From assembly GCA_038891035.1 (NCBI GenBank), contig JAWAEW010000005.1, forward strand, positions 1,425 through 65,424: a DNA stretch of 64,000 bases, read 5' to 3'. Made by a program: the position numbers and the translations under genes. The stretch comes from Candidatus Anstonellaceae archaeon. Its GTDB lineage: Archaea; Micrarchaeota; Micrarchaeia; Anstonellales; Anstonellaceae. Below are positions 1 to 64,000 of the stretch, in pieces; positions within the stretch are counted from its first letter, which is position 1, and each line of letters starts with the position of its first letter. A model generated the notes under the pieces. That model saw only the letters and a program-made list of their open reading frames with translations, was not told where the DNA came from and did no database searches.

Positions 1-62
1 ATTGCATTTGCTGCTCCTGCAAAAAGCAAGGAAGCAAACAACAGCACAAAGAATAATCGCAT
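1..62 (-). CDS. Partial CDS (N-terminal signal peptide only, MRLFFVLLFASLLFAGAANA...) of a secreted protein running out of the window start
   Basis: Reverse-complement of 1-62 begins ATG and encodes a classic hydrophobic signal peptide. The gene continues beyond position 1. Confidence 0.3.
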   Translation of the reverse strand, partial: MRLFFVLLFASLLFAGAANA

Positions 63-159
63 ACGATCGCCTCCACGAAGAAATTCGAAAGTAAAATTTA
101 AAAACGTGCAGTTTTGAGAGGATTAAAATTTTTGGCTCAAAAATATATGCGGGGATTTT

Positions 160-768
160 TTGTTTGCCGAATTAAAAAAGGAAGATGCATTTGCAAATGC
201 TATCATAAATCTTGCTAACCAAAAGCTTGGCTTGCCTTATGGGAAAGACGGGTATAATTGCGTTACATTAGTTTTCAGTGTTTTAAGAGAGGTTGCAAAA
301 AATGAAGGAAAAGAGTTCCGTGCGCCTTGGTTTGTTAATGGAGGAACTTTGGTGAAAACCTTAACAGAACCTACGCCGATTTATTTGCCATCTCAGCTGA
401 AAACACAGAAAGGAGATATGCTAATGAGAGTGACTGAGGCAAAAAGCTTTCGAGAAATAATGCAGCATTATAAAGCCGGGGATATGGCTCTAAGAATTAT
501 AGATGGAAAGGTACATGCAATTACGCAAGAGGAAGCTAAAAATATGTTTCTGAGAGGTGAGAAAGTTTATCTTGTAAAGCACTATCTTATTTCAACTGGA
601 GATGCAGTAATTCATGCTTCAAGCTCCAAAGATAAAGTGGTAAAGGAAAAGTTGGAAAGATACCTCGAAAAGAACAGACGCTCGTCTTTTGTTGTAATTA
701 ACCTACATGAAATATATATGTTAGGTGCCAGCACAGTTGCCAAAGCACAGCCAGGGTTTCTGGAGTGA
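160..768 (+). CDS. NlpC/P60-like putative cysteine peptidase (hypothetical)
   Basis: Y-G-KDGYNC-VTLV resembles the NlpC/P60 Cys motif (YxxGG..DCSGlv). A downstream HYLISTGDAVIHASS resembles the HvGIYiG..viHA His motif. Confidence 0.45.
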   Translation: MFAELKKEDAFANAIINLANQKLGLPYGKDGYNCVTLVFSVLREVAKNEGKEFRAPWFVNGGTLVKTLTEPTPIYLPSQLKTQKGDMLMRVTEAKSFREIMQHYKAGDMALRIIDGKVHAITQEEAKNMFLRGEKVYLVKHYLISTGDAVIHASSSKDKVVKEKLERYLEKNRRSSFVVINLHEIYMLGASTVAKAQPGFLE

Positions 769-772
769 AAGG

Positions 773-1996
773 ATGGTGGTCCCAAAAATAGGTAAAAAGG
801 CAGTAGCACTTCACAAGAGATTGCGAGGGAAGCTTGAAATCCATTCCAAGCTTGATGCTTGCAACAAATCCGGGCTTTCGCTTGCTTATACTCCCGGAGT
901 AGCATATGTTGCAGCAGAGATTGCAAAGGACTTTAACAAAGTTTATGAGATGACAATAAAGTGGAACAGCGTGGCTGTAGTATCAGATGGTACTCGTGTT
1001 CTTGGACTCGGAAATATAGGGCCTTATGCGGCTTTGCCTGTAATGGAAGGTAAAGCGCTGCTTTTCAAAGCATATGCAAATATAGATGCGTTCCCGATTT
1101 GCCTTGCATGCAGCAGCAGTCAAGAAATAATTGCTGCAACAAAAAGCATTGCTCCTTCATTTGGAGGAATAAATCTCGAGGATATCGAATCCCCTAAGTG
1201 CTTTGAAGTGGAAAGGAGGCTTCAGCAAGAATTGGACATACCAGTCTTTCATGATGACCAGCACGGCACTGCCGTAGTGGTGCTTGCTGGGCTGAAAAAC
1301 TCGCTTAAGCTTGTGGGCAAGGACAAAAAAAGGGCAAAGGTGGTAGTGGCTGGAGCAGGCGCGGCAGGATATGCAATTGCAAAACTGCTGCAAAAGGATG
1401 GCTTTGGAAATATAATTGTCTGCGACCGCAGCGGGATTTTGTACCCGAAGGAAGGCTTGCCTGCACATAAGCAGGAACTTGCTTTGCTCAATAAGGAAGG
1501 GGTACAGGGTTCTCTTTTTGATGCACTTGATGGAGCGGATGTCTTTGTTGGAGTTTCTGCCCCAAATATTTTGAAGGCAAAACACATCAAAAAAATGGCA
1601 GACTCGCCAATAGTTTTTGCGCTCTCAAATCCTATCCCCGAAATTTCTTCTAATGATGCAAAAAAAGGAGGTTGTGCTGTCTTTGGCACTGCGCGCGCAG
1701 ACCTTCCAAACCAAATTAACAATGTGCTTGGATTCCCAGGTATTTTCAGAGGCTCACTGATGGTGAGGGCAAGAAAAATAACAGATGAAATGAAGCTTGC
1801 TGCTTCTGAGGCAATTGCGAATGTAGTAGGAGAAGAAATCAGCAAAAGCAAGGTAGTGCCTGCAGCATTTGACAGAAGGGTGGTTCCTGCGGTTGCAAAA
1901 CAGGTTGCTCTTGCTGCAATAAGCTGTGGAGTAGCTCGCCTCAATAAAAGCAGAAGTGAGATAAGAAATGATTTAATAAATCTGGGATTGATATAG
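773..1996 (+). CDS. NAD(P)-dependent malic enzyme (small archaeal type)
   Basis: AYTPGVA motif, GAGAAG Rossmann motif and GFPGIFRG motif. ATG at 773 with upstream GGAG follows the stop of the previous gene. Confidence 0.85.
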   Translation: MVVPKIGKKAVALHKRLRGKLEIHSKLDACNKSGLSLAYTPGVAYVAAEIAKDFNKVYEMTIKWNSVAVVSDGTRVLGLGNIGPYAALPVMEGKALLFKAYANIDAFPICLACSSSQEIIAATKSIAPSFGGINLEDIESPKCFEVERRLQQELDIPVFHDDQHGTAVVVLAGLKNSLKLVGKDKKRAKVVVAGAGAAGYAIAKLLQKDGFGNIIVCDRSGILYPKEGLPAHKQELALLNKEGVQGSLFDALDGADVFVGVSAPNILKAKHIKKMADSPIVFALSNPIPEISSNDAKKGGCAVFGTARADLPNQINNVLGFPGIFRGSLMVRARKITDEMKLAASEAIANVVGEEISKSKVVPAAFDRRVVPAVAKQVALAAISCGVARLNKSRSEIRNDLINLGLI

Positions 1997-2001
1997 TAGC
2001 G

Positions 2002-3927
2002 GTGGTAGTAATGCGATGGTTGATGCTGCTTTTGCTTGCATCTCTTGCAAGTGCCAATTTTGTATATCTTTGGACATATAATGGGACGAATCCGGATGAA
2101 AGTAATGAGAATCTTCTTTTCTCTCAGCCTTCGGCAGTGGAGGTGCATCAGGGAAAACTTTTTGTTGCAGATGATGGAAGACGGCGCATTTATGTAATGA
2201 ATGCAACTGCTCCAGAGAACACAACTCAGCGGATAAGAATTGTCGACCCGCAAGGGGAAGAAGCTTTTGCCAATCCAATTAGGCTACAAATGGAAGGCGG
2301 CTTCCTTTACGTTGCAGATGGTAACAGTGGCAGGATAAAATACTATACGCAAGAGGGCTCTACTGTGTATGTTTGGAATACTGCAACAACCATCAAGAAG
2401 GCAAGTGGGGTAGTATTTGCTAAAGATTTTGCGTATATTGCAGACCAGGAGGAAGGGAGGATAGTTGCATATTCTCGCCAGACAAAATCCTATTCTAATA
2501 TAGTGGTTGAAAAGGGAGAGTCCGATGGTTTGCTTTCTTCGCCTTCTGACGTGCGCCTTTACAAGGATAGGTTTTATGTTTCAGACAGTGCAAAAAAAGC
2601 GATATACGTTTACAGCAAGGATTGGGAATTTGAGCAAGCAATTGGAAGAGGAAGAGGGGGCGTTGGCCTTTACTTGCCCAGAGGAATTCGGCTTTATGAG
2701 GACAAGCTTTATGTAGCAGACAGGAACGGCAATAGAATAGTGGTATTCACTTTGGATGGCTATCCAGTTGCAATTTTGAATGCAACTTCGTCAATAAACT
2801 TTTCATATCCTGAAGACATTGCAGTTTCAGATGGCAAACTGTATGTTGCGGACACCGGCAACCGCCTTGTGCATGTGTTTGCCATAAACTTCACAACAGA
2901 AAACGACACAGTTGCGCAAAGCCTTGCGATGGCAAAGCAGGAAGCAGAAAAGCTTTATGCCCTTTATGATGTGGCAAAGAAAATTGGTGCAGAATATGAA
3001 TCCTTATCTTTTGACGCAGAATTGGCAGAAGGAGAGGGATATTACAAAAGGATGCTTTATTCATCAGCAGAAAACATAGCATCCAGAGTTTACGCACAGG
3101 CAAAACAGGCAAGTGCAATCCTTGCACTTAAAATTGACGTAAAAATAAGGCAGGTAGTAAAAGGAGCAACCGATAAGTTTGCAGCAGTGCGCCAGAAAGC
3201 AAATGAAACGGTGCAACAGCAAGTGGATTCGCAGGCTTCAAAAATTCTGCAGTTGCTTAATGCAAAAGACTATGCCGCTGCTTCGGCTTCTGCTTTGGAT
3301 TTCAACCAAACGGTCGCATTGCTTGCAAAGGAAATCGAAACACAGGTGGCAAACCAGGCTAATTCTGAGTTTGAAAAGATGGTGCAAACTTTGAATTCCA
3401 GAAAGGCAAACATTGAATACCGCCTAGGCAATGTGAAGGATATGGCTCAAAAATACAGGCAAAACATAAATGTCACCAACCTTGAAAGGCTGCTTGCGCA
3501 GGCTTCACACGAGATTTCATCTGGTCTTTTTGAGGCTGCGATGCAGACGCTTGAGCTGGCTGAAACTGAAACAAAAGTGTTTGAAAATATGCTTCGCACT
3601 ACTTCGAAGGAGATAGATGCTGTGCTTCAGAACATAAGCTTGGTCGAGTTCAATATAAATAGCAGTTCCTCAAAATCGATGCTAATTTCGCCAAACCTGG
3701 CAGAAGAGTTTGAAATGCTTAAGCAGGCAAAGGAGCTGGCTTATTCCAATCCAGCAGTTGCAGCAGCAACTGCAGCAAAAATAGAGGTGGATGCGCAAAA
3801 CAAAATCAAGGAAGCCCAAACCCTTTCCATAGCTGCAGTTGCTATTATTATGATGGTTGGGCTGGTTGCTGCAATCTCTGCTGCAGTATATATTTACGTA
3901 CGCCAAAAGAAAAAGGAGAATAGATGA
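2002..3927 (+). CDS. Cell-surface NHL-repeat beta-propeller protein with coiled-coil stalk and C-terminal TM anchor
   Basis: N-terminal signal peptide. Six NHL-like repeats (LFVADDGRRRIYV, LYVADGNSGRIKYY, AYIADQEEGRIVAY, FYVSDSAKKAIYVY, LYVADRNGNRIVVF, LYVADTGNRLVHVF). Long Ala/Gln-rich helical region, then C-terminal TM followed by RQKKKENR. Confidence 0.7.
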   Translation: MVVMRWLMLLLLASLASANFVYLWTYNGTNPDESNENLLFSQPSAVEVHQGKLFVADDGRRRIYVMNATAPENTTQRIRIVDPQGEEAFANPIRLQMEGGFLYVADGNSGRIKYYTQEGSTVYVWNTATTIKKASGVVFAKDFAYIADQEEGRIVAYSRQTKSYSNIVVEKGESDGLLSSPSDVRLYKDRFYVSDSAKKAIYVYSKDWEFEQAIGRGRGGVGLYLPRGIRLYEDKLYVADRNGNRIVVFTLDGYPVAILNATSSINFSYPEDIAVSDGKLYVADTGNRLVHVFAINFTTENDTVAQSLAMAKQEAEKLYALYDVAKKIGAEYESLSFDAELAEGEGYYKRMLYSSAENIASRVYAQAKQASAILALKIDVKIRQVVKGATDKFAAVRQKANETVQQQVDSQASKILQLLNAKDYAAASASALDFNQTVALLAKEIETQVANQANSEFEKMVQTLNSRKANIEYRLGNVKDMAQKYRQNINVTNLERLLAQASHEISSGLFEAAMQTLELAETETKVFENMLRTTSKEIDAVLQNISLVEFNINSSSSKSMLISPNLAEEFEMLKQAKELAYSNPAVAAATAAKIEVDAQNKIKEAQTLSIAAVAIIMMVGLVAAISAAVYIYVRQKKKENR

Positions 3928-4565
3928 TTTCTGATGAGCTTTTTTCAAAGGCAGAACTTGCAATTGCTACAATTGCGGCAGCCGTAGGGATTTTAGGACT
4001 AATCTTGTCTGCCGTGGGCTATCTTTTGTTTTTTCTTTTTGTGCAGCAAATTGAAAATGCGGCAAAGTCGCAGATTGACTCTCTTGCAGTGCAGCTTGAG
4101 GACGCACGTCAACTGGCAAATCAAGCTGCGGCATCCACAGAAAGAGTTTCTATGATTGTAATTGGTCTTGGAGAAGGGGTTTCGCACTACTCTACTGCAA
4201 CTAAAAATCTCTCTGATTCTATGTCTGATATTGCCAAAGTTCCTCCTTTTTCACTTGATGCGAGGTTTGGTTCAGCTGTCTCAAATCTGAAGTCAGCTTC
4301 GCTTGCGCTTTCAAAAGCTGCTGTAGCAGCAAACGAAAGCAGTGCTTCAATCATCAACACTGCTGCAACTTTGAATAAAACTGCAAGCGACTTAGGAAAT
4401 GCTAAAAATTCGCTTATGGAGGCAAAAAAACAGCTGAAAGAAGCATTTGGCATGCTTAATTTGGCGGCTTTAGCGGCATTTTTTGCTCTTGCCTTGGTTT
4501 TCTTTTCTGTAATTTTGCTTTCTGCCTTGAAAATTGCAAAGCAGTATGTAAGGAAAAAAAACTAA
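3924..4565 (+). CDS. Membrane protein with N- and C-terminal TM helices and central coiled coil (hypothetical), translationally coupled to the NHL protein (ATGA overlap)
   Basis: Start overlaps the upstream stop. Hydrophobic segments at both ends. Confidence 0.5.
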   Translation: MISDELFSKAELAIATIAAAVGILGLILSAVGYLLFFLFVQQIENAAKSQIDSLAVQLEDARQLANQAAASTERVSMIVIGLGEGVSHYSTATKNLSDSMSDIAKVPPFSLDARFGSAVSNLKSASLALSKAAVAANESSASIINTAATLNKTASDLGNAKNSLMEAKKQLKEAFGMLNLAALAAFFALALVFFSVILLSALKIAKQYVRKKN

Positions 4566-5344
4566 TCATCTGCAAGCATTTGAAGTATCCTGCTGTGCTG
4601 CCTTCCATTTGAACAAAGCATTCTGGAAGTATAAAGCGACCAGGTCTTCCCCTCGAAATCTGTCACTTTTGCCCCTGCCTGCTGAGCTATAAAAGCTGCA
4701 GCTGCAAAATCATATGGCTTGAGCTTGAAAGAAAGCTGTGCATCCGCAATCCCGCATGCTACATAGCCTATTTCATATATTGTAGAGCCAAGGAATCTGG
4801 TATGCTGGCTCATCTGCTCAAGCTGAACTACCTTTTCCAAAAGACCCTGTTGCTTTATGACATGAAGCCTGCTGTCGCAAAGCAGGAAAAAATTTTCCAA
4901 AAGAGCAGTTTTTGAGACAGAAATCGGCTTTCCATCCATAATTGAGCGATTACCTTTTTCAGCAAAAAGCAACTTTTTTTGCGGAATGAAGTATATGCCA
5001 CCTGCCACTGGTTTTCCTGAGGAAAAGTATGCAACTGAAACACCGTAGATGGGAATTCCCCAGATGAAATTGTGAGTTCCGTCTATTGGGTCTATCACAA
5101 AAAGAGAGTCAGCTTCCAAATCTTGCGATGAAAAGCTTTCTTCGGAGAGGATTTTTGCATCTGGAAACTCCTTTGCTATTCTGTCTACAATGAATTTTTC
5201 TGCTGCCAAATCTGCTGAGGTTGCCATGTCGCGCCTGCCTTTGAGCTTGATTGAAAGCTTCTTTTTTGACTTTTCTATTGTTTCTGCAGCACCGATAAGA
5301 CAAGAAGTGATGAATGCTTTTAGGCTCATGACCTCAACTTGCAT
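4562..5344 (-). CDS. Inositol monophosphatase / fructose-1,6-bisphosphatase family protein (SuhB-like)
   Basis: FVIDPIDGTHNF and WGIPIYGVSVAY motifs of the IMPase/FBPase family. True start is probably a few codons inside the ORF (MSLKAF...). Confidence 0.8.
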   Translation of the reverse strand: MQVEVMSLKAFITSCLIGAAETIEKSKKKLSIKLKGRRDMATSADLAAEKFIVDRIAKEFPDAKILSEESFSSQDLEADSLFVIDPIDGTHNFIWGIPIYGVSVAYFSSGKPVAGGIYFIPQKKLLFAEKGNRSIMDGKPISVSKTALLENFFLLCDSRLHVIKQQGLLEKVVQLEQMSQHTRFLGSTIYEIGYVACGIADAQLSFKLKPYDFAAAAFIAQQAGAKVTDFEGKTWSLYTSRMLCSNGRQHSRILQMLADD

Positions 5345-5362
5345 GCAAAAAATAAAAAGGCA

Positions 5363-5944
5363 TTATTTGCTGTAAAGCATAAAGAGGGTCTGATTGTAAA
5401 TTCTCTGAGCATGATTGCGAAGACCTGCCTTTTCATAAAGCCGTTCTGCTTCTATAAAATAAATCATTTTTCTTTGCTTGCTGCAAGTGAAATTAGCAGC
5501 ATCTTCAAATGAAGCTGCCGCTGAAATAAAATCAAGCTTCTTCATAAATGAAGCGGCAGCATGGATTTGCAATTTTTCAAAAGAATCGAGCTTGTCTTCA
5601 TCTAACGACTCAAGATAAAGGATATATGTGCTTGCCCATTTTTTCAAGCTTGAGACCAAATAAAGGTCTGCAGCAAGCTTAAGTATTCTTACTTTGTAGG
5701 GAGGATTTAGAGCTGAAAAAGATACTAGCATGTCTGCTGCTTTTTTTGGCATTCCTGCTTGAAGATAAAGCAAAGCTGATTCAAGATGAAGATAAGGACT
5801 GCTGTGCCCCAAGGATGCTTTGCACTCTTTAATTTTGGCCTTCAAAAAATAAAGCGGGTGAAAAATTTTCCTTTGGTGTTGGGTTTTAAGCTGATGAAAA
5901 GTGGATGCAAGCTGTTGGAGTTTGTAAGATTGGTTCATGTGCAT
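5363..5944 (-). CDS. Hypothetical helical (TPR-like) protein
   Basis: ORF only. Helical repeat-like composition, no recognisable catalytic motif. Confidence 0.35.
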   Translation of the reverse strand: MHMNQSYKLQQLASTFHQLKTQHQRKIFHPLYFLKAKIKECKASLGHSSPYLHLESALLYLQAGMPKKAADMLVSFSALNPPYKVRILKLAADLYLVSSLKKWASTYILYLESLDEDKLDSFEKLQIHAAASFMKKLDFISAAASFEDAANFTCSKQRKMIYFIEAERLYEKAGLRNHAQRIYNQTLFMLYSK

Positions 5945-6477
5945 GCAGAAGGCTTTGGAGAGGAAAACTTATCGCATATCCAGGATTTGAGCTGCTCTTT
6001 TGGCATCTCACCTTCTGTTTTGTATTGTCCATTGATTATGAAGGTTGGAAAGCCCCTAAACATACCTTTTTCAGTATAAAATGAATACACTTGAGCAACA
6101 TCTTTGTTAGTACCTTTGTCTTCGTCTCTCCATCTTCTTACAACAAAGCGAGGGGACTGCAATTCTTTTTCAAGCTCTGCAAGCACTGGTTTCATTTTCT
6201 GGCAGTGCCCGCACCAGTCAGCATAAAGGAAATCCAAGGTGACTTCTGCTATTGGCTCAAGGTTGGGTGAGAGTTGAGTTTCCTGGGCTTGATAAGAAAG
6301 GGAAGGAGAGGAAGATGTAAATGAAATTGATCTTATGGATTTTTGTATGTTTGAAAAGCTAATGTAAATGGATGCACTTATTAGAAGAGCTGCCAAAATT
6401 ATTGCAATTGCAGTCACTAATCCTTTTTGCCTCTCATGAAAAGGAATGGGATTTTCTTCCTTAGCCACATGCACCAC
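5935..6477 (-). CDS. Membrane-anchored thioredoxin-like thiol-disulfide oxidoreductase
   Basis: N-terminal TM helix then a thioredoxin fold with WCGHCQ active site (LYADWCGHCQKMKPVL). GTG start. Confidence 0.7.
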   Translation of the reverse strand: MVHVAKEENPIPFHERQKGLVTAIAIILAALLISASIYISFSNIQKSIRSISFTSSSPSLSYQAQETQLSPNLEPIAEVTLDFLYADWCGHCQKMKPVLAELEKELQSPRFVVRRWRDEDKGTNKDVAQVYSFYTEKGMFRGFPTFIINGQYKTEGEMPKEQLKSWICDKFSSPKPSACT

Positions 6478-7630
6478 CTGCTACTGCGCCACTTGCCTGA
6501 TAAGTAAAACCGAATCCTGGCGCATATGCTTGGTTGGAGAGGGTCTTGGAACACTCAGATGGGGGAGTCGTGAATGCAGCGCAGACTGTCTTTAGTATGC
6601 TCTGCGGGTCTCGAGCTTGGTTTTCCACAACAACCCCATTGACCACAAAAGTGGGCGATCCCCTCACGTTGTATTTCTTATTTAGCTCATCATGAATAAG
6701 AAATAGTGGGTATCTTCCGCTGAGGTATTTTGATGGATCCTTAAGATTTGCTGTAATGTTGAATTCTGCATCTGTCTTGTTTGTACATTCCTGAAGTTGC
6801 GTCCTATCAACTCCAATTGCATTAAGGCATTCTTCTGATTTTGAATTGTTAAGGAAGCAAGAAAGATACTTGAAATAGAGGCTTTTGTTTTGAATTTGGA
6901 GACAGTATTGAAGCTGGTTTTCGTATGCTTCAATATCCTCATGCATTATATAGTTTACAAATCGGATGTTCCAGTTGACTTTGTCCCCTAGCAAATCAAC
7001 AACTGGGAGCATTCCTTTTTGCATTTGTGTCCCAAATGGGCAGTAGGACATTACAAAAAGCTCAACTGTTGGCTTTTCTGTTTTCTGCATGCATGAAAAG
7101 TGGGACTTGCATGCTGCGTCCTGGCAATCTGCTGCTCCATTTCCATCATCATCCAAACCATTCCCGCAGATCTCTGCTTTCGGGTCAAAAAAACCTAAAG
7201 GCAGAGAATAGTAATTTCCAGCTTTGCTTAGATACTGTGCTAGTTGGGGATAGGCTGAGGAAGAGCGCACCGAATCGTCAAAAAGAAAGAGTGGCAAAAG
7301 TTCTCTGCCACCTGCACTTTCGTAGAGTGCTTTGCCTTTGGAGTCAGAATAATCATATTGCTCTACATTAAGGTTTGGTACGAGAGAATTCAATTGTGGG
7401 AGAATCTGCGATACCGCCTGCGGGCATTCATCACAGCGCTTATCGCTAATAATGTAAAGGTTAACCTTGGAAGGCGCAGAAGATGAAACATTTTGCACAG
7501 GCGCAGCCTGAGGAAGCCGAATTCCTGAAATGGATTTTTCTATTCCACCTGAAGAAAAATAGATGGATGCCGAAACCAAAATAGCTGCCAAAAGTATAGC
7601 AATCCCTATGATATATTCTTCATCTGCCAT
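6461..7630 (-). CDS. Membrane-anchored protein with two thioredoxin-like domains joined by a Cys/Asp-rich linker
   Basis: N-terminal TM (IIGIAILLAAILVSASIYF). First domain has a CDEC CxxC motif. Linker is CGNGLDDDGNGAADCQDAAC. Second domain has YCPFG...PTFVVNG, a thioredoxin-fold cis-Pro region. Probable start is MADEEY at 7630. Confidence 0.55.
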   Translation of the reverse strand: MADEEYIIGIAILLAAILVSASIYFSSGGIEKSISGIRLPQAAPVQNVSSSAPSKVNLYIISDKRCDECPQAVSQILPQLNSLVPNLNVEQYDYSDSKGKALYESAGGRELLPLFLFDDSVRSSSAYPQLAQYLSKAGNYYSLPLGFFDPKAEICGNGLDDDGNGAADCQDAACKSHFSCMQKTEKPTVELFVMSYCPFGTQMQKGMLPVVDLLGDKVNWNIRFVNYIMHEDIEAYENQLQYCLQIQNKSLYFKYLSCFLNNSKSEECLNAIGVDRTQLQECTNKTDAEFNITANLKDPSKYLSGRYPLFLIHDELNKKYNVRGSPTFVVNGVVVENQARDPQSILKTVCAAFTTPPSECSKTLSNQAYAPGFGFTYQASGAVAGGACG

Positions 7631-7737
7631 TTTGCACCTCCGTGTGCAGATTTTCATAACAAGATTTTTAAAGCAGCCTACATGCAAAGCTGAGTCTTTG
7701 CAGTAAAGTTTTTATTTGAAGATAAAAAATTGTTAGC

Positions 7738-9711
7738 ATGACGCTTGCTCTTTCGGCTTTTGACCTAGTGCCTTCTTCGGCAAAATATCTTGAATGGCTG
7801 ATTGCAAGTGGAAATGGGGCATATTCGTCTTCAACTGTAATCGGGATGAACAGCCGCAAATATCATGGTTTGCTTATTGCTCCGCTTGAAGGCCATTACA
7901 ACAGACACATAATCCTTTCAAAGCTGGAAGAAGAAGTGACAATAGGGGAGAAGACATTTCCAATCTCAACAAACTCTTATCCCGGAGTAATCTATCCAAC
8001 TGGGTACAAATTCCAGGTTGGATTTTTCTTTCGTGCCCATCCAACTTTTGTGTATGCATTGGATTCTGTTAAGCTTGAAAAGTCTGTAAGAATGCTTTAC
8101 GGCAAAAGCACTGCAGTAATTTCCTATAGAATTGCCCAAGGCAAAGAGAGTGTAAAGCTATCCATAAGTCCTCTTCTTGCACCTAGGCAAATACATGCCG
8201 ATTTTGCAAATACTAATGTCGAGTTTCAGAAAGAAAGGGGAGGGGTTCGTATAGTGCGTCCAATTTCATTCAGGCTTTGCGCAAGCCATGGCAACTTTGA
8301 GGCAAGCCCCCAGCAGTATTACAATATGACATATGAGATTGAAAAGGAAAGAGGATATTATTATACTGAAAATTTGTTCTGTCCTGGAAAATTCATTGCT
8401 GAGCTTGGACCGAAAGAGGAACTTCATGTGGTTGCTTCGGTTGAAGGGATTTTGCCTTCTGAGGCTCTCGAAATTTTAGACAGGCAGCAAATTAGACAAG
8501 CGCATCTTTTGGAAGGATATTCTAGAACTTCTGGCGTTGATTTGACTGATTTTGCAGAGACCCTAAATTTTGCAGCAGATACTTTTGTGATTGGCACTGA
8601 AAGCCACAAAGGCATTCTTGCAGGCTACCACTGGTTCCATGAATGGGGCAGAGACAGCATGATAGCTTTGCCTGGCCTGCTTTTATGCACCGGCAGGCAT
8701 GCACTGGCAAGAGAAGTGCTCTCATTTTGGGCGCGGATGATGCAGGATGGTCTTATTCCAAATTACATAGATGAAAACAATTTTGCACACTACACCTCCT
8801 CTGATGCTTCTCTGTGGTTTTTGAATGCGGTCGGGCATTATCTTGATGCGACCGAGGATGAGAACTTCGTTAAGGAACATTTATGGAAATACATAAGAGA
8901 GGTTATCAATTCCTATGTTGAAGGCAATAGACTAGCCAGAATGGACAGCGATTTCCTAATTTACGTATTTGAGCCCGCATCCACGTGGATGGATGCCAAG
9001 GTGAATGGAGTTGCAGTCACACCAAGAAAAGGAAAGCCTGTTGAAATAAATGCGCTGTGGTACTCTGGCTTGTCGCTTGCTTTTGAGCTGGCAGAAAGAT
9101 TTGAGGATAGAAAAACGTATGACCTTGTCAAAAATATAATAGATGAAGTGGAATTGAATTTCCAGAAATTTGTCTCGACCGAAGGCTGGCTTTTTGATGT
9201 AATAGAGCCTAATGATGCCTCTTTTCGGCCAAATCAGATATTCTCAGTTGCACTTTACAAAAGTCCGCTCAATTCACTCCAGCAAAAATATGTATTCAAT
9301 ACAGTCAGATCCAAGCTTTATACCCCTTTGGGGCTGAGAACTCTTTCACCTGATGACAAAAGATATTGTGAGCATTATCGTGGAAATCAAGAAAGCAGAG
9401 ACAGGGCTTATCATCAGGGAATGATTTGGCCTTGGCTGCTTGGTCCATTTTATGATGCTCAGCTGAAAGTATATCCTGAAAGCTATGCACAAGTTCTTTC
9501 AGCCCTAAGGCCCCTTGCCGAAAAGCTGAAAGAAGGGTGCATAGGCAGCCTTCCTGAAATGTATGAGCCTGCCTCAGGAAAGCCGGCAGGTGCTGCAAGC
9601 CAAGCATGGAGCGTAGCTGAGATATTAAGGATATATACAAAAGTAAAGAAAGCAATTTCTCAAAATCCCAGGATAGCAATCCCGAACTACAATTACAGCA
9701 ACTTCAGATGA
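7738..9711 (+). CDS. Glycogen debranching enzyme (amylo-alpha-1,6-glucosidase, archaeal GDE type)
   Basis: N-terminal GDE_N-like domain (SRKYHGLLIAP). GDE_C catalytic region (GYHWFHEWGRDSMIALPGL). Confidence 0.85.
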   Translation: MTLALSAFDLVPSSAKYLEWLIASGNGAYSSSTVIGMNSRKYHGLLIAPLEGHYNRHIILSKLEEEVTIGEKTFPISTNSYPGVIYPTGYKFQVGFFFRAHPTFVYALDSVKLEKSVRMLYGKSTAVISYRIAQGKESVKLSISPLLAPRQIHADFANTNVEFQKERGGVRIVRPISFRLCASHGNFEASPQQYYNMTYEIEKERGYYYTENLFCPGKFIAELGPKEELHVVASVEGILPSEALEILDRQQIRQAHLLEGYSRTSGVDLTDFAETLNFAADTFVIGTESHKGILAGYHWFHEWGRDSMIALPGLLLCTGRHALAREVLSFWARMMQDGLIPNYIDENNFAHYTSSDASLWFLNAVGHYLDATEDENFVKEHLWKYIREVINSYVEGNRLARMDSDFLIYVFEPASTWMDAKVNGVAVTPRKGKPVEINALWYSGLSLAFELAERFEDRKTYDLVKNIIDEVELNFQKFVSTEGWLFDVIEPNDASFRPNQIFSVALYKSPLNSLQQKYVFNTVRSKLYTPLGLRTLSPDDKRYCEHYRGNQESRDRAYHQGMIWPWLLGPFYDAQLKVYPESYAQVLSALRPLAEKLKEGCIGSLPEMYEPASGKPAGAASQAWSVAEILRIYTKVKKAISQNPRIAIPNYNYSNFR

Positions 9712-10043
9712 CCCAGATATTTGTCCAGTTTCTCCTCTTGCGCCGGACCTACTGCAAAGCAGGTAATGGTGCCGGGTTCAACTTGCGTGTATCCTGCATC
9801 CTTTACAAGTGCGCAAGGAAATTGGGTGCGCACGCTTTCATAAAGTTCCAACAGTTCTTTTAAGCTTGCAACTTTAAGTACTATCTTTTTTTGCCCTTCA
9901 TTTACCCATTCATCCGCAGACTTTTTGTCTTTCTGCTGGCAGGCTTGAAATGCCAGCAATGATGCATGTGAAACTTGTGCAGCTAGCTTGCCTTTTCCCA
10001 TCTTCAAGTCAGATCGCACCACGATAGCCTGCTTTAGCCCCAT
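9693..10043 (-). CDS. pth2: Peptidyl-tRNA hydrolase, archaeal type (Pth2)
   Basis: MGLKQAIVVRSDLKMGKGKLAAQVSHAS...TCFAVGP is typical of Pth2 (~117 aa). The ORF-track N-terminal extension is probably not translated. Confidence 0.85.
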   Translation of the reverse strand: MGLKQAIVVRSDLKMGKGKLAAQVSHASLLAFQACQQKDKKSADEWVNEGQKKIVLKVASLKELLELYESVRTQFPCALVKDAGYTQVEPGTITCFAVGPAQEEKLDKYLGHLKLL

Positions 10044-10088
10044 CTCATCACAGCGCAAATAAAAACCATAACTTATTATTAAACCATT

Positions 10089-11126
10089 ATGGAGGAAGAG
10101 ATTGAGGCAATTGCAAGGCAAATCCAAAGCATTTCTTTGGAGAGGCAGCAGTTTGCAAAACTTCTTAGAGGCGAAAATTGCTGCTTTGAACAGATGCTAG
10201 AGAAACAGCTTTATTATAGAGTAGAACCCGCCAAAGCCGAAGGAAAAGTTGCTGCAGTGGATTGTGGAATTGTTGGGCAAGAATTTCATGGCTTTGATTT
10301 TCTTGTCTCTAGAACTGTTGGTGTAGTTTTTGAGTATCAAGAAAACAAGCCGAAGAAGCATTGGTATTTTCCATCTGCTTCTCCTACCTTGAAATACGAT
10401 ATAAGGGGAGGGCTTGAAAATTATGAGCTTGCTTGGCATAAAAGCTTATTTAGGCTCAAAAATGAGATTTTGTGTGCTGCTGAACTAATTTCAAAGCATA
10501 AACCAGAATACCTTTTTTTGGACGGTTCGATAGCCCCACTTATATCAGACAAGCCTTCCGAAGAATCGCAGATGCTGCCACTTTATAAGGAGGTGATAGA
10601 GCTTTACAAACACTTATATGAGTCGTGCTTAAAATCAAGCTGCACTTTATGTGGGATAATCAAAGATAGCAGAAGCAAAAGATTTGTAGAGATAGTTAGC
10701 AAGCACCCGCAAATTGGAGAAAAGCTGAAAAACACCGCTGACAGCAATTTTCTTTTTTTCCTGCTTCAGCAAGGTGAGAGGACATGCGCATTTGAATACT
10801 CATCCTGCAAGCATCATGTATTGAAGGATCTTGGGGAGTGGGCAGACAAAATTATCTCGTTTTATATTAAGCCCGTTGAAAACGATCGGCCACTACGTGT
10901 AGAATTTCTTTCAAATTCTCGCTCATTTTCTGAAATAGCCTCATTTGTGCATACTTTATCTTGCCTGCATAAAGCTTATGCCTATCCTGCAATATTGATT
11001 GAAGCTGACTTGAGGGCTGCACTTTCTTATGAAGAGGTCGAGCGAACCTATGGGCTTTTGTTTTCCAAGCTTAAAGGAATTCCCGAACTGTGGAAGCTTA
11101 GAAGGAACATGCGTCCTTTTCGCTAA
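10089..11126 (+). CDS. NurA-like 5'-3' nuclease domain protein (stand-alone)
   Basis: Conserved acidic residues of NurA/RNase H-like fold: AAVDCG, LFLDGSIAPL (DGS motif) and C-terminal YPAILIEADLRA (YPxxLxxAD/H motif). Confidence 0.55.
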   Translation: MEEEIEAIARQIQSISLERQQFAKLLRGENCCFEQMLEKQLYYRVEPAKAEGKVAAVDCGIVGQEFHGFDFLVSRTVGVVFEYQENKPKKHWYFPSASPTLKYDIRGGLENYELAWHKSLFRLKNEILCAAELISKHKPEYLFLDGSIAPLISDKPSEESQMLPLYKEVIELYKHLYESCLKSSCTLCGIIKDSRSKRFVEIVSKHPQIGEKLKNTADSNFLFFLLQQGERTCAFEYSSCKHHVLKDLGEWADKIISFYIKPVENDRPLRVEFLSNSRSFSEIASFVHTLSCLHKAYAYPAILIEADLRAALSYEEVERTYGLLFSKLKGIPELWKLRRNMRPFR

Positions 11127-11158
11127 GCCTTATATTGCTCTAAGTCAAAAACGCAATT

Positions 11159-11353
11159 ATGGATTGGATAGGAAGACCTGTGGCAGAAGGAGAAGAGTAC
11201 GAAGTAAACATTGAGGCAAAAGGGGCAAGAGGCGACGGAATTACGCATATCGAAGGCTTTGTGGTGTTTGTTCCAGGCGCAGAAGTGGGAAAGAAGGTAA
11301 AAATAAGAATCAAAACAGTAAAGAGAACGTTTGCAGTAGCTGAAATAGTATAA
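11159..11353 (+). CDS. Stand-alone TRAM domain protein (small RNA-binding OB-fold)
   Basis: [53 protein letters not shown] matches the TRAM domain consensus (EYEVeIe..g.[18 protein letters not shown].pGEkVkvrI..v.r.fAfAe). Confidence 0.75.
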
Positions 11354-11419
11354 GTATTTATTAAATTTTCGCAAATGCCATAGGAAATATTTAAAAATAA
11401 ATTTGGCAAAAGCCTGCAT

Positions 11420-13171
11420 GTGTGCGGGATAATTGGCTATGTTGGCTTTAGAAAAGCATCGCCTATAATTCATCAAGGCTTGCTTGCGCTTGAATATAGA
11501 GGATATGACTCCGCAGGAATTGCGATTTTGAATCAAAATGAGTTGAAAGTTGTAAAGGATGCTGGAAGAATTGAGCAGGTGAATGCACGGCATCGCTTTG
11601 AGCTTGTTGAAGGCAAAACAGGGATCGGACATACTAGATGGGCTACACACGGTGGGGTAAGCCAAAAAAATGCTCATCCTCACCAAGACTGCGAAGGCGA
11701 AATTGCCCTGGTGCACAATGGAGTGATTGAAAATTTTGACGAGCTTAAGATGAAACTGATTTCGCTGGGGCATGTATTTTCATCCGAAACAGATACTGAG
11801 GTTATTGCGCATCTTTTTGAGCAGGAACTTAAGAAAAAAAGCACCAAAAAAGCCTTTTTTAGGGCAATCTCGCTTCTTTCTGGCAGCTGGGCTGTTGCAG
11901 CAATAAAGAGAGGGGAAAATGCAATATATTTGGCACGAAATGGCTCTCCACTAATAATTGGGATTGGAAATGGTGAAATGTTTTGTGCAAGCGATGTGCC
12001 TGCCCTTTTGCCTTATACCAACAAAGTAATATACCTTGAAAATGGTGACAGAGCTGTAATTACTCCAAGCAGCTACCGAATATATGGCAAAGACGGGAAT
12101 ATCGTACGCCGAAAAATACACGAAGTTGAATGGACCCTCTCAATGGCGCAAAAGGGAGGATACTCACATTTTATGCTTAAGGAAATATACGAGCAGAAGG
12201 AGAAGGTAAGTGAGGCCTTGGCAGCAGATGTTGCAGAAGCAATTCAGCTTCTCAAAGGTCAAAAAAGTATATGTGTGGTTGCATGCGGAAGCTCTTATTA
12301 TGCAGGGCTGGCTTTGAAAGGACTTCTTCAGCAAAATGGGGTAGTTGTTGATGTAATTTTGGGCTCGGAATTTGCTTATCTTTGGTCAAGAAAAGAGAAA
12401 GTAGTAATTGCGATTAGCCAGTCAGGTGAAACCGCGGATACTCTTTCTGCAGTAAGGATTGCAAAAAGCCATGGGGCAAAAATAATTGCAATTACCAATG
12501 TCGCTGGGAGTTCGCTTTACCGAGAAGCTGATGTAAATGTCCTAATTGGGGCAGGGCCGGAAATAGCAGTGGTAGCAACCAAGTCTTTTACTTGCCAGCT
12601 TGCAGTGCTTATTAAGATTGCAATGTGGCTTTCCTCAAAGAAACATCAGATTGCTAAACTTCATCTTCTTGCCGGGAAGATAGATGAGATAATAAGGCAG
12701 ATAGAAAAAATAAAGGAAATTGCGGATTTAATTTCTGAAAAAAGAGATTTCTTTTTCATAGGGAGAGATCTTGCCTTTCCGACCGCACTTGAAGGAGCGC
12801 TAAAGCTAAAAGAAATAACCTATCTTCATGCAGAGGCTTATGCAGCAGGAGAACTTAAGCACGGCCCTCTTTCACTTCTTGATGAAAATGTAGTTGTGGT
12901 GGCACTTGCTCCAGCAAATCAAAGCCTGCCGAAAATGCTTTCAAACATTCAAGAATGCAAAGCTCGAGGAGCAAAGGTAATTGTATTTTCCGATAGCAAA
13001 GAAGCTCTTGCCGAAGGAGAAATTGGATTTAATATGCCTCCTTGCCAGCCGTTCGAAATCCCAATAATTTATGTTGTTCCTTTGCAGCTTTTGGCTTATT
13101 TTGTGGCAGTAAAACATGGGAAAGACCCAGACAAGCCAAGAAATCTTGCAAAGTCCGTCACTGTAGAATAA
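11420..13171 (+). CDS. glmS: Glutamine--fructose-6-phosphate aminotransferase
   Basis: N-terminal MCGIIGY Ntn-glutaminase. Two SIS domains. C-terminal KPRNLAKSVTVE. Confidence 0.95.
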   Translation: MCGIIGYVGFRKASPIIHQGLLALEYRGYDSAGIAILNQNELKVVKDAGRIEQVNARHRFELVEGKTGIGHTRWATHGGVSQKNAHPHQDCEGEIALVHNGVIENFDELKMKLISLGHVFSSETDTEVIAHLFEQELKKKSTKKAFFRAISLLSGSWAVAAIKRGENAIYLARNGSPLIIGIGNGEMFCASDVPALLPYTNKVIYLENGDRAVITPSSYRIYGKDGNIVRRKIHEVEWTLSMAQKGGYSHFMLKEIYEQKEKVSEALAADVAEAIQLLKGQKSICVVACGSSYYAGLALKGLLQQNGVVVDVILGSEFAYLWSRKEKVVIAISQSGETADTLSAVRIAKSHGAKIIAITNVAGSSLYREADVNVLIGAGPEIAVVATKSFTCQLAVLIKIAMWLSSKKHQIAKLHLLAGKIDEIIRQIEKIKEIADLISEKRDFFFIGRDLAFPTALEGALKLKEITYLHAEAYAAGELKHGPLSLLDENVVVVALAPANQSLPKMLSNIQECKARGAKVIVFSDSKEALAEGEIGFNMPPCQPFEIPIIYVVPLQLLAYFVAVKHGKDPDKPRNLAKSVTVE

Positions 13172-13204
13172 AGGTTTTTAAATTGTTATTAAAGATAAAA
13201 ACAT

Positions 13205-13777
13205 GTGGGTGAGCTTATGTTCAAAAATAAAACGCAAAAGTACGAAATAGAAAGACAGCCATTTGCACATTATGTGAAAAAGGAGATTGTAAGAGGCGTA
13301 CGTGTCAAGCTGCCTGTTTTCAAGGCTTTGATAATTAGGAGATTCAAGTCTAACCCGCACAGTGCTGCGGAATTTTATGAAAGAAAAGGCCTGGATTCAA
13401 ACAGCCTGTATGCTCTTTACTTTGCCACATTTGCATACGAAGAAAAAAGGCAGGAAGCAGAAAAAAAGATTGAAGAGATGAAGAAGGAGCATGAAAAGGA
13501 GATACACTCTTTGATGGAAAAGAAAACCAGCATAGAAAAAAGAATTGAAAACATGCATAAGGTTAACTCCTCTGCCAAGGATGAAGGAATGTCTTACGAT
13601 ATCTATCTTTTGGAAAGCCTAACGAAAAGGTTGGGAATGGTTATAAAAGAGAAAAAAGAAGCATTTGAAGAAACTTTAAAACAAAAAGCAGAGGAGTTTC
13701 AAAAAGCAGCACTTGCTGAAAGCGTTGAGAGGCTCAAAAAACTGCTGGAGCATGCAAGAAAGATAAACAAAGTGTGA
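13205..13777 (+). CDS. Hypothetical coiled-coil protein
   Basis: ORF with Lys/Glu-rich helical C-terminal half. No recognisable domain. Confidence 0.4.
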   Translation: MGELMFKNKTQKYEIERQPFAHYVKKEIVRGVRVKLPVFKALIIRRFKSNPHSAAEFYERKGLDSNSLYALYFATFAYEEKRQEAEKKIEEMKKEHEKEIHSLMEKKTSIEKRIENMHKVNSSAKDEGMSYDIYLLESLTKRLGMVIKEKKEAFEETLKQKAEEFQKAALAESVERLKKLLEHARKINKV

Positions 13778-13832
13778 CTCCGAAAAGGCAACAATTTTAA
13801 GTGCATCTTCTGATTTTTTAGTTGGTGGTTTA

Positions 13833-14081
13833 GTGGTAACTATTAGGAGAAATTTCACATGCAAGTGCGGCGCAACTGCATCATTTGAGTTCAGCTCAGA
13901 CATGCCTGTGGATGAAATTTCAGTTTCAGGTAAATGCCAAAGATGCTCTTCGAACATACACATAGCATTTTCTTCATTATTAGTTCAGCCCCAGCAAAAT
14001 CAGCCTCCATTGGGCTTGAAAGAAGAAAGTAAAGAAGTAAGTGAAAATATTGAACAGGCTGTAAGGGATTTGTTCAGGTAG
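13833..14081 (+). CDS. Small zinc-ribbon protein (CxC...CxxC)
   Basis: TCKCG...CQRCS four-Cys arrangement. Confidence 0.4.
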   Translation: MVTIRRNFTCKCGATASFEFSSDMPVDEISVSGKCQRCSSNIHIAFSSLLVQPQQNQPPLGLKEESKEVSENIEQAVRDLFR

Positions 14082-15345
14082 CCTTTATTTTATATTTGTT
14101 TGCTTGTCTGACCAGATTATCCATCTCAAAGGCAATTGTGCCAAGATGCCGTTCTGAATTTTTTGGTCGGCTGCTGATGCGCTGAGACATCTCTCCAGCC
14201 TCATTTACCAAATTGAGTGCATTGCTATAGATTTCAAAAAGATCGTTGTGGAATGACATTTTAGCAGTTTGCCTATCATTTATAATATTTTGGATCTTGT
14301 CAAAATCAGAATAAATCTTTTCCAGAAGCTGCTTTCTTGCATTTTGAAGGGCGTTTGGGGGATTAATGGTTCCTTCCATTTTTAATTTATTGGCCAGATT
14401 GAAAAGCTGATCTGAAATTGAAGGTATACTATAATTTTGGGTGGAATCATACTTCTTAATAAGAAGTGGGTTGAGGAGGGTATCTAGCTCGCGTGCTGCT
14501 GCAGCTGACAATTTAGTGCTGAACTTCTTGAATGAAAGATTTAGGAATATTAGATTTGACAAAATAGCCACACCTGGTTTGCTGGTTAGTGCTTTCCCGA
14601 CTACAACCAAAACTGAGAATACGTCTGTTATAGCCTTTGAAAAGCCTACTATTATATTGCTGCCGATTGAAGAATAAATAGCACCTGCCGCAAAAAATAC
14701 TCCGCCGATTACAAACAATTTCTTGTATACTCCATATACTGCTTCTTTTATGCCCTTTTTTATACCATCAAAAAGCGAAAGGAGTAGAAAATTAGATTCT
14801 GAAGTGGGGACCTGAAATTCCTTGCTTTTTCTGATAAATGAAACGATGTTTTCTGTAAATAGGACTGCCGCAAGCGCTATAAAGGAAGAGATAGGATTGT
14901 TCCAGATTAATTTAGCTATATCCTGACCGAATTTTGCAACATTTGACAGTGACTGATTGACAAGAATATCTACAGCACCTACTATAACCGTAGTTCTGAT
15001 TGCAGTTTCTGCAATGTTTTTAACGGTAGTTCGATTGACTATTACCGAAGTCACACAGCGAATAGATTCTTTGAGAGAATCAAATAGAGAATCAGATTGT
15101 CCATTGTTCATTTTGGCTGGGAATTTTGATTCTTCTTCAGCTTTGTTATATTGGAGAGTGTTTTCATCGCTGGCTTGCTGATTTGTAGTCTTACAAAAAA
15201 TTTCTTCATTGTCGCTACGAAATTGATTTTCCGGTTCTTTCTTCTTACTAAAATGATTAAAGAACTCCCAGAATCGTTTGCGAGACTGCCTTTCATTTGT
15301 TTCAGGGTGGCTAGAGGAATTATATTTCTTTCTGAATATGGACAT
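14074..15345 (-). CDS. Hypothetical integral membrane protein with hydrophilic N- and C-terminal domains
   Basis: Multiple hydrophobic helices centrally. Charged N-terminus. Helical C-terminus. Confidence 0.5.
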   Translation of the reverse strand: MSIFRKKYNSSSHPETNERQSRKRFWEFFNHFSKKKEPENQFRSDNEEIFCKTTNQQASDENTLQYNKAEEESKFPAKMNNGQSDSLFDSLKESIRCVTSVIVNRTTVKNIAETAIRTTVIVGAVDILVNQSLSNVAKFGQDIAKLIWNNPISSFIALAAVLFTENIVSFIRKSKEFQVPTSESNFLLLSLFDGIKKGIKEAVYGVYKKLFVIGGVFFAAGAIYSSIGSNIIVGFSKAITDVFSVLVVVGKALTSKPGVAILSNLIFLNLSFKKFSTKLSAAAARELDTLLNPLLIKKYDSTQNYSIPSISDQLFNLANKLKMEGTINPPNALQNARKQLLEKIYSDFDKIQNIINDRQTAKMSFHNDLFEIYSNALNLVNEAGEMSQRISSRPKNSERHLGTIAFEMDNLVRQANKYKIKAT

Positions 15346-15417
15346 AAATTCACCTTTATCTAAATTTTAGACGAGAAACATTTAAAAATATTTCACGAAA
15401 ATTCATTTTTTATAACA

Positions 15418-16239
15418 TTAAAAGCCAAAAAGGGTGGACAGCTCTGCTGCGCTTTCAATTACAAAGTTTGGTTTGTCAGATGAAGGGGCACGAAGCACAT
15501 CTTCTTTTTTTGCAATTCCAGAAAGCACGAGAACAGATTTCATTCCTAGCTTGTTTGCCATCCGTATGTCAATATCCAATCTATCCCCCACAAAAACTGT
15601 CTTTTTTGGGTCGAGCTTGTGTGAAGAAAGCAGAAGATGAAGAAGATAGGGCGATGGCTTCCCGACTACAAAATCTGGCTTTCTTCCAGTAGCAAAAATA
15701 AGAGAAGCTGCAATTGCGCCACTTCCTGGTGCAGGCCCTTCTTCAGTAGGCCAGGATGGATCGTTGTTTGCAAGCAGAAAAAATGCTCCAGCATTCAGGC
15801 AAAGTGCGGCTTTTTTCAGCTTTTCATAAGTAAGATGCCTGTCAAGCCCTGAAACTACTACTTCGGCATCGATGCTTTCCGTAAGTTTTGCGCAAGCAAA
15901 CGAGGAAAGTTCCTCCTTCAGGCCGCTTTCTCCAATCACAAATGCCTTCGCCCCTTTGCCGAATTTTTCAAGCACAAAATAAGCACAGCCAAAAGAAGAA
16001 GTCATTACATTGGTTTTTTGCGTAGTTATACCGAATGATGCAAGATGGGAGACCAAGGATGCTCTACTTTTTGTGCTGTTGTTTGTGAGGAAAAGGATGG
16101 GCAACTGTTTTTGCAAGTAGCTTATTTCCTGCGGAACTCCGGCAATTGGCTTCGAACCTATATAAACTACTCCATCTAAATCAAAAACTATTGCAGAAGG
16201 TTTAAGCTGCTTGTGTTGCTTTAGATTATGCTGTTGCAT
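15418..16239 (-). CDS. HAD-superfamily hydrolase, subfamily IIA (NagD/p-nitrophenyl phosphatase-like)
   Basis: VFDLDGVVY motif I. FLTNNS. VGDRLDIDI motif IV. Confidence 0.8.
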   Translation of the reverse strand: MQQHNLKQHKQLKPSAIVFDLDGVVYIGSKPIAGVPQEISYLQKQLPILFLTNNSTKSRASLVSHLASFGITTQKTNVMTSSFGCAYFVLEKFGKGAKAFVIGESGLKEELSSFACAKLTESIDAEVVVSGLDRHLTYEKLKKAALCLNAGAFFLLANNDPSWPTEEGPAPGSGAIAASLIFATGRKPDFVVGKPSPYLLHLLLSSHKLDPKKTVFVGDRLDIDIRMANKLGMKSVLVLSGIAKKEDVLRAPSSDKPNFVIESAAELSTLFGF

Positions 16240-16301
16240 TGCTTCACACTTTGCTTTTTCCTACCGCAAAACCTTTAAACCAATTTTGCTGGTGCTTGAC
16301 T

Positions 16302-17882
16302 TTATCCTAGAGAATAAACGTGCTGTTTTATTTTGTATGTTTTGTCAAGTTGTTGGTTTAAGTCTGAAAGAAGCATCTCTTTTACTTTCAGATACTGGTC
16401 TTTTGGAAGCGGGCAATTCCCTACTGCATAGGAAAGATTTTTCACATTGAAGCAGAGTATGCAATTGTGACAGTTTTCAATATTGTGGCAAAAATAGCAA
16501 TCCGAGCAGCTCCTTCCGGAATCTACTTCAAAGCATCGAGACAGATTCTTTGAAAAGTAGCATTTTATGCAAAATGCCGAAGAAAGCCCACATCCGTAAG
16601 AGCCAAAAATAGCCTCTGAGTTTCTTGGCCAAAAGTTATAAGCGCAGTATTTGGCCTTTATGTTGATTACATTCATGAAGCAGTTGGAGGAGTCTATTGA
16701 GGTTGGACAGTCTATGCAATTTTTGTTATTTCCTACTGTCCAGATTGGGCAAAAGAAAGCAATTTTGCTGATTGCAGATGCAGCATTTGAAAGGGAGATA
16801 CGGTTTACTTCTTCTTTGGATATCGAAAGTTGTGCAGCGATTTCTGCCTCATGCTCAAGCAGAAGCCTTTCATTTGGAAATTTGAAAAACAATGCATAAT
16901 CTGGCACCAATATCCTTTTGCCGCTGATGCAGGATTTTTCTTCCTTGAAAAGCGCGCCTTGCTCCAAAAGCCAGCTTTCATATTGCCTCATTGGGCTTCT
17001 GGGTTTGCCAAGCACTATTTTGCATGCCTCAGCAAAAACAGAACTAACAGAAGATAAATCTTTTGCTTCGGGAGCTAATTTTTGGTTTTTTTCCATTAAT
17101 TTTTCCAAACCATCTCGGTTTGGTTCATGCAAAGAGGCGATCTCAAACAAAGATGGAAGGCTTTTTGTCTCAGAAAGCCAATCGCGCATTTCTTCGAGCA
17201 GCTTGGCTTTGATTTTGTAATATTCATCTTTTGTAAGCTGGAGATTTCCTATGCAGTAGCTTTTGTTTTTCAGCCCAAAGCAAAAAATACATTCTCTGCA
17301 TCCTGAAAGACTGTGAGAAAAGTAAATGTCGGATGAGTAATCAACCTTGTGCACTTCCATTGTCCTCTGGCAAAGATAATTGTTTGAGCGTATTCCAAAA
17401 GAGGAGGAGGCACATTGGCAGCCAAAAAGGCATTCTGAATAAAGGCAGTGTGTCGAATAAGCGACATATTTGGATTCGAAAATCTGCTCAGAACGATACA
17501 CAAAATGAGAATCTACTACATAAGTTGATGATTCTACTTGGTTGCAATTGCCAAGTACAATACTTCCAGCATATACGATATTTTCTTTTACTGCTTCAAT
17601 AAGTGAGTCCAGATCTTTGCACTTGTTTATTGAAATGGATGGGCTTCTTGCATCAAAATTTATGTCTTCAAATGCAATCCACTTCGAGCCCAAGTATGGT
17701 ATTGCGCCATATACTGCAGTCTTTCCATTTACTTGCCTTTCCAGCGAAGGCCTCTTAAAGGATGAAAGCCATTCTGAAAAATCTTCAAGTTCACCTACTT
17801 CTCCTCCAAGAAGCACCTTGCAAGTCTCTTTCCATTTCTTGTTCAAATGAGAATATAATTTGCTTTTTAGCTCATTTTGCAT
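16302..17882 (-). CDS. Cys-rich tandem-module protein, paralogue A (uncharacterised family)
   Basis: Paralogous to 27737-29293 and 33041-34627. N-terminal motif TCKVLLGGEVGELEDFSEWL. Cys-rich repeats ending CxxCxFCFxxKNxxYxIGNxxLxKDxY. Second half repeats the module (ACKIVLGK...CSDCYFCHNIENCHNCILCFNVKN...GNCPLPKDQY). Start taken at ATG 17882 (MQNELK). Confidence 0.7.
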   Translation of the reverse strand: MQNELKSKLYSHLNKKWKETCKVLLGGEVGELEDFSEWLSSFKRPSLERQVNGKTAVYGAIPYLGSKWIAFEDINFDARSPSISINKCKDLDSLIEAVKENIVYAGSIVLGNCNQVESSTYVVDSHFVYRSEQIFESKYVAYSTHCLYSECLFGCQCASSSFGIRSNNYLCQRTMEVHKVDYSSDIYFSHSLSGCRECIFCFGLKNKSYCIGNLQLTKDEYYKIKAKLLEEMRDWLSETKSLPSLFEIASLHEPNRDGLEKLMEKNQKLAPEAKDLSSVSSVFAEACKIVLGKPRSPMRQYESWLLEQGALFKEEKSCISGKRILVPDYALFFKFPNERLLLEHEAEIAAQLSISKEEVNRISLSNAASAISKIAFFCPIWTVGNNKNCIDCPTSIDSSNCFMNVINIKAKYCAYNFWPRNSEAIFGSYGCGLSSAFCIKCYFSKNLSRCFEVDSGRSCSDCYFCHNIENCHNCILCFNVKNLSYAVGNCPLPKDQYLKVKEMLLSDLNQQLDKTYKIKQHVYSLG

Positions 17883-17939
17883 GTGACAAGTTGTTTGATA
17901 GTTAGAATTTAATAAGTAGTAGTCTAGTATAATACTACT

Positions 17940-18695
17940 ATGGAGGAAAAGGCTTACCAAAATCTTGAAAGACGCATTTGCGATGCAGGACTAAGCATGA
18001 TGGAAAGCCGTACTTATCTTGCACTAGTCCAGCTTGGCCCTTCCCCTGCGTCTTCTATAATTAGGCTTGCTGGAATGCATAAGGCTACAGTTTATCAGGC
18101 ACTTCAGTCGCTGATAGAAAAGGGGCTTGTCTCGTTTACAATTGAAGGTAAAAGGAAAGTTTTTCGCCCTGCTGAACCAAGACTCCTTCTGGAGAAGCTT
18201 GCCGAAAAAGAGTCCTCTCTGGAGCAAGCCCTTCCTGACCTTGAAAGGATTTACAAAGCACATTCACTTGGAAAACAGCAAGTGAGCGTATATGTTGGGA
18301 AAGAAGGGATTAGGTCTGTGTTGAATTCCATGATAAGAGAGATTGGGCCTGGCGGGTTTTATTGTGATTTTGGAGTGTCTGGCCTTTTTAGGAAGGTGAT
18401 GGGCTCATATTTTACATTATGGCAAAAACTCAAGCGCAAAAAGAAGATAACATCATATGTCATTTTCAACGAGAAGCTGAGAAAGGACAAGGAATTTTTC
18501 AAAGAATATTTTGGCAAAGCAAGATTTTATCCTGAAAAGTACGAAAGCTTGACAGACACTATGATTTACAATGACACTGTAATACTGCTTATCTGGACTG
18601 CAAAGCCTCCGCTTGCGATTGTGATAAAAAGTAAGGAAAATGCAAAAAGCTACCTCAATCAATTCTGGCTGATGTGGGAAAAGGCTAAGCCTTAA
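17940..18695 (+). CDS. TrmB-family transcriptional regulator
   Basis: N-terminal winged HTH (LSMMESRTYLALVQLGPSPASSIIRLAGMHKATVYQALQSLIEKGLV) and C-terminal effector domain. Divergent from paralogue A, with a 57-bp spacer. Confidence 0.75.
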   Translation: MEEKAYQNLERRICDAGLSMMESRTYLALVQLGPSPASSIIRLAGMHKATVYQALQSLIEKGLVSFTIEGKRKVFRPAEPRLLLEKLAEKESSLEQALPDLERIYKAHSLGKQQVSVYVGKEGIRSVLNSMIREIGPGGFYCDFGVSGLFRKVMGSYFTLWQKLKRKKKITSYVIFNEKLRKDKEFFKEYFGKARFYPEKYESLTDTMIYNDTVILLIWTAKPPLAIVIKSKENAKSYLNQFWLMWEKAKP

Positions 18696-18761
18696 GCAGA
18701 CTAATTGTGCAGGACTAAACTTCTGCGTTAGAATATTAACACTTATTTCCAAAAAATAAGC

Positions 18762-20462
18762 ATGGCTCCTCTAAAAGAGATAATCAGAAAGCACACACTG
18801 AAAAATGCGTATGACCACGGTCAGGCTATTCCATCAAAAGTTATAGGGAAGGTTCTTGGGGAGTGGCCGCAAGCAAAAGAAGACTTGAAAGCTACGATGA
18901 AGATGATTGAAGAAGAAACAGCAAGAGTAAATGCTCTTTCAAAAGAGCAGATTGAAGAGGAGCTTGCTCAATTCTCCTTTGAAGAAAAGGTTGAGCAAAA
19001 AAAAGAGCTTACATTGCCTGAGGCAAAACAAGGGCAGGTAGTGACTCGATTCCCTCCAGAGCCTTCAGGATACCCACATATCGGACATGCCAAAGCCGCT
19101 TGGCTGGATTTCGAATGCGCGATGAAATACGAAGGAAAGATGATATTAAGGTTTGATGATACCAATCCAGAAAAGGAAAAGCAGGAATTTGTAGATGCAA
19201 TAAAGGAAGGACTTTCATGGCTTGGAATAAGATGGCACATGGAAACTTACACCTCGGACTATATGGAACTGCTTTACGGATATGCAGAAAAACTTCTTGA
19301 AACAAGGAAAGCCTATGTTTGCAGCTGTAGCCCACAAGAGATAAAGAAAGGAAGAGAAGCAGGGCAAGAATGCGCCTGTAGGGGCAGAACTGCTAATGAG
19401 AATTTGAGGTTATTTGAGCAGATGAAGATTGGCGATTTGGAGGAGGGAGCAGCAATCGTCCGCTTCATGGGCGACATGAAATCTGAAAATACCGTAATGA
19501 GGGACCCGACTCTACTCAGAATAGTAAAAACATCGCACTACAGACAAAAAACAAAATACTGCTGCTGGCCTTCTTATGACTTTTCAGCGCCGATACTTGA
19601 CTCAGTAGAAGGAGTAACACATGCAATGCGCACCAAAGAATACGAATTGAGAGATGCGCTTTATTTTGCAATCCTGGAAGCACTTGCTCTTCGCAAGCCG
19701 CATATGATAGAATTTGCAAGGCTGGAGATAAAAAATGCTCCAGTCTCAAAGAGGCTGATACTGCCGCTGGTCCAAGAAGGGAAAGTGGATGGGTTTTCTG
19801 ACCCGCGCCTGCCAACCTTGGCAGGATTAAAAAGGCGAGGAATTTTGCCTGAGGCGATAAAGGAATTTGTGCTTGAGTTTGGACTGTCGAAAGTGGAAAG
19901 CAAGCCAGGGTATGACAAGCTTCTTTGGTACAACAGAAAATATCTGGACAATAAGGCGATCAGAAGGTTTTTCGTGCCTGCACCGGTTCGGCTGGTTGTA
20001 GAGGGTGCGACCCCACAAGGAGTCTCACTTAGGAACCACCCCAATCTTGATCTTGGCAAGCGCACTATGATAGCAGGCAAAGAATTTTACATTGCTGGAC
20101 AGGATGCATCATCAATTGCTGAAGGAGAGGTTTTCCGCCTTAAAGAACTTTACAACGTAAAGCTTGTATCAAAAACAAAAGATGGTCTGCTTGCCTCCTT
20201 CGTCAGCCAGGAAGGCGCTGTTGAGAAAAAAATCCAGTGGGTTCCTGCTGAGGGGGCAGTCAGCTGCACTGTCTACAAGCCTGGAAAGCTTTTAGACGAA
20301 AATGGCCAGTTCAACCCAAAAAGCATGCTACAGGAGGAAGGCTATTGCGAGCCTTCGTGCATCAATCTTGCAGAAGGATCAGTTGTGCAGTTTGAAAGAT
20401 ATGGCTACTGTAGGCTAGATAGGAAAGAAGCTAGCAATCTGGTTTTCATATTCTCATGCTGA
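18762..20462 (+). CDS. gltX: Glutamyl-tRNA synthetase (archaeal type)
   Basis: Class I HIGH motif (PEPSGYPHIGHAKAA), archaeal GluRS architecture. Confidence 0.9.
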   Translation: MAPLKEIIRKHTLKNAYDHGQAIPSKVIGKVLGEWPQAKEDLKATMKMIEEETARVNALSKEQIEEELAQFSFEEKVEQKKELTLPEAKQGQVVTRFPPEPSGYPHIGHAKAAWLDFECAMKYEGKMILRFDDTNPEKEKQEFVDAIKEGLSWLGIRWHMETYTSDYMELLYGYAEKLLETRKAYVCSCSPQEIKKGREAGQECACRGRTANENLRLFEQMKIGDLEEGAAIVRFMGDMKSENTVMRDPTLLRIVKTSHYRQKTKYCCWPSYDFSAPILDSVEGVTHAMRTKEYELRDALYFAILEALALRKPHMIEFARLEIKNAPVSKRLILPLVQEGKVDGFSDPRLPTLAGLKRRGILPEAIKEFVLEFGLSKVESKPGYDKLLWYNRKYLDNKAIRRFFVPAPVRLVVEGATPQGVSLRNHPNLDLGKRTMIAGKEFYIAGQDASSIAEGEVFRLKELYNVKLVSKTKDGLLASFVSQEGAVEKKIQWVPAEGAVSCTVYKPGKLLDENGQFNPKSMLQEEGYCEPSCINLAEGSVVQFERYGYCRLDRKEASNLVFIFSC

Positions 20463-20530
20463 GCTTCTGCAAAAAACAAATAACTCAAATATGAGTAATA
20501 AAGATAAAAACAGCCAGTTCGGAGTTTGAG

Positions 20531-20980
20531 ATGGTGGTTTGGATGCTTGCTGAAAATCAAAAGGTCCCAGAATTCTCTTTACCTGACCCAACAGGAAAAG
20601 ACATACGGCTTTCTGATTTCAAAGGAAAAGTGGTTGTTTTGTACTTTTATCCAAAGGACGACACTCCTGGCTGCACCACTGAGGCTTGTAATTTCAGGGA
20701 CATATACAGTGAGCTTAAGAGTTTGGGGGCCGAAGTGGTTGGAGTTTCTCCAGACAGCCCGAAATCTCATTCTGCATTTGCGTCCAAATACGGCCTTCCT
20801 TTCCTACTACTTTCTGACCAGAAAAAAGAGGTTGCAAAGCTTTTTGGAGCGCTCAAGGATGACGGCTCGATCCTTCGCTCCACTTTTATAATAGACAAGG
20901 AAGGGAGGTTGAAGAAGGCATTCTTTGGGGTGGATCCTGCAAAGCACCATCAAGAGGTACTGAAATTTTTGAGAGAATGA
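20531..20980 (+). CDS. bcp: Peroxiredoxin (Bcp / AhpC-TSA family thiol peroxidase)
   Basis: FYPKDDTPGCTTEACNFRD peroxidatic Cys motif. Confidence 0.85.
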   Translation: MVVWMLAENQKVPEFSLPDPTGKDIRLSDFKGKVVVLYFYPKDDTPGCTTEACNFRDIYSELKSLGAEVVGVSPDSPKSHSAFASKYGLPFLLLSDQKKEVAKLFGALKDDGSILRSTFIIDKEGRLKKAFFGVDPAKHHQEVLKFLRE

Positions 20981-20981
20981 G

Positions 20982-21446
20982 TCATTTTTGCTGTGCGACT
21001 ATTACTATATCAGCAGTATTTCGCAGAGCAACCGAAAAGCCAGGCTCGCTTCCGATTACAATTGTCTCTTTTCCGAGCTCTTTTGCCTTTACAAGCACTG
21101 GCCTAAAATCTATATCGCGTGTCATCAGAGCAATTGCCTGGATGTGTGGATTATAAACTTGAACCATCGCTTCTACTGCCATAGTTACATCGACATCACC
21201 AGTAGTTACTACTGGCTCATAGCCCTGATTGGTCATTGCCTCAATCAGTTTATCTGAGGCGTACTGGTCAAGAAAAATCTTGGCCACTTTTATTTGTCCA
21301 TACTGTTCGACTGCCTTTTTTACTTGCACTAAATCCAATCGGACATCCTTGCGAATCACATTCGGTCCATCAATAAAAAGGGCGATGTTTTTGTCTTTTT
21401 TCTTTTTTTGCAGCATGGATTTGATTTTGTCCAGCATGCTTGCCAT
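20982..21446 (-). CDS. NYN (LabA-like) domain protein
   Basis: NIALFIDGPNV, GDVDVTMAVEA and IALMTRDIDFRPVL match the NYN/LabA consensus. Confidence 0.75.
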   Translation of the reverse strand: MASMLDKIKSMLQKKKKDKNIALFIDGPNVIRKDVRLDLVQVKKAVEQYGQIKVAKIFLDQYASDKLIEAMTNQGYEPVVTTGDVDVTMAVEAMVQVYNPHIQAIALMTRDIDFRPVLVKAKELGKETIVIGSEPGFSVALRNTADIVIVAQQK

Positions 21447-21450
21447 ACCA

Positions 21451-22185
21451 TCACCTTTTTCCTATATTGAAAAATGAAATTGTATTGAATAAAGTTCGGT
21501 ATTTTGCTTCTTCAACCGACCAATTCTTTGCCTCTGCAATTAGCTTTATTGACTCAAATGTGTCAGATGGGGATTTGCCAATTGCAGGCGCATCAGATTC
21601 TGCCAATATGCGCTCTGGAGGAATTAGAGAAATCAGTTCTTTTCTCCTACCACTTCTCAGTGGAGGCACAGAGATCCAGCCATTTTTAGAAGTAGCTTGG
21701 GCTGCAGTTGCGGCATCTCCTGAAAAGCAGTGCAAAAGGTAGTGAAGGTTGAAGTTTTCTAAGATTTCCACGCACTCTTTTTCAGCCTGCCTGCTGTGCA
21801 CCACTACAGGAAGCCCTAGCCTTTCTGCAAGCTGAAGCTGAGATATGAAGCACTCGTGCTGTAAGTACTTTTCTTCTTCTGTTTTGCCCCAATAGTAATC
21901 CAGTCCAATTTCACCTATGCCTACAAGCTTGCCGGCAGGGGCAATTTCCTTTTCTATTGCCTCCTCCCACTCAACAAGCGAAACCTTTATCTGCTTGTGT
22001 CTGATTGCCTCCTGCGGCGAGATTCCAGCACAGATATACACGTTTGGATGCTCTTGAGCTATTTTGGCATTTCTTAAGTTGGTCTGATGAGAGGTGCCAC
22101 AGCTAATAATCAAAATATCTGGAGGGATGGGACCACTGCAGGATTCTACATGGCAGTGCGCATCTGCAAAGGTGTAACCTTCCAT
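21451..22185 (-). CDS. TatD-family metal-dependent hydrolase/DNase
   Basis: DAHCHVE N-terminal motif. GEIGLDYYW. HSRQAEKE. HCFSGD. Confidence 0.8.
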   Translation of the reverse strand: MEGYTFADAHCHVESCSGPIPPDILIISCGTSHQTNLRNAKIAQEHPNVYICAGISPQEAIRHKQIKVSLVEWEEAIEKEIAPAGKLVGIGEIGLDYYWGKTEEEKYLQHECFISQLQLAERLGLPVVVHSRQAEKECVEILENFNLHYLLHCFSGDAATAAQATSKNGWISVPPLRSGRRKELISLIPPERILAESDAPAIGKSPSDTFESIKLIAEAKNWSVEEAKYRTLFNTISFFNIGKR

Positions 22186-22192
22186 TCAATCA

Positions 22193-22540
22193 CTACTCTA
22201 CATCAGAAAGCCTTGCCCTGATTCTCTTTTTCACTAGATGATCATGCGCAAGCATTCCATGGCGTATCTTTCGAATTGCCAGGAGCAAAAGCAGAAGGAA
22301 AACGAAAAAAAATGTAGAATCAACCAGGCGCTGGCTTTCTTGCTCAAGCAACCTGAAGGTAGAAGCAAACTCTGCAGTGAAGAAGAGCAGCAAGGCTGCC
22401 ACCATTATCTGAAATGTCTTTGAAAAGGAGCTGCTTCGATCCCTCCAATACATAGGAACAATTGTCCAAATCAAATAGGCTGCCACTGCAAGATTGGCAA
22501 TGCGTATCAAAAGCTCAAGAACGCTTAAATAGTCGGTCAT
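22193..22540 (-). CDS. Small membrane protein (hypothetical, 3 predicted TM)
   Basis: Hydrophobic ORF. No domain recognised. Confidence 0.4.
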   Translation of the reverse strand: MTDYLSVLELLIRIANLAVAAYLIWTIVPMYWRDRSSSFSKTFQIMVAALLLFFTAEFASTFRLLEQESQRLVDSTFFFVFLLLLLLAIRKIRHGMLAHDHLVKKRIRARLSDVE

Positions 22541-22590
22541 AATCAGAATTTGCTTTTATCCCTTATATTCTTATCTGCTCAAACTGCTTC

Positions 22591-23124
22591 ATGAGGCTTT
22601 TTGTTGCAATTAGAGTGCCAAAGGATGCATTGCCTCAAATCCAAAGAGTATCTGCCCCGCTTGAAGGCGCACTTGGAGTAAAAATGACAAAGCCTGAAAA
22701 TCTGCACATTACTCTTCGGTTCATAGGAGAAGTAGAAACCCAACAGGCAGAAAAGATAGCTGAGGCTTTAAACCGGATTGAGTTTGAGCCTTTCGAAGTT
22801 AAGCTTTTCTTAGCAGGGGCATTTCCAAACAGACATTTTCCAAGAGCAATATGGATAGGTGGAAGCAGCCAGGAAGCAAGCCAACTTGCATCAAAGATTG
22901 ACTCAGTCTTGTCCTTTCTGAAGCTTCCGCAAGAGGAATTCAGACTGCATCTGACTGTTGCGCGTGCCCCGAAAAGTGCTGCGGATATAGATGACTTCCT
23001 CAACCAGCCACCGTTTTGCATTTCCTTTCCAGTAGATGCATTCTTTTTGATAAGAAGTAGACTTACACCGGAAGGCCCAATCTACGAAGATATAAAAAAA
23101 TACAGTGCCAACAAGCCTGCGTGA
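22591..23124 (+). CDS. ligT: 2'-5' RNA ligase / 2H phosphoesterase (LigT)
   Basis: Two H-x-T/S-x motifs (HITLRF and HLTVAR). Confidence 0.8.
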   Translation: MRLFVAIRVPKDALPQIQRVSAPLEGALGVKMTKPENLHITLRFIGEVETQQAEKIAEALNRIEFEPFEVKLFLAGAFPNRHFPRAIWIGGSSQEASQLASKIDSVLSFLKLPQEEFRLHLTVARAPKSAADIDDFLNQPPFCISFPVDAFFLIRSRLTPEGPIYEDIKKYSANKPA

Positions 23125-23761
23125 TGCCATGAGGCAAATAAAGATAGTTCCAGCGATTCTTTCCAAGACAAAGGAGGACTTTCAAGACAAGCTTAAGAGG
23201 GTGCAGTCCTTTGTGGATATGGTTCAAGTGGATGTAATGGATGGTGTTTTTGTCCCAAACAAGACTTTGGAACCTGAATTTTTTCCTAACTTTCCAAAAG
23301 GGATGAAGGTTGAATACCATCTAATGGTAAATTCTCCTTTGGAGTATGTCAAAAGGATCGGGCACAAAAAAGCAATATACGAGCTTCATGTAGAAGCCTT
23401 GACGGATATAAATAAGGCAATAAAGGAGGTGAGGGGAATGGGAGGAGATGTGGCCCTTGCTATTTCTCCAGATACCCCCTCCTCTACAGTTGAGCCTTAT
23501 CTGGACCAAATTACGCATGTACTTGTTATGACTGTTTACCCTGGCTTTTCTGGGCAGAAATATCTGCAAACGATGGAAGATAAGATAATGAGGCTTGCCA
23601 GGTTAGGCGCAATTGTTGAAATAGATGGTGGTGTTGAAGTCGGAGTGGTAAAAAGAGCGGCAGCAGCAGGTGCAACCATGTTCGCAGCAGCCTCTGCAAT
23701 ATTTTCCAAAGGAGACGTAAAGCGCGCCATAGATGAGCTTATGCAGGATGCCCAAATTTAG
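23105..23761 (+). CDS. rpe: Ribulose-phosphate 3-epimerase
   Basis: KIVPAILS...VQVDVMDGVFVPN and Rpe-type TIM barrel motifs. Confidence 0.85.
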   Translation: MPTSLRDAMRQIKIVPAILSKTKEDFQDKLKRVQSFVDMVQVDVMDGVFVPNKTLEPEFFPNFPKGMKVEYHLMVNSPLEYVKRIGHKKAIYELHVEALTDINKAIKEVRGMGGDVALAISPDTPSSTVEPYLDQITHVLVMTVYPGFSGQKYLQTMEDKIMRLARLGAIVEIDGGVEVGVVKRAAAAGATMFAAASAIFSKGDVKRAIDELMQDAQI

Positions 23762-23781
23762 CTTTAATTTTAAAGTTTGCC

Positions 23782-24663
23782 TTGCAAAGTTTGAATGGGG
23801 GCATTTTTGTGCAGCCGAGGCTTAAGACGATCAAAGAATTAAAGCTTATGGCCAACACTATCCGCTGCGACATTATCAGAATGCTTGCGGCAGCAGGCTC
23901 CGGCCATACGGCAGGTCCACTCGGACTTGCAGACATCTTTTCCATATTGTACTTTCATGAGATGGAATACGACCCTTCCAATCCCAAGGACCCAAATCGA
24001 GACAGGCTGGTGCTTTCAAATGGGCATTGCGCACCCGTGCTTTATGCTACACTGGCTCGTGCAGGCTATTTTCCAATAGAAGACACACTTTCTTTGCGCA
24101 AGCTCGGCTCGCGCTTTCAGGGCCATCCAAGCAGGCATTGGATGCCTGAAGTAGAAACTTCCTCTGGCCCGCTGGGCGAGGGACTTGCTATTGCATGCGG
24201 AATTGCGCTTGCAGGAAAACTGGATGGGCGCAATTTTCGCGTTTTCTGCATCACTTCTGATGGAGAGCATCAAGAAGGTGCTACGTGGGAGGCGGTTATG
24301 TTTGCATCAAAATACAAGCTGGATAATCTAATTGCAATTTGCGACAGAAACTACATCCAAATTGATGGGCCTACTGAAGAAGTTATGCCGGTTTTGGATT
24401 TGACAGAAAAATATCGTGCTTTTGGATGGAACGCTATCTCTGTAAATGGGCACGATTACGAAAATATAATTTCTGCTCTCAAGCAGGCAAGCAGCACAAA
24501 AGGCAAGCCTACCATGATTGTGGCCTATACCACACCAGGCAAGGGAGTTTCATTCGTAGAAAACAAGCATGAGTGGCACGGCAAGGCTCCAAAGCCCCAA
24601 GAAGCTGATTTGGCGCTGAAGGAGCTTGAAGAAGAAAGAAAAAGGATTGAGGGAGAGCTGTGA
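23782..24663 (+). CDS. Transketolase, N-terminal (TPP-binding) subunit
   Basis: GSGHTAGPLG, SNGH and GDGE TPP-binding motifs. Split tkt as in archaea. Confidence 0.9.
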   Translation: MQSLNGGIFVQPRLKTIKELKLMANTIRCDIIRMLAAAGSGHTAGPLGLADIFSILYFHEMEYDPSNPKDPNRDRLVLSNGHCAPVLYATLARAGYFPIEDTLSLRKLGSRFQGHPSRHWMPEVETSSGPLGEGLAIACGIALAGKLDGRNFRVFCITSDGEHQEGATWEAVMFASKYKLDNLIAICDRNYIQIDGPTEEVMPVLDLTEKYRAFGWNAISVNGHDYENIISALKQASSTKGKPTMIVAYTTPGKGVSFVENKHEWHGKAPKPQEADLALKELEEERKRIEGEL

Positions 24664-25643
24664 ACATTTTGCCTGAAATGCACCTTAAGGATATAAATTT
24701 TCAGCTTGCCTCTGCGGCAACGCGAGAAGCATTTGGGGACGCGCTTGCAAAAATAGGCGAGCTTGATCCAAACGTTGTCGCCTTATCTGCGGATGTTGCA
24801 GGCTCAGTCCAAATTGCAAAATTTGCCTCAAAGTTCCCAAACCGCTTTTTCAATGTCGGAGTTGCAGAGCAGAATCTTGCCTCAGTTGCTGCAGGGCTTG
24901 CATATAGCGGCAAGATTGCATTTATTGGCGCCTTTGCGGCATTCTCTCCTGGAAGGAATTGGGAGCAAATAAGGACAACCATATGCTACGGCGAAGCAAA
25001 TGTAAAAATTGAGGGCTCACATTCTGGATTAGATGTAGGCGAAGACGGAGCCACCCACCAGATGCTTGAGGATTTGGCGCTCATGCGCTGCTTGCCAAAT
25101 ATGGTAGTTGTTTCGCCGTGCGATTATAATGAAGCTTACAAGGCAACGTTTGCTGCATGGAAAACACCTGGTCCTTTTTACATAAGGTGTACTCGGGGCA
25201 AGATACCCATCTTTACTACCGAAGAGACGCCCTTTGAGCTTGGCAAGATCAACCTTCTTTGCGAAGGAAGCGATCTTGCAATTGTTGCAACTGGAAATAC
25301 GGTCTATCCTTCTTTAGTTGCGGCTTCTATGCTTGAAAATGAAGGCTTCTCGGTTGCAGTCGCAAATATGCATACGATCTCAGACCCTGACGAAAACATG
25401 CTGGAAAGGCTTGCTAGAACCTGCGGTGCAATTTTGACTGTGGAGGACCATCAAGTAAAAGGAGGATTGGGAAGCGCTGTGTGCGAGGCTCTTTCGGCTC
25501 GCTATCCTGTTCTAATAAGAAGACATGGGGTGAATATGGCCTTTGGCGAGTCTGGCAGTGGAAGCCAAGTGCTTGCAAAGTATGGATTGGATGCTAAAGG
25601 CATTGCATCGGTTGCAAAGCAGCAAATTGAGGTGAGAAAATGA
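24660..25643 (+). CDS. Transketolase, C-terminal (pyrimidine-binding) subunit
   Basis: FNVGVAEQN...EDGATHQ. Start overlaps the N-subunit stop. Confidence 0.9.
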
Positions 25644-26290
25644 AGATATTTTTGGATACTGCAGAAGTGGAAAAAATTAAGCGCTTTGCGCAGCTTGGTT
25701 TGGTGGATGGGGTTACCACAAATCCGACTCTGATACTCAAATCAGGAAGAAAGCAGAAGGAAGTGATTGAAGAAATTTGCAAAATAGTAAAAGGACCAGT
25801 CTCGGTAGAAGGGGTGGAAGAAAAAGCTGAAGGAATGGTTAAGGATGGGCGAGAATTTGCAAAGTGGGCAAAAAATGTAGTGGTCAAAATCCCTATGACT
25901 GCTGAGGGGATGAAGGCTGTAAGGATGCTTTCTGAGGAGGGGATCAAGACTAATGTGACTTTGGTATTTACTGCAAGCCAGGCACTGCTGGCTGCAAAGG
26001 CAGGGGCAACCTATGTCTCTCCATTTGTTGGTAGGCTAGATGACATCAACATAAACGGGATGGATTTGATACGCCAGATTATGAAGATATATGGCAACTA
26101 TGGCTTTAAGACTGAAGTAATAGTTGCTTCTGTCAGAAGCGAGAGGCATGTTTTGGAGGCGGCAGAAGCTGGTGCACATATTGCAACCGTTCCACCAGAG
26201 GTGCTGGAAAAAATGTTTTACCATCCACTCACAGAAAAAGGTATAAAGAAATTTTTGGAGGACTACCTTGCTGCAGCAAAGAGCAAATAG
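25640..26290 (+). CDS. Transaldolase / fructose-6-phosphate aldolase (short Tal/FSA type)
   Basis: [15 protein letters not shown] and VKIP, with Schiff-base Lys context. Confidence 0.85.
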
Positions 26291-26295
26291 GGGTT

Positions 26296-27666
26296 TTGAT
26301 GAAGTGCGCTCACCCAAATAAAGCTCAAGAAGTATTTTCCAAAGTCTTGCTCAAGATAAAACCTACTCCCAAGGAAAATGAAAAGAGTTTAAAGGCGGCT
26401 TATGTATTAATTGAGAAGCTTAAGAAAGTGGCTCCTTCTTTTGTGCGAATAGAGCTTGCAGGTTCGCTTGCAAAAGGAACCAACTTGAAAGGCAGAAATG
26501 AATTTGATATTTTCATTTTATTTCCTCGACACTACTCCCATCACGAGATAGCTTTACTGGGGCTATCTTATGCTCGCAGGGCTTTTGCCGGAATGCATTT
26601 GGAGTCACGCTATGCAGAGCATCCTTATATTCAGATCCAAACGCCTTATTACAAAGCAGATGTGGTGCCTGCATACAACATAGAAAGCATAGAGCAAAAA
26701 GGCTCATCGGTAGATCGTTCAATACTTCATACTAGATATGTAAATGCTCACCTTTCTTTGCAACAAAAAGACGAAGTAAGACTGTTAAAACGGTTTATGA
26801 AAAATTTTGGCATCTATGGAGCTGAACTTCGGGTAGAGGGATTTTCAGGCTACCTTTGTGAGCTTCTGCTAATAAAATATGGTTCGCTGCTTTCATTGAT
26901 GGAGGCTGCCTCAACATGGAGCCAGCCAACAATTGTATTTGAAGGAAGCATAAGCGAGGAAGAGGCCAGGAAGAGGTTTTCTTCGCCTCTGGTCGTAGTT
27001 GACCCTGTGGACCCAAGACGAAACGTTGCAGCAGTTGTATCTCAAACGTCTCTTTCCAGATTTATATTTGAGTGTAGGAGGTTTCTAAAGGCACCGTCCG
27101 AAAGATTCTTTTTCTTGAAAAAACCTCGCAAAAGCCCATCAGGGATAGTAAAGCACATACAAGAGAGAGGAACAGAATGCCTTGCAGTGATATTCCCTGC
27201 TCCAAAAACTATTCCAGATGTCCTTTGGCCTCAGCTGAAAAAAACTGCGCATGCGATTGTTAGGAAACTTCAAGAGCAAGATTTCGGGGTCTTTGGGTTC
27301 TACTATTGGAGCGATGGCAAAGAATGTGACATACTTCTTGAGCTTGACCGCTGGAAGCTTCCGAAAATCAAAAAACTGCAAGGCCCTTCTGTACAATTTG
27401 CCTCTGATGTAGACTCATTCATAATAAAGCACTCGAAAGCGCTCAATATCCATTTGGAACATGATAAGATAGTAGCAGTGGAAAAGCGGAAGGAAACTGA
27501 AGCAAGAAGATTTCTGTTAAAGTCTATTTCAAATACTGCTGGTATGGGTATTCCAGTTTTAATGGAAAAGCAATTAAGGTTGGCAAAAGTCCTACCTGCA
27601 TCTTTGATTGCAAACAGAAAAAGGCTTGAATTTCTTTCGGACTACTTTTTTGCAAAAATAGCATGA
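26296..27666 (+). CDS. cca: CCA-adding enzyme (class I archaeal tRNA nucleotidyltransferase)
   Basis: GSLAKGTNLKGRNEFDIFILFP nucleotidyltransferase motif. Archaeal CCA architecture. Confidence 0.85.
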   Translation: MMKCAHPNKAQEVFSKVLLKIKPTPKENEKSLKAAYVLIEKLKKVAPSFVRIELAGSLAKGTNLKGRNEFDIFILFPRHYSHHEIALLGLSYARRAFAGMHLESRYAEHPYIQIQTPYYKADVVPAYNIESIEQKGSSVDRSILHTRYVNAHLSLQQKDEVRLLKRFMKNFGIYGAELRVEGFSGYLCELLLIKYGSLLSLMEAASTWSQPTIVFEGSISEEEARKRFSSPLVVVDPVDPRRNVAAVVSQTSLSRFIFECRRFLKAPSERFFFLKKPRKSPSGIVKHIQERGTECLAVIFPAPKTIPDVLWPQLKKTAHAIVRKLQEQDFGVFGFYYWSDGKECDILLELDRWKLPKIKKLQGPSVQFASDVDSFIIKHSKALNIHLEHDKIVAVEKRKETEARRFLLKSISNTAGMGIPVLMEKQLRLAKVLPASLIANRKRLEFLSDYFFAKIA

Positions 27667-27736
27667 CATTTTTTATTTTTGAACTTGATGAAATTTGAAA
27701 ATGGCTTGCCGAAGGCTAATTTAGGGTGCTACTGAA

Positions 27737-29293
27737 ATGGATTTGCTGGATTCTGTTCTTCAAAAAGCTTGGGCTTCCACATGCCGTGTTGTTTTGAGAA
27801 GAGAGCTTGGAAGTCTGGATCTTTTTCGCCCTTGGCTACTGGAACATATCCCAAAAGTGGCTTGCAGGGATTCGGTTTATGGAAAGGTGATTCTTGCAAG
27901 GGATTGCTATCCAGAAGGAGCATCTTGCGTCCCACAGGATAGGGTAACAATCAACAAAGAATTTACTTTGAGCATAAATCAGATTAAAGACATAGATTCT
28001 ATTATTAGCGCATGCCTTGAAAGGTTTGAATATGTTGGAAACAAAGTTTTAGGAAACAGTGCATTTGTCCGAGACTCAGATATTGTAATTGATTCGCAAT
28101 ACGTAAACAGTTCAACAAACATCGAGGAGTCCTCATATATAGATTGTTCTTTCATGGTTAGGAAAGGTAGCAAATACTGCTTTGGCTCAGGCTATTGTGG
28201 CCAGTCAGAATTTTTGATACGAACAATTGGCACCTTCAACAGCAAATACTGCTTTGAGAGCTATTTTGTCACAGATTCCAGCTCTGCATACTTTTGTGAA
28301 AGCTGTCATGGGTGCAAAGAGATTATGTTCTGTTTTGGGCAGAGAAACTCTTTGTATAAGATAGGCAATCTCCAGCTTCCAAAAGACAAATATTTTTCCT
28401 TGAAAAGCAAGCTGCTTGAGGAGGTTTGCGATGAGCTTGAAAAGGAAGGCAGGTTTCCTGCACTATTTGAAATTGCTAAGGAATCTTCTGAGAGAATGGA
28501 AAAGTTGGAAATTGAAAGCAAAACAATCAAGCAGAATATGAAGATTATTGATAATGGATTTGAAAAAACTTCTAGGATCATACTAAAGCGCGGCCTTGGA
28601 CCTATAAAAGAATATGAAAATTGGCTTATGAACAATAGCCAGAACATTGCAAAAATTAAGAGTGCATTTGGAATGGAAGTAAGTATACCTTTATCATTTG
28701 CTTATTTTTCCTTTCTGCCAAAAGACAGAATAGTCAGTTTTGACGAGATGGAAAAAATAGGCCAGCAGTCGCTTTCCCAACAAGATATAGCAAGCATAAA
28801 ACAGTTGAAGCAAAAGATAGGTAAGATTGCATATTTCACCTCTGAATTTTATGCTGGCGAAAATGCAAACTATATCGACTCGCCAGTGGTCTTCTATGCA
28901 ACCAACGTATACAAGACTTATGATGCCACATATGCAGACAACATAGGCGCATCCTTCCTTGCCTTGAACTCGAAATTTATCTATGGAGGATTCCGCATAC
29001 TTGAATCCCAGTTCTCTATAAAGTGCTATAATTCACTTTACATGAACCGCTGTATGGAGATGGATTCGTGCAGCAAATGCTCAGATTCATACTTTTGCCA
29101 CAATTGTGAAAGCTTGGCGGATTGCATGTTCTGCTTTTCTGCAAAAGGAAAGAGAAATATGATAGGGAACATGCAGCTTTCAAAAGAAAGATACGCAAAA
29201 ATAAAGGATTCTCTTGTGCAACAGATGGCAGACGAGCTTGAGAAGACGAAGAGGCTGCGTTTTAGCATATACTTTGAAAGGGGAAAAGATTAG
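27737..29293 (+). CDS. Cys-rich tandem-module protein, paralogue B (uncharacterised family)
   Basis: MDLLDSVLQKAWASTCRVVLRRELGSLDLFRPWL. CESCHGCKEIMFCFGQRNSLYKIGNLQLPKDKY. Second module ends CSKCSDSYFCHNCESLADCMFCFSAKGKRNMIGNMQLSKERY. Confidence 0.7.
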   Translation: MDLLDSVLQKAWASTCRVVLRRELGSLDLFRPWLLEHIPKVACRDSVYGKVILARDCYPEGASCVPQDRVTINKEFTLSINQIKDIDSIISACLERFEYVGNKVLGNSAFVRDSDIVIDSQYVNSSTNIEESSYIDCSFMVRKGSKYCFGSGYCGQSEFLIRTIGTFNSKYCFESYFVTDSSSAYFCESCHGCKEIMFCFGQRNSLYKIGNLQLPKDKYFSLKSKLLEEVCDELEKEGRFPALFEIAKESSERMEKLEIESKTIKQNMKIIDNGFEKTSRIILKRGLGPIKEYENWLMNNSQNIAKIKSAFGMEVSIPLSFAYFSFLPKDRIVSFDEMEKIGQQSLSQQDIASIKQLKQKIGKIAYFTSEFYAGENANYIDSPVVFYATNVYKTYDATYADNIGASFLALNSKFIYGGFRILESQFSIKCYNSLYMNRCMEMDSCSKCSDSYFCHNCESLADCMFCFSAKGKRNMIGNMQLSKERYAKIKDSLVQQMADELEKTKRLRFSIYFERGKD

Positions 29294-29335
29294 ATTTTTA
29301 TATGTTGAATAGGAATCTGCAAAAGAGGCGAAAGT

Positions 29336-30202
29336 GTGAAAGCGGCAACTTTGTTTGCAGCGGTATTTCTTTTGACGGTTGGATTCGTATTTGCAGGGAC
29401 TGCAAGCTGCCAAGATGGAACCAAGCACGGCAGTTGCTCAAAGGTCAATCCTGGACTTTACTGCATAGACGGAAAACTTCATCCTTATGTTTCGTTTTGC
29501 CCTTGTAGTGCGGTGCCTGGATGGAAGCAGCAAGGAGAAGGCGAGAATGCAGTTTGTGTTCAAGAAAAATGTGCTGATGGGACTGAATCTGGCAAATGCT
29601 CTTCTGATAAGCCGAAGCAGTGCGTAGGAGGTCGGCTGATTGACAACGCAACTGCATGCGGCTGCCCGCCAGGCAAAATTATTAGCCAAAACGGACTTAC
29701 ATGCGTATTTTTGCCATGCAATGATTCTGGAGTGAGCGTGCCAGAAGGGACCTGCTCACCAAAATCAGCAGGCAAGAAATGTGTTGAAGGCAAGCTAGTA
29801 GATAAGGCTTCTGAGTGCCCGTGTGGCGCTGGAACAGTCAAAAAAGGAGAGCGATGTGTGGTGCTTTGCGAGGATGGAACAGAGGTTGGAAGCTGCTCTC
29901 CTTCTAAGCCAAAGGAATGCGTGCTTTCTGGGCTTGGAGTTGGAGTTTTGCTTGATAACGCTTCCAAATGTGGCTGCCCCCCAGGAATGGAGACACAAGG
30001 AAACAGGTGCATAGAGGCTGGCGCAAGTTTGCCTTCCTTGTCGGGAGGGGCAGAAACTTTGACAGAGACTCTGAATGGAAGTGGCACTGAACCACAGCAA
30101 GAAGAAGCGCAGCCGCTTTCATGCTTCTGCTGCCCTTCTGCATTTGCAATCCTGCTTTTGCTTGGGATGATATACAAAGCTAAAGATAGCCCCACATTGT
30201 AA
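29336..30202 (+). CDS. Secreted Cys-rich repeat protein (4 tandem ~48-aa six-Cys repeats) with C-terminal hydrophobic anchor
   Basis: GTG start and signal peptide (MKAATLFAAVFLLTVGFVFAG). Repeats built around DGTxxGxCSxxKPKxCVxGxLxDxAxxCGCPPG. Several N-x-S/T sequons. Ser/Thr/Glu-rich linker. C-terminal CCPSAFAILLLLGMIYKAK. Confidence 0.6.
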   Translation: MKAATLFAAVFLLTVGFVFAGTASCQDGTKHGSCSKVNPGLYCIDGKLHPYVSFCPCSAVPGWKQQGEGENAVCVQEKCADGTESGKCSSDKPKQCVGGRLIDNATACGCPPGKIISQNGLTCVFLPCNDSGVSVPEGTCSPKSAGKKCVEGKLVDKASECPCGAGTVKKGERCVVLCEDGTEVGSCSPSKPKECVLSGLGVGVLLDNASKCGCPPGMETQGNRCIEAGASLPSLSGGAETLTETLNGSGTEPQQEEAQPLSCFCCPSAFAILLLLGMIYKAKDSPTL

Positions 30203-31481
30203 GTCTGTCTCTGTCCTCCGCCCATCTCTTGCCAATGTCTGTGCGATAAAAAAGGTTGGGAATTATGATGTTTTTGACTCGATTGTATGCCACTTTTCTT
30301 GCTTCTTCCATGGTGGTTCCTGATCCGGTGACCACCAGTGCATAGCCGCTGTTGCCTGCAAGCTTCCAGTCGCCCTCATCCAGCTTGACATCTCCAAGAT
30401 GTATGCCTTCAAAGCTTGGCTTTTTGAATATGATGGATGCATCCTCCGAATATCTCTTGAATGCATCAGGGTCGCGGAAAGGGAAGGGTGGCACTGCAAT
30501 CACCACCCCAACTTCAAACGCCCTCTTAGTCCGAAACTCTGGTCTTTCACCCTTTGCAATACCATAAAGGAATTGCCCCCATTCAGAAAGCACTCCTTCC
30601 ATCATTATGCTTATGTGCGGGTATCCAAACCTGCTGGTGAATTCAAGCGGATAAATGCCGCGTGAGTTTACAATGCAGTTCAAATCAATGTAACCAACAT
30701 ATCCTGATTGCGCAAGCTTTTCTTTCATTTTGCCCAAGGTAGCATTAAATAATGGGCTGTTTTGCACAAAAAACATGGAAGTCCCCATTTCACCTGTGGA
30801 TGGCCCTATGTCTCCAGGAAACATCCGTTTGTGCTCAAAGTTCACATTTACAGGACTTGCAAATTCCTTTCCATTGAAAAAGGCCCCGACTGCAACTTCC
30901 ACTCCGGATATGTATTTCTGAAGCTGAAACTCCTTTATCTTCTTGCTCCATACTTTCTTGTAGCGATTGAGCATTTCCAATATATCTTTGCCGTCATCTT
31001 CTTGCCCAACAAAAAGTAACTCTTTTTCATTTTGTGCAAGCCCTGAAGGCTTCAGGACATATCTGTCTGGATTTGATTTTATGAATTCTATTGCATCGTC
31101 AAAAGAGTTGAAAATCCATTGAGGTATTATTGAAATGCCAACAGATTCCAGCTCTTTTTGGCCAAATTGCCTATCCAGCTCAAGCTTGTCAGTGTATGCG
31201 CTTCCACCTACAACTAGTTTCCCCTCCTTTCTAAGCTCATCTGCCTCTTTTCCAAATCCAACGTCGTCAAAAACAATCACGTCTGCCCAACTGACTTCGC
31301 TTTTCCAGTCCTCGCATTTTTCCACAAATCCGTCGCAGACATCCTTTTGCTCCTTGTGGTGAATGTAGTATTTTGCCTCGTACCCTTCTTTTTTTATCTG
31401 CCAGGCCAAATCTCCAATTAGTGCATCGAATGAGACAAAAAGAAACTTCAACTTCTTCTTTTCTGCATTGTTGTTTGTCAC
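30180..31481 (-). CDS. ATP-grasp protein of the phosphoribosylamine--glycine ligase (PurD) family, divergent N-terminus
   Basis: C-terminal GYALVVTGSGTTMEEARKVAYNRVKNI...FYRTDIGKR matches the PurD C-domain (GGRVLxVTAxG...AY...YRRDIG). The N-terminus lacks the canonical GGGREHAL. Confidence 0.6.
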   Translation of the reverse strand: MTNNNAEKKKLKFLFVSFDALIGDLAWQIKKEGYEAKYYIHHKEQKDVCDGFVEKCEDWKSEVSWADVIVFDDVGFGKEADELRKEGKLVVGGSAYTDKLELDRQFGQKELESVGISIIPQWIFNSFDDAIEFIKSNPDRYVLKPSGLAQNEKELLFVGQEDDGKDILEMLNRYKKVWSKKIKEFQLQKYISGVEVAVGAFFNGKEFASPVNVNFEHKRMFPGDIGPSTGEMGTSMFFVQNSPLFNATLGKMKEKLAQSGYVGYIDLNCIVNSRGIYPLEFTSRFGYPHISIMMEGVLSEWGQFLYGIAKGERPEFRTKRAFEVGVVIAVPPFPFRDPDAFKRYSEDASIIFKKPSFEGIHLGDVKLDEGDWKLAGNSGYALVVTGSGTTMEEARKVAYNRVKNIIIPNLFYRTDIGKRWAEDRDRLTMWGYL

Positions 31482-31555
31482 TTGAATGATTTTGCAGAAA
31501 TTGTTTTTAGTGAGTGTGTTACATTTGGAACTTGTCGCCTTTTTTGAAAATAGGT

Positions 31556-31604
31556 GTTAATTTGGTATTAACATTTAAAAACCCTATGTTAATATGATAT
31601 TAAC
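31556..31604 (+). promoter_or_regulatory. hsp20 promoter with two palindromic operator-like sites GTTAAT-N5-ATTAAC flanking a TTTAAAAA TATA box
   Basis: GTTAATTTGGTATTAAC (31556-31572), TATA TTTAAAAA (31574-31581) and GTTAATATGATATTAAC (31588-31604). SD GGAGGTGA before ATG 31630. Confidence 0.45.
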
Positions 31605-31629
31605 AGTAGCATCTTGCGGAGGTGAGAAT

Positions 31630-32052
31630 ATGGTTGGGCTAGTGAGGTGGAAACCGTTCCATGACTTTGGGCTCGAAAGATTCTTTGAGGATGACTTCCC
31701 GTTCTTTCCTGGAAGATCTGGATTTACCGACCTTGCAACTGATGTCTATGATGATGGCAACAACATCGTTGTCAAGATGAATGCACCTGGCTTCCAGGGA
31801 GATGCGATTGACATAACCTTTGAAGGCAACTATCTGAAAGTGACTGGCCAGCGCAAAGAAGAGAAAGAAGAAAAGCAGAAAAATTACTACTGCAAAGAAA
31901 TCCACTCTGGCTCATTTGAACGCCTAATAAGACTCCCAACTGCAGTAAAGGCAGAAAAGGCAGAGGCAGAATACAAGGACGGGGTACTCAAAATAGTCGT
32001 CCCAAAAGAAGAGCCCAAAGGCACTAAAGTAAAAGTAAAGGTCAAAAACTAA
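31630..32052 (+). CDS. Small heat-shock protein (Hsp20/alpha-crystallin family)
   Basis: Alpha-crystallin domain (DVYDDGNNIVVKMNAPGF...GVLKIVVPK). Confidence 0.9.
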   Translation: MVGLVRWKPFHDFGLERFFEDDFPFFPGRSGFTDLATDVYDDGNNIVVKMNAPGFQGDAIDITFEGNYLKVTGQRKEEKEEKQKNYYCKEIHSGSFERLIRLPTAVKAEKAEAEYKDGVLKIVVPKEEPKGTKVKVKVKN

Positions 32053-32278
32053 GCACCCCCTTTTTTTATTTTAGTTTTATTTAACACGAACAAAAAAGCA
32101 TGTCTGGAGACTGAAATTCTGCTTTCTCTACTCTTGTTCAGGCAAAGTTAGGAATTTGAAGGACATTGGCTTGCTTGCTGCTTTCTGCCAACTGCTCTCA
32201 TAGGCAGCAGAGTTTGCAGCTTTCAGAAAAAAGTAGCAACCCAAAACTAATTTATATCTAAAATAGAAAAAGAATCTT

Positions 32279-32980
32279 ATGTCCAAGCGAACTTTTAGGA
32301 TAAAAAGTGCCACTTTTGGCATTTATCACCATGACTGCCAAACATCGGAGTCTTCAGAAAAATTCCCAGGGATAACACTGAAGCAGCTAAGCCCAGTAGT
32401 ATATCTTTCAAAAAAGAACTCTAAGCTGGACTACAGCCTTATTTGGGAGGTAGAGGCAAACTCACCATCAGAACTTGAAGAATATTTGCAATACGTGAAA
32501 AATGACCCGAGGACCATTCGCCTTCGCATACTTGAGAAAGGGAGGAATAATGCACTTATCTTGCTTCGCTTTCTTGGTACAAGCTCAACTTACGGCACAA
32601 TAATTTCCAACAAAGTAACTCTTACTTCCTTAGCCAGAGCAAAGGAAGGCTTTGAAACTTACAGTATTATCTCTGAAAAACCAAACTTCGTAAAAAAGAT
32701 GCTTGAAGAGCTATCGTGCATAGGCCAGGTAAAGATCTTAAGAGTCAGTGATTTTGACCCCAAGAAAGATCTTTTTGTGCCATCAATCACTGAGAAACAG
32801 GCAGAGGCGCTCAAGATCGCTCTTATTAACAACTACTACTCTTGGCCGAAAGGAACTACGCTGGAGCGCCTTGCTTCAATTGCAAAAATAAGCAGAAGGA
32901 GCATGCAGGAACGCCTAAGAAGGGCAGAGGCAAAACTACTTCCAGTCCTTCTGAAAGACTATCTGAAAAAGAAGCTGTAA
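32279..32980 (+). CDS. Transcriptional regulator with C-terminal HTH_10 (bacterio-opsin activator-like) DNA-binding domain
   Basis: ITEKQAEALKIALINNYYSWPKGTTLERLASIAKISRRSMQERLRRAEAKLL matches the HTH_10 consensus. The N-terminal ~150 aa is a putative sensor domain. Confidence 0.65.
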   Translation: MSKRTFRIKSATFGIYHHDCQTSESSEKFPGITLKQLSPVVYLSKKNSKLDYSLIWEVEANSPSELEEYLQYVKNDPRTIRLRILEKGRNNALILLRFLGTSSTYGTIISNKVTLTSLARAKEGFETYSIISEKPNFVKKMLEELSCIGQVKILRVSDFDPKKDLFVPSITEKQAEALKIALINNYYSWPKGTTLERLASIAKISRRSMQERLRRAEAKLLPVLLKDYLKKKL

Positions 32981-33040
32981 TTGGACATATGCCCAAAATA
33001 TCATTTTAAGTGCCGTTGGCGTTTTATTTTATGTGAAAAC

Positions 33041-34627
33041 ATGGAGAGGTCAGATGATATTCAAGATATTATTGAAAAAAGATGGAGCGGCACCTGCAAA
33101 GTTGTTTTTGGGCAGGAAATTGGATCTATCAGGGATTACACCCGATGGCTAAAGGAAAAGATTGAGCCTATTGTAATTCGCACCTCGTCTATATCTGGAA
33201 AGAAGGTTGCATATGCGATTCCGAACTATTCAGAAAACTCAAAGTGGATTGGACTTGAAGAAATAGGAAACAGCAAATTTCCTCCTCTTTCCATAAATGA
33301 AATAAAAGACATAGAAAGTATTGTGTCTGCAATCAAAGATAGGATCTATTACACTGGCAACATAGTCCTTGGAAATTCAGGCTTTATATACGAAAGCTCT
33401 AGCATTTCAGATTCATTTTACATGTACCATACAGGAAAATTTGGAGATTCTAAATACCTCGCATTTTGCACCCTTGGAAGGCTTTGTGAAGATTGCTTTG
33501 GATGCAATGGGATTGGTGAAAGCCACTTTTGCATTAAAGCATATGAAACTTTCAGAGTCAAGCGGTCATTTGAATTTTGGATGGGACAGAATTGCTCGGA
33601 CTGCTACTATACTCATAATCTTTCTGGATGCTCTGATTGTATTTTCTCGTTCAATCTGAAAAACAAACACTTTGCAATTGGAAATTGCACATTACCAAAA
33701 GATAAATACCTCAGCATAAAAAATTCTCTTCTTGAGCAGCTGAGAGATTGGCTTATTAGGAAGAAAAGGGCACCTTCGTTGCTGGACCTTATTCCACTTT
33801 CAATCCCTCCAAAATTGCCAAGACTGGCAGCAGAAAGCAAGAATTCAAAAGTAAGCGACCTTGGACCGATAGAGGAAGGGTTTGCGAAAACTTGCCAAAT
33901 AATCTTTGGAAAAAGACTTTCAGGCAAGCTGGACGATTATGCTGATTGGCTTTCCAAGCATGTCAGAAAACACCAGAAACTTCACTCTGCAATAAGCGGG
34001 GAGCAGGTTTGCAGATGGGATTACTCAAATTATTTCATGCTGCCCCAAGAAAGAATTGTTTCCCAGGGTGAGGCTCTTGCGCTCGGTGAAATCCTTGCTC
34101 TTTCAAAAGATGAGATAGATACCATCTCTCTCAACAATGTAGGGGGAGTTTTAGGCAAAATTGCATTTTTCTCAACAGAATATGCAGAAGGGACAAACAT
34201 AAATGTAATAGATTGCCCTACTCCAACTCAGTCCTCAAACTGCTACCGCACTTCCCCTGTTGTCTATTCGAAATATTGCGCTTATTCTTTTTGGCCAAGA
34301 AGCTCACAGTATATTTTTGGCTCAAATGCAATATTTGACTCTGAGTTTTGTATCCACTGCTACCATTCAGTAAAGCTTAAGCGTTGTTTTGAGATGGATT
34401 CCTGCAACTCATGCTATAACTCATATTTCTGCCACAATTGCGAAAATGTAAGCGACAGCATGTTTTGCTTCAACGCCAAAAACTTGCGCTATGCAATAGG
34501 AAATGTAGAGGTCGGGCAGGAACAATTTCTTAAAATAAAAAATCTGCTTCTCTCAAAGATTCTTGCAGAGCTTGAGGCAAAGAAAAAATTCGATTTAAAC
34601 ATATACAATATAGGACAGAAAAAATAA
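33041..34627 (+). CDS. Cys-rich tandem-module protein, paralogue C (uncharacterised family)
   Basis: ATG at 33041 (MERSDDIQDIIEKRWSGTCKVVFGQEIGSIRDYTRWL), 60 bp after the HTH_10 gene stop. CSDCIFSFNLKNKHFAIGNCTLPKDKY. Second module ends CNSCYNSYFCHNCENVSDSMFCFNAKNLRYAIGN. Confidence 0.7.
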   Translation: MERSDDIQDIIEKRWSGTCKVVFGQEIGSIRDYTRWLKEKIEPIVIRTSSISGKKVAYAIPNYSENSKWIGLEEIGNSKFPPLSINEIKDIESIVSAIKDRIYYTGNIVLGNSGFIYESSSISDSFYMYHTGKFGDSKYLAFCTLGRLCEDCFGCNGIGESHFCIKAYETFRVKRSFEFWMGQNCSDCYYTHNLSGCSDCIFSFNLKNKHFAIGNCTLPKDKYLSIKNSLLEQLRDWLIRKKRAPSLLDLIPLSIPPKLPRLAAESKNSKVSDLGPIEEGFAKTCQIIFGKRLSGKLDDYADWLSKHVRKHQKLHSAISGEQVCRWDYSNYFMLPQERIVSQGEALALGEILALSKDEIDTISLNNVGGVLGKIAFFSTEYAEGTNINVIDCPTPTQSSNCYRTSPVVYSKYCAYSFWPRSSQYIFGSNAIFDSEFCIHCYHSVKLKRCFEMDSCNSCYNSYFCHNCENVSDSMFCFNAKNLRYAIGNVEVGQEQFLKIKNLLLSKILAELEAKKKFDLNIYNIGQKK

Positions 34628-34634
34628 TAATGAG

Positions 34635-34737
34635 CGCCTCGACCGGGAGTTTCGCTCGAAAGCTATCTGGCTTTTGTGGTTCGAACCCGGGTCGCGAGAT
34701 CGACAATCTCGAATGCTGACCACTACACCATCGAGGC
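34635..34737 (-). tRNA. tRNA-Asp (anticodon GTC) with apparent 31-nt non-canonical intron in the T-loop (after position ~59/60)
   Basis: Manual fold on the minus strand. Acceptor GCCTCGA/TCGAGGC, U8, D-arm GTGT-AGTGGTCA-GCAT. Anticodon arm CGAGA-TTGTCGA-TCTCG. T-stem CCGGG, T-loop TTCGAA, then the insert CCACAAAAGCCAGATAGCTTTCGAGCGAAAC (+ coordinates ~34649-34679), then T, CCCGG and acceptor. Discriminator G73. No encoded CCA. Confidence 0.7.
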
Positions 34738-34747
34738 GCACCCACAA

Positions 34748-34855
34748 TCCCGCCAGTGTGATTTGAACACACAACATCCTGATGACTGCCAGCCCGATTG
34801 CTGACCGCCGTGCTTTTCTACAGCCAGGCGCTCTACCAGGTTGAGCTATGGCGGG
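34748..34855 (-). tRNA. tRNA-Tyr (anticodon GTA) with ~34-nt intron at the canonical 37/38 position
   Basis: Manual fold. Acceptor CCCGCCA/TGGCGGG with C1:G72 and A73 (archaeal Tyr identity). D-arm GCTC-AACCTGGTA-GAGC. Anticodon stem CCTGG, loop CTGTAG(A), intron ~34783-34816 (+ coordinates), then TCAGG. T-arm GTGTG-TTCAAAT-CACAC. TATA-like TTTAAAAAG ~30 bp upstream (34884-34896). Confidence 0.75.
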
Positions 34856-34983
34856 ATCGTGCTTGAAAGCTCTTATTTTCAATCTTTTTAAATTTGTTTC
34901 CTTGGAGCAGATGGGCTTTGCATGCATGAGCTTGAGTCCAATTTTGTATAAAAATATACATTTTTGTATCTTTTTATAAATCA

Positions 34984-36312
34984 ATGCCATTAAAAATGCA
35001 AAGGATGAGAATGGAAGTCAAAATCATTTTGGATGAAAATCAGGTTCCAAAAGATTTCTACAATATAGTGCCTGATTTGCCTGGCAAGCTTGATCCGCCA
35101 CTTCATCCAGCCACAGGCAAGCCGGTTTCGCCATCTGATTTCGAGCCGATATTTCCCAAGGAGCTCATAAGACAGGAAATGAGCCAGGAAAGATTCATCC
35201 CAATACCGGCACAAGTGCGCGATGCGCTTTTGGCTGCTGGAAGGCCAACGCCGCTTTTGAGGGCAAAAAGGCTGGAGAGATATCTGAAAACTCCTGCAAG
35301 GATATACTTCAAGCATGAAGGGCTTAACCCTTGCGGCTCACACAAGCCCAATACGGCGATTGCACAGGCTTATTATAATATGAAGGAGGGTGTGGAGAAG
35401 CTTTGCACTGAGACTGGGGCAGGTCAGTGGGGAACTGCGCTTGCATATGCAACCATGCTTTTCGGCTTAAAATGCGAGGTATTTATGGTTAAAGTCAGTT
35501 TTTCTCAGAAGCCATACAGAAAGCACATTATGGAAGTTTATGGGGCCACAGTACACCCATCCCCAAGTACCTACACTTCTTTTGGAAGAAAGGTGTTGGA
35601 GAGCCAGCCAGACCATGCAGGAAGCTTGGGAATAGCAATTTCTGAGGCGATCGAGAGGGTAGTTTCTGACCCACAGAAAAAATCCAAATATGCCCTTGGG
35701 TCGGTGCTGAATCATGTTCTGTTGCATCAAACTGTAATAGGGCAAGAAGTTTCTTGCCAGCTGAAGCTGGTGGATGAGGATCCGGATTTTGTGATAGGAT
35801 GCATTGGGGGTGGAAGTAATTTCGGCGGGTTTGCATTCCCTCTGCTTTATGAGAAAGCAAAAGGCAAAAATAACGCAAAGTTTATTGCAGTCGAGCCTGC
35901 CTCTTGCCCATCCACCACTAAAGGAGAGTACAAATATGATTATGGGGACACCGCAGGCATGACCCCTCTTTTGAAGATGTACACACTTGGAAAAGATTAC
36001 ATGCCTCCGTCAATTCATGCAGGTGGACTGCGCTACCATGGCATGGCCCCAACTGTTTCGCTCCTTATAAACAAGGGTTTGGTTGAGGCCCGTGCTTATG
36101 AGCAGAGGGAGGTGTTTGAAGCCGCGGTCTTGTTTGCACGTACCGAAGGAATTATTGCTGCTCCAGAATCTGCACATGCGATAAAGGCTGCAATTGATGT
36201 TGCACGGGATTGCAAAAGAAAAGGTCAGAAGAAAACGATTGTATTTAATCTGTCAGGGCATGGGCTGCTGGACATGTATGGTTATCAGCAATATTTAGAA
36301 GGAAAAATGTGA
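34984..36312 (+). CDS. trpB: Tryptophan synthase beta chain, TrpB2 type
   Basis: PLP-dependent TrpB2 motifs ([35 protein letters not shown]). Likely start at ATG 35011. Confidence 0.9.
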
Positions 36313-36321
36313 GGTGGAAAA

Positions 36322-36507
36322 ATGCAAAGCCAAAAACAAAATTCGTCGGCCAGACAACTTCCTCAGCAAGCAAAATTTTTCAGAAAGCTGCTTGAAAAGG
36401 AAGAGTGTGGAGAAAGTGGCAGGCTGATGGAAGGAGTGCCAAGAAACCAGGTTCTGTATGAAAAGATGGCTGAGATAGTCAAGAAGAATCCTTTGCTTGG
36501 ATGTTAA
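36322..36507 (+). CDS. Small hypothetical protein (61 aa)
   Basis: ORF preceded by GAGGTGG SD-like sequence. No recognised domain. Confidence 0.25.
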   Translation: MQSQKQNSSARQLPQQAKFFRKLLEKEECGESGRLMEGVPRNQVLYEKMAEIVKKNPLLGC

Positions 36508-36508
36508 G

Positions 36509-37555
36509 CTAGCGAATAGCGTATGCAGAAGGAGAGAGGCCAAGCCGCTCCATTTGCTCTGCAGTATTGCCAAAAATCACAATTTTTGCCTTGGAAAGCG
36601 CACTCAAGTCCTTTGCTCCGCAAAGAAGCATAGTGGTTGCAAGCTCCTGCTTCCAGGTTGCAATTTCAAGTTGCGGGTTTTTTGATTTGATGAATGGGAG
36701 CGCAGCTGCTGCAAATGAAGCACCAAGGGCGATTGCTTTTGCCGCATCCAATCCGCTTCTTAAGCCCCCGCTTGCAATTGTAGGCAAAATGCCTGCACAT
36801 TGTGCAACACAGATTGCAGTTGGATTGCCCCACTCTGCAAATGTTGGCCTCTGCTTGCTTCGCAAATATTCTACCTTGCTCCAGGAAGTACCGCCTGTTC
36901 CAGAAACATCTACCATTTTCACTCCTGCCTTTTTGAGAGCATCGGCAGTCTGGCCAGAGATTCCGGCGCCTGTTTCCTTGACGATTACGGGCAGGCTGAT
37001 TTCATTGCAAAATTGCTCTATTTTTGCAAGAATACCTGAAAATTTCCTGTCTCCTTCGGGCTGCACCATTTCTTGAAGCGGATTTAGATGGATGGCAAGT
37101 GCATCTGCTTCCACTTTGTCCAATACTTCCTGCACTTTCGCTGGCTCGAAAAATGAAAGCTGGCATGCCCCAATATTTCCAATTATTGGAATGGATGGGG
37201 CTACTTTGCGCACTTTGTAGGTCGAAGCAGTTTCTGGATGCTCAAGCATAGCTCTCTGTGAGCCAAGCCCAAATGCGACCCCTTCCTTTTCTGCAGCAGC
37301 TGCAAGAGCAAGATTAATTGCCTTTGCACGAGGATATCCACCAGTCATGCCAGAAATTACAATTGGTGCAGCAAGCTTTTTGGAAAAAAATTTGCAAGTA
37401 AGGTCTATATCATTATAATCAATCTCTGGTAGTGAATTGTGCACAAACCGAATCTCCGAAAAGCCGCTGCTGGTGAAATATTCTACCTGCTTTTTCATTG
37501 CAGCATCCACATGTTGCTTCTTGCGAGTTTTTATTTTCATAGCTTCAGCCAACAC
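36509..37555 (-). CDS. fni: Isopentenyl-diphosphate delta-isomerase, type 2 (FMN-dependent)
   Basis: Characteristic IDI-2 motifs: LPEIDYNDIDLTCKFF, ISGMTGG, AIHLNPLQEMVQPEGD and VKETGAGIS. Confidence 0.85.
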   Translation of the reverse strand: MLAEAMKIKTRKKQHVDAAMKKQVEYFTSSGFSEIRFVHNSLPEIDYNDIDLTCKFFSKKLAAPIVISGMTGGYPRAKAINLALAAAAEKEGVAFGLGSQRAMLEHPETASTYKVRKVAPSIPIIGNIGACQLSFFEPAKVQEVLDKVEADALAIHLNPLQEMVQPEGDRKFSGILAKIEQFCNEISLPVIVKETGAGISGQTADALKKAGVKMVDVSGTGGTSWSKVEYLRSKQRPTFAEWGNPTAICVAQCAGILPTIASGGLRSGLDAAKAIALGASFAAAALPFIKSKNPQLEIATWKQELATTMLLCGAKDLSALSKAKIVIFGNTAEQMERLGLSPSAYAIR

Positions 37556-37591
37556 ATAGGAATTTTAAATTCCTTTGCAAATTTGGAAAGT

Positions 37592-38227
37592 ATGGCGAAG
37601 GCTTTTGAACTAATTGAAGAAAGAGCGATCTACATTTTTGTGGTTATCCTTCTTGGTTGCATAATACTTGTAGTGTGGTTATTTCACAGTGGAAAAATCG
37701 ATGTGGAAGCTGCACGAATATACCTTCAAGCCTTGACCGGCATTGCCACTCTTGCGCTGCTTTATTTTGCATATTTCAATGTGATGTCAAAAAAAGAAGA
37801 AGATACTGCACGGCTGGAGCTTGCAGTCAGGCCAATTCTAGTATGGGAACTTCAAAGCAAAAATAGTGGTGCGGAATTCATCTATAAGGCACTAAAACAT
37901 CCAATTTACGATTTGCAGGCAAGTATCCAGCTTAACAACGAGATAATGCGCATCGAGGAGAGGCATTTGGATGCCGCAGATAGCAACCCTTGGGCAGAAA
38001 GGAAAATTGAACTTGGCTCATTTATTTTGAAGGGATTGGGAAAGAACAATGAAGGCACTATTAGGATTAGGTTTTCGTATCACTCAGAAGTTGGAGGAAA
38101 ATATGAATTTTCATTCACAAAAGAAGTGGTGCGCAAGCAGAAAGGATTTCTGTTTCAGCATCGCAAGATAGTATCTGCAAAATACCCTTGGAAGCAAAAG
38201 GAAATAGAATTTTCCAACGACTTATGA
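37592..38227 (+). CDS. Hypothetical membrane protein (single N-terminal TM)
   Basis: ATG 37592 (MAKAFELIEERAIYIFVVILLGCIILVVWLF). The ORF-track extension overlaps fni. Confidence 0.4.
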   Translation: MAKAFELIEERAIYIFVVILLGCIILVVWLFHSGKIDVEAARIYLQALTGIATLALLYFAYFNVMSKKEEDTARLELAVRPILVWELQSKNSGAEFIYKALKHPIYDLQASIQLNNEIMRIEERHLDAADSNPWAERKIELGSFILKGLGKNNEGTIRIRFSYHSEVGGKYEFSFTKEVVRKQKGFLFQHRKIVSAKYPWKQKEIEFSNDL

Positions 38228-39034
38228 GATTGCAAGCGAAGCATAAGCCACTACGCTTTCGAAATCACCTGAGGTTTGCCCGGAGTTTGTGTAGTTGAGA
38301 AGCTCGCATTTTTTTGCGCTCGCATATTTTGCATAATGAAGCGCTGCAGCAATAGGTCCATGCCCGCAAATCGAAAGGTTTTCTCTTTCCACTATCTGCT
38401 GAAATCCTGCTTCGTCAAGAGAAAGCAGGAATTTGATTGCTTTCATGTCTTTGTTTTCTGCAATCTTTGCAGGCTCATAATGCGTAAAATCTGAGGAGGC
38501 AACCACTAGGATGTCTCTTTTTGTTTTTTTTGCAGCCTCAAAAATTGCCCGTCCTAAATCCTGCGATGAGGGCAAATCCTGCCAACCCATGCAGATACTT
38601 ACGATCTTCGAGGAAGAAGAGCAAAGCTGCAAGAAAGGAATCTGCACTTCGCAGGAATGCTCATAAAAATGCGCCTGCTCGTCTTTGCGTGCGATTTTGC
38701 TGCAGGAAACGATCGCCTGCGCAAGCTCCAGGTCGCAGCCTACAACCCCAAGCGGGGTCTGCCAATCCTCAAAAGAGACGGAAATAGGAAGCCCAAGGCC
38801 TGTGTGGTTTGGGCCAATGATTACAACTGAGAGGTTCTTTTTGGACCAATTAGAGCAAGCAGCGTAAGAATAAGCAGCACACCTGCCAGAATAGATATAG
38901 CCTGCATGCGGAGAAATGATTGCGATGCGTTGTGAAGGTTTAACTTCAGCCTCCTCAAGAAAGTTTTTCACCATTTGCCTCAGCTGGTGTGCGGAGGATG
39001 GATAAAAGCTTCCTGCAACAGCTGGATGCCTCAT
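38222..39034 (-). CDS. MEMO1-family protein (AmmeMemoRadiSam system protein B-like)
   Basis: AGSFYP N-terminus and IISPHAGYIYSG are typical of Memo-like dioxygenase-fold proteins. Confidence 0.7.
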   Translation of the reverse strand: MRHPAVAGSFYPSSAHQLRQMVKNFLEEAEVKPSQRIAIISPHAGYIYSGRCAAYSYAACSNWSKKNLSVVIIGPNHTGLGLPISVSFEDWQTPLGVVGCDLELAQAIVSCSKIARKDEQAHFYEHSCEVQIPFLQLCSSSSKIVSICMGWQDLPSSQDLGRAIFEAAKKTKRDILVVASSDFTHYEPAKIAENKDMKAIKFLLSLDEAGFQQIVERENLSICGHGPIAAALHYAKYASAKKCELLNYTNSGQTSGDFESVVAYASLAIS

Positions 39035-39085
39035 AAGAATAATTGGAATCGCTAAATTTATAAGTTTCAGACAAGAAAGGCAAGC

Positions 39086-39814
39086 ATGGCAGAAAATATC
39101 CTTTCTTATTCGCTTAAGGCATATTTGGAGAATATCAAGCTCATATCGCTTTTTTCTATCCCTGCCTTAATTGCATTTCTTATCCCTATTTTAGTCAACA
39201 CTCCGGTTTTCATTGCACTTGGCGGAAGCTTCCTTAGGACAGGTAGCATACCAGACATGAGCGCGTATGAAATCGCTTTTGTGATTTTTGCGCTTCTTGC
39301 AAGCCTTTATTTGATTTCATTTGCGATAGTCAACATTAATATCGTGATAAAAAGCCAGCGCACAAAAACCAGCATAAAAAACGAGGTGCTGAAAGGCATC
39401 ACTGGACACACATTGAATGTCTTTTTGCTTTTCTTGCTTGGCAGCATTATGCTTTTGATAATTCAGCTCTTGACATTTGAAATTGGGGCGCAAAGCTGGC
39501 TTTCGCCTATGCTTTCGCTTGTGGTATGGATGCCACTTTTTTATGCACCTGCAGCTCTTGTAATAGATGAGCTTCGCCCATTTAGGGCAGCTGAGAAGTC
39601 TTTCAACATGATTTTCAGCAAATTCCACTATTTTCTGCTTTGGAACATAATTGGGATTACTTTGCTTTCTTTGGTTAATGTGATATTTTTGAGTATGCTT
39701 CCGCACAAATTGGGCTCGCTTGTAGTTTTAGTGATAAACTCCTTGGTAGTTATGCCGTTTTTGGTGGTGTTGCAGACTCAGATGTACCTAAGCAAGTACA
39801 CTATATTGGATTGA
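39086..39814 (+). CDS. Hypothetical polytopic membrane protein
   Basis: About 6 hydrophobic helices. No motif recognised. Confidence 0.45.
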   Translation: MAENILSYSLKAYLENIKLISLFSIPALIAFLIPILVNTPVFIALGGSFLRTGSIPDMSAYEIAFVIFALLASLYLISFAIVNINIVIKSQRTKTSIKNEVLKGITGHTLNVFLLFLLGSIMLLIIQLLTFEIGAQSWLSPMLSLVVWMPLFYAPAALVIDELRPFRAAEKSFNMIFSKFHYFLLWNIIGITLLSLVNVIFLSMLPHKLGSLVVLVINSLVVMPFLVVLQTQMYLSKYTILD

Positions 39815-40087
39815 CTACTTAAGCAAAGTAGAGGATTGCTCTGCGATTAGATTGGCAGCACCGGTTATTGCAGCAACCACTATTCCACCTGTAATCAAGG
39901 CATAAGCAGTAGTAATGAATTTGCCTCGCTGGTCTGCAGGCTGTATTTGAGCAAACCCGTACGAAAGGCCGCCAAGCACAATAAGTATCACAGAGATTAT
40001 CGGTCCTATATCAAGAAGTGCCCCTTCAATACCAGCTAAAGTCTCAACAAGCGACATTTTCATTCCTCCCAGCAGATTCTCCAACAC
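39815..40087 (-). CDS. Small membrane protein (2 TM, hypothetical)
   Basis: Hydrophobic ORF. Confidence 0.35.
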   Translation of the reverse strand: MLENLLGGMKMSLVETLAGIEGALLDIGPIISVILIVLGGLSYGFAQIQPADQRGKFITTAYALITGGIVVAAITGAANLIAEQSSTLLK

Positions 40088-40166
40088 TGAAATATAAAAT
40101 CATGACGTCACATGCCAAATCCTTTTATATATTTTTCCATTTTTATACCTGCCAAGAGGTGTGCTT

Positions 40167-40283
40167 ATGGCAAGCCCGTACAAATTTCCGATTTACCGTA
40201 TAGACGAAGAAGAGGAGGAGGAAGAGGAAGAAGACGAAGACGAAGATTTTGATGAGGATTGGGAGGAGGAAGAAGAGGAATAA
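40167..40283 (+). CDS. Micro-ORF encoding a 38-aa protein with an extreme poly-acidic tail (MASPYKFPIYRIDEEEEEEEEEDEDEDFDEDWEEEEEE)
   Basis: ATG preceded by AGAGGTG SD and an AT-rich TATA-like sequence (TTTTATATATTTTT). Below the ORF-track length cut-off. Confidence 0.3.
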   Translation: MASPYKFPIYRIDEEEEEEEEEDEDEDFDEDWEEEEEE

Positions 40284-40334
40284 GTCTGCTTTTTTGAGTG
40301 GCATCCTAGTCTGGATTGATTTAAATATGCTTGG

Positions 40335-40622
40335 ATGCCACTTCTTTTTATGGCCAGCGTGGAGGAGGAGATAGTACATTGGTGGAAAGATGAAAAAGGA
40401 GAATCTCACAGAAATGTGCTTAGGATAGAGTCCGAGCCTGCTTGTGAGTATGGTGGCTTTCCGCGCGACGGCATAATTACTTTGAGGATAATGAACAGTG
40501 CATCTCAACAGGCGATAAAGCTTTCTCCTGAAGAAGCACTGCGCATTAGCACCCAGCTACTGGCAGTAGCAAAAGACCTTTTGAACCAAAAAAGACAGCT
40601 TTGGAACCACCACGATGATTAA
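40335..40622 (+). CDS. Hypothetical protein
   Basis: ORF only. Confidence 0.3.
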   Translation: MPLLFMASVEEEIVHWWKDEKGESHRNVLRIESEPACEYGGFPRDGIITLRIMNSASQQAIKLSPEEALRISTQLLAVAKDLLNQKRQLWNHHDD

Positions 40623-40692
40623 AGAATGGCAATGGGTCTTCTAATGTTGGGCGTAGCTAATTTTATAAGTCAATTCAAGCAAATCTACTGCA

Positions 40693-41865
40693 ATGGAAAC
40701 TTTTGATATAGCTATAATAGGTGCTGGCCCCGGAGGCACTTATGCTGCGTATTGGGCTGCAAAGCTTGGCTGCAGTGTTGCAGTATTTGAAGAGCACGAA
40801 AAGGTTGGTGAACCGGTACACTGTGGGGAATGTCTTTCCAAGCTTGCAGCAGAAAGGCTGGGCCTTCAGCTTCCGCAGGAAGCAATCTCCTGCGAGGTGG
40901 AAGGAATCAAAGTCATATGGCCAAGCAGAGGCTTTTCATTCATTAAGGAACCAGGATACACACTTGAAAAGGACAAGTTCGAACAATATCTTGCAAAGCT
41001 TGGAAGCGAAATGGGCGCATCTTATTTTATGAGGCATCGGGTAACTGGACTCAAAAGACAGGACAATTGGCAAATAGCAACTACGAAGGGAGAGTACGGC
41101 GCAAAAATAGTTATTGATGCATCTGGAGTATCTGCAGTGGCTTCAAATCTTCTTAAGCTTAATCCTCCCATGAAAACTGTAATTGGGCTGCAATATGAGC
41201 TTTCTGATATTGACTTCGGAGGATTTGTTGAATTTTTCCTTTGGCCTTCCTTTGCGCCACACGGATATCTGTGGATAATACCAAAAAGCAGTAGAAGGGC
41301 AAATGTTGGATTGGTGACTGATGACCTGCCCAACACAAGAAGTCGGCTCGAGAAATTTGTTTCAGAATATGGTCTTGCTCAGAAAAGCAAAGTGGGGAGG
41401 ATCGCCTTCGGAGGTAAAATTCCTGCTTCAGGGCCAGTACCCAAGACTTACGATGATGGTTTGCTTTTGGTTGGAGATGCTGCTGGCTTTACTTCGCCAA
41501 TGTTTGAGGGCGGCACCGCACTTGCAATGACTTCAGGCAAATTTGCAGCAGAAGTGGCATCGCAAGCAATAACGAAAGGAGATATCGGCAAGGCTTTCCT
41601 TTCGAAGTACGAAATGCTGTGGAAAGCCGAATTTCCGGATTACTCTGCCCTTCTGAATGGGAAAGAAGCAGCTTACAGATACAGCGATGGTGAATGGAAC
41701 AAAATCGGCATGCTGATACCGCAAGATTTGACTGATCTTTCTGCTTTGCAAAAGCTTGCAATTGGTGCAAAGGTGCTCTTTCAAGCACCAGGAATTTTCT
41801 TTAAAGGCTTCGTTCCTGCTATGGAAGCCCTCGGAAAGTCGCGCGCAAAATATTACGGCTGGTAA
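40693..41865 (+). CDS. Geranylgeranyl reductase family FAD-dependent oxidoreductase
   Basis: FDIAIIGAGPGG Rossmann motif. GDAAG. GGR-family length. Confidence 0.85.
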   Translation: METFDIAIIGAGPGGTYAAYWAAKLGCSVAVFEEHEKVGEPVHCGECLSKLAAERLGLQLPQEAISCEVEGIKVIWPSRGFSFIKEPGYTLEKDKFEQYLAKLGSEMGASYFMRHRVTGLKRQDNWQIATTKGEYGAKIVIDASGVSAVASNLLKLNPPMKTVIGLQYELSDIDFGGFVEFFLWPSFAPHGYLWIIPKSSRRANVGLVTDDLPNTRSRLEKFVSEYGLAQKSKVGRIAFGGKIPASGPVPKTYDDGLLLVGDAAGFTSPMFEGGTALAMTSGKFAAEVASQAITKGDIGKAFLSKYEMLWKAEFPDYSALLNGKEAAYRYSDGEWNKIGMLIPQDLTDLSALQKLAIGAKVLFQAPGIFFKGFVPAMEALGKSRAKYYGW

Positions 41866-41937
41866 CGCTGTCTTCTTTGTGCTTTAATTGGCTTGCCTTA
41901 CACACTTTTATATTATTTATAGGAGAAAGGTAGCTTT

Positions 41938-43248
41938 ATGGAGGCACTTGAAACTGACTTTTCCAAGATAGGCATTATACTTTCAGGGCTTTTGAATGAC
42001 AAAAAAGTAAAAATTCGTGGGTGGGTTCATCGAAGCAGGACCTCTGGCGGTGTGTGTTTTTTGGTAATTAGAGATTCGACAGGAATTATTCAGTGTGCCA
42101 TCAAAAAGGATGTGGTTGGAGAAGACAGCTTCAAGCAGGCCACTGAAGCTTATTTGGAATCCAGCATTATGGTTGAAGGGATGGTCCGACAGGATGCGCG
42201 AGCTCCTGGAGGATATGAGATCTCTGCGACCCAGGTCAGGCTGATTGGAAAAGGAGAACCTTTTCCAATTTCAAAGGACCAATCAGTTGAGTTTTTACTG
42301 GATAAGCGGCACCTTTGGCTGAGAAGCCAAAGACTTACTGCAATAATGAAAGCAAGGCACAAAATAGTTTTTTATCTGAGGGAATTCCTTGAGAAAGAAG
42401 GATTTTGGGAACTTGCACCACCGATAATTACTGGAGCTGCTTGTGAAGGCGGAGCCACTCTTTTTGAGCTGAATTATTTTGGACAAAAGGCCTTTCTTAC
42501 CCAAAGCAGCCAGCTTTATGCAGAAGTATTCACCACTGCTCTTGAGAGAGTATATGTTTTTGCGCCATCCTTTCGGGCTGAGCCCTCTCGCACAGTAAGG
42601 CATTTGTGCGAATATTGGCATCTTGAGCCTGAGATGGCGTTTTACAACCAAAAAATGAATATGGAACTTCAGGAAAGGATGATTGAGTATGTTGCACAAA
42701 AAATGGCAGACAACCATACTGATTTACTTATTTTTTTGGGAAGGGAGCCTGAGAAGCTTAAGGCTGTGAGAGCACCATTTAAGAGAATGACATATGAGGA
42801 AGCAATTGATCTTGCTGCAAGCAAAGGGGCAAACATAAAAAGTGGGCAGGATCTGGGCGCAGATGAGGAGGCCTTACTCACAGAAGGAGAAGATAAGCCG
42901 ATTTTTGTTACAAACTTCCCTGCCAAAATAAAAGCCTTCTATATGAGGGAAGACCCACAAAATCCTGGCACTGTGCTGAATGCAGATATGCTTGCACCAG
43001 AGGGGCATGGAGAGATAATCGGCGGTTCTGAAAGAATTTGGGAGTATGATGAGCTGATGCGCAAAATAAAGGAGAATAATCTTAATCCGAGAGAGTATGA
43101 ATGGTACATTGATTTGAGGAAATATGGTCCGGTTCCGCACTCTGGATTTGGGCTTGGGATTGAGCGGTTGGTCAAGTGGCTGCTTGATTTAGACCATATA
43201 AGGGATGCTATCCCATTCCCACGAACTATAAATAGGGTGTATCCATGA
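41938..43248 (+). CDS. aspS: Aspartyl-tRNA synthetase (archaeal class IIb; Asn/Asp family)
   Basis: N-terminal OB anticodon-binding domain. Class II motifs (FRAE...R, QSSQLY, GFGLGIERLVKWLL...PFPR). Confidence 0.85.
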   Translation: MEALETDFSKIGIILSGLLNDKKVKIRGWVHRSRTSGGVCFLVIRDSTGIIQCAIKKDVVGEDSFKQATEAYLESSIMVEGMVRQDARAPGGYEISATQVRLIGKGEPFPISKDQSVEFLLDKRHLWLRSQRLTAIMKARHKIVFYLREFLEKEGFWELAPPIITGAACEGGATLFELNYFGQKAFLTQSSQLYAEVFTTALERVYVFAPSFRAEPSRTVRHLCEYWHLEPEMAFYNQKMNMELQERMIEYVAQKMADNHTDLLIFLGREPEKLKAVRAPFKRMTYEEAIDLAASKGANIKSGQDLGADEEALLTEGEDKPIFVTNFPAKIKAFYMREDPQNPGTVLNADMLAPEGHGEIIGGSERIWEYDELMRKIKENNLNPREYEWYIDLRKYGPVPHSGFGLGIERLVKWLLDLDHIRDAIPFPRTINRVYP

Positions 43249-43790
43249 ATGCGCGCCAGCTTTATTTGTGGTGTGTTGAAAACAACGGCCTTTCAGACCA
43301 TGATATGGAAAAATTAAGCCCAAATCAAAGAAAGCTGCTAAGTAGAGGGGAAAATGGTAAATTTTGGCTTTCAAGAAAAGAAAGGGAAAAATTCACAGTG
43401 GCTCTTACTGGTGGTGCATTTGATCTTTTGCATATGGGCCACATCATTACTTTGAGAGAAGCAAAAAAGCAGGCTGATTTGCTTGTGGTTGTGGTTGCCA
43501 CTGATGAACGCGTGAGGGAACTGAAAAAAAGGCCGCCGATACACAATTGTGAGTACCGCACTCAGATGGTTTCTGCGATAAGATGGGTGGATTTGGCAAT
43601 TCAAGGCTCGCATGATATAATGGAAACCTTTTATCGGGTAAGGCCAGATGTGGTTGTGTTTGGCTACGACCAGCAGCCCATGAAGCTTCCTGTCCCAGTA
43701 AAAATAGTGCATCTAAAAGATGTTGTATTTGATGAAAAGCTTGCAAAGACCAGCAGGCTCCTCAGCCAGCTTGGCTTGGGTAAGGATTAA
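43245..43790 (+). CDS. Cytidylyltransferase-family protein, RibL-like (archaeal FAD synthetase)
   Basis: ALTGGAFDLLHMGHI nucleotidyltransferase HxGH motif. VVVATDERV. Confidence 0.7.
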   Translation: MNARQLYLWCVENNGLSDHDMEKLSPNQRKLLSRGENGKFWLSRKEREKFTVALTGGAFDLLHMGHIITLREAKKQADLLVVVVATDERVRELKKRPPIHNCEYRTQMVSAIRWVDLAIQGSHDIMETFYRVRPDVVVFGYDQQPMKLPVPVKIVHLKDVVFDEKLAKTSRLLSQLGLGKD

Positions 43791-43830
43791 AAAACATTAT
43801 CACGAATTAGAGGCAGTGGGGATTGAGAAG

Positions 43831-44193
43831 GTGACGCACTCAGCTAACACCAACATCCATCACAATATTTCTAATTCTGCTGATGATTTTACCAATGCGA
43901 TAAAGATGCTTAAGGAAGCTGAAAAAGTAGCAGCAGAAAAAGTGCAGCAGGCGATGAAAGAGGCGAGCCAGATCGAGGCGCAGGCGCGTGAAAAGGCAGT
44001 TGAAATTTCCTCGCGGAATGCCGAAAAAATTGTTCAGGCAAAAAATGAAATCCTGGCAGAAGGAAGGGCAAAGACAGAGCGCGAAATTCGAGAAATAATT
44101 GGAGAAGCAAACAGGTATGCGGGCAGAATCAGGGCAAAAAAGCTGGATGCACAAGAAGCAAAGGCTCTTGCAGCGCAAATTTTAGAAGGTTGA
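43831..44193 (+). CDS. atpH: A-type ATP synthase subunit H
   Basis: Ala/Glu/Lys-rich helical protein of ~120 aa at the head of the atp operon. GTG start assumed. The ORF-track N-terminus overlaps the previous gene. Confidence 0.55.
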   Translation: MTHSANTNIHHNISNSADDFTNAIKMLKEAEKVAAEKVQQAMKEASQIEAQAREKAVEISSRNAEKIVQAKNEILAEGRAKTEREIREIIGEANRYAGRIRAKKLDAQEAKALAAQILEG

Positions 44194-44197
44194 TAGG

Positions 44198-46096
44198 ATG
44201 CTTAGGCCAGTAAGAATGCGGAAAGTCAGGCTAATCTGTATAAAATCGGTTGCTTCGAATCTAATAAAGGAATTGCACCAGCTTTCTGTTGTCCACATTA
44301 AGGATGCAGAGCTTCCGCAGACATTCAAAACAGGCCCACTTGCAACATATGACGAAATCTCCTCGCGTTTAATTCGCATAAGGTCTTTGAAAGAGATGCT
44401 TCAGAATGTATATCATATTCAGCCACCAAAAAAGAAAATCACATTTGAAAAACTCATAAAGCAGGCAGATGAGCTTTTGGGCCAGGAAAGCACATTGCAG
44501 GAGATCCTTCAGCAACAGCAGCAAGCATTGGAGCAGCTTGAAGCTATTTCAGCATCAAAACATGCTCTCTCCGACATCGCAAATCTGAATGTTGATTTTT
44601 CTGAGCTTTACTCAGAAAGCCTGCAGTTTGTTTTGCTTAAGGCAACCAAAGAGCAGGCAAGCAGGCTCGTGAAGCTGTTTTCGGAGAGGCAAAATTGCCA
44701 ACTTCTATCCGCACCTTGCAAAGATGGACATGAAATTGTTCTTGTTGCACTCCAAAAATCTGATGACCCAAGGTTTTTGGAAAAATTTGGTTCGCTTCTG
44801 CAGCTTCCTCAGATTGAAGGCAGACCTGCGCAGCAGCTAAAGCAGCTTGAGCAAAAGGAAAATGAAGTCAAAAAAGCGCTGGAACAGGCAAATACCAAGC
44901 TTGCAAAATTTGCACAAAAATACGGCCCGCTTCTGATTGCTGCGCAGGAGGCATTGGAAATAGAGGCAGACCGCGCGCGAATTGCTTCATTTTTTTCTGC
45001 TACGGATACCCTTTACATAATCGAAGGATGGGTGGAAAAGAAGAAGATGGATTTGTTGAAAACCAAGATTGAAGAAAAATTTGGCAAAAAAGTGCTTATA
45101 ACTGAGGCAAAAGTAGACGAACATCATGAAACTCCCCCCACGTTGCTTTCCAATCCAAAGCCTATTCGCCCTTTTCAATTTATTGTTGAATTCCTTTCTA
45201 CCACTCATTATAATGAGATAGACCCAAGCCCTCTGCTTGCACTTTTCATCCCTATTTTGTATGCAATGATATTAGGTGATGCAGGTTATGCAATAATATC
45301 GTTCATGCTCTCATCTTATCTTGTAATTATTTCAAAGCGAGGAAGCCTTTTGAGGCAGGTTTCAAGAATCTGGCAAATATCCTCAATTCCTGCTTTCTTG
45401 TTTGGGGCTGCATTTGATGAATGGTTTGGATTCACGCATGCTGCGTTTTTTGAAAAGATTGGGTTTGGCAAAGTGAGCTTTTATTCTGCTTTGCTTCATC
45501 GAGTTCACCAAATTGAAACACTTATCTTGCTGGTAATAATAGTTGGAGCAATCCATCTTGGCATAGGATTTTTGCTTGGCGCAATAAATGAATTTGGGCA
45601 TTCTCGCAAGCATGCAATTGCAAAGCTTGCTTGGCTGGGAATAGAAATAGGTGGGTTTTTTTCAGTTGCTGGGCTGATGTTTGGCACATTTCCGGAATTG
45701 ACTGCGCCTGCCTTGGCTTTACTTGTAATTTCAGCTACTGTAATGATTTTGAGTGAAGGATTTATTGGGGCTTTTGAAATACCTGGCCTTGCTTCAAATA
45801 TAATGTCTTATATCCGTATTGCTGCAGTTGGGGTTGGGGGAGTGATACTTGCAGAAGCAATAAATGAGCTTCTGTTTCCAAAGTGGGATTTCAGTCTAGG
45901 TGGCATAATTGCCTTTGTAATTGGGATGGTCGCCTATCTTGGAGTTCACCTTCTGTCTTGTATAATTGCAATGTTTGAATCATTCATACATGGGACAAGG
46001 CTTAATGTAGTGGAGTTCTTCGGGAAGTTTTACAAAGGCAACGGAATAAAGTTTTCTCCGTTCTCGCTTACTAGGCTTTATAGCCGTGAAATTTGA
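44198..46096 (+). CDS. atpI: A-type ATP synthase subunit I (membrane a-subunit homologue)
   Basis: Cytoplasmic coiled-coil N-domain plus C-terminal polytopic membrane domain. Confidence 0.85.
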   Translation: MLRPVRMRKVRLICIKSVASNLIKELHQLSVVHIKDAELPQTFKTGPLATYDEISSRLIRIRSLKEMLQNVYHIQPPKKKITFEKLIKQADELLGQESTLQEILQQQQQALEQLEAISASKHALSDIANLNVDFSELYSESLQFVLLKATKEQASRLVKLFSERQNCQLLSAPCKDGHEIVLVALQKSDDPRFLEKFGSLLQLPQIEGRPAQQLKQLEQKENEVKKALEQANTKLAKFAQKYGPLLIAAQEALEIEADRARIASFFSATDTLYIIEGWVEKKKMDLLKTKIEEKFGKKVLITEAKVDEHHETPPTLLSNPKPIRPFQFIVEFLSTTHYNEIDPSPLLALFIPILYAMILGDAGYAIISFMLSSYLVIISKRGSLLRQVSRIWQISSIPAFLFGAAFDEWFGFTHAAFFEKIGFGKVSFYSALLHRVHQIETLILLVIIVGAIHLGIGFLLGAINEFGHSRKHAIAKLAWLGIEIGGFFSVAGLMFGTFPELTAPALALLVISATVMILSEGFIGAFEIPGLASNIMSYIRIAAVGVGGVILAEAINELLFPKWDFSLGGIIAFVIGMVAYLGVHLLSCIIAMFESFIHGTRLNVVEFFGKFYKGNGIKFSPFSLTRLYSREI

Positions 46097-46136
46097 TGCT
46101 AATCCGGGCTTGCTGCCCGGCCAGAGAGGTGTAAAT

Positions 46137-46379
46137 ATGGTATTGTTGGAAAACACAGGTGCGCTTGGAATTGCAGCCGCTTTGTCCATGGTAGGGGGGG
46201 CTCTTGGAACCGCATGGGCGCAGGCATCCATAGGATCTTCTATCATGGGGGTGCTTGCAGAAAAGCCGGAAGAAGCATTCAAGCTCATAGTATATATTGC
46301 GCTTCCTGAGCTGATAGTGCTTCTTGGTTTCGTCATAGCATTCCTGCTGGTAGGCAAGATCGAAGGAGTAGCGCACTAA
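46137..46379 (+). CDS. atpK: A-type ATP synthase subunit K (proteolipid, one hairpin)
   Basis: GALGTAWAQ. Conserved Glu in the second helix (IALPELIVLLGF). Confidence 0.8.
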   Translation: MVLLENTGALGIAAALSMVGGALGTAWAQASIGSSIMGVLAEKPEEAFKLIVYIALPELIVLLGFVIAFLLVGKIEGVAH

Positions 46380-46390
46380 GGAGGCTTCAG

Positions 46391-46951
46391 ATGGGATTTG
46401 AAGAGCTTGCACAGCAAATTCAAAAAAACGCAGAAGCTGAAGGCAGGAGAATAATCCATACTGCACAAAAGAACGCAGAAAAAATAGTTGAAGCTGCCTC
46501 CAAAAATGCAGATGAAAACCTCAAGAAGGCAAAAGCTGAGGCGGCAGCCTTAGTGAAGCAGGAGCACGCAGAAAGAGTTACTTCAGCAAAGCTTGCGGCA
46601 AAAAAGATAATAAGCGAAGCAAAGGATGATGCTGTAGAGGCAGCTGTTCAAGAAGTGTGGAAAGAATTTGTTGCTACTGCAACAAAAAAATCCACCTACC
46701 CTTCGCTGCTTGCAAAGCTTGTGCAAGAAGGACTTAAGGAGCTTGGCACAAAGGAAGCAGTTCTTTATGTAAGAGATGAAGATCGCTATTTAGTTTCAGG
46801 CTATCAGCTTGCTAAGCTTCCTTCTGAGTACGCTGGCGGCGTGATTGTAGAGTCAACGGACGGCAAAGTGAGGGTAAACAAGACCTTAGATGAGATATTT
46901 TTGAGAAAGAAGGACTGGTTGCGTAAGCAAATATACGAGAAGCTTTTCTGA
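46391..46951 (+). CDS. atpE: A-type ATP synthase subunit E
   Basis: Operon position, length, helical N-terminus. Confidence 0.75.
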   Translation: MGFEELAQQIQKNAEAEGRRIIHTAQKNAEKIVEAASKNADENLKKAKAEAAALVKQEHAERVTSAKLAAKKIISEAKDDAVEAAVQEVWKEFVATATKKSTYPSLLAKLVQEGLKELGTKEAVLYVRDEDRYLVSGYQLAKLPSEYAGGVIVESTDGKVRVNKTLDEIFLRKKDWLRKQIYEKLF

Positions 46952-46960
46952 GGGGGGTAG

Positions 46961-48109
46961 ATGCTGAAGCTTTGGAAATTTGCCGACAGTATTTGCCGGA
47001 GGCTTGCCTTCAAGCCTCTCATCTACGGTTATGCAAACGCACGCGTTCGGGCAATGCGTACTGCCTTACTTAGCCGCAGGCAGGCAGAAGAGCTCATCAG
47101 AATAAAGACGAATGCTGGGATAGCAGAATATCTAACTAGAACTCCTTATAAAGAAGACTTTGCCGGGATACCTCCAGGTATAAATGATGAAGAAAGGATT
47201 GAAATTGCAGTTTCAAAAAATTTTGCAAGAGTTGCGCAAAAGCTTCTGCGCATTACCCCAAAACAAGCAAAGCCTCTAATGCTTGCTTTGCTTGGAAGAT
47301 ACGACGTGCACAATATAAAGACCATATTGCTTGCAAGAAAGCTTGGAAAATCCAGGCAGGAGACTGAGATGCTTCTTTTGCCTGCAGGAAGCATAAAGGC
47401 ACACGAACTCGAAAGAATGATGTCTGCGAAAAATGCAGATGAGCTTTATGATGCCATAAAAAGCACACATTTTGGCAAGAAATTTCTGGCGTCCGAATTC
47501 AGCAAACATTTGACAAAAGCGCAAATCCAGCATGCTTTGCAGGCACAAGAGGGTATGTTGGAGCTGCTTCTTTCGGCAATTGATTCATACCATTATTCTG
47601 TAGTGTCATCTGAAATTGTGCCGGAGGATAATGATTCAAAGGTGGTGCTTGAACTAGTGCAAAAGGAGGCAGATGCAAAAAACATAATGACAATAATGAG
47701 GCTCAAGCAAGGCAAAGCAGACAAACAAGAGATTCCTAAGATGATGGTTTGGGGAGGAAGCCTGCCACCAAAGCAGCTTGAAAAAATGATTGCAGCAAAG
47801 GATGTATTAGAGGTTGCAATGCTTGCGGCAGATTTTTTTGCTTCACACACAGGAAAGGAAGAGTTTGAAAAGACGCAAAAAAAATATGAGCAGGATCACA
47901 GGCTTTCCCACTTTGAGGTGGCATTTGAAAGCTCGCTTGCACGAAAAAGCCTGAGAGCTCTTCGAAGAAGCATGATGTCGGTTGGAACTATCGCCGGTTT
48001 CCTGTTCCTAAAAGAAGAGGAGATGAACAACATACGCAAGATTGTAAGAGGTAAGGCACTTGGGCTTTCTGCTGACCAGATAGCACAAATGCTTGTATTG
48101 GTGGAATAA
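46961..48109 (+). CDS. atpC: A-type ATP synthase subunit C
   Basis: Operon position, ~380 aa helical protein. Confidence 0.8.
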   Translation: MLKLWKFADSICRRLAFKPLIYGYANARVRAMRTALLSRRQAEELIRIKTNAGIAEYLTRTPYKEDFAGIPPGINDEERIEIAVSKNFARVAQKLLRITPKQAKPLMLALLGRYDVHNIKTILLARKLGKSRQETEMLLLPAGSIKAHELERMMSAKNADELYDAIKSTHFGKKFLASEFSKHLTKAQIQHALQAQEGMLELLLSAIDSYHYSVVSSEIVPEDNDSKVVLELVQKEADAKNIMTIMRLKQGKADKQEIPKMMVWGGSLPPKQLEKMIAAKDVLEVAMLAADFFASHTGKEEFEKTQKKYEQDHRLSHFEVAFESSLARKSLRALRRSMMSVGTIAGFLFLKEEEMNNIRKIVRGKALGLSADQIAQMLVLVE

Positions 48110-48432
48110 TGAAGGAAAAGATTGCAGTGATTGCAGATTCTGCCACATGCGCAGGTTTTCGGCTGGCAGGGGCAGAACATACGTTTGCTTTGGCGGGAAA
48201 GGAGGCAGAAGAGAAGCTTTCCCAGCTTTTAGCTGATCCAAGCTTCGGAATAATTATTGTGACAGAAAAGTTGCTTGAGGGCTGTGACTGGAGACTAAAA
48301 AAGAAGGTGGAAGCGACCGCCAAGCCTATTGTAGTGCCAATTCCAGATGCACAAGGCCCAATAGAGCAATCAGAATCGCTTTCTGTTCTTATAAAAAGAG
48401 CCTTAGGTTTGGATTTAAGCAAAAAGAAGTGA
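48109..48432 (+). CDS. atpF: A-type ATP synthase subunit F
   Basis: MKEKIAVIADSATCAGFRLAGAEH is typical of AtpF. Confidence 0.8.
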   Translation: MKEKIAVIADSATCAGFRLAGAEHTFALAGKEAEEKLSQLLADPSFGIIIVTEKLLEGCDWRLKKKVEATAKPIVVPIPDAQGPIEQSESLSVLIKRALGLDLSKKK

Positions 48433-48435
48433 GGG

Positions 48436-50172
48436 ATGTGTATGGGTATATTGCATAGGATTTCTGGGCCTGTGGTGCAGGCAAAGGAGATGACTGGTGC
48501 AAAGATGTATGACCTTGTCAAAGTCGGCTATGAAGGCTTGACTGGGGAGATTATAAGAATTGTTGGAGATACCGCAACTATTCAAGTGTATGAGGAAACC
48601 AGTGGCCTGCGGCCGGGGGAGCCCGTAGAAAGCACTGGCCAACCTCTTTCTGTGGAGCTTGCACCAGGACTGCTCACCTCAATTTATGATGGCATCCAAA
48701 GGCCGCTTAATCTGCTTGCAGAAAAAGGCGGGGATTTCATTACCAGAGGGCTGAGCGTGCCTGCAATTGATAGAAACAAGAAATGGGAGTTTGTGCCTGT
48801 TGCGAAAAACGGTCAAAAAGTAAAAGTTGGCGACATAATAGGGACAGTCCAGGAAACTGAAATAATAACGCATAAGATAATGGCTCCATGGGAAGGAGAA
48901 GTGGCAAATATACGAGAAGGGAACTTCACTGTAGAGGAAACTATTTGCGAAATTGGTGGAAAACCCATGCAAATGCTTCAGAAATGGTTTGTGAGGAAAA
49001 GCAGGCCAGTTGCAGAAAAATTCGACCCCAACATCCCGCTTATAACCGGCCAGCGGATTGTGGATATGTTTTTCCCGATTGCAAAAGGAGGCACTGTTTG
49101 CGTTCCGGGACCATTTGGATCAGGCAAAACTGTCACCCAGCACCAGTTTGCAAAATGGTCTGACACCCAAATTGTGGTGTATGTAGGGTGCGGGGAAAGA
49201 GGAAATGAGATGACTGAGGTGCTTACAGAGTTTCCACATCTTGAGGATCCTTACACCAAAAAGCCTCTCATGCAGCGCACTGTGCTAATTGCAAACACTT
49301 CGAACATGCCTGTTGCTGCACGTGAAGCATCAATCTATACGGCAGTTACCATTGCAGAATACTACCGTGATATGGGATATGACGTGGCATTAATGGCAGA
49401 TTCCACAAGCAGGTGGGCAGAAGCAATGAGGGAAATTGGTGGAAGGCTGGAAGAAATGCCTGGAGAAGAAGGCTATCCAGCTTATCTTGGAAGGCGCCTT
49501 GCTGAATTTTACGAGAGGGCAGGTAGAGTACAGTGCCTTGGCTCAGACAAAAGAATTGGAAGCATAACTATAATTGGTGCAGTCTCCCCTCCTGGAGGAG
49601 ACATAAACGAACCAGTCTCACAAAACACTTTAAGAGTTACCAAGGTGTTCTTGGCTTTGGATGCGGCGTTGGCGCAGCGCAGGCACTTTCCTGCATTCAA
49701 CTGGCTAAGAAGCTATTCTCTTTATACAGATACCCTTGAGCAGTATTATATAAATAATATCTCATCTGATTGGGTTGAGCTGAGAAAGGAAGCGATGGCG
49801 CTCCTTCAAAAAGAGGCAGAGCTTCAGGAAATTGTCCAGCTGGTTGGTCCAGATGCTCTTCCTGAAAAAGAGCAGGCTATTCTCCTTTCTGCAAAGATGA
49901 TACGTGAAGACTATCTGCAGCAGTCTGCCTACCATGAAGTGGATACCTATTCTTCCATGAAAAAGGAATACCTGCTTCTGAAAAACATAATGAAGTTTCA
50001 TCATCGGGCGCTGGCAGCAGTGGAGATGGGAATTCAGCTGAAAAAAATTGCTGAGATGCCAATCAGGGAAAGAATTGCAAGGGCAAAGGAAATTCCTGAA
50101 GACAAAATAAAGGAAATTGAGACGATTGCAAATGAGATAGATAAGGCATTTGACTCTCTTGCCAAAGGGTGA
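48436..50172 (+). CDS. atpA: A-type ATP synthase catalytic subunit A
   Basis: Walker A GPFGSGKT. Non-homologous region insertion. Confidence 0.95.
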
Positions 50173-51563
50173 TTATGATGAAAGAATACAAAACAATTAC
50201 TCAGATTGCAGGTCCTCTTGTATTTGTAGAGGGCGTTACAGATGTTGCTTATGGAGAGATAGTGGAAATAAAGCTGCCTTCTGGGGAAACCAGAAAAGGG
50301 CAGGTGCTTGATTCGGCAAAAGGAATAGCAGTAATTCAAGTTTTTGGTTCAACTGCCGGGATAAACACCACAGATACCTCAGTTAAATTTCTAGGAGAAA
50401 CCATGAAGCTTGGCGTCTCAATTGAGATGCTGGGAAGAGTATTCAATGGGCTGGGAGAGCCGAAGGATAAAGGCCCTGCAATCATTCCTGAAAAAAGGCT
50501 TGACATAAATGGGGCTCCAATCAATCCTTACGCACGCGATGAGCCTCGTGATTTCATCCAGACAGGAATATCTACAATTGATGGGATGAATACATTAGTG
50601 AGAGGGCAGAAGCTGCCGATCTTTTCAGGCTCAGGTCTACCTCACAATGCATTGGCAGTCCAAATTGCAAGGCAGGCAAAAGTGGTTTCAACAAAGGAAA
50701 AGGATGAGCAGTTTGCAGTGGTGTTTGCTGCGATTGGAATAACGAATGAAGAAGCTCTTTTTTTCATGAGAGATTTTGAAAGGACGGGTGCTCTTGAGAG
50801 GGCCGTGCTTTTCCTCAATTTGGCAGATGACCCTTCTGTGGAAAGGCTAATTACCCCAAGGCTTGCGCTTACTACTGCAGAATTCCTTGCATATGAGAAA
50901 GATATGCACGTGCTTGTTATAATTACTGACATGACTAACTACTGTGAAGCGTTGAGAGAAATCGCAGCTGCAAGGGAGGAGGTCCCAGGAAGAAGAGGCT
51001 ATCCAGGATATATGTACACTGACCTTTCCACAATATACGAGAGGGCAGGAAGAATAAAAGGCCGAAAAGGAACGGTCACTCAGCTTTCGATTTTGACCAT
51101 GCCTGGCGATGACATTACTCATCCAATTGCTGACCTTACAGGATATATCACAGAGGGACAGATAGTGCTGAGTAGAGATTTGCACAGGAAAAACATATAT
51201 CCGCCTGTAGACGTGCTTCCTTGCCTTTCCCGGCTGATGAATCTTGGTATAGGAAAGGATAGAACAAGGGAAGACCACAGGGGGGTTGCTGATCAGCTTT
51301 ATGCTGCGTATGCAACTGGCAGAGACTTGCGTTCGCTTGCTGCTGTGGTTGGTGAAGAGGCTCTTTCTGCAACAGACAAGCTTTACTTGAAGTTTGCAGA
51401 CATATTTGAGGAAAGATTTATCAAGCAAGGACCGAACGAAGAGAGGACAATTGAGCAGACTCTTGAGCTGGGCTGGGAGCTGCTTTCGATGTTCCCAGAA
51501 AGCGAACTGAAGAGAGTCAAAAAGGAGTTCATTGAAAAGTATGGCAAAAAGTACAGAAAATAA
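50169..51563 (+). CDS. atpB: A-type ATP synthase subunit B
   Basis: Regulatory B-subunit motifs. Confidence 0.95.
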
Positions 51564-52214
51564 ATGGTGCAGTATATGGCAGAAACCCCCAACCCGACAA
51601 GGATGGAGCTGCTGAAAGCAAGGACAAGAGTTAGATTGGCAAGGAAAGGTCACAAGCTTCTCAAGCAAAAAAGAGATGCACTAATAATGGAATTTTTCAA
51701 GATTCTCTCCAAAGCTCAAGATTTGCGCCATGAGCTGAATGAAAAAATGAAGCAGGCCTACACTGCACTTGCAGTTGCGCAGGCATACCATGGCATGCAA
51801 GAAATTGAAGCGGCAGCTCTTGCAGTAAAGCGCGCCCCAGGAGTAAAAGTTGAGGTGCGCAATATAATGGGAGTGAAAATACCCTCACTTGAAGTTGCAG
51901 AAAGCAGAAAGCAGCTTCTTCAAAGAGGGTATTCAATAATAGGAACCAGCGCGAAAATAGACGAGGTGGCAGAAGCTTTCGAAGGGGCATTGGATATTGT
52001 CTTTAAGCTGTCCCAGACCGAAAATGCAATTAGAAGGCTCATTTTGGAAATAGAAAAAACAAAAAGAAGAGTAAATGCACTGGAATATGTGCTAATACCG
52101 CGGCTGGAAGGTCAAGCAAAGCTGATCGCATTTCGACTTGAAGAGATGGAAAGAGACAACTTTGTGATGCTCAAAAGTATAAAAAGGAAGCTTCAGAAGG
52201 AGCAAGGAAGCTGA
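51564..52214 (+). CDS. atpD: A-type ATP synthase subunit D
   Basis: Central stalk helical protein. Operon position. Confidence 0.85.
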   Translation: MVQYMAETPNPTRMELLKARTRVRLARKGHKLLKQKRDALIMEFFKILSKAQDLRHELNEKMKQAYTALAVAQAYHGMQEIEAAALAVKRAPGVKVEVRNIMGVKIPSLEVAESRKQLLQRGYSIIGTSAKIDEVAEAFEGALDIVFKLSQTENAIRRLILEIEKTKRRVNALEYVLIPRLEGQAKLIAFRLEEMERDNFVMLKSIKRKLQKEQGS

Positions 52215-52218
52215 GAAA

Positions 52219-52542
52219 ATGAATGGCAAGAAAAAGATGATATACCTAATGTATGATTTTGATGAGTTATGCGGAGTATTTTCTTCGCTTGACCTTGCAA
52301 AAAAAGCAGTAGATCAACATCTTCTTCATATAAAAAACTATGTCCAAAGGAAATCATTGCAGCTTGGCTTTGGAGAAGTGGATTTTGAAATCTTTGAAGA
52401 AAAGAGTGAAAACAAACACATCTACGCTGTGCTTGCAAAGGCAAAAAATGGCAAAGATGTCCACAGAAGAAAAATAGTGGTGTTTGGAAGGCAGCAGGAC
52501 ACGTATGATTCTACCATAAAAAGGCTCTCGGAATCAATCTAA
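52219..52542 (+). CDS. Hypothetical protein (107 aa) immediately downstream of atpD
   Basis: ORF only. Confidence 0.4.
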   Translation: MNGKKKMIYLMYDFDELCGVFSSLDLAKKAVDQHLLHIKNYVQRKSLQLGFGEVDFEIFEEKSENKHIYAVLAKAKNGKDVHRRKIVVFGRQQDTYDSTIKRLSESI

Positions 52543-52817
52543 TAGGGATTTCCTTTTTCTTTTTGAAATTCAGCTTGCAGATCCTTCCATGTGCGACCTG
52601 AAAATGACTCTTCAAGCTTATGTCTGCATCGTCTGGCAGCCTCTGTCTGCCCAAGCTTTTCAAAAAGCTTGAGTGCTTTTTCAAAATCACCGCCTTTTTC
52701 ATATGCTTCTGCGGCTTCTTTTTCCATTCCTACCGAAAGATAAACTTCTGCTGCCTTTACAAAAAACTGCTTGTTTTCGAGCCTGCGAGCCTTTTCAAGA
52801 AGTGCTTGCTTTTCCAT
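52539..52817 (-). CDS. Small TPR-repeat protein
   Basis: AAEAYEKGGDFEKALKLFEKLGQ TPR-like repeats. Confidence 0.45.
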   Translation of the reverse strand: MEKQALLEKARRLENKQFFVKAAEVYLSVGMEKEAAEAYEKGGDFEKALKLFEKLGQTEAARRCRHKLEESFSGRTWKDLQAEFQKEKGNPY

Positions 52818-52879
52818 ATAACCGAATAAAAACCGAACAATTTAAATGGGTGCTCATTCACAAGCCAGACGGTGAAAAC

Positions 52880-55021
52880 ATGCGTAAGGTTTTTGTGGTT
52901 TCATTGACAATTTTCTTTTTGCTATTTGTAGGCTGCCTCTCCCCTTCAAAAAATGAAGCACCTCTCAGTAGAATGTCTTCTGCAATCCATAAATTTTCTT
53001 CATGGGATGAAATTTCTGATTTGCTGCGGCTTTCCTCGGGTGGAGTTTCCGGAATGCCGCTTGTCACAACCACCATCCCTTCAGCAGTCGAACGTCAACT
53101 TTCGCAAGGTGTTTCTGTGCAGAAAACAGAGGCCCAAGCAGAGTATGCAGGAAGATACTCTCAGACAAACGTGCAAGTTGAAGGGGTGGATGAAGCAGAT
53201 ATCGTAAAAAATGATGGCAAGTATATTTATTTTGTATACAACACACCTGTAGATTTTGTCATTGCTGGGATAAGCGTATATGAAGCGGTTGGAAATATTG
53301 CAATCGTTGAAGCCTATCCACCGCAAAGGATGAATAAGGTTGGGCAGATAAGCATCCAAGACGCATACATCCAGCAGATATTTGTAAATAAAGACAAACT
53401 AGTAGTTTTTGGAAGGAAGGAAAGCCAATATTTTAGGCCGATGCCCATTGGCATCTGCCGAAGCTGCATAGTTCCGCCACGTTACTACCAGCCTCTTTCT
53501 TTTATAAGAGTGTACGACATTTCGGACAGATCAGATCCAAAGCTCCAAAAAGAAATCGAGGTGAAAGGAGATTATTTCAACTCCAGAATGATACAAAACC
53601 AAGTTTATGCGATATTTACAGATTATCCGACTTATTATGACCCTTTCCCATTTTATCGTGTGGATGGAGTTGCTAAAAAAATAGAGCCGCACGAGATTTC
53701 ATACTTTGATATTCCTTCTGAAAATTATGTATACCACCACTTTTTTGCAATTGATTTGGATAATCTGCAGGAAGAAAAAAGGCACAGGATAATTATGCTG
53801 GGCTATGGTCAGACTATTTATGTCTCATCGGAAAATATTTACATTGCGGCTGCAGATTACCCGTTTTACAGCCCATATGAAGAGGCAGCTATTGACATAC
53901 TCTACGACATCCTTCCAAAAGAAGAAAAAGATGAAATAAATAAGATTGAAAAACAAAATATTTCTGCGTGGCAGCGCAAGCTTGCAAAAACGGAAGCGAT
54001 AATTGCAGCAAGCAAAAAGCAGATACGGAAGATGAATGAAAGTGAGATTAGAAGGATTAATGAGCGATACGAACAGAAAGTAGACAGTTTGCCCAAGGAT
54101 TGGACATCTGAGAAGACGAAAATATACAAGATCTCGCTTTCTGATTTTGAGCCTTCTGGGTGGGGCGAGGTACCAGGAAGATTAATCAACCAATTTGCAA
54201 TGGATGAACAGAGTCCATATTTGCGAGTTGCAACCACTAAAACTGGGCAAGTAAGCACAAGCGGAGTATATGTCTTGGACGCAGAGTTAAAAGTTGTAGG
54301 CAAAACAGAAGGAATAGCCCCTGGAGAAAGCATTTATTCAGTAAGATTTTTAGGAGATAAGGCATACTTAGTGACGTTCAAAAGGATAGACCCGTTTTTT
54401 GTGATCGACCTGAGCGATCCTACATCTCCAAAGGTTAAGGGGAAACTAAAAATACCTGGGTACTCAACTTACCTTCACCCATACGATGAATACTACATCA
54501 TAGGCATAGGAAAGGAGGCTGTTGAGGCTAAAGAAGGAGACTTTGCTTGGCAGCAAGGGATGAAGCTTTCTCTTTTTGATGTGAGAGAACCAGAAAATCC
54601 CGTAGAGGTTGCAAAAATCGAAATAGGTGACCGTGGGACTGAATCTTATGCACTGACAGACCATAAGGCGTTTTTGTTTGACAAAGAAAAGAAACTGCTT
54701 GTGATGCCGATTCTTTTGGCAGAAATTGACAAACAAAGATATGGAGATGAAGTGCCATCTCACATCTATGGGGACTATGTATTTCAGGGAGCTTATGTTT
54801 TCGAGGTTAGCCCGGATAAAGGATTTGTTTTGCTTGGAAGAATAACACATACAACTGAAGAAGAACTTCTAAAAAGTGGGCTGTATTTCTACTCTGATGC
54901 AGAGGTCAAAAGAAGCATATACATGGACGAATATATTTATACAGTCTCAGATAGAATGATAAAGGCAAACAGGTTGCCGAACCTTGAGGAGATTGCAGCT
55001 GTAAAGCTTCAGAAAAACTGA
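52880..55021 (+). CDS. Secreted lipoprotein-like beta-propeller domain protein (COG4880/PF09826-like)
   Basis: ATG 52880 (MRKVFVVSLTIFFLLFVGCLS, lipobox-like Cys). IDLSDPTSPKVKGKLKIPGYSTYLHPYDEYYIIGIG is characteristic of this beta-propeller family. Confidence 0.65.
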   Translation: MRKVFVVSLTIFFLLFVGCLSPSKNEAPLSRMSSAIHKFSSWDEISDLLRLSSGGVSGMPLVTTTIPSAVERQLSQGVSVQKTEAQAEYAGRYSQTNVQVEGVDEADIVKNDGKYIYFVYNTPVDFVIAGISVYEAVGNIAIVEAYPPQRMNKVGQISIQDAYIQQIFVNKDKLVVFGRKESQYFRPMPIGICRSCIVPPRYYQPLSFIRVYDISDRSDPKLQKEIEVKGDYFNSRMIQNQVYAIFTDYPTYYDPFPFYRVDGVAKKIEPHEISYFDIPSENYVYHHFFAIDLDNLQEEKRHRIIMLGYGQTIYVSSENIYIAAADYPFYSPYEEAAIDILYDILPKEEKDEINKIEKQNISAWQRKLAKTEAIIAASKKQIRKMNESEIRRINERYEQKVDSLPKDWTSEKTKIYKISLSDFEPSGWGEVPGRLINQFAMDEQSPYLRVATTKTGQVSTSGVYVLDAELKVVGKTEGIAPGESIYSVRFLGDKAYLVTFKRIDPFFVIDLSDPTSPKVKGKLKIPGYSTYLHPYDEYYIIGIGKEAVEAKEGDFAWQQGMKLSLFDVREPENPVEVAKIEIGDRGTESYALTDHKAFLFDKEKKLLVMPILLAEIDKQRYGDEVPSHIYGDYVFQGAYVFEVSPDKGFVLLGRITHTTEEELLKSGLYFYSDAEVKRSIYMDEYIYTVSDRMIKANRLPNLEEIAAVKLQKN

Positions 55022-55510
55022 AACTATTCAAGTATCTTATTCAAAGAAAAGAGTGTTGAACGCAGGCTCTAACGGTAAATTTGGATTTTTATTATGCTCT
55101 TCTGCACTTCTTAATAGCTCAACAACATCTAGTTAGCCTGCCACTAGATGCAGTATGTGGACCCTTTCTTGAAAGCTGCAATTGGATTAAAAAAGTGCTT
55201 GCAAGATGAATTGCTAAAAGAGAATCCTGCTTTGCCGCATGACTAAGTGAGGCCGAAACATAACCAAAGTTGAAAATTTTCCAGATGCCATGCGTGTAAT
55301 GATCCAGTGGGTAGATACCGAAAGAGGCTACCACTACTTCTAAGCCAAGACAGATTCAAATGGAATATTTTCCTGAATTCGCCAAACATACAAAATCTGC
55401 AAGCATCTTTCCTAATTCGGTTTTTCGCATAAATTCTTCGGTTTGGATAGAGGAGGAATCTGGCAAAATAAATGCATCAAAATGCCTTACTTGAGCATTA
55501 TAGGCAGAAG

Positions 55511-55583
55511 TAGCCCCGGACGGATTCGAACCGCCGTTCCCGGGTCCAAAGCCCGGTGTCCTTGGCCGCTAGACGACGGGGCT
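55511..55583 (-). tRNA. tRNA-Gln (anticodon TTG), intron-less
   Basis: Manual fold. Acceptor AGCCCCG/CGGGGCT (A1:U72). D-arm GTCT-AGCGGCCAA-GGAC. Anticodon arm CCGGG-CTTTGGA-CCCGG. T-arm GGCGG-TTCGAAT-CCGTC. A73. Confidence 0.8.
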
Positions 55584-57018
55584 AGTATTGCTTTGCCACA
55601 TAGACTAATGCAGATGCCTTTTTGCCGCAAATTATGCATTTGCCTTCTGGTTTTTCTTCCTTTCCAAACCTTATTCCTCTCACATCTCCAGAAGTGCCTT
55701 CTTTGAGGTTTGATGCACAATCCTTTCCATCATTTTCTATAGAGCAAAATGGTACTGAAACCAGCTTTCCTGCCTCAAGCAAACTCTTTAAATGCTGCAA
55801 ATCAGAAGTAAAAGCAAGGCGCGATTCGAATTCTGCGAGTGCCTTCTGCTTCATATCCGAGATCTGCTGGAGGGCCTGCTGGAATATGAAAGATGAAATT
55901 TGGCTTTGTGGAACTTTATATTTGGTTCTGGTATCACGCCTAAATACGGTAAATATGCCACTTTCAACTTCTTGCTGCCCGACTTCAATTCTAAATGGAA
56001 CTCCTTGCAGTTCCCACTGATTATATTTGAAGCCGGGGGTATTTTGGGACAAATCAGCCTCTGCTAAAATACCTTCAGAAGAAAGTTGGTGTACAAGTTC
56101 AGAGGCTTTCTTCTCAACCTCAGCTTCATTTCCTTTTTTGGGTATGGGAACTACGATTACTTGGAGAGGAGCAAGCTCAAACGGCAGGACAAGCCCAAAA
56201 TCATCTCCATGTGTAGAAATCATTGCTGCATAGATGCGGGAAATTGCAGGGCCATAGCAAGTCTGCCAGCAATATTGGCTTTTGCCAGTTTCATCAAGGA
56301 ATTTGACGTTGAATGCCTTGGCAAAGTTTTGCCCCAAAAAATGTGTAGATGGCAGCTGCAAAACCCTTCCATCTGGCATCATGCAATCTGCTGCATATGT
56401 ATGGACAGCACCAGGAAACTTATCCCATTCTGGGCGCTGGAAAAATATGAACGGAACTCCGAACCTTTCGAAAATGACATTTTGGCTCATTTGCATATCT
56501 TGCATAACTTGAGCCTCGGCTTCTTCTTTGGTGGCAAAGGCATCGTGAGATTCTATCCAATAAAATTCGCGAGAACGGATAAATGGCCTGGTTGCTTTTG
56601 TTTCATATCTCCACACCTGGGCTGAGTGATAAACCTTAAGTGGAAGGTCTGACTTGCCTTGTATCCAAAGAGAAAACATCTGATACATTGCAGTTTCTGA
56701 AGTTGGGCGCAGTGCCAGTCTCTCCTCAAGAACTGTATCCCCTGCTTTTTCTACCCAAAAGACTTGCGGAGTGAAGCCTTCCACATGTTGTGCTTCCTTG
56801 TAGAAGTTGCTTTCTGGAATAAGAGCTGGAAACCAAGTTGGCCTGTGTCCTGTTCTTTCCAGCTCCCGCTCATAAATCGAGTACATCTTTTTCATAGTTG
56901 AAACTGCCCAAGGAAGAAACACTACAAAGCCTTTTACATTATAGCGGAGGTCGCAAAGCTTAGCCTCTTTTAGAAGCTCGCTGTACCATTCGGAAAATTC
57001 AGCTTTCTTGTTTTTCAT
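55582..57018 (-). CDS. proS: Prolyl-tRNA synthetase (archaeal/eukaryal type)
   Basis: Class II motifs, C-terminal zinc-binding domain ending ...YVAKQY. Start taken at MKNKKAEFSEWYSELL. Confidence 0.9.
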   Translation of the reverse strand: MKNKKAEFSEWYSELLKEAKLCDLRYNVKGFVVFLPWAVSTMKKMYSIYERELERTGHRPTWFPALIPESNFYKEAQHVEGFTPQVFWVEKAGDTVLEERLALRPTSETAMYQMFSLWIQGKSDLPLKVYHSAQVWRYETKATRPFIRSREFYWIESHDAFATKEEAEAQVMQDMQMSQNVIFERFGVPFIFFQRPEWDKFPGAVHTYAADCMMPDGRVLQLPSTHFLGQNFAKAFNVKFLDETGKSQYCWQTCYGPAISRIYAAMISTHGDDFGLVLPFELAPLQVIVVPIPKKGNEAEVEKKASELVHQLSSEGILAEADLSQNTPGFKYNQWELQGVPFRIEVGQQEVESGIFTVFRRDTRTKYKVPQSQISSFIFQQALQQISDMKQKALAEFESRLAFTSDLQHLKSLLEAGKLVSVPFCSIENDGKDCASNLKEGTSGDVRGIRFGKEEKPEGKCIICGKKASALVYVAKQY

Positions 57019-57109
57019 GAAAAACAATGGAAGGATAATGAATAAAAATAAATGCAGCCTCCATGATACTGCTTTATAAAATTGCAATGAGTTTGGAGAG
57101 TGCCTTGAT

Positions 57110-57126
57110 TCTGCCTTAAAGGCAGA
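57110..57126. promoter_or_regulatory. Perfect 17-bp palindrome TCTGCCTTAAAGGCAGA in the divergent proS / ACT-gene intergenic region
   Basis: Read directly from sequence. An adjacent TGCCTTGATTCTGCCTT half-site repeat. Confidence 0.35.
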
Positions 57127-57189
57127 GGGGTTGATTTTCTGCCGACTATTGCAAATGTAGTAAGGCTTTATCTGAAAAGAAGACCGCAG

Positions 57190-57744
57190 ATGCTTTGGCT
57201 TGTAAATAATGGACTTTGCAACTATTCTGCGCTTGCAAGAAAACTTCAAAAGGAGCTTTATCCTAACAAAAAGAACGCCTTTGTCGCAATAAAGGCTGCT
57301 TTGCTTCGAACAGCAAAAGAATACGGGGAACTTGCGCAAAGGGACTGGGAGAAAGAAGTCGAAAGGATACTTAAGGCAAGTTCTGTTGAGATACGAACGC
57401 ATGTTGCAGTTGCATCAAGCAAAGGCAGCATAGGTGTGCCCGTAATTGCTACTGCAAGCAGCAAATCAGGAGTGATGAGTGTAGTGGATGCTGCCTACGT
57501 GCCCCAGCTGAAGAAAAAAGGGGTTAAAGTGACTGACGATTTGACGCTTGTTATACTTTGCAGCCCACCGCAGCTTCAGGAGACTCCTGGTTGCGTTGCT
57601 GCAATACTTGATGCAATCGCCACTGAAGGGATAAATGTGCTTCAGTTTATCTCTTGCCATACTGATACTTTGATGGTAATGCGTAACAGCGATGCTATGA
57701 GGGCATATGAAATATTGATGGAATTGACTGGAAAGGTAGACTAA
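57190..57744 (+). CDS. Hypothetical protein with C-terminal ACT-like domain
   Basis: VAAILDAIATEGINVLQFISCHTDTLMVMRNSDAMRAYEIL resembles an ACT regulatory fold. Confidence 0.4.
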   Translation: MLWLVNNGLCNYSALARKLQKELYPNKKNAFVAIKAALLRTAKEYGELAQRDWEKEVERILKASSVEIRTHVAVASSKGSIGVPVIATASSKSGVMSVVDAAYVPQLKKKGVKVTDDLTLVILCSPPQLQETPGCVAAILDAIATEGINVLQFISCHTDTLMVMRNSDAMRAYEILMELTGKVD

Positions 57745-58040
57745 AGCGGCACCCCAAAAAAAGAAAGCAGCAGAACAAGTAGCACTCCCAGTACTCCACC
57801 AAATGCAGCAATCAAGAAGGTGGCAAGATCAATTGGGACCTGAATAATTCCAAGAAATGAAAAAAGCCAAAAAATTGCAATCCCTGCAATACCATGTAAA
57901 ACCAGTGGGAGAACTTTTTTTAACAAGTGGAAAATAGAGGCCGCAATAAGAACTGAAACAACTAATGCAAGAATAATACCCCAACTCATGAAAGAAGAAA
58001 CGGAAAAAAAGAATAAAGGCTTATTGGGCAAGTTTTCCAA
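57741..58040 (-). CDS. Small membrane protein (3 TM, hypothetical)
   Basis: Hydrophobic ORF. Confidence 0.35.
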   Translation of the reverse strand: MENLPNKPLFFFSVSSFMSWGIILALVVSVLIAASIFHLLKKVLPLVLHGIAGIAIFWLFSFLGIIQVPIDLATFLIAAFGGVLGVLLVLLLSFFGVPL

Positions 58041-58437
58041 TTAGCTTTGCCTCTAAAACCAAAATATCCACTTTTGAAAAGCCATGCTGCCCTACAAATG
58101 CAACTTCAAATTTGTCAGGAGAACCGCAAAGGGAAGAAAAGACAGACTTTCCTCCGGGATGCTTCGGGATGAACTCTGTTATATCAAAAACTTCACCTTT
58201 ATAGACTACCCAGCAATCGGTAAGTGAAGAATGCTTTGCAAGTTCGTCTGTGGAAATCTCTGGCTGCTGCGAAAGGGAGGATTGAGGTTTCTGTTGGTTT
58301 TGAGTTTGCTCAGATTGGATTGGTTGATGCCCTTTTTCATCTAAATTTTGGTTTTCTTTAGTATTGCCCATCTTGCTTTCAGGGATGCTGCACCCTGATA
58401 AAAGCAGCATGCATAAAACTATGAAAGTCCAAAACAA
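58021..58437 (-). CDS. Secreted/lipoprotein cytochrome b5-like heme-binding domain protein
   Basis: Signal peptide with LLLSGCSIP lipobox-like. DCWVVYKGEVFDITEFIPKHPGG matches the cyt b5 heme-binding motif. Confidence 0.65.
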   Translation of the reverse strand: MFWTFIVLCMLLLSGCSIPESKMGNTKENQNLDEKGHQPIQSEQTQNQQKPQSSLSQQPEISTDELAKHSSLTDCWVVYKGEVFDITEFIPKHPGGKSVFSSLCGSPDKFEVAFVGQHGFSKVDILVLEAKLIGKLAQ

Positions 58438-58441
58438 AACG

Positions 58442-59158
58442 TCACCTCAGATAGTTTAGGTTCTGAATAGTGAAAAATTTTAAATATCTTTGCTGGGCTG
58501 CTGATATTTTAACTACTGCAAAATTCCAATGTGATGCAACCAAATCTCCGACTTTTATATTTTGTCCAATGGAAACATCTTTACATTTCAGCTTCCATGC
58601 CTTTTTTGTGGGGACAAGCCTGAACCCTAACTTGTCTTTGACTATCTTTTGAGAATCAACATAAAGTAGATCTTCTTTCTTTTTGAGAACCTTGCCCCAA
58701 CTGATCCTGCACAAATCAGCAGTTTTCAAGCTTGAAGGAAGTTTGCCACTTATGCTGCGAATGAAGAAAACGTGAAAGGAATGGTGTGGAAAGATTTGTT
58801 CAGGTAAATCCAACACTAATTTTTCAGCCTGTTTTCTTGAAAGAAAGCCAGGTGCGCAAAAATCATGCAAGATCATCTCTCTTACACTTTCTTTTTTAAC
58901 ATTTGAAAGGAGACTGTTTCCTATCCAAAAGGCTTCACAAACCTTAAGGTCAAAAGGTTGAAGGCCATTTTCTTTAGCAATGAGACGAAGATAAGAATAA
59001 TGCGCTCTGAATTTCATAAGCTGCAGCTCAAGCGGCCTACAAAAAAGTCTTTTATGCTTAAGGAATGATTTAAATGCTGGTAAAAATGATTTTGTTCCGC
59101 AGTATGAAAGGATATTTGGCGGCAAAGCAAAGCGCGCAGCCAGTTCTACTCCAAGCAT
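58442..59158 (-). CDS. Hypothetical protein
   Basis: ORF only. Confidence 0.4.
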   Translation of the reverse strand: MLGVELAARFALPPNILSYCGTKSFLPAFKSFLKHKRLFCRPLELQLMKFRAHYSYLRLIAKENGLQPFDLKVCEAFWIGNSLLSNVKKESVREMILHDFCAPGFLSRKQAEKLVLDLPEQIFPHHSFHVFFIRSISGKLPSSLKTADLCRISWGKVLKKKEDLLYVDSQKIVKDKLGFRLVPTKKAWKLKCKDVSIGQNIKVGDLVASHWNFAVVKISAAQQRYLKFFTIQNLNYLR

Positions 59159-59162
59159 AACA

Positions 59163-60083
59163 TCATAACCGAAGCACTGCCTTTGCCTTCTGCTTCACCC
59201 AATATGCTGCTGAGAGTGTTTCTGCTGCACCTATGCTAACCACTGCTCCAAACGCAAGCAAAAGAAATCCTGCCGCCTGAAGAGGGAGAAGGGCCTTGCC
59301 TGCAAAGGCAAAAGAGAACAGAGCGCTTATTGGGCCTCCTAATGTTAATGCTGCAGTAGCAAAGATGAGCGATGTGCTTGCAAGGGCAGAGTACCACAGA
59401 GTGACAAATAGAGTAAGAAAACCTACTGAAATTGCTATCCATCCCAAAGAGGATGGGCTAATATCAAGCAGTGAATCTGCTTTGCCCTGCGTCAAAACCA
59501 CTGCAAGCAAAAGCAAAGCCCCAATTCCCATTCTGGCTGCCGCAACCGAAAGAGGAGAGAGGGTGGCTGTGAGTTTCTTGGAAAGTGCATATTCAAAGGC
59601 CCAAATGATTGTTGCTGCAAGCACCAGAAGTGAACCTGTAGAATAGCTCAGGGGGGAGGAAGGGCCAAGCAAAAGAAAGTTCCCTAAAATTACGCTGAAC
59701 GCACCTAAGGCGATTTTCCAATTTATTTTCTCTTTGAAAAGAACTACAGCTGCAATTATAGAGAAAATGAAAAGCAAGCGAAAAATGAATGAGCCTTCTG
59801 CCCCGCTTATTGAAGAAAGGCCGCTGAAAAATAGAGCAAAAGCAACACCACCGCCAAACAAGCCTACAAACAAAAGCATAAGCAACTGCTTTATGTCCAG
59901 AAGCAGAAATTCCTTCCATCTTCCCCATAGGATGCAAAGCGAAGCAAGAATGGATGCTACAAGTAAGTTTCTAACAAACGCATAGGAGGTGGCATCCATG
60001 CTTACCACACCAAAACTATTTACAAAAACAGAAATGCCGCTTACTAAAGCAGCAAGATAAGCCAACGCTACGCCATTGCTCAT
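59163..60083 (-). CDS. DMT-superfamily (EamA-like) transporter
   Basis: About 10 TM helices in two repeated 5-TM halves. Confidence 0.7.
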   Translation of the reverse strand: MSNGVALAYLAALVSGISVFVNSFGVVSMDATSYAFVRNLLVASILASLCILWGRWKEFLLLDIKQLLMLLFVGLFGGGVAFALFFSGLSSISGAEGSFIFRLLFIFSIIAAVVLFKEKINWKIALGAFSVILGNFLLLGPSSPLSYSTGSLLVLAATIIWAFEYALSKKLTATLSPLSVAAARMGIGALLLLAVVLTQGKADSLLDISPSSLGWIAISVGFLTLFVTLWYSALASTSLIFATAALTLGGPISALFSFAFAGKALLPLQAAGFLLLAFGAVVSIGAAETLSAAYWVKQKAKAVLRL

Positions 60084-60101
60084 GTGCTGATTTAAAGGTT
60101 T

Positions 60102-60614
60102 TTGATTTATAAATTTAAGTGCAAACCAAAGTATGTGAAAAAGCTTGCCATCTCTTGGGTGACATTTGCCTGCTGTGAGGATTCCACTATCCTTTTTGTT
60201 GAGTTGCTAAACAAACATTTCTTTGAGTGGAAAGACAAAATAGAGTTTAGATATTGTCCTTTCCTAAAAGGGAAAGGGAATGATTTTGAGGGAAGCGACG
60301 TAACTTTTGTTGAAGGTGCAATTGCAACTAAGGAAGATGAACAGTTGCTTTTGAAAATTCGACAACAAAGCAAAAGAATAGTTGCAATAGGTTCCTGCGC
60401 ATGCACGGGTCTACCATCTGCCCAGCGAAATACGTTTGACGAATCCACCAAGCGAGAAATAATGATGATTGTAGAACGCTTTGGACATCTGGAAAAAGTG
60501 CATCCAATAAAGGATTTGATAAAAGTAGACTACCAAGTATCTGGCTGTCCGATGGATGAGAAGCTCTTTCTTTCCACTTTGCAAAAGTTGTTTGATGAAT
60601 TTGGAGTAAAATAA
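60102..60614 (+). CDS. [NiFe]-hydrogenase small subunit (NuoB-like, 170 aa)
   Basis: Proximal FeS ligands: FACCEDS (CCxxE), GSCACTGLP and SGCPMDE (GCPP-type). Confidence 0.75.
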   Translation: MIYKFKCKPKYVKKLAISWVTFACCEDSTILFVELLNKHFFEWKDKIEFRYCPFLKGKGNDFEGSDVTFVEGAIATKEDEQLLLKIRQQSKRIVAIGSCACTGLPSAQRNTFDESTKREIMMIVERFGHLEKVHPIKDLIKVDYQVSGCPMDEKLFLSTLQKLFDEFGVK

Positions 60615-60623
60615 GGTGATAGA

Positions 60624-61967
60624 TTGCACAAAGAAGGAGAATTTGATATAGACATAAAGCATCTTTCAAAAATAGAAGGCCACACTGACCTTGAAGTAAA
60701 GGTCAAGAATGGAGTAGTTCAGTATGCACATCTGAAAATAAGCGAATCCAAGCGGTTTTTCACTCAGGCGGTTAGAGGCAAATCATGTCTTAATGTAGCA
60801 CAGCTTGTTTCAAGAATATGCGGCACCTGTTCAATTGCGCACCTGATCACTTGCATTCAAGCAGTGGAAGATGCCTTAGGTATAGTTCCTACAGAGCAGA
60901 CAATGACACTGCGGCATCTTACGGAAGATGGGTTGATGATTCGTGACCATGCTATGCATCTTTACATATTTTGCTTGCCGGATATTATGAATGCTGATTC
61001 CATCCTTGAGCTTGCAGAAACCCACAAGGGATTGATTGAGAAAGCATTGGAAGTCAAATCTGCAGGAAATGAGCTTTCCAAGCTGATTGCAGGGAGGGCT
61101 GTCCATGCGCCCTATCCAGTAGTTGGTGGGTACACCAAAATTCCAGATAACCAAAGTTGCAGGGAGATGGCCCATGTTCTAAGCCATGCACGTGAGCATG
61201 CACTCGAATTCGTTGATCTTTTCAGGGAGACCCTTCCTTCGTATGAAAGGAAGACACATTTCGTTGCTCTCAAAAATCCAAAGTACGAATATATTGGAGG
61301 TGAGATTTGTTCTTCTGAAGGATATTGCGTTTCAAAAGAAAACTTTTGGAATCATCTATACAGAGTAGTAGTCCCATATTCTCAGTCCACGGGATTTGAA
61401 TTTGAAGGAAAAGAATATATGGTTGGTGCACTTGCAAGGATGAATCTGAACAAGGAGGCGCTTCATAAAGATACGAAAAAAGATGTGAGTGCCTGTTTGC
61501 CATTGTTCCCCTCGAACAACATCTTTGCAAATAATTTGGCTCAGGCAATAGAAATAGTAAACAGCATAGATCATGCAATTGAGATACTAGAAAGCTATGA
61601 TTTTAAGGCAGAACCATACAAGACTCCACAGGTGAAAGCAGGGACTGGCATAGGTGTAACTGAAGCTCCGCGGGGCACGCTTTATTATGCCCTTAAAATA
61701 AACGAACAAGGACTGGTAGAATATATCAACCTTGTAATACCGACTGCACAGAACATGGTAAATATAGAAAAGGATATGGCTCAAATAGTGCAGCGAGGAA
61801 TTGATGAAGGCAAAGAAAAAGAAGAGCTTTCTATGGAGGTAGAACGTCTTGTGCGAGCATATGATCCATGTATGAGCTGTGCCACTCACTTTTTGAGGCT
61901 AAGAATAAAAGAAACTAAAAGAAGTGGCAGACCAAAAGATTATATACGGCCATTTATCCTACGCTGA
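60624..61967 (+). CDS. [NiFe]-hydrogenase large subunit
   Basis: N-terminal RICGTCSIAH (L1 motif) and C-terminal DPCMSCATH (L2 motif) Ni-Fe ligands. TTG start after AAGGTGA SD. Confidence 0.85.
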   Translation: MHKEGEFDIDIKHLSKIEGHTDLEVKVKNGVVQYAHLKISESKRFFTQAVRGKSCLNVAQLVSRICGTCSIAHLITCIQAVEDALGIVPTEQTMTLRHLTEDGLMIRDHAMHLYIFCLPDIMNADSILELAETHKGLIEKALEVKSAGNELSKLIAGRAVHAPYPVVGGYTKIPDNQSCREMAHVLSHAREHALEFVDLFRETLPSYERKTHFVALKNPKYEYIGGEICSSEGYCVSKENFWNHLYRVVVPYSQSTGFEFEGKEYMVGALARMNLNKEALHKDTKKDVSACLPLFPSNNIFANNLAQAIEIVNSIDHAIEILESYDFKAEPYKTPQVKAGTGIGVTEAPRGTLYYALKINEQGLVEYINLVIPTAQNMVNIEKDMAQIVQRGIDEGKEKEELSMEVERLVRAYDPCMSCATHFLRLRIKETKRSGRPKDYIRPFILR

Positions 61968-62345
61968 GTCGACCATGCTTTTTATCAGCTTTTCTACTTT
62001 TTTGATGTGTGTAAGCGGCTTTTTAGGAGGAACCCCGATTATAATGGCCTCTTTCAATTTGCCAAGCTTTTTTAGCAAGAGCAGATTCCACAGCAAATCA
62101 AAGCCATGCAAAGACAATGGAGCATCTGCAAGCTCAAGCTCATCAATCTTAACAACGCGTGGCTCTTTTAGTCCAATCACCACATCAAGGAGTGTAATTC
62201 TTTCTCCTTCCTTTTCTAAATCTTCTGAGGTGTCAAAAGGCACAAACTCAACCTCTCTTAACCTACTGGAAAGTCTCTTCGCAATTTTTATTGCAGCAGA
62301 ATCTTGCAAAGCAAGTGGGTTTCCAAAGACAAGAACTCTCAGCAT
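61959..62345 (-). CDS. Hydrogenase maturation endopeptidase (HycI/HybD family)
   Basis: MLRVLVFGNPLALQDSAAIKIA N-terminus and SLHGFDL region. Size 128 aa. Confidence 0.65.
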   Translation of the reverse strand: MLRVLVFGNPLALQDSAAIKIAKRLSSRLREVEFVPFDTSEDLEKEGERITLLDVVIGLKEPRVVKIDELELADAPLSLHGFDLLWNLLLLKKLGKLKEAIIIGVPPKKPLTHIKKVEKLIKSMVDSA

Positions 62346-62353
62346 AATGACAC

Positions 62354-62935
62354 CTAAAGCCGCGAAGCCTCAAACCCTCTTGCAGAAAGTGAAAGTGAAA
62401 GGCGCCGAGCCTTCCTAAAGCAAGCATGAAGTACCGGAATTATAATTGCAATGATGGAAAATGAAGAGCAGCCTCTACATCTTTGAGCAAGGTATGTTTT
62501 GTGTATCTTTCTCATTATGAATGGCACAGAAATGAAAGAGAGTGAAAACAGGAATGAAAGCCTTTTTGAAAGCCCAAAAGACTGTAAGGTAGATGCAATT
62601 TGGGCAGGCGAGGTGGTGAGTGCAAAAATCAGTGGTAGAAACACGATTGAAAATGCGAAAAAGAAATTATGGAGGGCAAAATAAATATTTGCAGGAACAA
62701 GAACTCCAAGCAGTTCTACCTTACCTGTCTGTGTAAGCAGACGCACCAGCGCCGGAAAAAGAGGTAAGACCAAAAGATAGGAATGAAGTCGAATCAACTT
62801 CAGTATGCTTAATGATGAAAGCCTATAGATCAAAAGAGTAAAAAGAAAAAACAGTGCACCATATTCAAGAGGAAGAATGATTTGAAGCAGTATGAGCAAA
62901 ATTAATAAGCCGAGCTTATACCGCGCATCGATCAT
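62354..62935 (-). CDS. ECF/cobalt transporter transmembrane component (EcfT/CbiQ-like)
   Basis: Polytopic membrane protein downstream of the ABC ATPase. Start assumed at MIDARYKLG. Confidence 0.6.
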   Translation of the reverse strand: MIDARYKLGLLILLILLQIILPLEYGALFFLFTLLIYRLSSLSILKLIRLHSYLLVLPLFPALVRLLTQTGKVELLGVLVPANIYFALHNFFFAFSIVFLPLIFALTTSPAQIASTLQSFGLSKRLSFLFSLSFISVPFIMRKIHKTYLAQRCRGCSSFSIIAIIIPVLHACFRKARRLSLSLSARGFEASRL

Positions 62936-62976
62936 ATGAATGATTGAATTCTTCTTGGAATAAATATTCACTAAAC

Positions 62977-63723
62977 CTACCTCACTGGCATCCTCAAACC
63001 CAAATTTTGTAATTTCTTGCTGAAAAGCAAGGAAGGCTTTCCTTGTGCAACTAACTTGCCGTCTGCCAATACTACTATTCTGGTTGCGTACTTTGCCAAA
63101 AGGCAGGTATCCTGCTCTGTTATTATTACTGTCTTGCCCTCTTTTGCCATTTTTGAAAGTATGGAATAAATCTCGCATGCTGATTTCCAATCAAGGCTTG
63201 CAACAGGCTCATCAAGAAGTAAAATTGGGCTTTCCTGCGCAATTGCACAAGCAAGAGCAACTTTTTGCTTTTGACCGACAGAAAGTTCAGTTGGATCTGC
63301 ATCCGCAAGATTGTCTAGACCGATTTTTTTGAGTGCTTCGAACGCTTTTTGCTTTGCCTTTTCTTGACTTATTTCTTGAGTGCAAAAAAGGCCAAAAGCT
63401 ACTTCGTCAATTACAGTCATGTTGAATATCTGATCGTCTGCATCTTGGAATACCATGGAAGAAAGCTTTGCAATTTCCCTGAACGGTAGGGAAGAGACCT
63501 CTTTGCCAAAAATTTTTACACTTCCGGAAAACTTGCCTTTAATTTCTTTTGGTATCAGTCCGTTGCAACAATAAAGGAGAGAGGTTTTCCCAGAGCCGAC
63601 AGGCCCAATAATGCCTACAAACTCCCCTTGAAAGAATGAGAGCGATATGTTGGATAAAGCTTGTTTTTCTTTGCCTTCGTATGAAAATGACACCTCTTTT
63701 ATTTCAAGCACTTTTTGTGGCAT
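62977..63723 (-). CDS. ABC transporter ATP-binding protein (EcfA/CbiO-like)
   Basis: Walker A GPVGSGKTS. Signature LSVGQKQKVALACAIA. Walker B LLLDEP. Confidence 0.85.
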   Translation of the reverse strand: MPQKVLEIKEVSFSYEGKEKQALSNISLSFFQGEFVGIIGPVGSGKTSLLYCCNGLIPKEIKGKFSGSVKIFGKEVSSLPFREIAKLSSMVFQDADDQIFNMTVIDEVAFGLFCTQEISQEKAKQKAFEALKKIGLDNLADADPTELSVGQKQKVALACAIAQESPILLLDEPVASLDWKSACEIYSILSKMAKEGKTVIITEQDTCLLAKYATRIVVLADGKLVAQGKPSLLFSKKLQNLGLRMPVR

Positions 63724-63727
63724 AAAA

Positions 63728-64000
63728 TCAACAACTGGAATACTTCCTTGCAAACCCAAGCTTGAAAGCAATCAGCCACGCCAATCCAAGCTCGACTGCT
63801 GCCTGAATTGCGTTGAAGAAAAAGATTGCGATATACCATATTGCACCTGAGCCAAAAAAAAGCAAGTCAGATGAGCTTACCAATTCAACAAATTGCTCCG
63901 TGGTCATCTTGAAGTAAAGTGGGCCTGCAAAATAAAAATTGGCAACCACCATGGAAATCCCGCGGATAACGATCGCAATTGGCGCAAGTAGAAGAATCGT
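63728..64000 (-). CDS. Membrane component of the same transporter operon (partial, continues beyond window end)
   Basis: Hydrophobic reading frame open to position 64000 on the minus strand. Confidence 0.4.
   Translation of the reverse strand, partial: TILLLAPIAIVIRGISMVVANFYFAGPLYFKMTTEQFVELVSSSDLLFFGSGAIWYIAIFFFNAIQAAVELGLAWLIAFKLGFARKYSSC

What the first reader, a model, noticed from the sequence alone, without database searches (positions are those of the whole stretch)
60102..62345. Minimal two-subunit [NiFe] hydrogenase with maturation protease but no electron-transfer partner
A 170-aa NuoB-like small subunit carries only the proximal cluster ligands (CCxxE, GSCACTG, GCP). A 447-aa large subunit carries RICGTC...DPCMSCATH. 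The only adjacent gene is a HycI-type endopeptidase, convergent on the opposite strand. No diaphorase, ferredoxin-like, cytochrome b or Mbh/Ech membrane subunits are encoded nearby. The flanks are an unrelated DMT transporter and an ECF transporter. The physiological electron acceptor or donor is therefore not obvious, and the enzyme may be a minimal soluble hydrogenase of an under-studied group.
Basis: partly seen in the sequence, partly recalled or inferred. Interest (0 to 1): 0.55.

Follow-up and report, generated by a model that had tools for sequence, protein, structure and literature searches.

The report
Truncated two-subunit nickel-iron hydrogenase locus
This tiny archaeon (Micrarchaeota) carries a stripped-down nickel-iron hydrogenase with only one iron-sulfur cluster and no built-in electron-transfer subunits; the type was already noted in ultra-small bacteria, its redox partner is still unknown, and the neighbouring "unrelated" transporter gene and a domain-of-unknown-function gene turn out to be conserved hydrogenase accessory genes.

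Summary
Window 60102-62345 encodes a short small subunit (PF01058), a 447-aa [NiFe] large subunit (RICGTCSIAH / DPCMSCATH plus a 25-residue tail) and a convergent maturation endopeptidase. The nearest characterised enzyme is the group 3b sulfhydrogenase. However, the small subunit lacks the roughly 110-residue, 8-Cys domain for the medial and distal clusters. No HydB/HydG, ferredoxin or hyp genes lie in the 64-kb window.

In 27 related loci (Micrarchaeota, Aenigmatarchaeota, Iainarchaeota, CPR bacteria) the short form is one clade and never has HydB/HydG within 10 kb. This matches the "hyd2" 3b-related clade described for CPR by Jaffe et al. 2020, so the finding is a new member of a known but biochemically uncharacterised kind.

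The DMT (EamA) transporter and the adjacent DUF6390 gene form a conserved pair. In 80 DUF6390 loci, EamA is directly upstream in 58 and a [NiFe] large subunit lies within 10 kb in 56. DUF6390 ends in a HypC-like domain, so the pair most likely serves maturation.

The electron partner is not encoded locally. A separately encoded ferredoxin, with H2 evolution as a fermentative sink, is the best inference, but it is unproven.

The parts
60135..60614 (+). [NiFe]-hydrogenase small subunit, truncated type. It is 159 aa from the GTG at 60135; the mechanical ORF starts at the TTG at 60102 and gives 170 aa. It binds a single proximal [4Fe-4S] cluster with ligands C24/C25 (tandem CC), C99 and C149 in 170-aa numbering.
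   Evidence: It matches PF01058 at 1.9e-20. It aligns only to residues about 48-147 of the 261-aa P. furiosus HydD delta subunit and to positions 5-153 of 261 in the NCBIfam HydD model. Only 20 residues and no Cys follow the GCP motif, against 106-138 residues with 8 Cys in long forms. The 120 best homologues are all 157-176 aa and carry PF01058 only.
60624..61967 (+). [NiFe]-hydrogenase large (catalytic) subunit, 447 aa. Ni-Fe ligands are C66/C69 (RICGTCSIAH) and C416/C419 (DPCMSCATH). A 25-residue C-terminal extension (423-447) is presumably removed by the endopeptidase.
   Evidence: It matches PF00374 at 1.9e-30. The best PDB hits are the sulfhydrogenase I alpha subunits 9nez_D and 5yxy_A at about 1e-70, against MvhA at 2e-42 and HoxH at 3e-28. 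It scores 254 bits against NCBIfam HydA, below the 880-bit cut-off. A 100% identical protein is annotated from a Ca. Anstonellaceae archaeon.
61959..62345 (-). Hydrogenase maturation endopeptidase (HycI/HybD-type), 128 aa, convergent with the large-subunit gene.
   Evidence: It matches TIGR00072 at 6.8e-6, below threshold. G8 N9 D15 D54 H80 are invariant in 32 orthologues. The best PDB profile hit is 5ija at E 0.049, in register. Across loci its presence tracks the presence of a C-terminal extension on the large subunit.
59163..60083 (-). EamA/DMT-family 10-TM transporter, divergent from the small-subunit gene. It is a conserved hydrogenase-linked accessory gene and its substrate is unknown.
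   Evidence: It matches PF00892 at 4.3e-30. It lies directly upstream of DUF6390 on the same strand in 58 of 80 DUF6390-seeded loci, and it is present in most short-type and long-type 3b-like loci. E118, E164, R184 and W161 are invariant, and no His or Cys is conserved.
58442..59158 (-). DUF6390 protein, 238 aa. It has a novel all-helical N-domain (1-150; conserved P14-N15, C20-G21, P124-HHSFH129, D148) fused to a HypC-like beta-barrel plus helix (C150-RISWGKV ... GDLVASHW). It is a probable hydrogenase maturation chaperone.
   Evidence: It matches PF19927 at 5.7e-35. Two homologues carry PF01455, and JGI names some 'hydrogenase maturation factor'. The top three PDB profile hits are all HypC, in register. 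C-terminal domains hit PF01455 at 1.2e-6 to 0.15. The AF2 model has pLDDT 92.7. Foldseek returns OB folds including HypC 2z1c_B. The N-domain alone has no PDB match. A [NiFe] large subunit lies within 10 kb in 56 of 80 loci.
60084..60134 (.). Short divergent intergenic region between the EamA and small-subunit genes. A TATA-like TTTATAAA lies at 60106-60113, about 25 nt upstream of the GTG at 60135.
   Evidence: Read directly from the sequence. Promoter function is inferred, not tested.
62354..63771 (-). ECF-type transporter genes (CbiQ-like T component, then an ABC ATPase) downstream of the endopeptidase. This is context only, and a link to nickel supply is not established.
   Evidence: PF02361 matches at 2.1e-13 and PF00005 at 4.6e-26. 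The arrangement is shared only with the closest relative L010, whose third gene (264 aa) has no Pfam match and is not CbiM. Other Micrarchaeota loci carry CbiM, NikR_C and Zip nearby.

Best explanation
The locus encodes a cytosolic, heterodimeric [NiFe]-hydrogenase derived from the four-subunit group 3b (NADP/sulfhydrogenase) type. The derivation involved loss of the small subunit's medial/distal-cluster domain and of the HydB/HydG diaphorase.

Shown:
- The catalytic subunit keeps all four Ni-Fe cysteines and a cleavable C-terminal tail.
- The small subunit keeps one [4Fe-4S] site, with a NuoB-like tandem-Cys motif.
- A dedicated endopeptidase is present.
- A conserved EamA-DUF6390 gene pair is present, and DUF6390 contains a HypC-like domain.
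- The enzyme belongs to a single clade that spans DPANN archaea and CPR bacteria. This is the 'hyd2' clade of Jaffe et al. 2020.

Inferred:
- EamA-DUF6390 act in maturation or cofactor supply, not in electron transfer.
- The exposed proximal cluster exchanges electrons directly with a small soluble low-potential carrier encoded elsewhere. Ferredoxin reduced by 2-oxoacid:ferredoxin oxidoreductases is the most likely carrier.
- The enzyme therefore vents fermentative reductant as H2, possibly reversibly.
For: Nearest characterised relatives are 3b alpha and delta subunits.

The truncation is documented. The tail after the GCP motif is 14-44 aa with 0-1 Cys in the short type, against 106-138 aa with 8 Cys in the long type.

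All 27 short-type loci form one clade in an NJ tree. None has HydB (Fer4_22) or HydG (NAD_binding_1 + DHODB_Fe-S) within 10 kb, whereas most long-type loci have both.

No partner, fusion or ferredoxin is conserved near the short-type loci. Nothing of the kind lies in the 64-kb window.

Signs of a functional enzyme:
- RICGTCS.AH and DPCMSCA.H are strictly conserved.
- The FLKVxW extension is present and co-occurs with the protease.

In addition, HypC often lies directly upstream of EamA, and HypB-HypC-DUF6390 occurs in Chloroflexota.

The ferredoxin idea rests on indirect evidence:
- The related LFWA-III Micrarchaeota are fermenters with KorAB/OforAB, and the one MAG lacking these also lacks the hydrogenase (PMC8561730).
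- Minimal [FeFe] hydrogenases of DPANN are predicted to reoxidise ferredoxin (PMC11216029).

There is no Tat signal in the small subunit, read directly from the sequence.
Against: - No ferredoxin or other carrier gene is linked to any of the loci, so the partner assignment is purely inferential.
- Every biochemically characterised hydrogenase with a one-cluster small subunit (HoxY in 3d, HydS of Acetomicrobium mobile, group 4) docks onto another Fe-S subunit rather than onto a free carrier. This point rests on established knowledge plus the PDB hits 5xf9_C and 7t2r_E.
- Whole genomes could not be searched, so unlinked HydB/HydG-like genes are not excluded. Jaffe et al. also left this open.
- No HypD/E/F motifs were seen in any of the 90 loci, so how the Fe(CN)2CO centre is made in these organisms was not established here.
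- The tree is a quick NJ tree, not a maximum-likelihood analysis.
- The HypC-likeness of DUF6390 rests on several marginal scores that agree with each other, not on one strong score.
Confidence: 0.55

Rival explanations
1. Split complex. The heterodimer is the hydrogenase module of a larger enzyme whose Fe-S/flavin partner (HydBG-like, HoxFU/NuoEF-like or other) is encoded elsewhere in the genome and docks where the lost medial/distal domain used to be.
For: All characterised one-cluster small subunits work this way; compare the HoxY 5xf9_C and HydS 7t2r_E hits. Jaffe et al. found NAD-binding and Fe-S families in the wider vicinity of some hyd2 genes and left the question open. Whole genomes were not searchable here.
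Against: No such gene lies within 10 kb in any of 27 short-type loci from at least four phyla, nor within 60 kb upstream in this window. There are no fusion proteins among the 120 closest small subunits or the 120 closest large subunits. In long-type relatives, HydB/HydG are tightly linked to the structural genes, so dispersal would have to be universal in the short clade.
Confidence: 0.25
2. Ordinary group 3b enzyme. It is NADPH-coupled and bidirectional, as assumed in the Micrarchaeota and Woesearchaeota literature from HydDB classification of the large subunit.
For: The large subunit is closest to 3b. Published annotations call it group 3b and NADPH-coupled (PMC8561730; PMC8421398).
Against: No FAD/NAD(P)-binding HydG or Fe-S HydB subunit is present, and the small subunit lacks the two clusters that wire the active site to them. 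NCBIfam equivalog scores are far below the cut-offs: 254 of 880 bits for HydA and 57 of 500 bits for HydD.
Confidence: 0.05
3. H2-uptake enzyme. It feeds a thiol or antioxidant system, or another non-ferredoxin acceptor such as thioredoxin/peroxiredoxin or rubredoxin-like proteins, rather than acting as a fermentative H2 producer.
For: Thioredoxin (5935-6477) and peroxiredoxin (20531-20980) genes are in the window. Thioredoxin reductase and glutaredoxin genes follow the large subunit in several CPR long-type operons. The NuoB-like tandem-Cys ligation could shift the cluster potential; this last point is inference.
Against: The thiol genes are linked to long-type loci, not short-type loci, and they lie 40-54 kb away in this window. 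No conserved acceptor is present near short-type loci.
Confidence: 0.1
4. Relic or non-catalytic protein, either a sensor or a decaying operon in a reduced genome.
For: Partner subunits and local hyp genes are missing. Several clade members have only three Cys at the proximal site (C-S-E-D-S).
Against: All Ni-Fe ligands, the extension and the protease triad are strictly conserved across phyla at 54-91% identity. Synteny with maturation-type genes is conserved. Hundreds of intact homologues exist.
Confidence: 0.05

Closest known systems
[quoted passage not shown] 2020, BMC Biol 18:69, PMC7304191)
   Same: The small subunit is truncated (159-170 aa here; mean 164 aa reported). No beta/gamma subunits lie next to the structural genes. 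A HypC-related family is in the neighbourhood. The large subunit is 54-56% identical to CPR members such as Falkowbacteria GW2011 and sits in the same clade in the NJ tree.
   Different: The host is a DPANN archaeon (Micrarchaeota, Ca. Anstonellaceae), whereas the clade was presented as CPR-specific. The gene order differs: EamA-DUF6390 are divergent from small-large here, but lie upstream of the protease and convergent with large-small in CPR. The C-terminal extension is longer (25 aa against 7). I could not map my sequences onto the published tree itself.
Group 3b [NiFe]-hydrogenase / sulfhydrogenase I of Pyrococcus furiosus and Thermococcus kodakarensis (HydABGD / HyhBGSL; PDB 9nez, 5yxy)
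   Same: It is the closest characterised large subunit (E about 1e-70 over the full length) and the closest small-subunit N-domain. The L1/L2 motifs match. The enzyme is cytosolic.
   Different: The medial and distal [4Fe-4S] clusters are missing, and there is no HydB or HydG. The proximal-cluster motif is the tandem CC instead of CxxC. Scores lie far below the equivalog cut-offs.
HoxY-type and HydS-type one-cluster small subunits (group 3d NAD-reducing hydrogenase 5xf9; electron-bifurcating NiFe-HydABCSL 7t2r)
   Same: The small subunit is about 180 aa and carries only the proximal cluster.
   Different: Those enzymes pass electrons to the HoxU/HoxF or HydA/B/C Fe-S flavoprotein modules, which are absent here. 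Similarity of the large subunit is much weaker (3e-28 and 1.6e-35).
NuoB / group 4 (Ech, Hyc, Mbh) small subunits
   Same: The CCxxE-type tandem-cysteine motif, the single cluster and the size are shared.
   Different: Homology scores to NuoB are marginal (E 0.005), and the large subunit is not NuoD-like (E 0.005). No membrane subunits are present. The CC motif appears to have arisen within a group-3 lineage whose basal members (L016, L017) keep CxxC.
HypC/HupF/HybG chaperones (for DUF6390)
   Same: The C-terminal roughly 90 residues have the HypC layout: Cys followed by a beta-barrel, the GDxVxxHxG motif and a terminal helix. Supporting evidence is the PF01455 hits and the HypC PDB hits. The gene is linked to hydrogenase genes and lies next to bona fide hypC.
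   Different: The conserved Cys is internal (C150), not the N-terminal residue that HypC uses. It is preceded by a 150-residue helical domain with conserved Cys/His motifs and no structural relative in the PDB. The gene is always paired with an EamA transporter gene.

Membership tests
Group 3b [NiFe]-hydrogenase (HydABGD/HyhBGSL) | The large subunit is most similar to 3b alpha subunits and carries the RxCGxCxxxH and DPCxxCxxH motifs. | tested here: met
   PDB hits 9nez_D and 5yxy_A score about 1e-70, well ahead of 3c, 3a and 3d. Motifs are at residues 64 and 414. The NCBIfam equivalog cut-off is not reached (254 of 880 bits).
Group 3b [NiFe]-hydrogenase (HydABGD/HyhBGSL) | The small (delta) subunit has proximal, medial and distal [4Fe-4S] clusters and is about 250-260 aa. 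| tested here: not met
   The subunit is 159-170 aa with 20 residues and 0 Cys after GCP, against 106-138 residues and 8 Cys in long forms. It aligns only to the N-terminal part of HydD.
Group 3b [NiFe]-hydrogenase (HydABGD/HyhBGSL) | HydB (Fe-S) and HydG (FAD/NAD(P), 2Fe-2S) diaphorase subunits are present. | tested here: not met
   They are absent from the 64-kb window and from the 10-kb flanks of all 27 short-type loci. They are present next to long-type relatives. Whole-genome absence could not be tested.
'hyd2' 3b-related clade (Jaffe et al. 2020) | The small subunit is consistently truncated to about 164 aa. | tested here: met
   (157-176 aa in the 120 closest homologues); definition.
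'hyd2' 3b-related clade (Jaffe et al. 2020) | No proximal beta/gamma subunits, with a HypC-related family nearby. | tested here: met
   The DUF6390 HypC-like domain is supported.
'hyd2' 3b-related clade (Jaffe et al. 2020) | The large subunit falls inside the published hyd2 clade. | tested here: inconclusive
   It clusters with CPR short-type sequences (Falkowbacteria, Roizmanbacteria, Parcubacteria GW2011_GWA2_42_14) in my NJ tree. The published tree and sequence list were not available for a direct comparison.
Hydrogenase maturation endopeptidase (peptidase A31; HycI/HybD, TIGR00072) | A conserved metal-binding triad (acidic residue after the GN motif, Asp, His) and the family fold. | tested here: met
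   G8 N9 D15 D54 H80 are invariant. The alignment to 5ija is in register at E 0.049. TIGR00072 scores 26 bits, below the 47-bit cut-off. The fold was not modelled.
HupF/HypC family (PF01455), for DUF6390 | An OB-barrel with the GDxVLVHxGFA motif and a C-terminal helix. | tested here: met
   One homologue reaches 29 bits, above the 28.5-bit gathering score.
HupF/HypC family (PF01455), for DUF6390 | The essential cysteine is the N-terminal residue of the mature protein. | tested here: not met
   The invariant Cys is at position 150, behind a 149-residue N-domain. DUF6390 is therefore HypC-like in part, not a HypC.
Group 4 / NuoB-type small subunit | Homology to NuoB, and association with a NuoD-like large subunit and membrane subunits. 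| tested here: not met
   NuoB models score only E 0.005-0.008 and the NuoD model E 0.005. No membrane subunits are present.

The most novel reading that the evidence does not exclude
EamA-DUF6390 may be a previously unrecognised, widely distributed [NiFe]-hydrogenase accessory module.
- It consists of a DMT transporter translationally coupled to a protein that fuses a new Cys/His-bearing helical domain to a HypC-like chaperone domain.
- It is present in at least 591 species-level genomes. These include DPANN, CPR, Thermoplasmata, Bathyarchaeota, and Chloroflexota including cultured Nitrolancea hollandica.
- It may supply or insert something needed for active-site assembly.

Together with this module, the truncated 'hyd2' heterodimer would be the [NiFe] counterpart of the minimal ferredoxin-dependent [FeFe] hydrogenases recently shown to be active in DPANN. 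That would make it a free-standing two-subunit enzyme that needs no Fe-S relay.
Probability: 0.4. Interest if true: 0.65.

Novelty: new member of a known kind. Interest (0 to 1): 0.45.

Why it matters
Published metabolic reconstructions of DPANN and CPR organisms treat this enzyme as a normal NADPH-coupled group 3b hydrogenase. The subunit content shows it cannot be one, so predicted redox balances and H2 fluxes for these abundant groundwater and sediment symbionts need revisiting.

If the heterodimer works alone with ferredoxin, it would be among the simplest [NiFe] hydrogenases known and an attractive minimal scaffold.

The conserved EamA-DUF6390 pair gives a concrete, testable lead into hydrogenase maturation. 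It can be tested both in organisms with tiny genomes and in cultivable Chloroflexota.

Tried and rejected
- **Cytochrome b5-like gene (58021-58437) as the missing partner.** Rejected. It has a lipoprotein signal (LLLSGC), so it is extracytoplasmic. It is shared only with the closest relative, where HPGG has become HPNW.
- **Ferric-reductase-domain and ApbE genes near L001/L003 as partners.** They are not conserved beyond those loci.
- **ECF CbiQ/CbiO genes as a nickel importer.** Not established. They are shared only with L010, and the third gene is not CbiM.
- **EamA as a Ni2+ transporter.** No His or Cys is conserved; the invariant residues are Glu, Arg, Lys and Trp. An organic substrate is more likely.
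- **Rosetta-stone search for fusions of the short small subunit or the large subunit.** None were found.
- **Ferredoxin, rubredoxin and thioredoxin motif scan of short-type loci.** Nothing was conserved.
- **Motif scan for HypD/E/F in 90 loci.** None were found.
- **Look-up of the window's own contig beyond 64 kb.** It failed because the protein is not on record.
- **Foldseek of the DUF6390 N-domain.** No significant match.
- **Literature search for DUF6390, and for EamA + NiFe + hypC.** No papers were found.
Full report
**Observation**

- **Small subunit.** The ORF 60102-60614 (+) matches PF01058 at E 1.9e-20. It contains FACCEDS, GSCACTG and SGCP.
- **Large subunit.** The ORF 60624-61967 (+) matches PF00374 at E 1.9e-30. 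It has R64-ICGTCSIAH and D414-PCMSCATH, followed by a 25-residue extension.
- **Endopeptidase.** The convergent 128-aa ORF 61959-62345 (-) overlaps the end of the large-subunit gene by 9 bp.
  - It is only a sub-threshold match to the hydrogenase maturation protease model TIGR00072 (6.8e-6).
  - An alignment of 32 orthologues has invariant G8, N9, D15, D54 and H80. This is the GN..D / D / H metal triad of HycI/HybD-type peptidases.
  - The profile's best PDB hit is the maturation endopeptidase 5ija, aligned in register (E 0.049).
- **Start codon.** The small subunit probably starts at the GTG at 60135, giving 159 aa. Orthologues are called at 159-162 aa. A TATA-like TTTATAAA lies about 25 nt upstream.
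- **Source organism.** The window comes from a Ca. Anstonellaceae archaeon (Micrarchaeota, DPANN). The large subunit is 100% identical to an NCBI MAG protein.

**What kind of hydrogenase**

- The large subunit is closest to the group 3b sulfhydrogenase I alpha subunits of Pyrococcus and Thermococcus, at about 1e-70 over the full length. MvhA scores 2e-42, FrhA 4e-31 and HoxH 3e-28. NCBIfam gives the same order, but the scores are far below the equivalog cut-offs.
- The small subunit aligns only to the N-terminal roughly 150 residues of the 261-aa HydD delta subunit.
- I aligned 24 short and 10 long small subunits taken from related loci.
  - The short ones end 14-44 residues after the GCP motif, with 0-1 Cys.
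  - The long ones continue for 106-138 residues with eight invariant Cys, which bind the medial and distal clusters.
  - Most short forms carry a tandem CC(E)DS motif, which is NuoB-like. Long forms and the two basal short forms keep CxxC. Several short members have only C-S at that site.

**Is a partner encoded nearby?**

- Pfam scans of about 60 ORFs across the whole window found no HydB/HydG, HoxFU, ferredoxin, cytochrome b, Mbh/Ech or hyp genes.
- The window does hold a malic enzyme, thioredoxin, peroxiredoxin, non-oxidative pentose-phosphate genes, an A-type ATPase operon and ProRS.
- I collected 90 loci, from relatives of the large subunit and from a genome-collection scan with a DUF6390 alignment. 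I called and clustered their genes. Pfam checks confirmed the key clusters: HypC, HypA, HydB-like Fer4_22, HydG-like NAD_binding_1 + DHODB_Fe-S, and CbiM.
- Two architectures emerge.
  - **Long type:** HydB-HydG-[HypC]-EamA-DUF6390-small(245-293 aa)-large.
  - **Short type:** [HypC]-EamA-DUF6390-protease, convergent with large-small(153-213 aa). In Micrarchaeota, DUF6390-EamA are instead divergent from small-large, followed by a convergent protease.
- In an NJ tree of large subunits rooted on P. furiosus SHI alpha, all 27 short-type loci form one clade. None has HydB or HydG within 10 kb.
- Sensitive clustering restricted to the short-type loci finds only the large subunit (27 loci), the small subunit (24), EamA/DUF6390/HypC (24) and the protease (22) as conserved genes.
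- No ferredoxin-like motif is conserved there.
- There are no fusion proteins among the 120 closest small subunits or the 120 closest large subunits.
- The protease co-occurs with a C-terminal extension on the large subunit. CPR long-type large subunits end exactly at the His and have no protease gene.

**The flanks are not unrelated**

- EamA (59163-60083, -) and DUF6390 (58442-59158, -) are separated by 4 bp. They are syntenic with the hydrogenase in relatives at 87, 76, 72 and 55% large-subunit identity.
- Among the 80 DUF6390-seeded loci, EamA lies directly upstream on the same strand in 58, and a [NiFe] large subunit lies in the flank in 56 (51 at E<1e-40). These loci were the best 80 of at least 591 species genomes, from DPANN, CPR, Thermoplasmata, Bathyarchaeota and Chloroflexota. 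Many of the remaining loci are truncated contigs.
- DUF6390 has invariant P14-N15, C20-G21, P124-H-H-S-F-H129, D148-x-C150 and H210-W211.
- Its C-terminal roughly 90 residues are HypC-like, on five lines of evidence:
  - Two homologues carry PF01455, and JGI names some 'hydrogenase maturation factor'.
  - The family profile's top three PDB hits are all HypC. C150 aligns to the HypC Cys, and GDxVxxHWG aligns to GDWVIVHTG.
  - Isolated C-domains hit PF01455 as the only other family, at 1.2e-6 to 0.15.
  - The AF2 model (pLDDT 92.7) shows a beta-barrel plus a terminal helix behind an all-helical N-domain.
  - Foldseek returns OB folds, including HypC 2z1c_B with the best target-normalised TM-score, 0.58.
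- The N-domain modelled alone (pLDDT 84) has no PDB neighbour.
- In Chloroflexota, including cultured Nitrolancea hollandica, DUF6390 follows HypB-HypC next to roughly 635-aa large subunits of another group.
- The pair is shared by short-type and long-type enzymes and by other hydrogenase groups. I therefore read it as a maturation or cofactor-supply function, not as the missing electron partner.
- The linked EamA proteins conserve Glu, Arg, Lys and Trp but no His or Cys. This argues against simple Ni2+ transport.

**Literature**

- Jaffe et al. 2020 (PMC7304191) described two CPR clades of 3b-related hydrogenases.
  - 'hyd2' has consistently truncated small subunits (mean 164 against 250 aa) and no proximal beta/gamma subunits.
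  - A HypC-related family lies nearby.
  - Its function 'remains uncertain'.
- Vazquez-Campos et al. 2021 (PMC8561730) call the enzyme of Anstonellales and related Micrarchaeota group 3b and assume NADPH coupling. They also note that the only MAG lacking it lacks the 2-oxoacid:ferredoxin oxidoreductases too.
- The same assumption is made for Woesearchaeota.
- No paper in the library mentions DUF6390, and none links EamA, NiFe and hypC.
- Greening et al. 2024 (PMC11216029) show that minimal [FeFe] hydrogenases of DPANN are active and predict ferredoxin coupling. They do not treat this [NiFe] type.

**Mechanism**

- *Shown:* an intact catalytic subunit, a single-cluster small subunit, a dedicated protease, and a conserved EamA-DUF6390 pair. 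No diaphorase or Fe-S relay is encoded locally in any member of the clade.
- *Inferred:* the enzyme is a cytosolic heterodimer, since the small subunit has no Tat motif. Its exposed proximal cluster would exchange electrons directly with a soluble low-potential carrier encoded elsewhere, most plausibly ferredoxin reduced by KorAB/OforAB. That would let these fermenters dispose of reductant as H2.
- *Main rival:* an unlinked Fe-S/flavoprotein docks onto the heterodimer, as in HoxHY-FU. I could not search whole genomes, so this rival stays open.
- NADPH coupling as published is not compatible with the subunit content.

**Verdict**

- The finding is real and correctly described at the sequence level.
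- It belongs to an already reported but uncharacterised clade (hyd2), here in a DPANN archaeon.
- Novelty: new member of a known kind. Interest: moderate.

Noticed in passing
window 58442-60083 (-), and loci L011-L090: The EamA transporter gene and the DUF6390 gene form a tightly coupled pair (4-bp gap here). The pair is conserved next to [NiFe] hydrogenase genes in DPANN, CPR, Thermoplasmata and Chloroflexota. DUF6390 is a novel helical Cys/His domain fused to a HypC-like domain. No paper in the library mentions it.
   Followed up: yes
window 60102-60614; alignment of loci: Short-type small subunits replaced the CxxC proximal-cluster motif of long group-3 forms by a NuoB-like tandem CC(E)DS. 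Several members (L003, L026, L082, L008) have only three Cys at the site.
   Followed up: partly
L021-L023, L029, L030, L035, L036, L042, L045, L056, L057, L076, L088: CPR long-type large subunits end exactly at the His of DPCxxCxxH and have no endopeptidase gene nearby. All short-type ones carry an FL(K/R)VxW... extension and a protease gene. The window's extension is unusually long (25 aa).
   Followed up: partly
window 58021-58437 (-) and 57741-58040 (-): A cytochrome b5-like haem-domain protein with a lipoprotein signal peptide sits next to a BofA-like small membrane protein. It is shared only with the closest relative (L010), where HPGG has become HPNW. An extracytoplasmic b5 domain is unusual in an archaeon.
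   Followed up: partly
window 34748-34855 (-): Rfam reports a tRNA match of 108 nt (53.8 bits) that ARAGORN did not report. It is probably an intron-containing archaeal tRNA.
   Followed up: no
L077 (Nitrolancea hollandica Lb), L086, L087, L090: In Chloroflexota, DUF6390 follows HypB-HypC and lies near roughly 635-aa [NiFe] large subunits of a different group. The family is therefore not restricted to 3b-like enzymes, and a cultivated carrier exists.
   Followed up: partly
L005 and L009 (Micrarchaeota), L030 and L035 (listed as Gammaproteobacteria and Buchananbacteria MAGs): Nickel-related genes (NikR C-domain, Zip, CbiM) lie within a few kb of the hydrogenase/EamA-DUF6390 genes in some loci. 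In the window, the adjacent ECF genes (CbiQ, ABC ATPase) have no recognisable CbiM.
   Followed up: partly
L022, L023, L029, L045, L088: In CPR long-type operons the large subunit is followed by a truncated HypA (no zinc finger), thioredoxin reductase and glutaredoxin genes. This suggests a link between that enzyme type and thiol redox metabolism.
   Followed up: no
window 62354-63190 / 62977-63771 (-): The mechanical CbiQ ORF overlaps the ABC ATPase ORF by 214 nt. The orthologue in L010 is called at 204 aa, so the real CbiQ start is probably further downstream.
   Followed up: no
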